From Azolla caroliniana (Eukaryota; Plantae; Polypodiophyta): 61,196 nt of DNA. The first letter of the stretch is position 1. Every line of letters starts with the position of its first letter. The translations under genes were made by a program, and so were the position numbers. The stretch lies in assembly GCA_043228905.1 (NCBI GenBank), contig JBHGNT010000174.1:1-61196 (forward strand), given 5' to 3'. A model generated the notes under the pieces. The model saw only the letters and a program-made list of their open reading frames with translations. It was not told the DNA's origin and made no database searches. Shown here piece after piece: positions 1 to 61,196 of this stretch.

Positions 1-3000
1 ATCACTTTACCTTCTCTCTTGGTTCTAACACCAAGCACGGGTGGAAAATACACGCGGCTACATGCACCATGGAGGAGTTACACGGAGCATGCCCGAATGT
101 GCGCATGAAGTTAAAAGACGTTGAAATAGACCAGCACTTCTTCGTGCAGGAAACATCCTCACACCCAGTTATCCTCGGCAAGCCATACATTACGGCAGCC
201 CTTATGGAGACCAAAGTACTGGACAACAGTTCACCGTACGCAAGGGTAAAAAGCCAAGATGGATGTCACTCCGTCCAGTTCTTGACGGTACGACCGAACC
301 ATGAGCGCAACCAAGAGACCTTCGACGGCGATGGCCGAGGGGATTTTTAGAGAGGGCTATCAAGGTGTGGGGCCGCGATAGTCCAGACACCTCGGAGGAA
401 CCCCACACGTGTACCATAGGTAGGAAGTTTTGGTTCTCAGACAGTGGAGGTTGTACAGTCACCGGCATCGGCGGCCGGGAAAGGAAGAAGGTCGAGGAGC
501 GTCTCAGGGCGTGCGGACTCCTTGGCCCAAACGAAGAGATTAGTGATGCCGTGGAGGCAGTCTCCTTTGACGACACCCTGGGAGAGATAGGGAGGGTGTT
601 CGAAGAAGGCCTCGATGAAGACCGGGTGGTTCCAGTTGCTTCCGTAGAGATGTACGAAGTCATTGCGGACTTCTGGGAGAGGAGGACCGGTTTCGGAGGA
701 TGCTCGGGAGGCACGAAAAGGCCTTCGCATTCTCGTCGGAGGAGATCGGGTGCGTGGACTTGATGATCACGGAACCAATGGTTATCTTCACGGTATCGCA
801 TTTGTCGTGGAACCTCAAACCGATTCCGGTACCAAGAGCTCACATCTCGAAATTGATGGAGCTACTGAAGTTGAAGGTGGAGATTGGCATCCTCGAGCCG
901 TCGAGTGCCCCGTATTCGAATTGGTGGTTTACGGTGCCGAAGAGGAATGGCATGTTGTGCTTCATTCAAGACCTGCAGTCGGCCAACAAAGTGATTATAC
1001 TAAACGCATGGATCGGGCCGACGATTGACGAGTTTGCAAAGGCCTTCGCTGGAAGGTCGATCTATTCGGTTGGTGATCTGTACTCGGGATACGATCAATT
1101 CCAACTAGCCGTAGAGAGAAGGGATATTACGACAATGCGGACTCCTCTCGGTTTAGTGCGGATGTGTACCCTACCGCAAGGAGGGACCAAGTCGGTGGTG
1201 CACATGGTGAACGCAATGAATAAAGTGCTAAGGGACTGCATCCCAAACATCGCCATGCCGTTTTTTGAAGAGGTCCCGATCAAAGAATGTCCAGTAGAGG
1301 ATATGGACGAATCGGTCGGACCGGATGGATGCCGGAGGTTTGTAGCAGACCACATCGACGACTATGAGCAGGTGTTATATAGGGTCGAGAACGCGCGGCT
1401 CAACTTCTCCAGAGAGAAGTCTGCTTTCGGGCAATCCGAGATCTTGGTGGTTGGACACTTGTGTAGGCCTTACGGTCGGAAACCGTCTCCGACGAAGGTG
1501 GAAACCATCTCCACAATAAAGGAAGAATGCAAGTCGGTTACAGAGGTCCGAAGGTTTCTAGGCGCGTGTGTGTTCTATCACATCTGGATTCCACACTACG
1601 CAAATGTCTCAAAACCGCTCTACGGGTTGTTGAAGAAGGGGCACAAGTTCGAGTGGAATAGGAGCATATGGAGTCGGTCTGGAGGTTGAAGGAAGCACTA
1701 ACCGCAACATCGGCACTCCGGAAAGCGGTTTACAAAAAGGAGGTCCCGATTTATGTGACCGTGGATACAAGTCCGATCGGGATCGGATGGGTGGTCAATC
1801 AGGAGGAAGGAAACGGCACGAGGTTCCCCATCCGGTTCGGAGCGAAGGTACTAAGCGAGTGGTGGCAAGGGTACGCCCCGGTTAAGCGCAAACTTTGGGG
1901 TATCATTTTGGCATTTAAGGCCGACAAAGACTATCTTATCGAGACGAAGGTAATAATCACGATGGACTGCCTACCGATCCTCGGTATGGTTTCCGAATAC
2001 GTGACGCCAGACCTGGCAATGCTCAGGTGGATCGCGTGCATTAAGTCCCTGAATCCGGACATACACCACATCTTCGGGAAGGACAACGCCATGGCCTACA
2101 TGCTTTCCAGAGCACGGTTCGATGACGAAGGCGGCATGGTTTCTGAAGACGAAGAAGTCGGCATAGACTTCTTCGAGTCAGCACGCATGGCGGCAAGAGA
2201 GGGGAGCACACCGGCACTTCACGAATTTAACAAAGGTGAGTACAACAGGGAGTGGCTCCAGATCAGTAGGTACTTGAGGACGTTGACACCAAACGAGGCA
2301 TGGATGAAGGACGAGGCAAACCGGATCCGGAAGAAGGCGTACCGGTTCTTCCTACGGGACGGGAGCTTATGGAGGCATCTGAAGAAGTGAAATGGTGTCC
2401 CACTCCGCGCAGCCGGAAGAGTAGAGGAACAGAAGGCATTGCTATCGGCGTATCACGAGAGCCCTTGGGCCGGACACCGTGGAACGTGGGCCACATTCGA
2501 GAAGATGAAGGAGAAGTATTGGTGGCCGGGAATGTACCGGGACGTGCACCAATTCGTGACGACCTATGAAAGTTATCTAGTGCATTCCGTGATCCAGCAC
2601 AGAGATGAGTTGCACCCGACCTACCCGCCGACTGTCCATTTCAAGTGGATGGTGGATTTAGTGACGATGTCGATGGGGGTCGGGCAGATGCGGTATTTGG
2701 CACTTGCACGAGAGGACCTGACGAACCAAGTGGAGGGTCGTGCGCTACTAAACAAGACGACTGCGGCCGTGTGTCGGTTCCTGATCAAGGACGTGATATG
2801 TCGCTACGGGTGCATAGGGAAGATCGTGGCTGACCGGGGATAGCTGGACGCGTAGGAAGTCGATGAGTTGTTCGGCCGGTTAGGGGTTAAGCTCTCTCTC
2901 ACGACAACGTACAATCCGGAGGCGAACGGGAAAGTGGAGCGCGGACACGAGCCGATCGTGAAGGCATTAGTATGAGCATGCGAAGGACAAGTTGGTAACT

Positions 3001-4354
3001 AGTCACGACTCCTACCCTACGTTTTGTGGGCGGACCGAACTACGCATAGTTCGGTAACTGGGTTCATGCCGGCAGAGCTGATGTGTGGGTAAAAGACGAT
3101 CATGCCGATGGAGCAGACGAATTCCTCATGGGCAACATGTGGACTAGAGAGACGAGATGAGCCGGGAACAGCTGTTGGCGGCGCGGATTCGCCAGCTTGA
3201 GAGAAGACTAGAGGACGTGGACCAGGCAAAGGCAAAGCTGCAAGCGGCGAGGGTGAAGAATAAGGGTCGGTTCGACTAGACGCACCTGCTACGACCGAAG
3301 AAGATCGAGGAAGGCGACTAAGTACTGATTTACGATAGTAGCCTCGACAATCATCACAAGGCAACGCGTAGGTTTGTGAGGAGGTGGTTCAGGCCCTACA
3401 CCATAACGGGCGCGAATAGCAACGGCATCTACCATCTCGCAGAGCTCGACGGAACGCAGATAGCGGTACCGCTGGCGGGGAAGAGAATCAAGGCGTTCAA
3501 GAAGCGGCACAAAGACTAGCCGGTCCCGGAGAGAGTGGACGATTATTCGGAGAGCGACAGTTGACCATAAGCCGGTTTTCTCCCTATATCTGTCTCTTTT
3601 CGGCGCATGCCCGTAGATGTGTGGTTTGGTGGGGGTGGATGTCCTGGACAAAACCGGCCGTAGGAGGGAGTCCTAGCACGTGAACAGTTTTTACACAGAT
3701 ACGCACCGATTTAAGTTAATGTACCTCATTTAAGAGTAGGTCGGCGTGATGTAAATATAAACATATTAATAGGTTAGCAAATCAAGGCGTATCTCTGTCC
3801 GAAGGGACAGGGAATAAAGGTGATGTAACTAGGATGTAACGGCCGATCCTCAACGGCCTATAAAAAAAAGGGGGGGAGAAAGACTGAGGGAGGGGATCGC
3901 TTTTGGGAGGAGGTGTTGTCAGACTAGGAACCAAGCACCAATTTCTTTTGTTATCTCTGCAGGATTCTTGCGTGGATGCCTTTGTTCATGAGGAAAGCAT
4001 GTGTGCTTCCGGTAGAGGCTACACAGCGCATTTTTAACCTGGTGTGTGTGAGTGTGAGTGTGAGTGTGAGTGTCTGGCGTGGACGTCGGCGTACCGGTTG
4101 TAATCTCCGTCTAGTTGTAATCAACTCTTCCTAAGTGTGATCTCTGTTCAGTTGCAATATTCTTTAAACCACTGCGATTCTTTGTCTGTCTTTGGCGTGT
4201 TGTCGTGTCATTGTCTGACTCGGCAAGCTCTACGCTTGCTGGCATCTAGCACTTACTGTCTCGCTCTGTCTCTTTCTTTTCCTTCTATCTTCGCACACTC
4301 CTCGGTTCAAGGCCCCCGCGGTCCCGCCTTAGTTTCCTACGCGCAAACATGACA
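1..4354 (+). mobile_element. Ty3/Gypsy LTR retrotransposon, 3' part (decayed protease-RT-RNaseH-integrase, PPT, 3' LTR), inserted into a Copia element
   Basis: Domain order protease (69-350), RT (700-1689; EPSSAPYSNWWFTVPKRNGMLCFIQDL, YxDD box decayed to PFFEE), RNaseH (1668-2390; VTVDTS...DCLP), integrase (2439-3520; HESPWAGHRG, YNPEANGKVER). Many frameshifts and stops. G-rich PPT 3621-3639 precedes the LTR. Confidence 0.95.
3640..4354 (+). repeat. 3' LTR of the Gypsy element
   Basis: Starts TGTCCTG directly after the PPT and ends CATGACA (imperfect terminal inverted repeat). TATAAAA at ~3859. The Copia RT frame (..IVAIEDLELKQMDVK) resumes right after it. Confidence 0.8.
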
Positions 4355-6096
4355 ACATGACATCGTGGCGATAGAAGATCTAGAGCTCAAGCAGATGGAC
4401 GTAAAGATGGAATTCCTACACGGAGATCTGGAAGAAGACATATATATGTCTAAACTGGCAGGCTTCACGGCGATAGGGGAGGATAGTCACCTCGTATGTC
4501 GACTAAAGAAAAGTCTATATGGCCTAAAACAAGCGCCGAGAATGTGGTACTAGAAGTTTGACTCCTACATACGGCAGCTTGGATACAACATATCAGACTC
4601 CGACCCATGCATGTATGGTCGGCAATTGGCCGATGAGTCAAGTATCTATCTGATCCTATACATCGATGACATGTTGATTGCAGGAAGCAATCAAGTAGAG
4701 ATCGGTAAGCTGAAGCGGATCCTTCACGCAAAGTTCGCGATGAAGGAACTCGGACAAGCCCGACACATACTGGGCATGAGGATAGAGCGAAATCGGACGA
4801 CCAAAACTCTCCAACTCTCCCAATCCGAATACATCCGCAAGGTGCTGAAGTGCTTCAACATGGAGAATGTGCACCGACACCGCTTCCGACGTTGATCAGA
4901 CTATCGGACAGAGACTCTCCTGCAACGGACAAGGAGAGAGAGCTTAATGGAAAGATACCCTATGCGTCGGCAGTAGGAATTATCATTTACGCAATGGTGG
5001 CAACCCGACCTAACCTAGCCTATGTCGTAGGGGTGGTCAACCAGTACATGTCAAACCCAGGAAAGAAGCATTGGGAGGCCGTCAAGCACATTCTTAGGTA
5101 TCTAAAAGGAACCTTGGATGCATAGCTAACTTTCGGACTGACAACCTCAGCCAAAGTCAAAGGCTACACCGATTCCGACTACGCTGGAAACACAAATAAT
5201 CGGAAATCGACATCAGGCTACAACTTCACCTATCGTGGTTGGTGTGATATCATGGAGGTCGAAACTTCAAGAGTGCACGACTTTGTCTACCACAGAAGCC
5301 GAGTACATAGCATCATCGGAAGCAGCGAAGGAAGCGATCTGGTAGCACCGACTGACTGTCGACTTCGAAACTGCAAACCTAAAACGGCTAACCAACACCG
5401 ACCATCTATTGCGACTCACAAAGCACAATACACCTCATCCACAATCCCGTCTATCATGTGAAGAGGAAGCACATTGAGGTGCGGTATCATCATATCTGAG
5501 AGCTCGTGAGCGAGAAGAAACTTGAAATCCAGAAGATTGACACCGAAGTGAACATCGTTGATTGCCTGACGAAGCCACTCCTAGATCAATGTTTTGGAAC
5601 ACTAAGGACGAAGATGGGGCTACGACAAGCGATCGAGCAGAAGAAAGCCAAACGAGGAGCGCAAGGTAAGAGTTGACCGACACTCATACTATACCCCTGC
5701 CGACTCGGCTACTTGCCGACAGACTTGTAACATAAAATCTAGTTAAATTTGTAATCTAGGTTTACGATGGAGATAACCCCAAGCACTTGTACATGCAAGA
5801 AAGAGTAGTCCTTTTACGGGGGAGTTTGTTGGCATAAAAGGCCGACTCCTTCCAAATTGTATCCGTCCGAGTGTGAACTCGTTAATAAGTTAGGGCTTAG
5901 TATATAAGCGAATACCTAACATTGTAATGAGTGATGACGAGTGACAGAGAGATGAAGTGATTGTGCATTGTATCTCTGAGAGAGAACGAAGTAATAACAA
6001 GCTTTCCATTAAAGCTCGATCTACTGTCTAAGTCTCGATTCACTGTATTTTCTGTGTGTGTTGTTTTCTGTGCATAAGCGAACAGGTCCGCAAACA
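4355..6096 (+). mobile_element. Ty1/Copia retrotransposon remnant (RT-RNaseH, PPT, 3' LTR 5827-6096)
   Basis: QMDVKMEFLHGDL, LKKSLYGLKQAPRMWY, YIDDML, GYTDSDYAG, STTEAEY and KHIEVRYH motifs with stops and frameshifts. PPT GGGGGAG at ~5818-5824, then TGTTGG...CAAACA. Confidence 0.92.
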
Positions 6097-6399
6097 TTTT
6101 CCGCATACGTATACATATATATACATACATCAACAAGAGCAAGGGGGGAAAAGCGAAGATTAAAAAGCAGGGATGGGGGAGCAGAGTATATATATATATA
6201 TAAGGGGGCAAAAAGTTTTTCTCTTTTTTAGGGGGCCAAAAAGTTTTCTTTTTCTTTTTTTTTTGGGGGGGGGGGGCAAATAGCCCATTCCTATATATAT
6301 ATAGCTTGAATCGCTTAAGTCAAGAAATTTGTGTTTGAAGGGTATTTTGATAAATAGAGCTTGTACATTTGAGTGTATAATTACTTTATAAAGTGTAAT

Positions 6400-6492
6400 T
6401 TTTTGGACATAGGGGTAGTTTGGTAAATTTGGAACTTCCAGGGGCATTCTGGTAAATAGACGAACTTCCAAGGGTATCTTGGTACTTTTCCC
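6400..6492. mobile_element. possible Mutator-like terminal inverted repeat remnant
   Basis: Ends ...GGGTATCTTGGTACTTTTCCC (reverse complement GGGAAAAGTACC...), with reiterated GGTAAAT/GAACTTCCA units reminiscent of MULE TIRs. No partner TIR or TSD found. Confidence 0.25.
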
Positions 6493-6858
6493 TATATTAT
6501 ATTCGTAATATTATGAAATAGTTGCCACCTCACATAAGCTAATTCATGATCACCAACTTGCATGCTTCAATAAATGCCAATTGACAATCATGAATGGATG
6601 TAAGGTGGCAAGCATACATGGGTCCACCCATGCTATGTAAGCAAGCTCTTTAGTCATTGATGAATCATTCCGATTTGACTTTGGTCTTCGGTGTATTCTT
6701 GTAATCATGTTCTTCTTTTTAATATAATTCACTTTCTTCTCTTATTTCTCTCTTCTTTTATCATTCTATCTTGTTGGCAACAAGTGTATTCTTGTAGCTA
6801 ATTGATAGGCTGTTAAGAATTAGGTAAGTAATTAGGAGTTAATTAGTACCTAATTATG

Positions 6859-6909
6859 TGATAAAGTTAAGTGCGGAAGAGTATGTGATATGTGTGTGTA
6901 TGTGTGTGA

Positions 6910-6959
<50 letters not shown>

Positions 6960-7282
6960 CACTTATGAACAATACAAGATGGGGGATGAGTAACTATATA
7001 TTAAATTAGCATCAACATCATCATCCAATATAAAAATACCCACAATAAGGTATATATACATCTCATGTGCAAAGGTGCACATGTGTGAGTAGAATATAGG
7101 TACTAATGTGTAATTCCTATATTAAATGTACTTAGGAGTGGAGGATCTAGAATATCCCACTCAAGTACAAGGTCCTATTTAAGGCGTTATGGTCAACACT
7201 TCTAACTAGATTCTATCTAGGTAACTACAAAGTTACATTGTTGACTAACTAACTAAACTAAGTTGAGCTTGATCTCTCAACA
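6859..7282 (-). mobile_element. solo-LTR-like sequence of a Copia family related to the element at 8135-21259; contains (GA)n at 6914-6957
   Basis: Begins TGATAAAGTTAAGTGCGGAAG (compare AAAGTTAATGTGCGGAAG at 20350) and ends GTTGAGCTTGATCTCTCAACA (compare GTTGAGCTTGTCTGCTCAACA ending at 8492). No matching TSD. Confidence 0.55.
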
Positions 7283-8134
7283 GGCTCCATAGTTGTGAGA
7301 AAAGCTCAATATGGTTCTCTAATAAGAAGAAGAAGAGACGAACAAGAAAACCTTTAGTTCAAATATCAAGAGCTTAACAAAATTGAGAAAGGAAAATAAG
7401 GACAAACTAGAATTTTATTATAGACACCAATATCAAGAGTTACAAGGTTATGTTGAAGATTAATGTTGAACTATAAATAAGAAGTATGTTTAATGCAATA
7501 ATGTAATGGTTGAATTTTAATGTGCATATGTGTATATTTTAAATTTAGTTGAACTAGGACTTTCATGGGTTCAAGCGCCCCCCAAGATCTTTGATCTTTT
7601 GAGTGTTGATTGCACCAATACCACACTCTTGCATCGAGTTCCATGAACTGTAATCTTCAAACTAGGACTTGGGTTATCAAAATAACAATGATGAAATTCT
7701 TTAATAAGAGTTGCAACATTAGCAAGATTTTCGATCAATTCCCAAGCTTGAGCACAATGTACAAAGTAGGACTTGGGTTATCAAGATATCATTAATGAAA
7801 CTCTTCAATAAGGGTTGGGGCATCAACACTTCAATAACAGTCGAGGCATACATAACATTTTCAATCAACTCCCAAGCTCAATTACCAAGCGTGTAACTTA
7901 ACCAATCCATTGCATAATATAAATTGTTGTGCACAAACTTGGATTCCAAAATTACTTCAACCGTTGGCGAATATCTAATAGAATTAGAGGTGGGAGATGA
8001 ACAATGTGATTGCCATGATAATCCAAAATGCCATAGATTTTGGAGGATTTGAACCTAAAACCTATCACAAAAGCATCCTATTCAACACAATATTAAATTA
8101 AAAAAGGAATTTTATTCTCAACAAGAACAAGGTT

Positions 8135-8492
8135 TGACAAACCGGTTTACCCAGATCGCAACAAAAAATACACATAGGTTTAATGGAAGCTTGAATCGGA
8201 GCGGGAGAGACAGAGAGAGCACAACAACATAAGGTTAAATTCAAAATACAAGTCCTTAAAAGGACTGACATGTACTTCAATGCTCATACGAGCGACTGAC
8301 ACTAACTCCAAGAAATATGCCTACGTACTAGGCTAGGACCGTGGGCCTCTAACGGTCTACCAGTTACAATCCAATCGGTCTCTCCGATCCGACTCATGGT
8401 TCCAGATACCTATACGGTTCTCCGTTTTCGATACCGATCCGGCTCTGGCTTATTCAGCTGATCCGGATCCAGTTGAGCTTGTCTGCTCAACA
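8135..8492 (-). repeat. 3' LTR of the Copia element (outer ~25 bp missing)
   Basis: TGACAAACCGGTTTAC...GAGCTTGTCTGCTCAACA aligns with 20371-21259 once the solo-LTR insert is removed. Confidence 0.85.
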
Positions 8493-11400
8493 CTCAACCT
8501 CAAGCTCAACTTCAAGTCGGATTGTTGTGTTAGTGTTTGTCGAGATTTGTAGTCGGCTTCTTCTGGCATCTTCTCGCCTTGCTCGCGCTCCTCGACCCGT
8601 CCGGTTCCGCTTCCCACGACCCCTCCGGCTCTGCGCCTCTTGACCTTCTCGGTCGGCATGTCTACTCAACAGGCCCATCTCAGCTCCGTTGTTGTTGCGA
8701 CTTTGGCGCTTCTTGACCTATCAGTTCCTCCGTGTCGGTGTTGACTTCAGCCGCCTCCTCGTCTGTTTGGCCTTCTCTTGATTCCACTACTCCGAATCGG
8801 CTGCCTCCGATTCGTTCTAACTCTTGTCCGAATTGGTTGTCTACAATTCTTCTTCAACCTTCAGGCCCTTCACCACGTCAGACCACGTCTAGGTCTTGGC
8901 CTTCTTCCTCCGGTCGGCTCTGTCCTTCTTGACTCTACCGTCGTTGCCGCTTGTTCTGACTTTATCGGATGTGCTGACTTCTTTAGTGGACTCAACTTCC
9001 TTTTTCTTCTTGTCTCCCCCTGCCTCAGTCATTTCCTTCTCTCTAGCTGCTTGTCCAGTGCGTTTGCCTATTTTCCTAGTTTCCTCCTTTCTCCCCCTCA
9101 AGGGCGGCATGTCGAGATGCTGAAGACCAAGCATCTCCGAAAAATGTTGCAACTTGTAGGTTCCGAGTGCCTTGGTGAAGATGTTGGCAACCTGCCGATC
9201 CATCTGGACATATCAAAGTTCGACTTCATCGTTGAGGACCCGCTCCCGCACAAAGTGATAATGCACTTGTATGTGCTTTGTCCGAGCATGGAACACAAGG
9301 TTCTTGGCTAGTTGCATGTTATCGCAGTGATAATGCACTTGTTGTTACAGTGGTTTGGGATCGGAGTCGGTACTTCGATCCGGAGGTCTTGCAGCAGCTG
9401 TCGAAGTCATATGGCTTCACAGGTGGCAACGGTAGCACCTCGATACTCAACCTCAGTGCTCGATAGAGCCATAGTCGGCTGCTTTTTGCTACTCCACGCA
9501 ATAGTCGCGCTACCTAGAGAGAACATGTAACCAGAGATGTAGACCGATGATCCAACGCATCATCGTCCCAATCGGCATATGTATATCCGACTAGCTTTTC
9601 GAGTATACCGGTTGTTATAACAGTCCCCGGTCCTTAGTGCCGCTAACATACCTCCGTATTCGGTGTGCACACTGAAGGTGCTCCACTGTTGGCTTCTACA
9701 TGAATTGACTTATCATCCCGACCGAATAGCTGATGTTGGGTCAGGTGATTGTTAATTATATAAGGCTTCCGACAATCTGTCGGAACTGTCTCTCATTGCA
9801 GGCCGGTCCGGAGTCGGGATGAAGCTTGAGGTTCCGATCCAAGGGTGTGGAGACTCGTCGGCAATCCGTCATACCAAACTTATAGAACATATTCAACACA
9901 TAGTGTCGTTGTGAAAGCAATATGTCGTAGGGGGTATGGATCACTTCGATCCTGAGGAAATAATGAAAGTCACCCAGGTTCTTCATTTTGAATGCATCCA
10001 ACAATTGGGACTTCACTCGGCTGATTTCAGCAAGTCCGGTGATGACTAGATCACCTACATATAGCAGGATACATACCAGACCTTTCTGGATAAATAGTGA
10101 AGAGTCTGACTTCGAGGCCGCAAACCCCATCTTACACAACTGGTGCATGATCTTCGAATTCCAAGCACGGGGAGCTGGCTTTAGGCCGTGAAGGGACTTT
10201 TTGAGTTGGCACATTGCCGATTGAAAACCGGGGGGTTGGATCATGCAGACCTGTTCTTCAAGGTCACCTTGAAGAAACGCATTCTTCACGTCCATTTGGT
10301 GAAGATGGCACCCCCTTGTCGCAGCAACTGCCAGCACCACACGAATCGTTGTCATCTTCGCTACCGGAGTGAAGGTCTCGTCATAATAGATTCTGTGGGT
10401 TTGCGCATACCCTTTGGCCACTAACCGGGCCTTGTACCGGTTGACCGAACTGTCGGCATTGTACTTCACCTGGAAAACCCACTTCCAGCCAATCGGTTTA
10501 CAGTGTCGGGGAAGGTCAACCAATTCCCATGTGTCGTTGGCATCAAGTGCCCAAATCTCTTTCTCCATAGCGGCACGCCATTATGCATCCTTTTCTCTTC
10601 TGCATAGCTCTCCGGCTCACGCACTTCTGCCACTTTTGTCATGTACGCATAGTGATGCACCATGTACTCATTGTACCCATACCGTTTTACGGGGTTCTTC
10701 TGGCGGGTGGATTGGCACAACTTCTCATTTGCCGATTTCAAGGCCCTCTTGGTCGGCTTGGACTTTGTTCCCGAAGGTCCGTCTTTGTTCTTTCCGGAGT
10801 TGTTCTTGCTCCAATCTGACTCTTCTCTGTCGATGTCATACTCCAGCATCTTCTTCATCCCCTTCTCTTTGCGTGTGAACAGTTTCCTTGGTTCCTTACA
10901 CAGGGAGAGCACAGCCGAGTCTCCACTACTCGTCGACTCTTCATCTGACTGGTTGTTCCAACTCAATCGCTCATTCGGCCCACTTAGCCGGAATGAGATC
11001 GGACTCTCGTCTAGAGTACCAAATCCTTCTTCATCTTCTGCCTGTATCAATTGAGGCTCACTAGCCTCATCTTCCAGAATCTGGTCAGAATTGGGGGTCA
11101 GAGTCTTTCGAAAGTACCATGATGCCGACTCATCAAATTCGGCATCTCAGCTCACTCGAACTTGTTTTGTTCAGGGGATATAGCACTTATAACCCTTTTG
11201 TTCATGTGAGTAGCCAACACTGATACACTTCTGCGACTTCGGGTCCAACTTTCTCCGCTTCTCATCCGGCACATGCACATAAACAATGCTACCGAATACC
11301 TTGAGGTGTCTTAAGTTCAGCTTCCGCCCGAAATACAGTTCATGTGTTGGCACCTTGTCCCCGATCTGGTTTTGGATGTAGACAGCCATTTGGACCACTT

Positions 11401-11938
11401 CGGCCTAGTAGAACTTGGGTATGCTCTTCTCTTCCAGCATTGCCCGTGTTGCCTCCACAATTGACCAATTCTTCCTTTCGGCCACACCGTTTTGTTCTGA
11501 TGTGTATCTACAACTGAATTCCCTCTGAATTCCTTTCTGTTGTAGATAACTGTTGAATAGGCTAGAAAAATATTCTTTTCTGCCATCTGACTACAGGCAC
11601 TTGATTTTCCACTCCGTTTGCCGTTCCACAAGACTTTGCATGTTCTGGAAATAGTCGAAAAATTCGCTTTTCCTTTTGATCAGGTAGATCCATGTGTGCC
11701 GGTTGTAGTCGTCGATGAAGGAGACGAAATATCGACACCCGCCAAGACTAACGTTCTATGCCGGTCCCCATACATTTGAATGTATCAAGTCGAGCTTGTT
11801 ACGGGTTCGGTTTATTTCGGTGAGGAACGGAAGCCGGTGTTGCTTCCCGAGTTGGCACGCTTCGCAAATTTGAGCCTTTCAACCACTAAATTTCGTCAAT
11901 CCGAAGACAACCTGTTTCAATTGCAAGTCTTGAAGCCT

Positions 11939-12533
11939 TGTTATCTGTGGGACAAAGGTTATGAAGTGTGGAACAAATCTAAAAGAAACGAGTAGGTAAA
12001 GGTAGGTGAAAAGGAGAATCCATCGAGCATGAAGGAAGTACCGAATGAATTACGCACAACTGAGAATAAAGACCAGAAAATCAGAGAGGTGGTTGAAGCG
12101 CGCTAAGAAGAACCAGAAACTATAAAAATCCAAGTAGTAGTAGTAGGAACGGAGTGTGGGCAAAGAGAGATGTTTGTATACCTTTAAGAGAGGGAGATAC
12201 TCCTATTATACTAGGCAAAGAGAATTATATATGTATGTCTACTTTTTTCCTGTTAGAGTGAATAGAAATTTCGGCCCTAAGCCGTGTAATCGTTTATGCA
12301 GTAATCTTATAATACACAATTGTGGGCCTATCTTTTCGTGTCATTAAACATTCATCTTTACTATTGGGTTTTTTGTCCGAGTTATAAGTATAAATCATAA
12401 GACCGGTTGTGGCCGGCCATTTTCATAGTCGATCGGTATGTTCGGCCCTATTTTTCCGTTGTACGTAACCACGATTCCTTGACCCGATTACCAAGGAAGT
12501 AATCGGAGGTGTATCTCCAAACAAGACATAACA
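11939..12533 (+). repeat. 5' LTR (595 bp)
   Basis: TGTTATC...CATAACA. TATAAAA at 12121 and ATTAAA at ~12343. Repeated with scattered substitutions at 18948-19547. Confidence 0.95.
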
Positions 12534-15500
12534 CAATTTGGCAGGCCTGGTTCACGTTGTGCAACACAAGGAACAACGTAGGAAGAAACCCCCAACCGCA
12601 CCACGCGTTCTCAACTACCATCCCGCAGTGTCGAGCCAACCGAGGAAACTTCCGACTCCGCGCTCACAAAGCAATCATTGCCGGAGCCACCGGAGTCACA
12701 CCACTCGCCATTAACGGCACTAGACACCCAGTCGCACATAGGCTCTGTTCCCGTTGCACCCTCGAGCCCCCCCGAAGTTAACGAAGCTGAATACAATCCC
12801 TTTCCGGTGTTACCAAAAGACCTGGACTTCGACACCATGTCATAACCATATCCCCATTATATAGATTGTCCCGATGCGGAATCCCACATCCGCTCTTTTC
12901 TGTCCACTTGGCAAGCCAACCATTCAATGCAGCGTCTCACCACTCTAGAGATCGATGCATCCAAGATCTCGGAGTTCACACTAGCCCTCGATGGACCCGC
13001 TACACGGTGGTATTCCCACAACGATCCGAGGGAGTTCACGACATTCTAGGATGTCTACACCCACTTCCTTGGACTTTTTCACCGTGAGATACCCAAGCGA
13101 GAATTGCTCCGCCAATTCTACACTATTGCACAGGAACCGAACGAAACGGTTTCTTAGTTCACGCTCCGATTTCAGGATCTCTGTCGGCAACTCACGCGGG
13201 ATGTGTCGACCAATCATTTAAAAGAAACATTCCTTGCCGGACTCCGGGAGCCTCTACGAACAATGCTCGCCTTGACCGATTTTCACAGCAAACCATCAAG
13301 CAGGTGGTCGCTCGCGTCTTACCTTTGGACAGAGCACACCATAGCAATTCTTTCTCGATGGGCTCTCTCCAAAACACCTTGCCAACACAAGAAGAAACCC
13401 AGTTTAGGCAGGCTCTTCAATGCACAACGTGCTCGAACTCTGGCCACTTGGTCGTGGATTGCCCTTGGTGCACACTGCCCGATCTACCATTCTCAGGTAC
13501 ATACGATCGAGCGATGTGAATACAATATGGTTAATCGTAGAGCCTTTGCTCCTGTACGATAGATTGAACCACACCACGATCGCCCTCAACAAGATGATCG
13601 TCCTCCACCTCGGAATAGGGACGCCGAACGGTCGCGGTACAACGATCGGCATCACCGTGAAGAAGGTTATCGACCCAAGCCAGATCGCTTTCGCCAGGAT
13701 AACCAGTACCAACCTAAGGAGCTGCGTTATCGGTCAGATAATCGACCTCGACCCGAGGACAACTGCCACCGATATCGCAACGAACGTTATCATCCAGACA
13801 ACGACTATTATCGATATGATTACAACCTGGAGGATTACTATGAACCAAGATATCAAAGTCATGACCCTCCATGCCCCAATATTTGACAATCCCCCGCACA
13901 CTCCGAGTCTCTAGAAAACACTCCCCGCGCACAACCCTACGCCTCGTTGGCTTGAAAAGAACACCGCTGACAACATCAAACATCTCAGTTCGAGCACGGG
14001 GAATCCAACAACTCGGCACCGGTGACGTGCTTTAATTGTAACCAACCGGGGCATTATGCCACCCAGTGCCCAACAAATGATCGCAGAAAAGCACCTCTAA
14101 TAAATATCATTATGGCTGACGTCCAACAAGTCACCACCCAAAGTAACGCCCAGAAAACACAATGGGAAATACAGGACAAAGTCGGGCAAGCTGCCAAGCA
14201 ATGGATAGAGACAGAAAATCACGCAAACACCAATAAAATGCATACCGAGATGAAAGATATCACTATTTGTCCATCAGCCTCCTCTCAACCTACCGGGTCG
14301 ACAGACGATGACCCTGTTTGGCAAGCCCTCACAAGCTGCCAAAGCTCCATGCCCTTGCATAAGATTCTACAATTACTTCCACGATTGAAGGACATAGTGG
14401 TATCCCTAACAACCGGCAAAGAGCCAACCACCCTGCTAATACACCTTGCCAAGCCGGGCGTAGGTCCACCATTAATGAACTCCCAGAACCCCGCGGTTAA
14501 GCTCATGATCAAAGGGCGAGATGTTCACATCTGCATTGTCGATGGTGGCTCCAGTGTCAAAGTTATCAGTGAGGCCACATGTCATGACCTCAGCATCACC
14601 CGATGGGAGCCATGTCCATTCTGGCTTCGAATGGCGGATACCCGCTCGGTTCGACCAATGGGGTTAATTCCACACCTCGATTTTATCCTTGGAGGCCACA
14701 CCTTCACAATCTCAACGGTGATGTTACGCCTCGATTCTCTCAGTGCGTACCCAATACTGCTCGATCGTCCGTGGTGGCACACGACTAAGATTAAGGACCA
14801 CTGGCAGAGGAATATGATCTCGTTCCGACGCAATAAAACCAAGGTTTGTGTCATCACAAAGGAATGGATCGCTACACCTCAAGACACCACTCTGTTATAT
14901 GCCGAACGAGTCCACATGCTCGCCGGACTTGCCCATGAAGAAGTTGACCACTTCCTGGAGGAACATTCGACGATTGTCCCTTTGTTTGAAATCAATGTCC
15001 TCACGGTTGTTAGACCGTACGTATCGGAGCCAGCCACTGAAGAGAACGAGGTTCATCAAGAACCTGATCCAACGTTCATTGATGAATTACGGCATGCTCA
15101 CGATGCACCTGACCGTGAATTGGTGATTTCTCAATGAGTGAGGGCATCCAAACTAGAGGATATCAATCTTGGCTCCTCCATTGAGCCACATACCCTAAAA
15201 AACACAAAGGAACTATCTTGTGACAAACGTTCAACCTTGGTTGGACTACTCACAAAATGCCAAGATATGTTTGCTTGGTCATACAACGACATGAAGGGGT
15301 TATATCCCCAATACTATCAACACCAGATTCATCTTCAGCATGATGCACGACTAGTACAGCAACACCGCTACCGCATGAATCCCAATTACGCGGCCAAAGT
15401 AAAGGACGAAATCGACAAACTCCTTCAAGTAGGGTTCATTCGGCCAGTTAAACAGGCAAAATGGTTAAGCCCTATTGTCGTCATCCCGAAGAAAAATGGT

Positions 15501-16899
15501 CAAATACGGGTCTGTGTTGACCTTTGCAAGCTGAATGCAGCAACCGTCACAAATGCCTTTCCTCTTCCGTTCACAGATGGAGTGCTTGACGCGATGGCCG
15601 ACCATGAATATTATAGTTTTTTAGATGGTTTCAACAGGTATAATCAACTCCACGTGCACCACGACGACCGAGAAAAGACAGCATTCATAACAAAATGGGG
15701 CATTTTCGTGGTAGTCGTCATGATGTTCGGATTAAAGATGGGGTCGGCTACCGTCCAAAGATTTATCGCCGAAATTTTCGAAGATTACATTGCGGCCTTT
15801 ATGCAAGTCTTTCTCGATGATTTTGTCATGTACGGCTAGCAGATTGAGCACCTCGGTTACTTACGCTTTTGTCTTGAGCGATGCCGGCAAGTTCGGCTGA
15901 GCTTAAACCCTGCCAAGTGTGCATTTTACGTGACGAGTGTAGGCCATCTTGAATGCTCCAGCCCCGACCATAGCAAAAGCTCTCAATCGGTTTCTGGGCC
16001 AAATTAGATGGCACAATCAAATGTTGCGTTACCTGGCCAAATTCGTGACACCCTTGCACGTAGCGGTCCATCGGTTCTATTTCGATGGTCAGCAATGGCA
16101 GAAGACGCTTACTAATCCCTTAAGGTAATGCTATCACATGCACCGGTGATGCAACCTCCCAACTGATCACAACCCTTCCACGTTTTTGTTGACGTGTCGA
16201 ACGTGGCCATCGGGAGTGCCCTCATGCAAAAGACGCCTCCAAACTGGTATCAACCAGTATATTATGCTAGCCAACGTCTCTCGATAGCCGAGAAGAATTA
16301 TTCGACAATGAAACATGAGGCACTCGGCATGGTATACAATACAACAAAATTTCGACACTATCTACTCAGGCCGAAAATTTACATTCAATGTGGATCACTT
16401 GGCGTTACTATACCTCGTCAACAAGTAGGCACTAACTAGCCGATTGACACGGTGGATGTTACTACTCCAAGAATTCGAATTCGACATACACCATTGGGTA
16501 GGCGTGCAACATGTGGTGGCGAACTACCTAAGTCGACTCGAATCGGGGGAACCAACGGAAACAGTATATGATGATTCAAGCCCGACGGCTATCTCTTCAG
16601 TATTGATGCGGCCACAACACATACCAAAAGCAAGGACGAATGGATACATGACATGATGCACTTCCTAAACACCGGACTTCCACCCGACCATTTGACTTAG
16701 ATGCCAAGAAATGGTTGGCAGTCCGTTGCCAGAATTTTTGCCTGTTCGCGGAAACACTCTACTACAAGGGCTCGGACAACGGTGTGATAGTTCCAAAAGG
16801 ATGCAATCCTACGGAAAACACATTATGGAATCGCCGGCAGGCACTATGTCAAAGACACCACGGCTCGAAAAATTTGGCAAAGTGGGTTATGGTGGTCGA

Positions 16900-18856
16900 G
16901 GACCGGCAACTAGTCATCACACCCGAAAAGACAGTGGCAGTGGTTACCAACAAGGCTTTAGCCTTAACAGGACACATAGAGCAAGGGCAACCTTCCTGTT
17001 TCTTAGAGGAGGAAGTACTGACCTTCACAGACCTGCTGTTAAGTCTTACGAGCTTGGCGCAATCTTAAAATACGGCACAACATACGAGCTCATCGACTTC
17101 CTAGCTCGCCTCAAGGTTGCTGCCACAGCCCGCATGGCTCAAGATCATGCCGGACAACAGATGGTCGAGCGAGCATTAGCCAACGAGCTCGAATCAAATG
17201 AGGAGCCAAAGCTACAAAAAGTCGGACGCAAGCGAGTTACCAAAACATGTCGAGCACGGATCGAGCTACCTGAGCTCAACACGGCGTTGGTCGAAGTCTA
17301 TCGTGAACTGGAAAAAAACCACTCGCGTGGCCAAAGATATGGATGTCAGCAACAAACAGGCACGCAAACAGGCGAAAACGACCACGGAGTTATGGCAGGC
17401 CTCGGAAAGCCGCCTGACTGAGCTTCAACAACAGCTCCAAGAAACAAGCGGACCCAACCTTCTCGCGTTACCACCCCCTGGTTCCACTCTTATCAAGGTA
17501 TACACACAAACAGACGAAACACACCCTCTCGAACCTGTGGAGGAGTTCACTCAAATTGACAAGCCAACCGACTCTGTACTAGCCATAGTCGCGACCAAGG
17601 TCCCAACCCGCAACTATGATGAGGAGCTCGCAGTCCAAACGGCAATTGTCGACAAGGCCAAGGAGTGATACAAAGAGTCTAGAGCCAAAGCAGACCAACT
17701 CTCGGCACAAGCCACAAAGCGCAAGGCCGAATTCCAACATCTGCTAGACGCACAGACGACCCAGCTCCAGGCCACAGAAAAAAATGCCGCCACGACTCTC
17801 AAGGCCGTGTAGGACCTCGCAGCAACAAAGTTAGCGGAAGCAGAGCAAGAGCATCGAAGGGCACCTTGCCAAACATCCGACGAAGTCGTATCTTTAAAAA
17901 TGAACTCTCGGAACTCCAGATCCACTCAAGTCGGCTCCTTCACTAGTTAGATGAAACTGAGAAGCAACGAGCGGCATTGTCAGAGTCCCTTCACCAGTTG
18001 CAAATCTCCATGACCCTAGAACTCGAATTGCAAATCTCCACAATTCCTCTGACGCTACGACATGCATACACTAGAATCACAACTCGCCAACGTTACAACA
18101 TCGTGTGTGATCCTCAAAACCAAGCTCGAACGGGACGCAGCGAAAGGTCAAGATGAACTAAACACCGTCCGAGCCAAATATGAAATGGGTGAAGCACGAA
18201 TCAAAGCCCTAGTGACCAAGCACCGAGTACGGCTAAATCAGAAAGTCGAGGAGATAGTCACTCGAGGCTGGAATGAATGGTCGGCTCAAGCAGCCGAGTT
18301 ACAAGTCTTCCGAGCAGACGCCGAAAATAAGACAAAAGAGGGTCGTGGTTTCTACAAGATGGATGAGAACAACATCCAAATCCTCCGCAAAGACCTCACC
18401 AAGGAATTCCGCGCCCTAGCACAAATGCACACCACGAAAATCAGACACCTTCTTGAGGAATTCAACGACAATTAGATGTTGTTGAGATTAGATGTGGAAG
18501 CCTATGAACACTAGCACATCCTAGCTAAAAAGGAAGCATAAGCCGTCGCACATGCATCAACAGGCCATGTAACCAAGGAAGCCGCACAGGCACTGAATTA
18601 AGAAGAGGAACCACAGTTGAGAGTAGAAACAGAGAAAGTGGATGCACAGATCATCGAACCACATACAGAGGCAATGGTTCCAGAATCCACGAAGGAGACT
18701 CAAGACCAACAACTCGATATATCGGTCGAGTTACATGCCAACGAGCACACAAATGAAGACCCACCTCAAGAACTGACGTATCCACAATCAGAGGATATCC
18801 TCACAATTTTGGAAGAAGAATGGGGCTACCATAGCGAAGTTTTTTCAACTATATAG
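16900..18856 (+). pseudogene. decayed extra ORF (coiled-coil, E/K/Q/A-rich) of the Gypsy element
   Basis: Successive + strand ORF pieces 16711-17421, 17198-17668, 18062-18475 and 18617-18856 show heptad-like helical composition and no pol motifs. Confidence 0.7.
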
Positions 18857-18947
18857 CATTTCGATTTTTTTTATTTTTTCGATTTCTATTTTAGAAGTTT
18901 TGCTTTGGGGTTCGATGTGCAAGGAAATGTCCCACAGGCGTGCCAAG

Positions 18948-19547
18948 TGTTATCCGTGGGACAAAGGTTATGAAGTGTGGAACGTATCTAAAAGAAGCAA
19001 GTAGGTAAATGTAGGTGAAAAGGAGAATTGACCAAGCGTGAAGGAAGTAGTCGAATGAATTAAATGCAGCCGAGAATAAAAACCGGAAAATCAGTGAGGT
19101 GGTTGAAGCGTGCCAAGAAGAAACAGAAACTATAAAAAAGCGAGCAATAGTAGTAGGAAGGGAGCGTGGGTAAAGAGAGATGTCTATATAGCTTTAAGAC
19201 AGGGAGATACTCTTATTATACTAGGCAGAGAAAATTATATATGTATGTCTATTTTTCTCCTGTTAGAGGGAGTGAATAGAAATTTCAACCGTGAGTTGTG
19301 TAATCGTTTACGCAGTAATCTTATAATACACAATTGTGGGTCTATCTTCTCATGTCATTAAACATTCATCTTTACTATTGGGTTTTCTATCCAAGTTATA
19401 AGTATAAGTCGTAAGACCGGTTGTGGCCGGACATTTTCATAGTGAATCGGCCTGTTCGGCCTTATTTGTCTTTCCTACGTAACCACAATTCCTTGACCCG
19501 ATTACTCAGGAAGTAATCAAAGGTGTATCTCCGAAGAAGAGATAACA
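18948..19547 (+). repeat. 3' LTR (600 bp)
   Basis: TGTTATCCGTGGG...GATAACA followed by TSD AGCCT. Confidence 0.95.
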
Positions 19548-20345
19548 AGCCTTTGATAGTTGACGTGGTCGATCCGCTTCTGCCACAAGTCGATATCTAA
19601 CTCGATTGTTTGTCCTTTTGCGAACAAGGCAGTGCCTACGTCATTGGTGTTGATGATGAACATCCTCCTGTCCCAACACCCTTGCGCGATGATCTGACCC
19701 TCTTCCTCAATGAAGCACCCAAGATGTGTAAACCACACCTACATCCCTTGGTCGATGATCTGCGCGACCAACACCAGGTTCTTCATGATTGTCAGGATGT
19801 GAAGCACATTCATAAGCTTCCCTTGTTGTCTGACATGACTCAAGGGGACTTCTCCAACATGCACGATCGGGTGAGGAATGTCATCTCCGGTTTCGACAAC
19901 TCCCGATTTTTCCGGTTTTTCCAAATATGAGAACCACTCTTCATGGCTCGTCATATGGTTGGATGCTCCAGAATCAATGTACCACACTTCCTCTGATCCG
20001 GAAGTGGTCTTGTTCATCGAGTTCGCTTTGTGTTTCATCACAAAGGCTGGCCCTTTTCCAGTCTTACCGGTTGTGGATCCTTCTAATCCTTCTGTGTAGT
20101 GGGAGCTTTGCCAGTTCCCTTGTCCGGCCTTTCTAGATCCGGATTTATCCGAATCGGCACGCTTCTCCAGCAGTACCAACATTTCATGCATAGTTGCTCT
20201 GGTCGAGCTTTTCAGTAGGAAGCGAGCTCGCCATGCTTTTGTCCATATCTTCCCTCTTTTCGGTCTGTGCTTTCAGAAGTTAGGGTTCGTCTATGGAAAT
20301 CGTTTGTCGGCAATAGAGGTTCTCAACCCTTGCATTCTAATACCA

Positions 20346-21259
20346 TTTCAAAGTTAATGTGCGGAAGCTTTGACAAACCGGTTTACTCGGATAGCTACAG
20401 AAAATACACACAGGTTTAATGGAAGCTTGAATCACACGGATAGAGAACGGGAGAGACAAAGAGAGCAGAACAGCATAAGCTAAATTCAAAATAATAACAC
20501 TTTGTACATACAATGTGCTTAGTGAGCACTTTTATACAAGTCCTTTAAAGTATTGACATGTACTTCAATGCTCATACAAGCGACTGACACTAACTCCAAG
20601 AAATATGCCTACGTACTTGTTGTCCGCCGTAAGTGGACAAATGTAAATAATGCATGATAAAGAGGCGTATTATTATAATAGAAGCGTTGAAGTAACGCGT
20701 GTAACAGTTCACACGGGAAGCGTAACCGACTAGGCCCTATGTATATAAAGGGCATATGAACATTGTAAGAGCTAACGCAATTTTGAGCATAGTCGTTTAA
20801 TACAGTTTCTGTCTTCTCTTATCTCGGTCTCTAGAGTTTCCTGTGTTGCTATTTCTGTGTCAATACCTAGCGTAATTGTTTAAGATGAGTAAGTGTCGTT
20901 GTGTATTTACGCACGATAGGAGCTCGGTTGTAACCGTCTCCAAGTTCATGTCTTACCTCACAAATAGCCAATACACCATGACGTTAGACTACGATGTAGT
21001 TACGCATAGTACACATGGCCATTCCCTGTACCACGATCTCTTTGAGCCTACCCCGAAGGACTGAGGTTAGGCTGTGTTCCTAACCGATAACAGTACTAGG
21101 CTAGGATTGTGGACCTCTAACAACCTACCGGTTACAATCCAATCTGTCTCTTAGTTCCGGATAACGATCCAGATACCTATCCGGTTCTCCGTTTCGGATA
21201 TCAATCCGGCTCTGGCTTATTCAGCCGATCCGGATCCGGTTGAGCTTGTCCGCTCTACA
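20346..21259 (-). repeat. 5' LTR of the Copia element (contains a solo-LTR insertion)
   Basis: Adjacent to the PBS and homologous to 8135-8492. Confidence 0.85.
20618..21092 (+). mobile_element. solo LTR (475 bp) inserted in the Copia 5' LTR
   Basis: TGTTGTC...GATAACA termini. 5-bp TSD GTACT at 20613-20617 and 21093-21097. The sister LTR has the empty site CCTACGTACTAGG at ~8320. TATATAAA at ~20742. Confidence 0.92.
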
Positions 21260-24058
21260 AATTGTATTCGCAAAAAAAGAAGGAATTGCTAATGGACGAA
21301 TGCATTCAGTGATTGTAAGCAAACTTTGTAAAATGCAGTAAGTTGACTTAATCATCTTGTTGGTAGTTGATGAAACAATGAAGGTACCACTTTACTGTTT
21401 GATTCGTACTCTGTTATTAGTTGTCACTTTTAGATGATAGCTTGAAGACAGCTTTCAGGAAATATTATTGTCACAAAATGCATCATTTATATACAACATA
21501 TCGATGACAACTCTTATGCCACCTTCTCTTTGACATGAAAATTTGGTTTCATGAAAAAGCTATAATAAATTTATTAAATGGAAAGGTAAATCATTATAAA
21601 AGGTTATGCCCACACTTTTTGAGATGCATCACACTCCCTCGGTAATGAGCATTGATCAACTATTCGTTGAGGAGTCTCCCTACAAGTCACAACATCTCCT
21701 ACCCCTACCTTATATGATCCTAGTGTGGACACCGAAGTGTGGACAACCCCATGCAAAAGGGGCTAATAGCCTTCCACTTTGTAGAATATATAAATGATAC
21801 TTTTAATATGTTGTTACTTGTTGCTTTAATATAAATAACTAAATGTCATTTGATCCTCCATAACTAAATGAATCTCAACAACCATGCAGATTATAAATAC
21901 CAACAAAAGCTCCATTCAAAGTGGATATGATAATTCTAGAGATCATTGTGCACCCAATTTGATGAATACTAGCATAAGTTTCCACACCAATACTATAGAG
22001 AGAAAAATCATGAGTATAAAACACACATAAAATTGTCCATGCATTCAAAATGTTCTAAATATATCCATTCCAAGAAGGAGAAAAAAATTTCCCCTGGCAA
22101 TTTTTAGTATGCAAGTCACTAGTCATGCTAAAGACAAGTATGACAATGGGGTTGGTTTAGATTCCGAGAAAGAACTTCCAACTTTTTATGTTTTCATGTG
22201 AATCACGGTCTCTGTTACACAAACAAGGGTTTTGACCTTGAAACAACAATTTGAAGTTTGGATGTTCTCCTTTCTTGTTTCTTGTCTCTAAGCCATTTAT
22301 GGAGTTTTTTTCACGTACATCTTCTTCTCTATAAGGGAAAACAAAAGGAGTTAATTCATTATTTACCGAATCACAATGATTCTCCTAACAAGTGGGGTAC
22401 ATGCAATGCAACATAAATGGTTGAGTTATTAATGACTTTGTACTAATGAGTGCTAAACACATAAGGCTCTAAATATACCCTCTCATTGTCCTTTAGACAC
22501 ATTCATACGCAAACATATTTAAGTAAACCAAACACAATTGATCTAGTTATGGCTTTAATGATTCTCAACCAATTCTAAAATTTGTCCTTGAATTCCTTTG
22601 CACAATATGTCTCTTCCTTAGGCTAAAGATTTTATGCATCTAACAGTTAGCACTCATTTATGAAGATGGTTCAATTACTAAGTGTATACTATCAAAATAT
22701 CATGCCCAAGGGCCAAAAGGCTAGTCAAAAAGGTTGAATATTGTACATGCCAAGAAAGTTTCCCCAAAAAACTTATTGTCAACACATCTCTAGAAAGTGA
22801 GTCGAAAAGTCGAGAGACAATAAAAAGGTTCACATATGGTTGAATAAGTGTAGTAGTCAGACAAGGGTATCACTAAATATGTAGTTGCCTTCGACATAAA
22901 ATTATGGTATGCTACAAATGTTTATATGCATTCTATGATATATAGGATTATCTATTCTCAAAGGCCACACAAGGGTTTTGGTTTCTAAAAGTTCTTTTAG
23001 GAGAAACGTAATAGTTTACATCATCCTAAACGCACAATATGAAGTAGAACAACTAAAATCTTGTTTTAGGAGAAACCCTCTAGTATGCAATATCTCAAGC
23101 AAAAAACATGAAGATTTTTTCATATTATAAGTGCAATGTTAGACTCATTGCTTGAGACTCAAAACCATAACCATTGGTCCACTTGACCAAGTTACAAAGC
23201 ACATGCTCTAGCACTACACTATCATGCATGTTCATTTTCATATTGTAATGGATTATGTTGTTGGTTTATTAAATCAATGGATCGATTTTAAACATACGTA
23301 TGATACCCACAATTACAAATATGTCATACGATAGGATACCTTTAGATCAATAATTGGTTTTTATTATCTCCATTATTGCTCATTGTGGAGCCATCTGATT
23401 TTCTACAACACAAACAATGCTCGGTCCAATAGACACAATCGAGCGATCTGTACACGTAAGTACATGACATATATGTGTGCAGTTGTAATCAGGTCCTTAT
23501 GTGCAAGTTTACGTTAGAAGCCAAAGCAAAAAAAATGGTTTCACATTCTGCTATTGAATAATAGTAGCACATTGTGTTTTGGTGCAATTTGTCGAAGTTT
23601 CATAAGCATGGATTATGAGCGTTATGATGGAGAAGAGTGCATTATCGTACAATGGCGATAGTATACAATCGATCATAAATATAAAGATAGCAATATACAC
23701 ACACACACACACACACAAAGTGATAGTATACAATTGATCATTAAATATAAACATAGCATTATATATATACACAATTTCTTGTTGGTGTGCAACTACTTAG
23801 AAACCTAATCTCACATACAACCCAAATGAATCCAAATGTTTTATGTACATATATATAGTATACATACTAGAGGCCTACAAATTACAACCATACATGCATA
23901 TACATACATTAAAGTAATATGTACACAAATGCTCAATACAAAATACTGATAGCATGCAATTAATTCTGTGTCTTCATTCATTCATTCATTCTAGAGAATA
24001 AATAAATGTGTGTGTAGGAAAGGCATAGGAAGGTTGCTCTGTTTTCACACACAAACTG

Positions 24059-24130
24059 TATATATATACATATACTGTTATACATATATATTATATATAT
24101 ATATATATATTATATATACACATACATACA

Positions 24131-24162
<32 letters not shown>

Positions 24163-24190
24163 CATATATACACACATCCATACATATATA
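24059..24190. repeat. (TA)n/(TACA)n microsatellite upstream of the UPP-like gene
   Basis: Directly visible. Confidence 0.9.
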
Positions 24191-24277
24191 ATTTGATTAC
24201 TCTGTTCTTACCAAAGAGTTTGTAGATTGCTCTATTTCTTCCAAAAAGTTTGTCCATTACTCTGGTCGTACAAAGAA

Positions 24278-27200
24278 ATGCATTGCTTGAGGTTCTCTGA
24301 TGATACTAGTACACCTCAACATACCAAGAATGACAATGTTCCCTTCGTTTGGTTCCCTGCATCAACCCTAATTCAACGAAGAATTGGAGAAGAATTAACA
24401 CTGGTAGGAAAAATAAATAAAGAAATATATATGTTTTTAATTTTCTGGGTAATTTTCTTCCTCTTCTTCTTCTTCTTCTTCTTCTTCTTCTTCTCTGTTT
24501 TTATGCATTTGTGATGAGAGTATATATATACCCTATTTTGTATATATATGTATATATACATACATATTTTAGGGTTTGGTATGTAATTACAGGTTTTTGT
24601 GCCTCCACATCCACTTATCAAACATTGGTTATCTATCCTTCGGGACGAACTCACTCCACCATCCATTTTCAGTATGTATAAATTTTCTATTTATTTTGGG
24701 GCTCTTTTTAATGCTAGCTTTCAAAGATTACTCACTCAATTTAGTACTTTTTAAGTTTTAATTTATTTTCGTACAAAGAGAAACCCTTTTCTTGGCTACT
24801 CAGATGTTATTATTCTGTTTTAGTTCTCTTTTCTTATCATTATTTTCTTGTTTTGTCTTGATCATGTTTGACACTAGAAAATGCTTTGGCTGAATTGGGA
24901 AGATTTCTTATATATGAAGCTGCTAGGGACTGGCTAGTGAGTACAATGTTACGTTTCATATTGTCAATGTTGTTCAGGTTGTTGAAATTGGATGCTTTCA
25001 TAGACCAAGTATATTATGGGCATAGGCATAGTAAATTACTTGGGGTTAATTATCCTAATCGTACTACATAACTGGAGTTTGATGAACCTCCTAATCATAT
25101 TAAGGTGATTCATTAAGATCCTAATAATGTAGTTATGCATTCAAGACACAATGAACCTACTCTACACTTAACTAACTCCTACTAGTGTAGTTTTTGTGTA
25201 TTCATTTAAGAAAGTTGATCATGCATTTCCTTTTTTCAAAGTATTAGAACACTTGTGACATAGCAGCTAACTATCAAAGGTGAGGTTCAAACACCCTATG
25301 GAGTTGCAGATGTGGACTTTATTGATGGCCAAGAGCCTGTAATGGTGAGCACTTTTTATTTATGTATTGAATATCCATTATCCATTCTTCCAGTAATACG
25401 TCCAGATTCCTTGTTATTGGTGGCAATCTTATAGGTGATACCCATGCTTCGAGAAGGGCTCGTATTGGTTGAACATGTGGCTTCTGTTCTACCCTCAACA
25501 CAAACATATCACATTGGTGAGTAGTCATGGAATGTCATATCTTTTCGATATGAATATCTTTCAGTTCTCTTAATCTATGTTTTATTATTACACATGCTAT
25601 GGGCTTTCTACTTGATTGACCATTTTTATGTTACCACTTTTGAATACATTTTGTAAGCATGGAATTTCTATTCCTTTCTTATCTCGGTTTGCCAGGATTT
25701 GGCCAAGATCAGGTCACACTCAAGCCTACCCTTTATTTGAACAAGTTAGTTGAATCATCCTTGAAACATTTCATGTTGGGAATCGAATCATGTGATAATT
25801 ACCTTATTTCATAAGAATCATACACAGAAAATCTAATAGGAAGTGCTTGCTGGGTTTGGTATCTCATGAGGTTTTCTGACTTTTGGTCAGATGCTATGTA
25901 TCATTTTCTATTTGTATTCTTTTCAGGCTACCAGATGAATTCCCAAATGGTGTCAGAGTTCTTATTGCAGATGCATTGCTAGCCACAGGTTAGCAATCAG
26001 GATCAAATCTTCGCATTTCTAGGATGTAAGAAAAACGATCCAACAGAATATAAGAGCATGAGCTGTTTTTTCTGTGTTGATTAAGCAGGTGAGACACTTA
26101 TTTCTACAATCGAGCTATTAAAGCAACGAAATGTGAACCACCGACTGATAAGAGTAGTGAGTTGTTTAACCTTCTGTCTAGTTTAATTACTGGGATGGAG
26201 GAAAGAAATAATTGGTAGGCATATGAGGAGGAGACCAATAACTTCTGGGTGAGCCATTGCATGTCAATGGTAAAAGCAAATCTCTATCCAAGTAGCTAAT
26301 GCTTTGGGCAGATAAACTCTTCAAAAAATCTTAGTATCATTGATTATGGATAGGAGAACATATAGGTTGGTTTATTTAATGTTATCAGGCATTATGGAAA
26401 TTGGAGAATTCATATCTTCATACACCCATTTTGGAAGGGTGGATATTTTCATATTAGAAACATAGGAATGGGGGATGGGTTCCTAATATCTGTTTACTAT
26501 TTGTATTAAGATGCCTGCTCACATCTCTCCACGGGGAAAAGTCATTTGTAATGGTCAACAAGCTCTTATCAATCTCTTACAAATAACCATCTGACTCTTG
26601 AGTGAGAACTTGCATGCACCTACTATAGCTGAGCTGCTGCTAGAAATAAAGATAAAAATGTTTACAAATTTGTTTATGATGATCCCAGTGGGATGGATAC
26701 TTGTGCAGTCTCTTAACATGCATAAGCAGAGCTTTGAACTTTGACACCTAACCATGGCTGTCGTATCACACAGATATGTGCTGCTGTTACGCCTCCAGCA
26801 TTGGATCAACTTAGTAACAAGTTCCCTGGGTACAAAAACATGTGAATCTTTTCCTGAAAACGTGTGAAAATCTATTGTTCCTAAATAAGAGCACCTTTAT
26901 GCTGTAATATGTTCCTCTATAGGCTCCGAATATATGCAGCAACTGTAGATGAGGCAGTTACTGAACGAGGGTGAGTAATCAATTCTATCTTCTGATAGTC
27001 TTTTGTAATTTGAGACTACTCGGTTCCATTTCGTGCATTGTTCATATAGGATTGATCTTCTGTTTGACAATTTTGACACGAAACCACTTTTAACATGTAT
27101 ATGCATTTCCTCCATATATCATCTTCTGTAACTTGAGACTTAGTTTGATCTTTACTATTCCTTGTGGTGATATTTATAAATTTATCTTCGGGGTTCTTTG

Positions 27201-27295
27201 CAGTAATAGTTCGTAAATTGATCACACTCAATATTCTTTGCAGTGATATTGTGCCTGGTATCGGAGATGCTGGCGATCGTAGCTATGGGACATGA
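24278..27295 (+). CDS. UPP: uracil phosphoribosyltransferase-like protein (plant UPP family), 11 exons, ~252 aa
   Basis: GT-AG exons with consistent phases: 24278-24403, 24593-24671, 24878-24936, 25267-25344, 25435-25516, 25696-25744, 25927-25988, 26089-26156, 26774-26829, 26923-26970, 27244-27295. Translation has VFVPPHPLIKHW, NALAELGRFLIYEAARDWL, LYLNKLPDEFP and PGIGDAGDRSYGT*. The start codon and exon 1 are less certain. Confidence 0.93.
24463..24493. repeat. (TTC)n microsatellite in UPP intron 1
   Basis: Directly visible. Confidence 0.9.
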
Positions 27296-27854
27296 TTCTT
27301 TTCTTTGTAAATACAAGCTGTATTATGCAGTTTCTATGCGAGGCTCCTGTACAGGTTTAAATCTGGTACTAACAATGACTCTAATGTGAGTGTATCATTC
27401 AACTAATGTGATTGTGTGTACAATGAATGACCCTTTGGCATTTTGATTCTGAATGCGGAAAAGATTTGATTTCCAAAGCCTACTTTTACTTTTTGTAAAG
27501 GTATGCATGAACCTTTTTTTTTGTAATAATACATGAACCATTTTTAAAAATTTCACTTGTAAACATTACCTAGCAATCCTCAGAAATTTTGTAAATATCC
27601 ATAAATAAAATTATGCGTGGAATTTACATTATATTTCAAGTGAAATGTGTCATCTCAATTTCAATTGGTGTTCTATTTATGACTCAATTATGAGAGATCC
27701 CTTGATTAATACCAGGTAGAGATATGTAAGCATACTCGTATCCATTGGATACATACTGAACTTGTAACACCTTCAGACTCTAGGAAAGAATAATTAACGA
27801 ATGCAAGAACGTGGTGAATATATAATGCTCCATGGTATCAGTTGGATCTTATGA

Positions 27855-28185
27855 TGGTTTGAAACATGGTTCTTTACCCGTAATTTTGAACATGAAAACA
27901 GGAACATAATGAATGTATTATCAAATGCAAGAATCTAATAAATGTAGCACCGAGTGCAAGAATTGATATGGATTGTTAACCTGCGTAGCACCTTATGGTT
28001 TGAAACATGGTTTTGTATCCATTCTTTTGAACATGAAAACAGGAACATAATGAATGTATTGTCAAATGCAAGAATCTAATGATTGTTATCTAGTTTCACT
28101 ACGGAAAGAACCCATCCAGGAACATAATGAATGTATTCTCAAATGCAGGAATCTAATGAATGTTATCTAGTTTCAGTACAGAAAT
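27855..28185. repeat. local imperfect triplication downstream of UPP
   Basis: Core CAGGAACATAATGAATGTATT.TCAAATGCA.GAATCTAAT occurs at ~27899, ~28040 and ~28117. Confidence 0.8.
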
Positions 28186-29618
28186 AGCTCGTCCTTTGGT
28201 GCCAAAGAATATAGTATGCTATTTACAGTTGCTGATATCATGCTCAACTTTGTAAACATGGAAATGATGATTGCTCTCATTGTCATCGAGCTTACAAGAG
28301 GCTCATGGGCTACTTGTGATGCATTTGGGATTGTTCAATATATGGTGATTCAATTGATGTGTGTATAATTCAACTGTCCCAAAATCCAATTTATGCCTAC
28401 TTTGCAAGATTTTCAATACACATTCAAAGCACTACCACTAGTAAGATTTATTACCTTCCATATAAGTTATGATCTATTGACGAAAAATCTTACTCTCTAA
28501 TTTGTTGCAAGATTGATATTGATTATTTATTGACAGAAATAGTTAAATTATGATCAATGGTATGATGCCAATACATAAATACACAATGAGATAGCAAATA
28601 CAAGCACGTTCTCAACATTATAGAGTAGTAATCTATTGACTAAAAATGACATCTATGTGACCTCAACACAAAATTGAAGAATAATGCTTCAGTTAATATA
28701 TAGCCTCACAATAATATTCCAACTTGGCTTTTTTGTCAGCAGTAATCCATTAAGTGCAAGTTGACATAGCAAATCATTTTGCAAGAGAGTTTCAGACATG
28801 TGAACTATTTCATAGGTTTCTCATATAACCAGATGGAGGAAACTTGTCTCTGGTATTTTTTATGTTTTCAGTTCATTTTCCATTCATTATTTGTCATTTG
28901 CGATACATATCATGACTCTTAACAAAGCTTTGATTTTCCACTATTTGACATAGCATAGCATAGCCATACTCCAAGGAACCAATATATAAAGTTCTTTTTA
29001 AGCTTTTGTCTCTCATTCAATATCATACCAGGTATGCTTTGTATAGCACTGTCTGGCCAATGATGGACAGTACAGAATGTCTAAACTACAGATATACTTA
29101 TACACAAAACTGATAATATTCTCTGCCCCCAATAACTAATATTCTATACCCAATTATGATTCACACAGACATTTGAATAGCTAAACACCTAAACCCTGCA
29201 CAATTCCAATGTTTTCTCCATGTGCCATAATTACTACTATCTTAATTTTTATATGTTCACTAATAGCTGTGTATGTGGAGAAGACTTGGGAGTATCCCAA
29301 GTAGTTTGCACAATTTGCCCTGGAGTACTATATCATCAGCAGCATATAAAAATAAGAGGTAACATGGTGAACATGCCAATCCAATGCCTTCAAAAATGTC
29401 ACTGTAACTTCTATTGAGTCTCCTTATTAAATATTTATTGCATGATAGAGTACATATGCCAAAAACTTATTTTGTTACAACATTATTATGAGGGTACAAG
29501 AAAAGGCAAACTACCGTTTGCATCTGTGAGTAAAGAGGCTAGAGACACCAGTTGTGAACTCTCTATTGTGGAGATGAATATATATTGGGAGATGAAACTC
29601 AAATGTGCACCAAGCTGG

Positions 29619-32600
29619 CTATTCTACATCCTTTTGAATCTCATATAGCTGCCGAATATTTCCAGAAGCTATATACAGTACAACAACTACATTAGAGGGT
29701 TCAAATAAGAAAAAGGATATTTCTGCAAAGACAGTGCTGATAGATATACTCACATAAAAGCCACTCCTTGAAGTGAACTCGCATGACATGCGCCAAATGT
29801 CGTTTCCTTGGTACACTTATTTTCAGTGACTCTAATACTTCCCTCAGCACCTGAGCCGCTTTATTCTAAATACATAAACAATATTTAATGTACATAATCA
29901 TCAAATTCCATGCTCATCTACTAAGATAAATAGTTTACTTAATTACTTAAATAGGGGGAAGTATTATGTGAATATTCAGAATCAACAAATAATAATGCAT
30001 TCCTATTAGAATAATAAAAGAATTAGTAGATAGTAACTGTCAAGACAATAGAATACAAAAAACGATAAGCCTACATGCATTCATTTTAGAAACCTTAGCA
30101 GACAATATATTATGTTCCGAATTTGCATGACAATAGTTTCTATAGACTAAAAGAAAAAGAACTAGGTGATTACCCTTTGTGTCTGAGATTGTAAATATGC
30201 CCTTGGCAACATGAAAGGGTTACATGTTGTGACAGATCCCCGATAAGATTTACTATCAGTCCATTTTGGGATCTGCAAATTCAAAGGCATGGGGTATTGC
30301 CAATAATATCAGAATACCAAAGAATGTGTCTCGGCGACAGTGATTAATTACTGTAAGAAACACCAAGCTGCCCGTAGCTTGTTGCGTATTTACCAGAATG
30401 ACCCTAAGCAAGTTAGGGGTATTTAAGTGTTTTTCCCTTGATCATATATCATGAACCATGACCAAGATGCACGCACCGTGAAGCTTGTGAAATGATCTGC
30501 TGGCAAGAGAGACGCACCCTCTGTTTCAGAATCAGCAATACCAGCTGCATGCACTGTAGAATCATGTGGATCAACAGCAGAGAATGTCAGTTGCTCATCC
30601 CATTTGTTAATGTTTGGTTCAAAACCCACTTGGCTCAAATGTTCCTCCAGCTTGGGGTAGTATGTATTGTATGGTGCTACCTATGTAAATAGGAAAAAAT
30701 AAAATTACATAGGCATTTAATATATATACAATGATAGTATCATCAGTTGTATATTCTTTTGTAGTATCATTGCAAAATCTTTAGGAATATTTTCTATACA
30801 GTGATAGTATTCGTTTATACTCTCTGGCATTATAAGAATCCAAACCTGCAAGCTATGGTTTTCACCAAAAATCACTGGAGCTTGATTCACTGCAAGGTTA
30901 AATCGGCATTCTCGACAATTTGCAATGCATATCCGTACAGTTGCCACTATCAAGTGTACCCTTTCACAATGCTCCATGCGAACAGCCTATCATGCAAAAG
31001 TAAATATCATACTTACAGCTTGAAATAATCTTTTCACAAATAATCTAAATTCTTATAGAAACCCTAAAGGAATGGTGATGTTGCTTGCTTCTTACTCAAT
31101 TGCATCAGAAGGAAAAACACATGCATGTAAACACAGGTAAATACAATACCAGATATGCAGGTCCAAAGTACCTTTCCAACAGCACCAAGAACCACTGTAC
31201 AATCTGAGCATCCATAAATAGATACATAATTTAAAGGTGCAAGGACATAAATAGTTGAATCATTGCAATTTGTGACCTATACATCAAAAGAAGCATCATG
31301 AGATTTTCAGTTGGTAATTATACACTATTCGATCAAGCATATGGGCATTAGTAGACAGAAATCAATAAAATGGAAGCCATGGTGCAAATATAATATAAGA
31401 CAATCTAAAAATTGGTAAGTTTTGCATTGAACTGAACAACTGAAGAAACAAAGACCATTGACCAAATGATACTTTAAAACATGAACAAAATTTAGGATAA
31501 TTTTATCTAGAATTGGGATCAATAATTGGACTCTCAACTTTCATGCCTAAAGATTTAACTCGCCTCGCATAGACTTGGTGAAATAAAACATTCTCACCTT
31601 TACAGAACCACCGATAATGTTACTCTCATCCTTCAAAAATGATACTTTGATTACTCCATCAATGACTGTAAAATCTTGAATAGATGAGCATCCATTGGCA
31701 TTACAATGGGTAGGTCTATCCTGTAAATGGTTTGATCTAGAGAATAAGTGAGACATCACCCAATCATGCACTTCTTGTAAAGGGACAAGAGCAGTGGATT
31801 CTGAGAAGAAAGGAGCGGCACAGCTTAGTGGCTCCAACGTTGACGACTCAATCAAGAAACCAAGGTGATTAAACTGCTCTTCTGAGATTAGCATCTGTTA
31901 TTGCCAACAAATAATAAAATGAAGTTAAAAGCTACATCACTAGTTTTAAGCAACTTACCAAGAATGTCACAACTAATACCACTTATATTTCCCTTTGAAG
32001 ACTAGAAATTTTCAATATTGAAACAAGCTGGGCCAGTACTCATGACAAGATTTTTAAGTTATTAGATCCACAGTAGATGTCAATATTTCTGAGGTTAATC
32101 TCTGTAAAATGTCAATATTTCTTGTGGTAAACCTCTGAACTTAATTTCCTTGAATAGGAAACAGCATATAAAACTAAAAGAATGTGCATGTAACTAAAAC
32201 ACATTCAGAACAAAGTTTCCTACTGATAATGGTCTAATGATTTAAAGATTATAATGCTACCTATATTTAAGTTATTATACTTCAATATATATGTTGTGAT
32301 CCATATTCATAACTTAACATTTGGATGTCTAAGACTAACAAGAATAAATTTGCACACATTTTGCATTCTATGTTGAACCATCATTTCACAAACAATAGAA
32401 AAGATAACAATGCTGTAAAGGGGAGCTCAAAAATATCAACATTGTTGAATAGAAAAACAAATGTTCATTATTGTAAATAGAAATGAACACTAAATTGTCA
32501 AAATGATTAAGATTTACAAGTATAAAATGCAATGCAAATAACATGAATGCCTCCATTAAAATAACAGAAATTGTCGAATCGACGCACAGAGAATAACAAT

Positions 32601-33461
32601 TTTTCAAAACGGCATAATAAAGTGTCTTCTATGAAAAATTAGTAAAAGCCAATATACGCATACCACCCATTAACCTGTGAATCAGTGCAGGTGTTTTCCA
32701 ATGGCGCTGCCAAAAGAGAAAGTAAGTCATGAAGATGCTTTTGCATGTAGGCGAGCTGATGAGCTTCTTCATCTGATTGTGATGGTGTTGTGGTTTTTCG
32801 AACTTTTACCTGAAATAAACATGTAAATGTGTAAACTTGCAAGTGCTCATACGATAGAAGAAGACACAGTGTACCCCATCAATGGGTTAAATGACAAAAA
32901 AAAAAACCATAGCCAGTTTAGTAATCAACTTGAGCGTAAAAGCATGATTGAAGGGCATAAGATGCAAACATGATGTGAAGTAGAAATAGGTGTAGTAGTA
33001 GTCGTCGTAACAGTTGTTGCAGTTGTTGTCGTAGAAGATGACCCATCAAGGGGCCAAACATCTTCAACCAAAGAAGCATCTTTATGTGGCCGAATTGGAG
33101 CTCTCCTATAGTTCTGAATGTATAAGAACATGATCAAGTCATCAACGGAAGCACCCACAGAATCAATCTCTCCAAGAGAAGCACTATATATAGCATCATC
33201 ATAATATGGAGGAAAGACGGAGGCAAATGTCTCTAGAAGCAATTGGGCTTGTTCATACATGATCCCAAGGCAGAGAGAGATGCCCGCCGCATTGATTCGA
33301 TGATTTCTACGAAGATTATTTGAGTACCGATGCATCTTCAAGCGTAGTCGCATGAGAGTAGATGATGAGGATGTATCCGCGGAGACGAAGCTCGGATCAG
33401 AGAATGGAAGAAGACCATATTCAAAAGGTTGGAATCGGAGATATAGATAGAGGCTGTTCAT
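29619..33461 (-). CDS. TBCCD1: TBCC domain-containing protein 1-like (C-CAP/cofactor C-like domain), 9 exons, ~544 aa
   Basis: Exons on -: 33461-32970, 32809-32675, 31894-31598, 31276-31172, 30986-30846, 30680-30477, 30272-30174, 29865-29754, 29668-29619; all GT-AG and in phase. Motifs PFEYGLLP, PSQSDEEAHQLAY, IYGCSDCTVVLGAVGKAVRMEHCERV, QVAPYNTYY and HFKEWLLSSGNIRQLY. Confidence 0.92.
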
Positions 33462-33888
33462 TGAGATGAATGTGTTTTTTTATCTCTCTCTCTCTGTTTT
33501 GTTTCGATCTCTTATGTCTTTATGCTCTCTGATTTTATCTTTTTTCTTGCTCTGGTTTTCTTTACCTGTGTCTCACTCTGTTTTCTTGTTTTGTTAAAAA
33601 TATGCTCTGTTTTTTCTTCCTTTCTGCTTCTTGATTGCTCTGGTGTCTGTAAGAGCACTGTTTTTCTTTAATTCTTTTTGCTCTGTTCTGAAGTGTGTGA
33701 TTCTCTCCTGCTCTCTTGCTTTGCTCTCTTCTGTCTCTCCCCTGTCTTTCTTGCTTTTCCTCATATTCTTCCATTTTTGTGGGCTTTCTTTTTGTCCTCA
33801 ACAAAACAAAACAAACAAAAGAACATTAAGGTTTTGAAGACTCTCATAAAACCTTCTGTCTTCAACATGGCTTCATCTCTTGAGATTT

Positions 33889-33913
33889 TGAGAGAGAGAG
33901 AGAGAGAGAGAGA

Positions 33914-33952
<39 letters not shown>
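33889..33952. repeat. compound (GA)n(GT)n microsatellite 5' of the TBCC gene
   Basis: Directly visible. Confidence 0.9.
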
Positions 33953-33956
<4 letters not shown>

Positions 33957-36578
33957 TCTGTGTATTAAGTTTGGCTTTGAAATCTGTCAAGCAACAAAAT
34001 ATGGGACCCAACCATTTTCCTTCTCTTCCTGTCGGGTACCCCTTATGGCGTCCTGTTGCGATCATTTGCTCTCGTAAATGGCATTAGTATGAGACACACG
34101 ACGGACAAATGCATCCTATGTTGTAAGCCCCCTAAAAACAGAAGGTTTTTGTCAATTTGTCTTTTCAATCTGCCTCACATTCTTCTGGTTGGGTTCATTT
34201 CATACGAAAGAAAGAATCTCATGTGAACTCACATAGTAAGTGTTTCGGCTTCATTAGTGAGGCGTTGATGAGTTCTGGAATCTTTTTGTCATGGCTATTA
34301 GCTAAAATTGTTAAGTGAGGCAAGTCATGTGTGACTCCATTTTCTATACAAAAAACAGAAGGTCCTATAGAATCTTTTTCAATATGCTCTTTCTTTCTCT
34401 TCTGAATGTAATATATTGTTTACTAAAGCCTTTTGGAAGCTTTTATTATTAGATAAAATGTTGGATACATACACGTACTTTGACAAGGAGATGATGCTGA
34501 CAATACCTTCTTGCAAGATGACATGGCAAGCATCATCATTCCCTCGCTCAATGACTTTTCATGTGTCTTGAGCTCATCTAGCACTGATTGTGTCATCCTA
34601 CAATTTAGATATAAACATGTTTTGAAGCCCTCTCTCGTATCTCACTCTTCATTATTTCCTACATTTTTTTTACCCATCGATTCGAATACATGAATAAGTG
34701 CCTTAGACTGTACTTTTATACTCATGAATTACAAAGTGATGCTACAAAGAATGGTGTAAACAAGGAGAAATTTGGGCATTGATAGCCATTCATTTTGATC
34801 GTGTGGCAATGAGAGGCCACAAAATTTCAATAACATTTTAATAACATGTCAAACACCCCCAATGAATATACCACATGATCATGTAGTATTTAATTCCCAT
34901 TTTTCACATCAAAGCAAAGTAGTTGAAATATTGAGGCTTGTCAAAGGATATTAAGGCTGACAACTTGGTACCTAGTCATACGATGACATAATTTGGGCAA
35001 AGCACAATGAATCACCCTACAAAACTTACAATGTTACTAAGTCCCCCACAATTTCCGAGTGGTCCATGTGGTTGCAAATCTTAAATGTATCATGACTCAT
35101 GCACTATCATAGTTGACATTCAATGCCATACAACACCAATTTAATACAAAGAAATTGAAAACATGAATCATGAATTCAATCATAGAAATTTGCCATGTAG
35201 TTGAGGTTGAAATGATTGCTATAATCCAATCATCAAAGATGATGTTCTTGTTCCAATTAAAACTACACCAAAACCCTAAATGAAACAATATGTCAAATGT
35301 AGGAACCACCGTGCACAATGGGTTTTGATTACCACCAGCATTATTGACAGTATAAATTTGATGAGGTTGTTAAAAGTAATCTCTTTTTGCCGGTTGATAG
35401 TGTGACTTACTCGAGTATAAACATAATTTGCCCCACGAATAATAAGTAACCAATGATAGCAAGATTGACCTTTGAAATGACAATCAAACCAACCTTCAGC
35501 CTTTATAACAATGAAGGTGTACATCAAGGTCATTGACGGTCTTTATATCCTCGACATAATATTCACCCGCCCAAATTCTGTAACATGGAGTTCAACAATG
35601 AACACACCAACAAAACATGGAAAACGTGATGCATTCAATTGACAACTATAGATTCACAATTGATTATATGGTATAATCAATTGAATGAATGATTACCTAA
35701 CCTAACCCCCCCACCCCGACAATCAAATGCAATGTGATGTACAAGTTGCAACTACTAATTGTTAGTCAAATGTAAAATGTTCACATCATGCATCAAAATA
35801 TGAAGTCATTCATCAAATATATGCTACCTTCTTATATGTAGAAACATGTTTCTCAAAGAGTATTCCACGGTCATCATGATTTCTTGTTGTCTACGGGTGT
35901 ATAGCTCTAAGATACGAGTTAGCAATGTTTCAATATATATATACATATCTATATATTTCATTACTCTCTCCAGTCTCAACATCGTACTCAGTTCACAATC
36001 TCTTCATACAACGAGTAATGCCATACGCTGCAACCTTCACTCCAACATAACATTAAATTTTAAGTGAACATGCCATTAAATCAGAACCCATTTCACAAAA
36101 AACTAAATATAGAGTCTAATGTGATATTTTCACCTTACAAATCAATGCCCTATTGAAATTCATAGGCATCATATTACATTCACTTGAATCATTTGCTGCG
36201 TATTGGAAATGCCAATAAATATGATAGATATACACAATGACTGAAGTAGGATAACAATGTGGATTCTAATGTCATGTTCACCTACAAAGTGTGATGCCAT
36301 ATTGAATTGGCATTGGTTGCCATTATAGATGGTGTACATAATCTTTCGTGTAGTATAACAATGTAAGCCTAATATGATATTTCACTCCAAGAGTAATGGC
36401 ATATTAAATTTTTATCACATGAGCTTTTTAGTATTGGCATTGTTGAGAATAAGACATCGGATTATATATTTTACACATAGTTAAAACAATTTTTGTTGGC
36501 CATTTCAATTTGCCATTACAGATTTAATAGATTTACAGAGTCTATTATCAAGAATCATAACTTTTTTACCATAACATG

Positions 36579-39500
36579 CTAATTTGGTGAAGCGTTCTTG
36601 CTATAGTCCTTAGCAAATATCGCAAATCTGTCGAGATCTTTCTGGAGAATGCTCTCAACCAACGGTGATACAGACTGCAAGGATTATAATAGACACAAGA
36701 ATCTTTTTTCATCAAAATCTAAACATTTGCTGAAATTACGAAGCTCTAAATCAGGGAGACAAATCAATTCCATGGGGTGAAGTAAGATTGAAAAATGAGT
36801 ATACCGCGAGTAAAGGAGCCAACACATCTGGTACCTCATATGAAATGGTTAGCTGCAACTCATTTATTTGATCATATCAAAATCTTCTTTCTCTAATTTA
36901 GGGCACAAAAATCTCTCAAGAAGTCTTTGTAACAACATTTACCTGAATTACTACAGATGATGTACCTCGGGGATAAAAACGAACAGTGCCCCTGATATAA
37001 TAAAACCCAAACAAAGATTTTAATTTTTTTGAAATATTTGCATAATACTCTTAAACAAACTATGCTATATCATTTTAATATTTTTTATATACATAGATAT
37101 TTTCATTTTCCACATTTCAGAACATTTAGAGAACAGAACCCAGCAGAGAAGCAATACAAACGATTGGATACAAATTAATGCTATTAAATCAAATTAATCA
37201 TGATTTACAAGACACGTTTAGAGAGTAAACTCTCATCATAACCTATATCCCCCAAAGAGAGGCCTATTGGGGTTTGGCTAGATGTATAACAAAATATTTT
37301 TGTCCTTTCTAATATTCTGCAGAGATAGAGCTGAAGAACACTCTGAGATCCTTTTTTCAATCTTGTATTAGATCAGGACAAGTACGTCAGAAAATCCAAG
37401 GTCAGCAGTGCTTGAGGCAATGACTCGTAGAAAAAATAGAGCTACTTTTATATCTGATTGATTTAAACTGAAAATTAACTTACATTAACAGATAGAAATT
37501 TGGAGTACAGCATATGCAGTCTTTTTTCTTTATCTCATGTAAAATTAACAATAGAACAAGTGTACTTGTTTGGTAAAACGAAATGGTGGTTCCATTTTCC
37601 ACCATCAGCAAAAAGCAAGTCTAAATTATGATCAGTGCTACTGCACTGGCATTACCTCTGTTATTGTTATTGCTGAGAAATAATAACATGACATTAGAAA
37701 TTTTGGTTTAAAAACTAGTATAGGATATGCTTGAACCTGTTCTGTAGGCCATCCATAGATCGCCAATGAATCTTCTGGTGATAAATGGGCTATAAACAAA
37801 ATGACAAATGAATCAGATGTACTCAATCCTCACTTAAAAAGTCTCTAAATTAATCGCCAGTAACAACTGGTGTCCGGTAATAAATATCCTTAAGTATGGA
37901 TATATACTCAAACTGCTCTAGAAAATGACATGGTTTGTGCATAGAAAAATCTAATATTTTACGATCTTCCATCTAGCATGGAGAAATATGTTTCTTGAAA
38001 ACAATCACATTTATGCAGTGACCAGAGGGTCAAGGGCCAGATTGTCGGTTAAGGGACGAATTGATGAGATTCTGTAGTTGGGAGGTGCATCACATGTCTT
38101 CTCCTTAGGATTGTTGTTCCGCTTGTGTATGGCTTGTAGTACATCATGTGCACAGATCCTAAAACCTAGTGCCATGAAAGAGAGACCGTAGCAGAAGGAA
38201 AGAGTAATGAAAACACACAAATGTATAAACAAACCTATATTCACAAAAAATGAGAACCTCCTGAATGTCCTACATATAAAGGGTGAGACTAAGAGTGCAT
38301 GAGCGGCCTAGAAAGCTCGATGCTCAAAAATGAGTTGTTGAATGCATAAGAGGGAAAATGAGGCACCCTATTTTTATTTAATAGGGCCAGGGCAGCTAAC
38401 CTGTCCAAGAACACAACTAGTGTGAAATGTTATAATCATACTATTAATAGCAGAAACAATATGCGGAGAGGTAAAACAAGATGTAGCCCAAGTTGCTAAC
38501 ACTGATGCTCATGACAAGCAAAATAACAAGCCTTTTCCCTCTACTGAAATGGCATTACCTGTAAATTCTTTGCAGTCCACTTGAACTCAAAATCTTGTCC
38601 AAATGTACTATACTTCAATACCCATTCAGATATTTGAGGGTTATCCTTCGAAACCTATATATCCCATTCAATTATGTTTCATTGCCATGCATACCCACAA
38701 AGACTTAGAATTTCAAACAATCTGAAAGGCATATATCACATACCTTAATAGAGTGAATCCATGGCATCCAACGATTAATTCCCTCTTTATCAGACCAGAG
38801 ATCCCAAGCCAAGGAGAGAGGTACTGCAACTTCAACTTGAGCACTGCAGATCATAAGAATATACTTGTAAACGTTTAATAGTCATGGTAACTTTTAAAAA
38901 TTTTATTATAAGAAAAACAGCCATACAATATGCTTCATGTGCAGCACATGAATACATTTAGTAAATCTAGATTGCAAGTGGTCAGTTCCAGGTGAGGCCA
39001 AAGCCCGTGTATTTCCCTAGGCATTGCTTCATAAATATTCATAGTAGAAAAAAAAGCTATTTATACACTCTTCCTTTCCTACTATTTAAATATTATATTA
39101 GAAACAAGAACTGTCAAAGCAATGTAACAACCCCGAAGCCGTAAGTTCACAATGCATTCAACTGCATTGAGTGCAAACATTATAGGATTGATGCCCCCAA
39201 AACAAGTGTTTCACATGTGCCATTGGTGCATTGATCCCAAACCAAGTTTGCCTCCCAATACCTGTTCACCCTAATGTTGAACTACACATTTCTTTTAGCA
39301 TAACCATGAAACTTGCTGAAATAGCAAAATTCTTGCCGCCATCCATGTCAGAAAGTTTTTGCCCTCTTGCCTTTTTTGGAGGGAGAGGTGTCCATGTTTC
39401 AACTGTGACTAGTTGCATGAATAATCAAGCACATAACATGTCTAGAGATTGCTTGAGTGCAAATAGATTGTCAATGGACATGTCTAGAGATTCTTCATGT

Positions 39501-42500
39501 AAACAAGCAATTTACCCTAATACTGAAGTACGCAGTTCTTTTAGCATAACCATGAAACTTGCACAAATAGCGAAATTCCTGCCACCATCCATGTTGAAAA
39601 GTTTTTTCCCTTTTGCCTTTTCTTTTGGAGGGAGAGGTGAACATGTTTCAATTGTGAATAGTTGCGTGAATAATCAAGCAAATAGCATGTCTGAAATTTC
39701 CTTGGGTGCAAATAACCACCCTCACACTAACCAATGACCGCCTAACAATGATTAACGTACAATATCAAGATAGAAAGCATATGATTAACAATCATTATTA
39801 GTAGCAGTAGAAAAGTACTAAAGATAGAAAGAAATGGCAACGGATGGCTTTAACTACACATTTCTAAATGTAACAGATCAGTTTGATGTTGATGTAGATC
39901 TTGCCTTTGTTTTCCTACTCACATAGCTGGGGTGTAATGTCAGAGGTCGAAGAGATCAACACATCAGCGTGCTCTGGGATTGCCCACTTTGACCCACAAT
40001 TTTTGTCTATTCTATTCAGCCATAAACACCTGTAAAGTATTATGTCCACATACATGGTCATGGTTGCAATTGCAAAATGAGCATTCTCCTTTGATTTATT
40101 CTCAAGAGTATACATATATGTTACAACAGCAGAGAGACAGTACAGAGATCGCTTATTAAACATGAGGAGAAGGTTCCTCCTTATAAAGGCCAAGATATGG
40201 CCGTTGGGAGCTGTTGGGGCTGGCTAGCCGTTGGGCTACAACTTTAATCATTCTCAACACTCCCCCTCAAGATGGGCTAAAGATATCCACAAAGCCCATC
40301 TTGTCATCCAGCTTCATCTGACTTTCTTGATTCATCCTTAGTTCTCTTAGAAGAGATTTCAGACACAACATCTCTGCAACTCCAATAGCTCTATACTCTG
40401 CTTCTGCTGTTGACCTTGCTACTATCAACTGTTTTTTACTCTGCCAAGAGACCAAATTGCCCCCAACAAACATGCAGTATCCTGATGTGGATTTCCTATC
40501 AACAGCACAACTAGCCCAATTGGAATCACAATAGTCCTCAGTGTTGAAATGACCATGTTTTCTAAAGATCAATCCCTTCCCCGGTGCACCTTTGAGATAT
40601 CTCAGAATCTGGTACACTACATCCATATGATCTTTCCTCGGATCATGCATGTAGTGACTTACCACATTTGCTACAAATGAAATACCTGGATGAGTGTGAG
40701 TCAGATAAATCAGCCAACCTACCAATCTCTAATACTTGTCACAATCAACTTTCTCTCCAGCAAGTGCAGTTAACTTGATCTTTGGGTCAATTGGAGAAGC
40801 TAAAGGCCTACAACCCAACATTCCAATCTATGTGAGAAGATCAAATACATATTTTCACTGAGATGGAACTCCTGCCCCACGAGCTACCTCAATTCCAAGA
40901 AAATATTGTAGCAAGCATAGATCCTTCACCTCAAACTCTTTACCCAGTTGCACCTTCAATCGAGCAATCTCTCCTTCATCATCACCTATGATAATTATAT
41001 CATCCACATACACAGCAAGTAATGTAGTATACTCCTTGTGTTGTCGGAAAAACACTGTATGGTCCGCATTGATCTGTTGGTATCCCATACCCACCATAGC
41101 CCTTCTTAACCTGTCGAACCAGGCTCGAGGAGACTGCTTCAGTTCATAAAGCAACTTCCTTAATCTGCAAACCTTGCCTACTTTTTGAATTGTACCAAAA
41201 CCTGGGGGGATATCCATATACACTTCCTCCATCAACTCTCCATGAAGGAATGCATTTTTTACATCTAATTGATATAATTTCTAATCCTGATTCACGGCCA
41301 AGAAAGAAGGAAAGAAGAAAGATATACTAATGTCTTTTAAGAGGCCAAAATGGCCTATAAGACCAAATAAGAGATTACATCTTGAGTGTTGTCACGTCTT
41401 TGAGAACAAATCAAAATAAAATAAATATTACACAGTAAATATAAAAGTAAATAAGATGAAAAGAGAAGAAACGAGGGAATCTGGTTTTTGGCACATGTGA
41501 GATTCTCAAGTTAGGTATATTGTAGCTTTTGTCTTCGAAAGATCTCTAGCATAGGTCGATCCAAAATAGAAATGTCTCCGAAGCGAGGGAAGCACCTACG
41601 ATGGCGGGAGATAATGGCTTTCATCTGTCGATGAAAAGAGTGTTGAGGTCATGGTCCATGGGGCCGGGGCCTATGTGCACGGCAAATTGCTATTGCCCGA
41701 TCAATTGTAACCCCTTTGTTATGTCCTGGTCTGGAGCCCATTTGTGTATCCCATGATGGACTTGTAGCATTAGTAGGAGTGATGGGGCTAAAGAAAGTTG
41801 TGATTGTTCTTTGTGGATGAGCTTGTGTGGTTGTATTCTTCAACAACTTTTCTCAATGTCTCTTGAGCTCTAGCAAGAAAAGTCCTAGGCATCGTTGGTC
41901 CTCATATTCCATTACCTTGCGTAGTGGGCCAAAGCCTTGTTTAAAGTGGCAATGGTATCTCCCTCTGATTTCATAAAAGACACTACAATGACAAACATAG
42001 TGTTCCTCAGATTCCACTCCTTGATGACACAATTGGTAAATTCTCTCTTCTAGAGGTAGTCGCTGCCTAGCCTTGTTTAAAGTGGCAATGGTATCTCCCT
42101 CTGATTTCATAAAAGACACTACAATGACAAACATAGTGTTCCTCAGATTCCACTCCTTGATGACACAATTGGTAAATTCTCTCTTCTAGAGATAGTCGCT
42201 GCCTACCTCAATCTATAGCTGATGTGATGAAGTTCGCAACTGCCCTATCACACTACACAACGCATAGGATAGATGTATGTCCATATAAGATGGCCTAATG
42301 ACGAATCCATCCTCTGATGTATGTAAGAAGTGTGTCTTATTGTGGGCCATCTTTGTACCAAGTGATATTTTGGGGCTGATCCATGTTATCTTGTTTTCCA
42401 AGTTAATAATATCAGTTCGGATCACTCTATTCTTTTCCACTTTGGTCATATTTGGGTGGGGACAGTCCAAGCTGTATTGGAATGGGGGTAGTGCATTTAT

Positions 42501-45500
42501 ACTCATGCCATATTACTCGAACCATTACTGCATTTTAGCATACCAACAATGAGTGTCTCCATTTTCAGCCAATTGTCTTGATGACATAAGAGCCAACCTT
42601 GGGTACCTTCGTTTAGGGAGCTCCAAAAGACGTTGGATAAATGTCACTGATCGGAAGAATGCCTCGGTTATTATAGGTGTTGCTCCCATCTCTGCCCGGA
42701 TTATATCGTGGGGCACCGATGCTTTGCTCCTTATCATGCGAGCAATCATTGACAATAAAGGTCTCTCTAAATCTTTCCAATGATTTGCCTTGTTAAGACT
42801 CGGTCCCCATGTTTCTACTAGAATAGAGAAGAGTTGGTGTGACAAGTGTATCAAATAACGATAGCTTAGTCCGTGGCTCTTGGAACTGCAAATGTGCACA
42901 TTGTCTCTCGAGAGCACCAAGGGCTGCATATCCACGAGAAAGTCGGGCACAAGTAGCCTCCTGTAAGGAAAACCTAGGTCCTGTAAATGTTACTCCTAGG
43001 TATATGTAGGAGCGTGTGTATTCCACCTTTTCCTCTCCCAAGAAGAATTCTGTTTCTGATCTTGTTACCCATGCTTGAGTGGTGTTAAACACCATCACTT
43101 TAGTTTTGTCCATGTTGATTGACAAACCTTTGTCGGTACAAAATAGTTTTAAGGCATTTAGATGGCTTTGTAATCCAAGGAAATAAGCGTTCTAACAGTG
43201 CTCATCTTCGCCATAGGTGCAAAAGTCTCGTCGTAATCAATGCCATATGTTTGACTCTATCCCTTAGCCACTAATCGTGCCTTGTAACGATCTATTTTGC
43301 GTTTTGGGGTCTGTTTTACTATAAACGCCCATTTGCACCCAACCACCTTATTTCCTAGTGGTAGTGACACAATCTCCCAAGTTTTGTTCTTCTCAAGAGC
43401 TTGATGTTCTTCTTGCATATAGTTGCTTTACACTTTGGATCTTCTTTAGCAACATGCCAACAAGTGACAGAGTCTAATGATGCAATGAGTGTTCAATGTG
43501 TAGGTGATATGTTAGAATAAGAGATAAATTCAACAATATCATGAGGAAAACCATAACAATTAGCACGGACTCTTGCATTATTGTGAGAGGTCCTCCTAGC
43601 CACTACAAGAGAAGGAGAGGAAATCATATCACCTATGTTTTCTGGGTTTGAGAGTTCTATAGGTATTTCAGAAGTCAAGGCAAGTCAGGACATGGGACTT
43701 GATGGCACAAAGTGGCATTTGTAGACGTGTTCATATTTCCTTCCTTTTGACATCTGCTCTAGGTATACACCTTTAGATCCCCCTCAGCTCCAGTCCCAAC
43801 ACGTACATGTTCCTCTTCTTCTTTTCCTTCTTCTTCCTCGTCTCCTACACTCACTTGTTTCTCAGCTGGTGTAGGGATCAACAAAGAAATTGATCCCATT
43901 TTCAGCAACCTCTCACCACTATCTCCTTCTTCCCTCATTTTTTCAGTCTCAATTGAGTCATCAAAGGGTGAAGTTAACTCCCGTTTATAATACGGCTCCA
44001 ACTCTTGGAAATGCACATCCATGCTCACAATAATCTCTTTTCCACTGAACTCCAAAAAACATACCCATTTTGTGCTGCAGAGTATCCTACAAATACACAT
44101 TTTACCGCTCTGGGATCAAGCTTTCCTACAAATGGTCTACTGTCCTTTACAAAACACACATCCAAACACCTTCAAAGGAAGGATCCCAAAGTTATCTACT
44201 TGCAACAACTCAGATGGAGACTTCCACTCCAATACTCTAGAGGGCATTCTATTGATCAATGCGCCAACCGTCAAAACTGACTGTCCCCACAGCTGCTTTG
44301 GGACATTCATAGAAATCATCATGCTTCTTGTTACCTCTAGAAGATGTTTGTTCTTCCTCTCTGTCACTCCATTTTGTGTTGGTGTATATGGACATGTAAT
44401 TTGATGTTGTATTCCTTGATCTGACACTTATTCCTAAACATGATGTTAGTATACTTTGTTCCATTATTGGACCTCAACACCTTTATTGTTGCACCATATT
44501 GAGTTTGAACAGCTCTATGAAAATCATTAAATCAAGCAAACACTTCATTCTTATTTTTCATCAAATATAACCAAGTAACACGAGAGAAGCAATCAATGAA
44601 AGAGACAAAATATGTATATTCATACATAGAGCTTGCGGAACACAGTCCCCAAACATCAGCGTGTATTATATCAAAAGCATGGGAACTCCTATGACATGAA
44701 CCTTCACGAACAAGGGTTCCCTCTACCATAAGATGCTAATGCTGAATCCAGCCCTTCACAATCCAAATACCATAGTCCACTATGTCATGTGCCAATCCCA
44801 AATCTACGACCTGTCCCCTTCTCTTGGAATATCACCTTGGGAATGTCAGAAGAAACAACAAATTTTAGTAGGAGTATGATAGCCCTTATGGATAATAGGT
44901 TTACTGGGAAGGAGCATGCAACACATTAGACAATGTCACAAAGTCAATACAATTCACTGTACCCATACCAACTACAAGTTGTCTTGTACCATCAGCAGTT
45001 TGAATTGTAGCATTTTCGATTTTTACTTTTGCTTGAATTTGATACCATCAATGCCAATCACACCCCTAGAAGTTCGTGATGTCAGAAAGCAACTTCATTC
45101 TACTTTCCTCCTGTATCATAGTCGCAATTGCCTCATCAAGTGTGGGAATTTCAGCCTTGGCTAGAAGAACTGCCCATCTTTGATCGAATGACGGGTTGAG
45201 ATGTTTCAAAAATTGCATGGTTCTCCTTTGAGCAAAAACCCCCCTACTCTTACATTGAGGATCATTGCACATTGTCATAGGCGAGAAATGATCATAGTCA
45301 GCCCATAAATGCTCCAATTCTATGGCATACTCCTGAATCGTCCCATCTCCCTGCCAAACGGCATCTATCTACTGCTCAATTTGAAACACTCTCATGTTAT
45401 TTGTCCTCCCAACGTAGGTTTTCTGTAATTTTTCCCAAATATCCTTCACATTTTGAATTCCATCAACAATGGTTGCAATTGATGGAACCATGGAGTTGAG

Positions 45501-47555
45501 AAGCCAAGTATACAAAGACATGTGGGTAGCTCTCCATGCTTCCCACTCACTACTCATTTTAACAAGAAGCTCTTTCTCTTCTCTTGTTAGATAGCCATCA
45601 ACACCTCTCCTTGCTAACGCGCCCGTAACCCGACGCGACCAACTCAGGTACATGGCCAATCCATTGAGTTTGAACTCAACTAGAAGGAATTCAAGTCTAG
45701 GTGATGGTTGTGTTCCCATCACACCTCCAGATGCTACAATCTCTGTTTACTTCATGTATTTCACCAATGTTTTCACCTCATCCTCGTTCAATTTTGACAA
45801 TGCCTTATCCATCTTCTCAATCTAGACTATCTCTTCTCTTATCTTCTAACTTCTTTTTCCATGTCACCTCTCAACCACATAGCATTGTCATCCTAACAGA
45901 AGAATCCTCCCTACCTCTCTTGGATGTTACGACAGTGCTGTTCTAACTGCTGTCGCACCGGCAGAGGGGTGAATCTAGGGTTTGCACAGCTGCAGGGGAC
46001 CAACGAGCAGCAACTCACTCTGATACCAAACTGCAAAATGAACATTCTCCTTTCATTTCTTCTCAAGGATATACATATATGTTACAACAGGAGAGTGAAA
46101 GTACAGAGATCGCTTATTAAAAATGAGGAGAAGGCACCTCCTTATAAAGGCCAAGATATGGCCGTTGGGCTAACTAGCTATAAGGGCTGGATAGCCATTG
46201 GGCTACAACTTTAATCATTCTCAACAGTTGCTAGTGCTTCGGAGACAAAAAATGTGCTATAATGACAAGCAATAATGATGGCACAAGTCACATGCAAATA
46301 AAAGTTGTGGAGGGGAATTTGAAATACAGTGTATAGGCTTTGGTTGGTTGTGTTCCTTGGTCCACGTAGGAGCAGGTGGAAAGGAAGGATGTCGAATTGT
46401 GGTGGTTACAAATAATAGGTTAGTCTTCTTAACAGCTATTGAAAAGGTACAGAGCATGTGGCATCCAGGGAGGGGTTGATGGACTGAAGGTTATTGTTAG
46501 TATCTTGATTTGTAGACAAATATAATACTTAACATGGGATTTAAGCCTCCTTGAAGTGATGTTTTGCATTAAAGGTGGGTAAAGTCTCAGCCAGGGATAT
46601 CGAGCAGCAAATATTTTTTGCTTATACTGAGAATACAAGGATCATTTTTCATCCTATTCCAGACCACACCTCGATGTGATAGCTGCAGCAAGGACATTTC
46701 CTCAAGATATGTACGTCAAAACATCGTGCTTTTATTCCTAAGCTTCTATAGTGGGTGTTCAAGGATTGGTGAGATGTGCCGGTAATCGTCCAGCAACATG
46801 AGTAAGACATCAATCTGACGATTGCATGGCTCCAATTGTTGTCCAATGCAACTTGATCAGTGATCACGTAGTGCCGTCAGCCATGGAGGATCAAAAGATG
46901 GTGACTTAGGTGCCAAAATACAAGAAAAAGGTGATGAGATTCAACTTGATCACTTCATCAAAGAAGCCCAAGTCAGGATGACACCATCAAATGCCACACC
47001 ATTGCTACTGTCATACTCTATGGCTGCTACTGTGCTGATTCTTCTTTCTATTGTATCATCTAGTTAGATACAGGCCACAGTGGGTTGTGTATGTATTTGA
47101 AATTTTCTACATTTCTTGTTTTCATAAAAAGGAAACAAAAATCTAAAACTTATACTATATAAACCATTTTGCTGATGCTTGAATCAGGATTCTGATGAGA
47201 CAAAAAGAAGGTTTTGAATCATTTTTGCTGAAGTTTGTATCAGTACCATGATGAGACAAAACTAATGTTTAAAAGAAGGCGAAAAGAACAGATGAACATA
47301 CCTGCTATCAAGCCATTGACTAGCGGTCCAGCGAGTTCCATTAGAGATCCAAATTAGTCCGTCCTTATCCTTCTTCTTATTCTTCTTCATCACCGTCATC
47401 TTCCGATTGGAAGGAGACCGTAGACCTGCAGAAACAGGGTGTGATAGATCCAGGGGGGCTGTAGTGCTTGGCCATGAGGAGAGGTTTGTGTGCAGAATTG
47501 AAGGGATGGGCTGTAATGTGGTTAAGCCAGAAGAAGCTGTGAGCATGGAAGCCAT
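36579..47555 (-). CDS. SRPBCC/START-fold polyketide cyclase/dehydrase-like lipid-binding protein with probable plastid transit peptide, copy A; 7 exons, ~231 aa
   Basis: Exons on -: 47555-47302, 38843-38744, 38654-38559, 37789-37737, 36991-36943, 36852-36805, 36674-36579. Spliced product ..QWLDSSAQVEVAVPLSLAWDLWSDKEGINRWMPWIHSIK..FKWTAKNLQPIYHQKIHWRSMDGLQNRGTVRFYPRG..LTISYEVP..DLDRFA, as in the Arabidopsis At1g02475-type and cyanobacterial SRPBCC family. S/T-rich N-terminus. Intron 1 is 8.4 kb. Confidence 0.88.
39150..39712 (-). pseudogene. highly decayed retroelement-like relic (possibly L1 zf-RVT) with an internal ~190 bp duplication; also present in copy B (57480-58032)
   Basis: Fragments FLTWMA and VKHLFWG on the - strand. 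Block CATGAAACTTGC..GGGAGAGG is duplicated at ~39305 and ~39551. Confidence 0.3.
41303..43174 (-). mobile_element. 5'-truncated non-LTR retrotransposon (LINE) inserted in the Copia RT
   Basis: RT thumb motifs GLSINMDKTKVMVF, YIYLGVTF and LFDTLVTPTLLY. C-terminal ERI.QLCHQGVESEEHYVCHC zinc motif. (TTTC/TTC)-type tail at 41303-41322. CCAAG on both sides (41298-41302, 43175-43179) where the Copia frame RTLISL|AVNQD is split. Confidence 0.9.
41933..42205. repeat. 136-bp tandem duplication inside the LINE
   Basis: AGCCTTGTTTAAAGTGGC...CGCTGCCTA at 41933 and 42069, nearly identical. Confidence 0.92.
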
Positions 47556-47650
47556 TGTTGGGAAATGTCTGATCAGAAGGACATACACATCATCATCATC
47601 ATCATCATCATCATTGGTCATCACAACACTAACCAAATCATACATACATA

Positions 47651-49528
47651 CGCTCCTGTCCGGCGCCATGCCCGACTCGAGCCACCGTCTCGTTTCATCC
47701 GCTCTTGTCAGAACCGGTTACTCCCTGCACCCGCGTCGGTCGTCAACGACCCCATGTCGTTCCAATCGCGTCGTTTGTCGAAACGGCCGCAAACTCTTTT
47801 GACCACAGCCCAGTCGATCGTGAGCCCTTCATCTGTCTCCAAGAGGAGACCAACCTTCTCGCGGTCAAGCACGTCGACCGACTTCACAAACAGTGGGACC
47901 TTGCTCGTATCAAGCACGGTCCAGTCTAGCGTCGAGAGCATAGTTCCTAATATTCGCGTACGTCCAATTTACTGGACGTACGCGAACGTTTGCAAACGTA
48001 CGCGTATGATACGCGATATTCGTTTGGCTTCTTTCTTTTTTTTTTACTTTTTTTTGGTTTTTTTAATTTTTGATATTCATAATATTTTGTGAATAGAAGT
48101 GACATCTGACACACATACACACTCTCTCTCTCTCTCTCTCACACGAGAACTGACAGATTTTCTCTCTCTACAAAATCTAGATATCTAATATACATATTAC
48201 ATACTCCCTCACACAGACAAAACCCATAGCTCCTCTCTCTCTCTCTCTCTCTAGAGTCTAGATATACACTCAATCACTGTCTCCTCACACATGCAAAACA
48301 GGGCTTCTCTCTCTAGATCACACACGCTCTCTCTCTCTCTCTCTCTCCCCCTCACACACACACACACTATGTACACCATATACACCATATGTATATATAA
48401 TATATCTATGTACCGCGTATGGATTTCAATCATACTTGGAGCCTTTTCACGTATGAGTATGATACGAATATTGGCGTTTGAGTATGACACGAATAGGACG
48501 TATGGCTAGAACTATGGTCGAGAGTTGCGCAAACCACTTTTCGAACTCCTACAGTAGAGCCGACATATTCCGTCCCTTGTCAGGGCTCTCGACCCAATCC
48601 ATAAAGTCCTTCTTCAACAATCGGAGCGAGTCAGCGAAACTGTACCTTTCGAGGAGCCACCCCTCGAATTCTGCCCAGTTACGGCAGTCTGCTCGCACCT
48701 CGAGCACCTCGGCGTGGATGCTCGGCGTAACAACTCGAGGGAATCCGACCAACCGTCTATCCTCCGATATGTCCCTCATCATGATCTCGGCCCAGTAAAC
48801 CTCCAAGTAGCTAGTCACATCTTTGCCATTGAAACGGCCTATCGCGGCAACTATCGATTCAACGGCTCTGTCAAGGGCGCTTGTGCCCTCTCGAGCGTTC
48901 ACCAAGCGGTCAACGGTCGTTGCCATGGCTTCCGCGAGTTCGCTTCCGACTCCTCTACCGCCCTTTACACGTCAAGTTCACCAAAGATGTTGCGGTTTTC
49001 CGCGTGGATGCATAGAAATAGGACGGGACCACAGGGGGGTCTCGGACCAAGGAGTTAGAATAGGGGGGAAGGGAGGACCGTGTCACTATTCAAATACCTA
49101 TGCCGGTTCAATCCATGGTCGTGTATCGAATACGGAATGGTACTCGGATCATAGCAGCACAGCTCACCAGCCTAAGGGAGTTGTATCTTTCCCCGATCAG
49201 GATGCTTGGGAGCAGCGGCAAGCGCACAGGCTCACGGACTCGTACGTGCACGCAACAGATTCAGGACGGGAATAAGACACAAGCTCAAAGCATGGCCAAC
49301 ACACGACAAGTAGGAGCCACGTAGAAACCCCAACAAAGGGGACTCAACAAACTAATGATTAACAGAGAATCCAAAGAGTACAACCAGGCGTGGCCGGCAA
49401 CAACGCTTAAGGAGAGACGCTCACACATACACAAGGAGACAGGGCAAAGAATCTCTGGTCGGGAGCACACGGGTTGCCAGCGCGAGCAGAGACTTCCTCT
49501 CCTTGTTCGAAACGATGGCACAAGACCT

Positions 49529-49561
<33 letters not shown>

Positions 49562-49908
49562 TTGGCACTCAATCCGAGAGCACTTCCTCCTAATTCCTAA
49601 AAATAATCCCTTTTCTCAGTCTTCTCTCCCTCCTTTTATAGCTCAAGGAGATAGAGAGTTGTTAAATCATGTAGTTAAGTCAACCGCTTCCGACAGAGAT
49701 TTTCCTCGATTCCCTCACGTCAAACTCCCACATTCCTCTCTATCCGTGCGAGTCTTTAAAATGCCCATTAAACCCTACTACCTAGTAATTACTAGTCCTA
49801 TGTTATTACATGTTTCACATATAAAGGCTAAACTTTGTACATCCGTGTAGACACCCATTCCCGCGCGTCTCGCTCCATTTCCCTCTGTGGCCAAAATCCT
49901 TCACGACA
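47651..49908 (-). mobile_element. truncated Ty3/Gypsy element (5' LTR 49081-49908 + gag N-terminus), related to the element at 1-4354
   Basis: gag ORF from 48926 (..GRFNGKDVTSYLEVY..) continues at 47938-47708 past a MITE. LTR reads TGTCGTG...GTGACA on -, sharing TCTCTGTC.GAAG and CTATAAAA..GAGA(A)AGACTGAG with the LTR at 3640-4354. Confidence 0.85.
47939..48516. mobile_element. non-autonomous hAT-type DNA transposon (MITE), 578 bp
   Basis: TIRs CATAGTTC / GAACTATG. 8-bp TSD GTCGAGAG at 47931-47938 and 48517-48524. CGTA/TACG-rich subterminal motifs. Interrupts the gag frame. Confidence 0.92.
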
Positions 49909-50831
49909 ACATGGGAAAATGGGAGCTGCAAATTGTTCATATATATATAATTCTTAAAAAATGAATGTAAGTGAATGGCCTAGTGGTCAGGGCTATTCAA
50001 TGTGTGTAGGAGGTGTAGAGTTTGATTCATTTCCTAGAGTAGTCACATTAAAGTATATATTTTTTTTTTACTTTTATATGGGGAAAAGGACATCTACATT
50101 TAATGTAAATGAGGCGCCTCCCTCCCTATAAAAAGAGAGCGGGAGGCCTTATTTTGGTTCCTTCTTCTTTCATTCTTCGTTGTTAGGTGGTCTTGTTCGA
50201 CATTTTGGGAGCTTGGAGGTATTCATCTTCGTCTTCTTGGAGTTTTTCATGGGTTCTTCTTCATTTTCTTCTCTTCTTCAACTCTTCTTTGTCTTGGTTT
50301 TCGACACTCAACTGGAGGCAACAAGGAGATTGCAATCTAGCACACATGCTGTTCGTAGGGAGGACGTAGTGGCACAAGAACTCTACCCTGATTCAAAGCA
50401 TTGTAGCCATCAGAGGTAGTTGCGGACTTGGTGGCCCACTCGACTCGCATACATTGGAAGCTTCATTCCTCTCACTTTCTATCTCTTACTTGAGATGATG
50501 GTTAACTTGAGGTTGCCACCGTTGTATCCCCTCCCCTGTTGTAACTTGTAAACATTATTTTATAAAAGGCCCTCTAAATGTAATCCAACATCTACTTTTT
50601 AGTACAAGGCCATTTTGTCATAAACCCGTAGTCATCGCCTTAATCAAGTGATTAATCTCTCATGTAAGCATCTAAGACGATCTAGTTCGCATCGACGAAC
50701 CCCCATGATTTTGTGTTCCATGAGCATTCGCTTCTTTTCGTTTGTCTAACCTTTGCCTTGTTTCTTCAACTTCTTCATTTCCTCAACTAATTCATTCTTT
50801 GACTAGTTTGTTTCTTCGACATGAGGTTCCT

Positions 50832-52815
50832 TTGCCAAGGGGTTCTTCGACAAAAGGTTCCTTCAACAAGAGGTTTCCTCGACAAAGGCTTTCTTCGGCA
50901 AAGGTTTCTTCAACTAAAGGTAGCCTTCGAAGAGCTAGAGTCATCGATGTACACATCTTGTGGACTTGGAGACACTTTGACACCCGAGTCTTTTCGACTC
51001 TTAGATCTTTTCCACCCCATCCTTTCGAGTCCTCCTAAACTTTTTGATTCCCTAGTCCAAGACCCCGGTGTTTCTGCTCAGGTAGCACATGCACGAGCGT
51101 TTATGCAACAACGTAATACCCATAGTCGGTCCTATTGGGTTGTGTTGGGATGTGGAATTTGTGATGTGTTCCCTCACTTAGGATGCAATGGCCTCCACGC
51201 ATGCTACATATCCGATGTATACCATGATATGCGAAAGTCTTGAAGGAAAGGATTGCCAAATTATTCAATGGATCGCAAAAGTCTACAAGGTTGGTCACCT
51301 TCTATGCATCCACCCCGGTTGGACTATTGCCAAGGGGTTCTTCGACAAAAGGTTCCTTCAACAAGAGGTTTCCTCGACAAAGGCTTTCTTCGGCAAAGGT
51401 TTCTTCAACTAAAGGTAGCCTTCGAAGAGCTAGAGTCATCGATGTACACATCTTGTGGACTTGGAGACACTTTGACACCCGAGTCTTTTCGACTCTTAGA
51501 TCTTTTCCACCCCATCCTTTCGAGTCCTCCTAAACTTTTTGATTCCCTAGTCCAAGACCCCGGTGTTTCTGCTCAGGTAGCACATGCACGAGCGTTTATG
51601 CAACAACGTAATACCCATAGTCGGTCCTATTGGGTTGTGTTGGGATGTGGAATTTGTGATGTGTTCCCTCACTTAGGATGCAATGGCCTCCACGCATGCT
51701 ACATATCCGATGTATACCATGATATGCGAAAGTCTTGAAGGAAAGGATTGCCAAATTATTCAATGGATCGCAAAAGTCTACAAGGTTGGTCACCTTCTAT
51801 GCATCCACCCCGGTTGGACTATTGCCAAGGGGTTCTTCGACAAAAGGTTCCTTCAACAAGAGGTTTCCTCGACAAAGGCTTTCTTCGGCAAAGGTTTCTT
51901 CAACTAAAGGTAGCCTTCGAAGAGCTAGAGTCATCGATGTACACATCTTGTGGACTTGGAGACACTTTGACACCCGAGTCTTTTCGACTCTTAGATCTTT
52001 TCCACCCCATCCTTTCGAGTCCTCCTAAACTTTTTGATTCCCTAGTCCAAGACCCCGGTGTTTCTGCTCAGGTAGCACATGCACGAGCGTTTATGCAACA
52101 ACGTAATACCCATAGTCGGTCCTATTGGGTTGTGTTGGGATGTGGAATTTGTGATGTGTTCCCTCACTTAGGATGCAATGGCCTCCACGCATGCTACATA
52201 TCCGATGTATACCATGATATGCGAAAGTCTTGAAGGAAAGGATTGCCAAATTATTCAATGGATCGCAAAAGTCTACAAGGTTGGTCACCTTCTATGCATC
52301 CACCCCGGTTGGACTATTGCCAAGGGGTTCTTCGACAAAAGGTTCCTTCAACAAGAGGTTTCCTCGACAAAGGCTTTCTTCGGCAAAGGTTTCTTCAACT
52401 AAAGGTAGCCTTCGAAGAGCTAGAGTCATCGATGTACACATCTTGTGGACTTGGAGACACTTTGACACCCGAGTCTTTTCGACTCTTAGATCTTTTCCAC
52501 CCCATCCTTTCGAGTCCTCCTAAACTTTTTGATTCCCTAGTCCAAGACCCCGGTGTTTCTGCTCAGGTAGCACATGCACGAGCGTTTATGCAACAACGTA
52601 ATACCCATAGTCGGTCCTATTGGGTTGTGTTGGGATGTGGAATTTGTGATGTGTTCCCTCACTTAGGATGCAATGGCCTCCACGCATGCTACATATCCGA
52701 TGTATACCATGATATGCGAAAGTCTTGAAGGAAAGGATTGCCAAATTATTCAATGGATCGCAAAAGTCTACAAGGTTGGTCACCTTCTATGCATCCACCC
52801 CGGTTGGACTATTGC
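50832..52815. repeat. tandem array of four apparently identical 495-bp units
   Basis: Units start at 50832, 51327, 51822 and 52317, and the ORF track repeats with exact 495-bp period. The array is closed by TTGC (52812-52815), identical to the unit start. Confidence 0.97.
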
Positions 52816-54817
52816 GCATCTTCATCCAAAGCACCCAATGGCCCAAGTGCAAATGTGAGTATGAAAACGTAATCCCGCTCTTGCACACAACCGATAGATC
52901 CAAGCTTCAACATGCAAGTTGGAACCTATTATTTCGACTTGTCATACCAATATCGCAAACCATTAACACTTGTCATACTTAGTGTACAAAATGAACAAAC
53001 CCAAAACACTTTGGCATACATGGCTAACTTATTACATATTGTCATGTTTTGTTATCTTGTGGCTTTCCCAAATCCAATGTGGGTTTCAACTTGAATACAA
53101 CTAAAATGAATCATTAAAAATGTTAAGCCCATAAGTCGTAGTTTTGTGATTTGGTTTGGTTTGTCAAATCAAACCATTGTTGATTGCTATTGGTGGTGAG
53201 GAACATCAACAATATTTTATGTTTGTCTCATGTCTTTTGATGGAAAGTAGCTGGTATGGTTAAGCACACTAAACTCATTATTCTTTTCATCTCTCATATT
53301 TTGGTCATCATTAGTTTGATTTGAAATAATGATATAAAAGTACATATATGCACCAAAATGAATAGTATTCAAAGTTGTTATGCATGTCATTATTTGTGTC
53401 CAATAAAATGTGCATGTGACTATAAAACTAAAGGTTTTTGTCGAACATTTCTTCAATCTACTTCGCATTCTTCTTGTTGGGTTCGTTTCTCATGTGAGCT
53501 GATGTGACAAGTGTTTTGGCTTTATTTGGTTTTGAATATTGTTGTTGTTGCTATTCACTAAAATTGTTGAGTGAGAGCATAAATTTGATGAGGTTGTTAA
53601 AAGTAATCTCTGATGGCCATTTGACAATGTGACTTACTCAAGTATAAGCATAATTTAGCCCCACTAATAATAAGTAACCAATGATGGCAGGATTGACCTT
53701 TGAAATGACAATCAATCCAACCTTCGGTCTCTATAACAATGAAGGTGTACATGAAGATCATTGAAGGTCTTTTTAACCTAAACATGACATTCACCCGCCC
53801 AAATTCCGATAACATGGAAGTCCAACAACAAATACACCAACAGATGGAAAACGTGATGCATTCAATTGACAACCATAAATTCACATTTGATTATATGGTA
53901 CAATCAATTGAATGAATGATAAGCTAACCTAACCCTTGCCCCGACAATCAAATGCAATGTGGTGTGCAAGTTGCAACTGCTAAATCGTTAGTCAAATGTA
54001 AAATGTTTACACCATGCATCACAATATAAAGATATTCATCAAATATATAATGCCTACCTTCTTATATATAGATATATGTTTTTCAAAAAGTATTCCTAAC
54101 CTGAAAACTATTCCAAGGTCATCATGATTTCTTACTGTCTACGGGTGTATAGCTCTAAAATCAGAGTTAGCAATGTTCCAATATATATATATATATATAA
54201 TTCGCTACTCTTTCCAGTATCAACATTGTACTCAGCTCACAATCTCTTCATACAACGAGTAATGCCATTGCAACCTTCACTCCAACATAACATTAAATTT
54301 TAAGTGAAAATGGCCTTAAATCAGAACCCATTTGACAAAAAACTAAATGTAGAGCCTAATGTGATATTTTCACCTCACAACTCAATGCCCTATTGAAATT
54401 CACAGGCATCATATTATATTGGCTTCAATCATTTGCTGAGTATTGGAAATGCCAATAAATACGATAGATATACACAATGATTGAAGTAGGATAACAACAT
54501 GGCTACTAATGTGATGCTCACCTACAAAGTGTGATGCCATATTGAATTGTCGTTTGTTGCCATTATAGACGATGCACATAATCTTTCATGTTGTATAACA
54601 ACGTAAGCCTTATGTGATATTTCACTCCAAGAGTAATGGGATATTGAATTATCATCACATGAGCTTTTTAGTATTGGCCTTGTTGAGAATAGGCCATCGG
54701 ATTATATATTTTACACATGGTTAAATCAATTTTTGTTGGCCATTTCAATTTGCCATTACAGATTTAATAGATTTATGGAGTCTATTCTCAAGGATAATAA
54801 CTTTTTACCATGGCATG

Positions 54818-57800
54818 CTAGTTTGGTGAAGCATTCTTGCTATAGTCCTTAGCAAATATCGCAAATCTGTCGAGATCTTTCTGGAGAACGCTCTCAACCA
54901 ATGGTGATACGGACTGCAAGGATTATAATAGACACAAGAATCTTTTGTCATCAAAATCTAAACATTTGCCAAAACTACCAAGCTCTAACTCAATTCCATG
55001 GGGTGAAGTAGGATTGAAAAATGAGTATACCGCGAGTAAAGGAGCCAGCACATCTGGTACCTCATATGAAATGGTTAGCTGCAACTCATTATTTTGATCA
55101 TATCAAAATCTTCTTTCTCTAATTTAGGCCACAAAAATCTCTTAAGAAGTCTTTGTAACAACATTTACCTGAACTAGTACAGATGATGTACCTCGGGGAT
55201 AGAAACGAACAGTGCCCCTGATATAATACAACCCAAACAAAGATTTTAATTTGTTTAAAATATTTGCATAATATAGCATTTTAATATTTTTGTTATACAT
55301 AGATATTTTCATTTTCCACATTTCAGAACATTTAGAGAACAGAACCCAGCAGAGAAGCAATACAAAGGATTGGATACAAATTAATGCTATTAAGTCAAAT
55401 TAATCATGATTTACAAGACACATTTTAGAGAGTGAACTCTCAACATAACCTATATCCCCCAAAGAGAGGCCTATTGGGGTTTGGCTAGAGGTTCAGTTTC
55501 ATCCTATAATACACACCTAGGACCATCTAGCATATACTTTAGATTAGGCATGTGCAGTATAATAGTCCTAGAATGTAATATTGTCACTGTACAGCCAGCA
55601 CGAACATCTAGCATATACCTTAAATTAGGAATCTGCAGTATAATAGCCCTAGTTTGTAATGTTGTCACTGTATAGGCAGCACAAGGATGCACCCATCATG
55701 AAGCTCACAGCTGAACCAAACAGAGTTGATGAATAAAAAGGACATGCCACACTGAGCTACTAGCTAGGTCATTAGCATGATAACAAGCTAGTAGAGTATG
55801 TCAACGCAGAAAAATACTTAGCCAAAAAGAACACTATGACATCCTTTTTTCAGTCTTATGTTAGATCAGGACAAGTACGTCAGAAAATCCAAGGTCAGAA
55901 GTTCTTGAGGCAATGCATAGTAGAAAAAAATAAAGCTACTTTTATATCTGATTGATTTAAATAGACAATTAGGTTACATTAACAGATAGAAATTTGGAGT
56001 ACAGCATATGCAGTCTTTTTTCTTTATCTCATGTAAAATTCAGAATAGAACAAGTGTACTTGTTTGGTAAAACGAAATGGTGGTTCCATTTTCCAGCATC
56101 AGCAAAAAGCAAGTCTAAATTATGATGAGCACTACTGCACTGGCATTACCTCTGTTATTGTTATCGCCGAGAAATATTACCATGACATTAGAAATTTTGG
56201 TTTTCCAGAATAAATTTAAAATCTAGTATAGCAAGGATATGCTTGAACCTGCTCTGTAGGCCATCCATAGATCGCCAATGAATCTTCTGGTGATAAATGG
56301 GCTATAAACAAAACGAAAAATGAATCAGATGTACTCAATCCTACCTTAAAAAGTCTATAAATTAATATCCAGTAACAACTGGTTTCTGGTAATAAATATC
56401 CTTAAGTATGGATAAATGCTCAACTTGCTCTAGAAAATTATATGGTTTGTGCATAAAAATATCTAATTCTTTTACGAGCTTCCATCTAGCATGGACAAAT
56501 TTGTTTCTAGAAAACAATCACATTTATGCAGTGGCCAGAGGGTCAAGTGCTAGATTGTAGGTTCAGAGACAAATTGATGAGATTCTGTTGTTCGGAGGTA
56601 CATCACATGTCTTTTACTTAGGATTGTTGGTGCGCTTGTCTATGGCTTGTAGTATATCATGTGCATAGATCCTAAAACCTAGTGCCATGAAAGAGAGACC
56701 GTAGAAGATGAAAAAGAACGAAAACGCACAAATGTATAAACAAACCTATATGCACATAAAATGAGAACCTCCTGAGTGTCCTACATATAAAAGGTGAGAA
56801 TCTAGATGCTCAAAAATGAGTTGTTGAATGCATAGGAGGGAAAATGACGCACCCTATTTATATTTAATAGGGCCCAGGGCAGCAAACCTGTCCAAGAACA
56901 CAACTAGTGTGAAATCTTATAATCATACTATTAACAACAGCAAAAATATGCAGAAACGTAAAACAAAATGTATCCCAAGTTGCCAACACTGATGCTCATG
57001 ACAAGCAAAATAAAAAGCCTTTTCCTTCCACAGAAATGGTATTACCTGTAAAAGCTTTGCACTGAACTTGAACTCAAAATCTTGTCCAAATGTACTATAC
57101 TTCAATACCCATTCAGATATTTGAGGGTTATCCTTTGAAACCTATAAATCCCATTCAATTATGTTTCATTGCCATGCATACCCACAAAGAGTTAGAATTG
57201 CAAACAATCTGAAAGGCATTTATCACAAACCTTAATAAAGTGAATCCATGGCATCCAACGATTAATTCCCTCTTTATCAAACCAGAGATCCCAAGCCAAG
57301 GAGAGAGGTACTGCAACTTCAACTTGAGCACTGCATAACATAATGAATATACTTCTAAACATCAAATATTCAGAGTAGAAAAAAAACTATTCATACACAA
57401 TTCCTTTCCTACTATTTAAATATTATATTAGAAACAAGAAAGCTCAAAGCAGTTTAACAACCTTCAAGCCTTAAGTTCACAATGCATTCAACTGCATTGA
57501 ACGCAAACGTTATAGGATTGATGGCCCAAATCAAGCGTTTCAAATGTGACATTGGTGCATTGATCCCAAACCAAGTTTGCCTCCCAATACCTATTCATCC
57601 TAATACCAAACTACAGATTTCTTTTAGCACAACCATGAAACTTGCTGAAATAGCAAAATTCCTGCCGCCATCCATGCCCAAAAGTTTTTGCTTTTTTGCC
57701 TTTTCTTTTGGAGGGAGAGGTGATCATGTTTCAACTGTGACTAGTTGCATGATAATCAAGCAAATAGCATACCTAGATATTGATTGAGTGCAAATTGTTT

Positions 57801-59705
57801 GTGGGTGGACATGTCTAGAGATTCTTGATGTAAACAAACAATTAACTGTAATACTGAAGTACGCAGTTCTCATGAAACTTGCAGAAATAGCGAAATTTCT
57901 GCCACCATCCATGTCGGAATGTTTTTGCCTTTCGCCTTTTCTTTTGGAAGAAGAGGTGAGCATGTTTCAACTGTGAATAGTTGCGTGAATAATCAAGAAA
58001 ATAGCATGTCTAGAGTTTCCTTGAGTGCAAATAACCAGCCTCACACTAACCAATGACTGCTTAACAATGATTAACGCACAATATCAAGATAGAAAGCATA
58101 TGATTAACAATCATTACTAGTAACAGTAGAAAAGTACAAAAGATAGAAAGAAATGGCAAGGGATGGCTTTAACTATACATTCTAAATGTAACAGATCAGT
58201 TTGATGTTGATGTAGATCTTGCCTTTGTTTTCGCACTCACATAGCTGGGGTGTAATGTCAGAGGTCAAAGAGATCAACACATCAGCATGCTTTGGGATTG
58301 CTCACTTTGACCCACAATTTTTGTCAATTCCATTAAGCCACAAACACTTGTAAAATATTATGTCCATATTCGTGGGAATGGTTGCTAGTGCTTAGGAGAC
58401 ACAAAATGTGCTATAATGACAGGCAATAATGATGGCATAAAAGCAAACCCAGATGCTACAAGTCACATGCAAATAAATGGTGTGGAGGAGAATTTGAAAT
58501 ACAGTGTATAAGCCTTTGTTGGTTGTGTTCCTTGGTCCACGTAAGATCGGGTAGAAAGGAAGGATGTCGAATTGTGGTGGTTACAAATAATAAGTTAGTC
58601 TTCATAACAGCTATTGAAAAGGTACAGAGCACGTGGCATCGAGGGAGGGGGTGATGGACCCAAGGTTATTGTTAGTTGATTTGTCAATGAATATAATACT
58701 TAGCATGGGATTTAAGCCTCCTTGAAGTGATGTTTTGTATTAAATGTGGGTAAACTCTCACCCAGGGATATTGAGCAGCAAAAAAAAATTGCTTCTACTA
58801 AGAATACGAGGATCATTTTTCATCCTATTGCGGACCACACCTCGATGTAATAGCTGCAGCAAGGACATTACGTCGAGATATGTACGTGTAGACTTCGTAT
58901 AGTGGGTGTTCAAGGATAGGCAACATGTGTGGTTAATCGTCCAGCAACATGACCAAGATGTCAATGTGATGATTGCATAGCTCCAGTTATTGTCCAATGC
59001 AACCTGATCAGTGATCACGTAGCGCCATCATCCATGGAGGATCAAAAGATGGCGAGAAATACAAGAAAAAAACTGACGAGATTCAACCTTATCACTTCAA
59101 CAAAACAAGCCCAAGTCAGGCTGATACCATCAAATGCCACACCATTGCTACGGTCATACTCCATTGCTGCTACTGTGCGGAGTCTTCTCTCTATTGTATC
59201 ATCTAGTTAGATACATGCCACTGTGGTTTGTGTATGTATTTCAAATTTTCTACATTTCTTGTCTTCATAAAAAGGAAACAAAGATCTAAAACTTATATTA
59301 TATAAACCATTCAGCTTATGCTTGCTTGTATCAGGATTCTGATGAGACAAAAAGAAGGTTTTGAATCATTTTTGCTGAAGTTTGTGTCAGTATCATGATG
59401 AGACAAAACTAATGTTTAAAAGAAGGCGAAAAGAACAGATGAACATACCTGCTATCAAGCCATTGACTAGCGGTCCAGCGAGTTCCATTAGAGATCCAAA
59501 TTAGTCCGTCCTTATCCTTCTTCTTATTCTTCTTCTTCATCATCGTCATTTTCCGATTGGAAAGAGCCCGTAGACCTGCAGAAACAGGGTGTGATAGATC
59601 CAGGGGGGATGTAGTGCTTGGCCATGAGGAGAGCTTTGTGTGCAGAATTGAAGGGATGGGCTGTAATGTGGTTAAGCCACAGGAAGCTGTGAGCATGGCA
59701 GCCAT
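54818..59705 (-). CDS. SRPBCC/START-fold polyketide cyclase/dehydrase-like protein, copy B; 7 exons, ~232 aa
   Basis: Exons on -: 59705-59449, 57330-57231, 57141-57046, 56301-56249, 55217-55169, 55078-55031, 54913-54818. All GT-AG, open frame, same phases as copy A. Confidence 0.9.
55524..55682. repeat. ~81-bp imperfect direct repeat in a copy-B-specific intron 4 segment
   Basis: CATCTAGCATATAC...TTGTCACTGTA.AG.CAGCAC occurs twice. The segment ~55490-55825 has no counterpart in copy A. Confidence 0.75.
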
Positions 59706-60234
59706 TGTTGGAATTTTTAGCTTGGAAATGTCTGATCAGAAGGACATACACATCTCATCAATGATCATCACAACACTAACCAAATCATACTTACATACAT
59801 ACATACATACATAAATATCTGATCAGAATGGCATACAGATCGCTCAGAGTGCGATCTGCACTGTCCGATTTGGATAAAAAAAAGAACGCGTGAAAGAAAA
59901 AGCTGTCGGAGGTCGCCCAACTCTGATCGTTGCAGTTCGCCCAATCGATTCAAAAAACTTAGTCCAAACAACAAAAAATCATCTTAAAACATAAAAACTT
60001 CAAAACATACACAAACTTAGACCTAACAGCAAAAAATCAACTTTAAACATAAATCGGGATGGAGTGTTATCGGGATGATTAGTCCCCGATTAAAACGAGG
60101 GTTTAGTGTTTTTAATGATTAAAACAAGGGGCGCTGGTTAAAACTCTATGAAGATTTGAGATTAATTCCCTACGCTCAAATGCATATTAATATGACAATT
60201 ATTTTTGTTGTTTAATCATTTCAGGTTGTTGGTA

Positions 60235-60420
60235 GCTGGCAGTTGGAAGACCTGTTGAGAAAGTTGGGCGGTCTTATTAAAATAGGTTAGGCAACTTGGT
60301 AATAGGTTGGACGACATGATTAAAATAGGTTGGGCAACTTGATAATAAGTTGGACAACCTGATTAAATTAGGTTGGGTGACCTAATAATTGGTTAGACGA
60401 CTTGATTATTTGGTTGAACA
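60235..60420. repeat. degenerate ~20-22 bp tandem repeat (AGGTTGGGCAACTTGAT-like)
   Basis: About 8-9 diverged units visible. Confidence 0.7.
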
Positions 60421-60453
60421 AAATTGTATGCAATGAATCATGGACTTGAGATC

Positions 60454-61196
60454 TGTAAAGAATCGAGTATGATTCGTGTGTAGCGGAAGCGATGTGTGTT
60501 ATGTGTGAGAGAAAGGAGAGAAGAGAAGAGAAACACAAGATAGATAAGCTAGAGAAATGAAATACTCAAGAAGAAGAATGTGTATATTGACAAGTAAAAT
60601 AGCAAATACAAAATGTAGCATTACAAGGAGTCACAACCAACGTAATATGAAGTATGGGGAGGGTGCTTTATATATAGTCACCCTCTCTCTTCATTAACTA
60701 ACTATAACAACTACTCTACTCTCTCTTGGGAAATGTAAAGACTCATAGTCATGGGGAATATGTAACTCATTCGTTATGTTGTCACAAAATATGATTCTAT
60801 GACACATAGTTAATGTGTAGATAGTAGTGGTGTGACACTTGACCTTTGAGTAATCATAGATTCTCAAAAGGTGTGTTCACACGTTGCACTATGTTGAGCT
60901 TGATTCTCAACAAGATCAAAAACTTGAGATTGACAACAACATTCTCTAATTTGCTCACACTTGAGATTCAACAAGAACTTCAGATAAACTATTTTCATTT
61001 TTTGAATCATGGATGCGTTGGATCAAAAACTCGAGGAAGAAAAGAAGAAAGTGACGTGTGCCGCACATGAAGAAGCCTCCCACGCCTATAAAAGGAAGCA
61101 TAATGCATATACCAAATAGTGCACACACAAGAAAACATAGAGAATCATGAGAAAACAAAGGTCGTTTGGCATCACTATTTTCTTATAGTACTACAT
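60454..61196 (-). mobile_element. probable LTR (60454-60837) plus adjacent internal sequence of a retroelement extending out of the window
   Basis: TGTAAAG...GTGTGACA boundaries. GCGGAAG near one end, as in the Copia LTRs at 6859 and 20346. TATA on - at ~60668. No coding motif seen. Confidence 0.45.

Follow-up and report, generated by a model that had tools for sequence, protein, structure and literature searches.

A mirror-image tRNA-Arg(UCU) site in place of the polypurine tract points to probable tRNA-primed plus-strand synthesis in a plant Ty3/gypsy clade

As described for yeast Ty3, LTR retrotransposons prime minus-strand DNA from a tRNA at the primer-binding site (PBS) and plus-strand DNA from a polypurine tract (PPT) that withstands RNase H (PMC5371799). 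The PPT is usual, but not universal, in LTR elements (PMC6317226). An element in the 61,196-nt Azolla caroliniana contig analysed here (the window) has tRNA-like motifs in opposite orientations just internal to its two LTRs and lacks a PPT, which raises the question of how its plus strand is started. The original prediction offered three answers: the same tRNA priming both strands, a tRNA-mimic RNA as plus-strand primer, or pairing between the two ends of the element's RNA.

All parts of the element lie on the forward strand, and on rechecking, the predicted positions of the LTRs, target-site duplication (TSD), both tRNA-like motifs and the T-loop-like box were confirmed. The 5′ LTR (11939–12533) and 3′ LTR (18948–19547) are direct repeats with TG...CA ends, identical at 520 of 600 positions (87%; K2P 0.14) and flanked by AGCCT at 11934–11938 and 19548–19552. 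A 5-nt spacer, CAATT (12534–12538), kept across the family, leads from the 5′ LTR to the 13-nt PBS for tRNA-Arg(UCU), the minus-strand primer (TGGCAGGCCTGGT, 12539–12551). The interior holds a degenerate gag with stops and frameshifts (12846–14072; zinc knuckle, PF00098, at ~14025–14072) and degenerate protease, reverse transcriptase (RT; PF00078, ~15483–15833) and RNase H (13971–16900). Relative to another copy (L093+L094), ~1.4 kb has gone near 16895, a gap in which the integrase core would fall. Remnants of a forward extra ORF lie 3′ of pol (17180–18857); the homologous 993-aa open frame of family B showed no Pfam match and no membrane helix, and its top ESM Atlas score (0.79) serves as a lead only. 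A tRNA gene search of the window found none. A near-identical (~100%) element lies at G000:C8:6.675-6.683 Mb, and the window contig therefore duplicates that region. The window element is an old, broken copy within a PPT-less Ty3/gypsy clade.

Upstream of the 3′ LTR, a T-loop box at 18908–18915 (within GGGGTTCGA, 18907–18915) equals nt 51–58 of tRNA-Arg(UCU) exactly, and is followed by a hairpin of 4 bp with a 3-nt loop (18917–18927) whose right arm has decayed in this copy. Next comes GTCCCACAGGCGTGCCA (18929–18945), which reproduces nt 59–76 of the same tRNA in the sense orientation, with one C deleted and the CCA end retained; a 2-nt AG spacer (18946–18947) then precedes the TG of the 3′ LTR. 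Read on the minus strand, 18929–18945 would constitute a primer-binding site at the position of the PPT. The claim that no purine run is present was accurate for the last 20 nt before the 3′ LTR; a 7-nt run further upstream, at 18921–18927, is attributable to decay of the hairpin right arm in this old copy.

The host genome contains tRNA-Arg(UCU) genes, and the 3′ motif matches the host tRNA 3′ end at 17 of 18 nt, with CCA and the 2-nt spacer, in mirror orientation to the PBS. The 18-mer from which the original prediction recognised tRNA-Arg(UCU) corresponds to a minor gene variant of the host (L073, L078; L070–L072 are similar). Against the main gene (L062, L066, L067, L069, L080), the window PBS matches at 11 of 13 positions and the 3′ motif at 16 of 18, counting the deletion.

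The motif is not peculiar to this copy. The motif joined to the LTR start had 1,723 exact matches in G000 and its reversed control had none, which argues against chance. Among the other 3′ junctions of the family, found with a query that itself contained the motif, 21 of 23 carried it within 5 mismatches and the remaining two had decayed forms of it; in the 21 junctions measured, purine runs within the final 20 nt reached at most 3–4 nt, and a normal PPT was not seen. With an LTR-end query, the motif stood at all five 3′ LTRs whose upstream side was visible (three of them overlapping another set of loci). In a separate set of 30 loci, the 5′ PBS followed its 5-nt spacer in 18 other copies. Altogether, the 3′ motif was found across about 20 LTR-start groups. 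These data bear on the idea that an ancient tRNA capture left the motif as a neutral relic, with the plus strand primed at a cryptic purine tract. A capture origin is itself plausible, since 18 nt is the length that RT copies from a tRNA. As an account of present function the relic is scarcely credible, given that the motif is near-invariant across unrelated LTR families with diverged flanks and keeps a fixed distance to the LTR, that the hairpin covaries, and that the last 20 nt hold no purine run longer than 4 nt.

Covariation among families in the hairpin (GTGC/GCAC, GTAC/GTAC, GGAC/GTCC) left 92% of cells paired, a level reached in 0 of 500 shuffles and compared with 15–67% in slid controls. 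The predicted gain from pairing with the tRNA was −22 to −38 kcal/mol for the minus strand and −3 to −12 kcal/mol for the plus strand, calculated with RNA:RNA parameters for what is modelled as an RNA:DNA duplex. In this model, the T arm of the tRNA would find its partner in the minus-strand complement of the T-loop box. For 8 of 9 motifs, at most 9 of 200 shuffles gave upstream boxes as good; the exception, family L131, has no T-loop box, and 38 of 200 shuffles did as well. Family-fixed transitions leaned weakly in the same direction, with five keeping tRNA:minus-strand pairing and none breaking it (p = 0.055, in a sample partly picked by exact match; the set of 79 junctions includes L161, without which no family-fixed variant changes). 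G53A, common in several groups, keeps a wobble pair with the tRNA.

The third predicted answer, pairing of the motif with the 5′ PBS of the same RNA (as in circularisation, PBS masking or self-priming), draws on the complementarity of the two sites in the window's family, where the predicted gain is −17.5 kcal/mol. In family B the gain falls to −8.0 kcal/mol, and families B and D combine a PBS for tRNA-Arg(UCG) with a 3′ motif that stays tRNA-Arg(UCU), which largely refutes such pairing; it would also leave plus-strand priming unexplained, and is not needed. A related suggestion, that the motif is the second part of a bipartite PBS, has precedent in the split PBSs described for Ty1 and Ty3 (PMC5371799). 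Here, the motif in RNA is identical rather than complementary to the tRNA and pairs on the minus strand only, so it cannot be such a part. Both versions together are hardly probable.

Physical traces of a second primer were found at U3 ends. In at least five independent insertions, an exact copy of tRNA-Arg(UCU), 18–57 nt long and including CCA, is joined to U3 through the family's spacer, and the sequence at these five junctions is that of the tRNA, not of the element's own motif. They lie at G000:C2:12.015 Mb (57 nt; three duplicates, counted as one event), G000:C2:12.743 Mb (56 nt), G000:C11:11.470 Mb (18 nt), G000:C16:17.527 Mb (18 nt; two tandem junctions, counted as one event) and G000:C20:0.881 Mb (18 nt). 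Each runs into the LTR and then the PBS (on C16, after tandem LTRs), which places it at the left end of its element. Other candidates were set aside: L105, L112 and L118 (ordinary 3′ junctions into which 1 nt is inserted), L106, L108, L109, L111, L113 and L117 (on the U5 side), L107 (U3-like over just 9 nt) and L271 (a chance flank). L399 (C3:8.094 Mb), a mosaic junction that combines tRNA sequence with 7 nt from the element's hairpin, was kept apart from the count. Judged by their sequence, the five copies are what a retained second-strand primer would leave.

Four of the at least five insertions have a PBS for the other tRNA, Arg(UCG), and one tRNA for both strands is therefore not required. 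Among the first 30 of 97 matches to the UCG 18-mer, all 30 were on U5 ends, with no U3 end among them; the U3 ends of families B and D bear UCU copies (for UCU 18-mers, 6 of 30 were left unclassified by the script). The first predicted answer thus fits the window's family and does not extend to its sister families, in which the PBS is for tRNA-Arg(UCG).

The main rival holds that the element's own motif RNA serves as an RNase H-resistant, non-purine primer, and that the U3-end tRNA copies stem from RT template switching or rare mis-priming. The motif does end 2 nt before the LTR, as a PPT would, and the hairpin could work in RNA; moreover, the L399 mosaic shows that RT switches between tRNA and motif, as this rival requires, and chimeras L397, L398 and L404 are evidence that tRNA-copy DNA can be taken up at the sense motif. 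Rare U3-end tRNA copies, as products of failed reactions, may also over-represent a minor route. Against this, remnants of element type were absent from the left end of the 5′ LTR at all 96 family-C and all 24 family-D junctions, compared with three events of tRNA type; the sole short element-type remnant, L305, proved to be a nested insertion. The family-C motif differs from the tRNA at three positions, one of them 8 nt from the CCA end, so that just 7 nt of shared sequence is available for a switch, and still the copy at the junction matches the tRNA exactly. In addition, G53A would break a mimic T-stem while preserving the wobble pair with the tRNA, and a primer made of element RNA gives no reason for the families to preserve their identity to a single tRNA, a separate T-loop box included. 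We therefore regard this rival as unlikely, and the tRNA-mimic primer of the original prediction is disfavoured with it.

A further alternative, in which antisense RNA is packaged, the 3′ motif acting as PBS for the first strand and the short 5′ site priming the second, would keep both strands tRNA-primed, in reverse order. It draws on the canonical 2-nt spacer and extended, PBS-like architecture of the 3′ site and on the inverted repeats at the LTR ends. However, the forward strand encodes gag-pol as well as the extra ORF, on the 5′ PBS side tRNA-exact copies adjoin internal sequence of the element itself (L073, L117, L109, L113), and normal 3′ junctions retain the deleted form (the 1,723 matches), their three 18-nt variants (L105, L112, L118) not being tRNA-exact. 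Since tRNA-exact copies occur at the 5′ PBS side and the deleted form at 3′ junctions, sense-RNA polarity fits and the antisense alternative is very improbable.

Taken together, the best reading is that host tRNA-Arg(UCU) quite likely primes the plus strand at the mirror-image site, as these genomic traces of a retained primer suggest. First, minus-strand synthesis would start from a tRNA at the usual PBS, which is for Arg-UCU in the window's family and for Arg-UCG in families B and D; the site itself is present, and its use for priming is standard for LTR elements. Once the minus strand has transferred, the 3′ motif would be freed of RNA by RNase H, and tRNA-Arg(UCU) is predicted to anneal to the minus-strand DNA as a three-way junction, with 17 bp to nt 59–76 and one C bulged, 8–12 bp in the T arm, and the 4-bp hairpin looped out at the A58/G59 break. 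RT would then extend the CCA end across the 2-nt spacer (4–5 nt in some families) into U3. The clean TG...CA ends with TSD imply that the primer would normally be taken off and that integration would trim the spacer. Methylated A58 of tRNA is an RT stop. Where removal failed, the minus strand would copy the primer, mostly 18 nt to that position and sometimes 56–57 nt, leaving tRNA-CCA-spacer-U3 junctions of the type observed in the genome. Because the two tRNA sites are mirror images, the interior could be captured inverted, and an interior in inverted orientation is integrated at G000:C3:8.087-8.095 Mb. It is on balance probable that the whole plant clade dropped the PPT and employs a host tRNA for each strand, the two often being different isoacceptors (Arg-UCG minus, Arg-UCU plus) and the second reaching the DNA by way of a three-way junction around A58, with an interior that can be captured inverted.

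Direct LTRs with TG...CA ends and TSD, a tRNA PBS after the 5′ LTR and the domain order gag-PR-RT-RH-INT (from Pfam and motifs on the family-B open frame, the window copy being degenerate) place these elements in Ty3/gypsy, without the usual PPT before the 3′ LTR; family B retains the catalytic D, E and D of RNase H. In the RT tree, every motif-bearing row falls in one clade (support 100/99), which groups with non-seed-plant and unnamed proteins, beside angiosperm matches with a presumed Athila label; RT-RH identity is 43–45% to the angiosperm matches and ~50% to proteins from Adiantum, Riccia and Marchantia. The outer limit of the clade is loose, as the metagenome scan covered the best 80 of 521 loci, mostly short, with ~10 reaching the 3′ junction. 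Outside the clade, contigs L226, L227 and L259 have a purine tract before the TG taken as LTR start; the comparison covers these three, the nearest outside rows (L211, P0014, P0017, P0019) having no readable 3′ junction. A viral contig collection yielded no motif match and no RT relatives. Chromoviruses were rejected (no chromodomain match at E 0.05, and a position in the RT tree apart from chromodomain-bearing matches), as was Tat (TatI-III, Ogre, Retand), since the 1955-aa frame has no PF00075 or PF13456 match and hence no aRH. Phygy and Selgy have 4-bp TSDs and a PBS for Trp/Thr or Ala, in contrast to the 5-bp TSDs and Arg PBS here.

As far as the published accounts describe them, plant non-chromovirus Ty3/gypsy elements (the Athila/OTA side, Phygy, Selgy) share the missing chromodomain, 5-bp TSD and extra ORF after pol, and TatIII/Ogre/Retand the tRNA-Arg PBS, whereas the extra ORF here is forward and the Athila PBS is for Asp/Asn (PMC6317226). 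The AT-rich spacer before the PBS is Athila-like (bioRxiv 10.64898/2026.03.20.713144), although the PPT junction is conserved in the Brassicaceae Athila described. Canonical Ty3 has the same LTRs, PBS, gene order, 5-bp TSD and plus-strand start ~2 nt before U3; what differs is the replacement of the PPT by a sense tRNA 3′ end, hairpin and T-loop box, and the tRNA copies on U3 ends. Extended pairing to the tRNA acceptor stem and T arm recalls the bipartite PBSs of Ty1 and Ty3, which as described act on RNA in minus-strand priming, rather than on minus-strand DNA at the PPT position (PMC5371799). For MMLV, the work of Colicelli and Goff, as cited in PMC12220202, describes mature tRNA with CCA copied beside the LTR after failed primer removal; those copies are spurious and at the U5, minus-primer end, whereas cognate copies here also occur on U3, at a conserved site. 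The non-canonical systems described in PMC6317226 and PMC5006619 (Tf1/Tcn1/TAR self-priming, half-tRNA primers, Dictyostelium Skipper) likewise replace a priming signal lineage-wide, although as described there they concern the minus strand and none replaces the PPT. The primer activation signal of retroviruses, also an extended pairing with tRNA, is on RNA and serves minus-strand priming. A tRNA site in place of the PPT appears undescribed in the mostly open-access literature searched.

In the account of PMC5371799, retroviruses and LTR retrotransposons are taken in general to prime the plus strand from a PPT. The retained-primer junctions give what began as a motif-based guess physical traces in the genome. 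If the proposal is true, a natural clade of high copy number would demonstrate that priming can do without primer selection by RNase H and that RT is able to begin from a tRNA on a DNA template; tRNA levels and 3′ tRNA fragments would gain a second point of control, and annotation filters that demand a PPT would miss a major lineage.

The window holds one such LTR retrotransposon, on the + strand at 11939–19547 with the TSD AGCCT, whose LTRs (595 and 600 bp) share 87% identity (K2P 0.14). It encloses + strand remnants of gag, protease, RT and RNase H, interrupted by stops and frameshifts, and lacks ~1.4 kb near 16895 that is present in another copy. The 5′ LTR is followed by a PBS of 13 nt, separated from it by 5 nt. 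The PPT position is occupied by a composite sequence (hereafter the motif), which comprises, 5′ to 3′, a T-loop box (8 nt), a small hairpin and the sense copy of a tRNA 3′ end (17 nt, with CCA); a 2-nt spacer separates it from the 3′ LTR. All sequence features listed for the element in the original prediction were found in the window. Right behind the PBS, 12552–12572 is a small hairpin-like segment resembling the 3′ hairpin (GTTGTG-AAG-CACAAC in the family's intact copies). A forward extra ORF is conserved (17180–18857 in the window; 3236–6214 in L083; 993 aa in family B, a motif-bearing sister family); the family B product is charged and glutamate-rich, with no Pfam match and no membrane helix.

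Among named proteins, the closest RT relatives come from Adiantum, Riccia and Marchantia (~50% identity), which makes a non-seed-plant host likely. Lacking both a chromodomain and aRH, and having a 5-bp TSD and a forward extra ORF, the element belongs to the Ty3/gypsy non-chromoviruses. By the lineage features given in the available part of PMC6317226 it is not Tat, Phygy or Selgy. Its PBS and the missing PPT also differ from those of Athila, while in the RT tree its clade groups with non-seed-plant and unnamed proteins, next to angiosperm sequences that are probably Athila. The insertion lies within a minus-strand copia-like element (11317–11938 and 19548–20272; from translations, family label by eye). 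Element and flanks are ~100% identical to a stretch of the searched genome (G000:C8:6.67–6.68 Mb), which makes the window contig a probable haplotig or assembly duplicate. It also carries a 495-bp unit in four identical tandem copies (50832–52616), together with two longer direct duplications of ~90–95% identity (36029–40073/54269–58391 and 46277–47561/58452–59711).

Other copies of the family carry the motif and not a normal PPT: it was present within 5 mismatches at 21/23 other 3′ junctions, retrieved with a query that itself included the motif, and at 5/5 readable 3′ LTRs retrieved by an LTR-end query. In all 21 motif-bearing junctions, the purine run in the last 20 nt before the LTR was ≤4 nt. 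Genome-wide, the 17-mer plus LTR start gave 1,723 exact matches, distributed over many LTR families, versus 0 for the control. The motif was also present in metagenome contigs with 83–94% RT identity, and every motif-bearing row of the RT tree fell in one clade (100/99). Contig depth was maximal on the 40-nt motif, with sequence diverging on both sides (DNA contigs from 4 runs, 4 organism labels and 2 studies). Outside the clade, three contigs (L226, L227, L259) have a purine tract before the TG taken as the LTR start; the motif is therefore likely a derived replacement of the PPT.

The suggested match to tRNA-Arg(UCU) was borne out by genes for this tRNA in the host (pattern search and ARAGORN). 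The motif corresponds to its nt 59–76 minus one C, with nt 51–58 placed 13 nt upstream, and the 13-nt gap holds a hairpin of 4 bp whose arms show compensatory changes (92% paired; 0/500 shuffles; slid controls 15–67%; kinship among sequences inflates such scores). Because the motif is identical to the tRNA in + sense, only its minus strand could pair with the tRNA. Co-folding with RNA parameters predicted a three-way junction with a break at A58/G59, and real upstream boxes performed better than shuffled ones in 8/9 motifs. Among family-fixed transitions, 5 keep G-U/G-T pairing of the tRNA with the minus strand and 0 go against it, a weak signal (p = 0.055).

The tRNA search also yielded copies that are not genes: they are joined to LTR ends and carry a terminal CCA, absent from the main tRNA genes. 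A pattern for the U3 end, the plus-strand primer side (exact-length 18-mer, 2 nt, TGT), gave 18 matches: 8 U3-end junctions representing 5 independent events, 6 U5-side copies, 3 otherwise normal 3′ junctions carrying one inserted nucleotide, and 1 unclear case. Two of the five events left long copies: 57 nt at C2:12.015 Mb (family B, in three duplicates with a common flank) and 56 nt at C2:12.743 Mb (family D). The copies of the other three measure 18 nt and lie at C11:11.470 Mb (family D), C16:17.527 Mb (family C, between two tandem LTRs of an element that has an outer TSD) and C20:0.881 Mb (B-like). In all five, tRNA sequence, not the family's motif, is followed by the family's own spacer (TG, TATG or AG) and the U3 start, and the LTR joined lies at the element's left end. 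Such junctions are the product expected if the plus strand were tRNA-primed and the primer left in place before minus-strand completion. Reverse transcription stops at the methylated A58 of tRNA, with which the 18-nt length agrees; copies of 56–57 nt show that at least some copied molecules were long tRNAs, not 18-nt fragments. Seven loci (L106, L107, L108, L110, L111, L408, L410) hold tRNA copies with C instead of G at ~position 67, possibly a misread modified base; a pattern search of host genes found no tRNA gene with this C.

In families B and D, the PBS at the U5 end corresponds to tRNA-Arg(UCG). Of 97 matches to the UCG 18-mer plus CCA, the first 30 were all on U5 ends and 0 on U3, and the first 30 of 64 UCU 18-mers comprised 20 U5, 4 U3 (2 events) and 6 unclassified. 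Within these families, U5 and U3 are thus marked by different tRNAs, which rules out the minus-strand primer as the source of the U3 copy. U5-end copies (among them L061, L073–L077, L079, L176, L177, L179) mostly end at 18 nt, some reaching nearly full length. Their abundance (97 UCG and 64 UCU exact 18-mers genome-wide, the UCU total including U3 cases) indicates that primer removal fails often in the motif clade.

All 96 family C and 24 family D junctions matching CCA-spacer-U3 were then read. Normal 3′ junctions numbered 93 and 21, respectively; 2 + 2 carried the exact tRNA sequence (3 events), and the remainder were one chance flank and one motif cut by a nested insertion. Were element RNA to prime the plus strand, left-end remnants should carry the element's own sequence, but none did at a 5′ LTR among these 96 and 24 junctions. 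In favour of an alternative that we consider unlikely, in which element RNA primes and tRNA copies arise by template switching, tRNA nt 21–50, 7 nt of element hairpin and tRNA nt 59–76 form a mosaic at the C3:8.094 Mb junction, and RT can thus switch between tRNA and motif. At the 5′ PBS, tRNA-exact copies are fused to the element's own interior and normal 3′ junctions retain the one-C deletion, a pattern consistent with a template of sense RNA. We infer, from rare failed products in genomes, that the plus strand is probably tRNA-primed in the motif clade.

Chimeric copies were also observed. At G000:C3:8087109–8094762 (L398, L399, L417, L419), D-like LTRs with a clean TSD (CTTCA) enclose 6.4 kb of family B, inverted and joined via an exact tRNA 18-mer on the PBS side; the mirror sites appear to permit inversion of the interior. 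By eye, the flanks of this element resemble a tRNA-Phe gene split at the anticodon. Similar chimeras at C2:18769770 (L397) and C4:14909592 (L404) join one family's 3′ box and hairpin, an exact tRNA 18-mer and another family's reversed U5 end, likely through second-strand transfer misdirected onto the sense motif.

In Ty3, according to the part of PMC5371799 available, the PPT primes the plus strand and split PBSs are described for the minus strand only, whereas motif-clade elements lack a PPT. tRNA copies left behind at the U5 end have been described before (PMC12220202, in part) but here occur at U3 ends as well, and Skipper has its PBS replaced (PMC5006619, in part), unlike the motif clade, where it is the PPT. 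No description of a tRNA site in place of the PPT was found in the literature searched.

The observed parts are both sites, their tRNAs, PPT loss, hairpin covariation and the tRNA-CCA-spacer-U3 junctions. RNase H, whose catalytic residues are present in family B, would clear RNA at the motif; the tRNA would load onto minus-strand DNA in a predicted three-way tRNA:DNA junction and be extended, and the primer would be taken off and the end trimmed during integration. The element would otherwise work like a standard LTR element, differing in plus-strand priming. Taken together, the genomic evidence shows that the observation is real, conserved and clade-wide; plus-strand synthesis is most likely tRNA-primed, which would be a rule-breaking mechanism.
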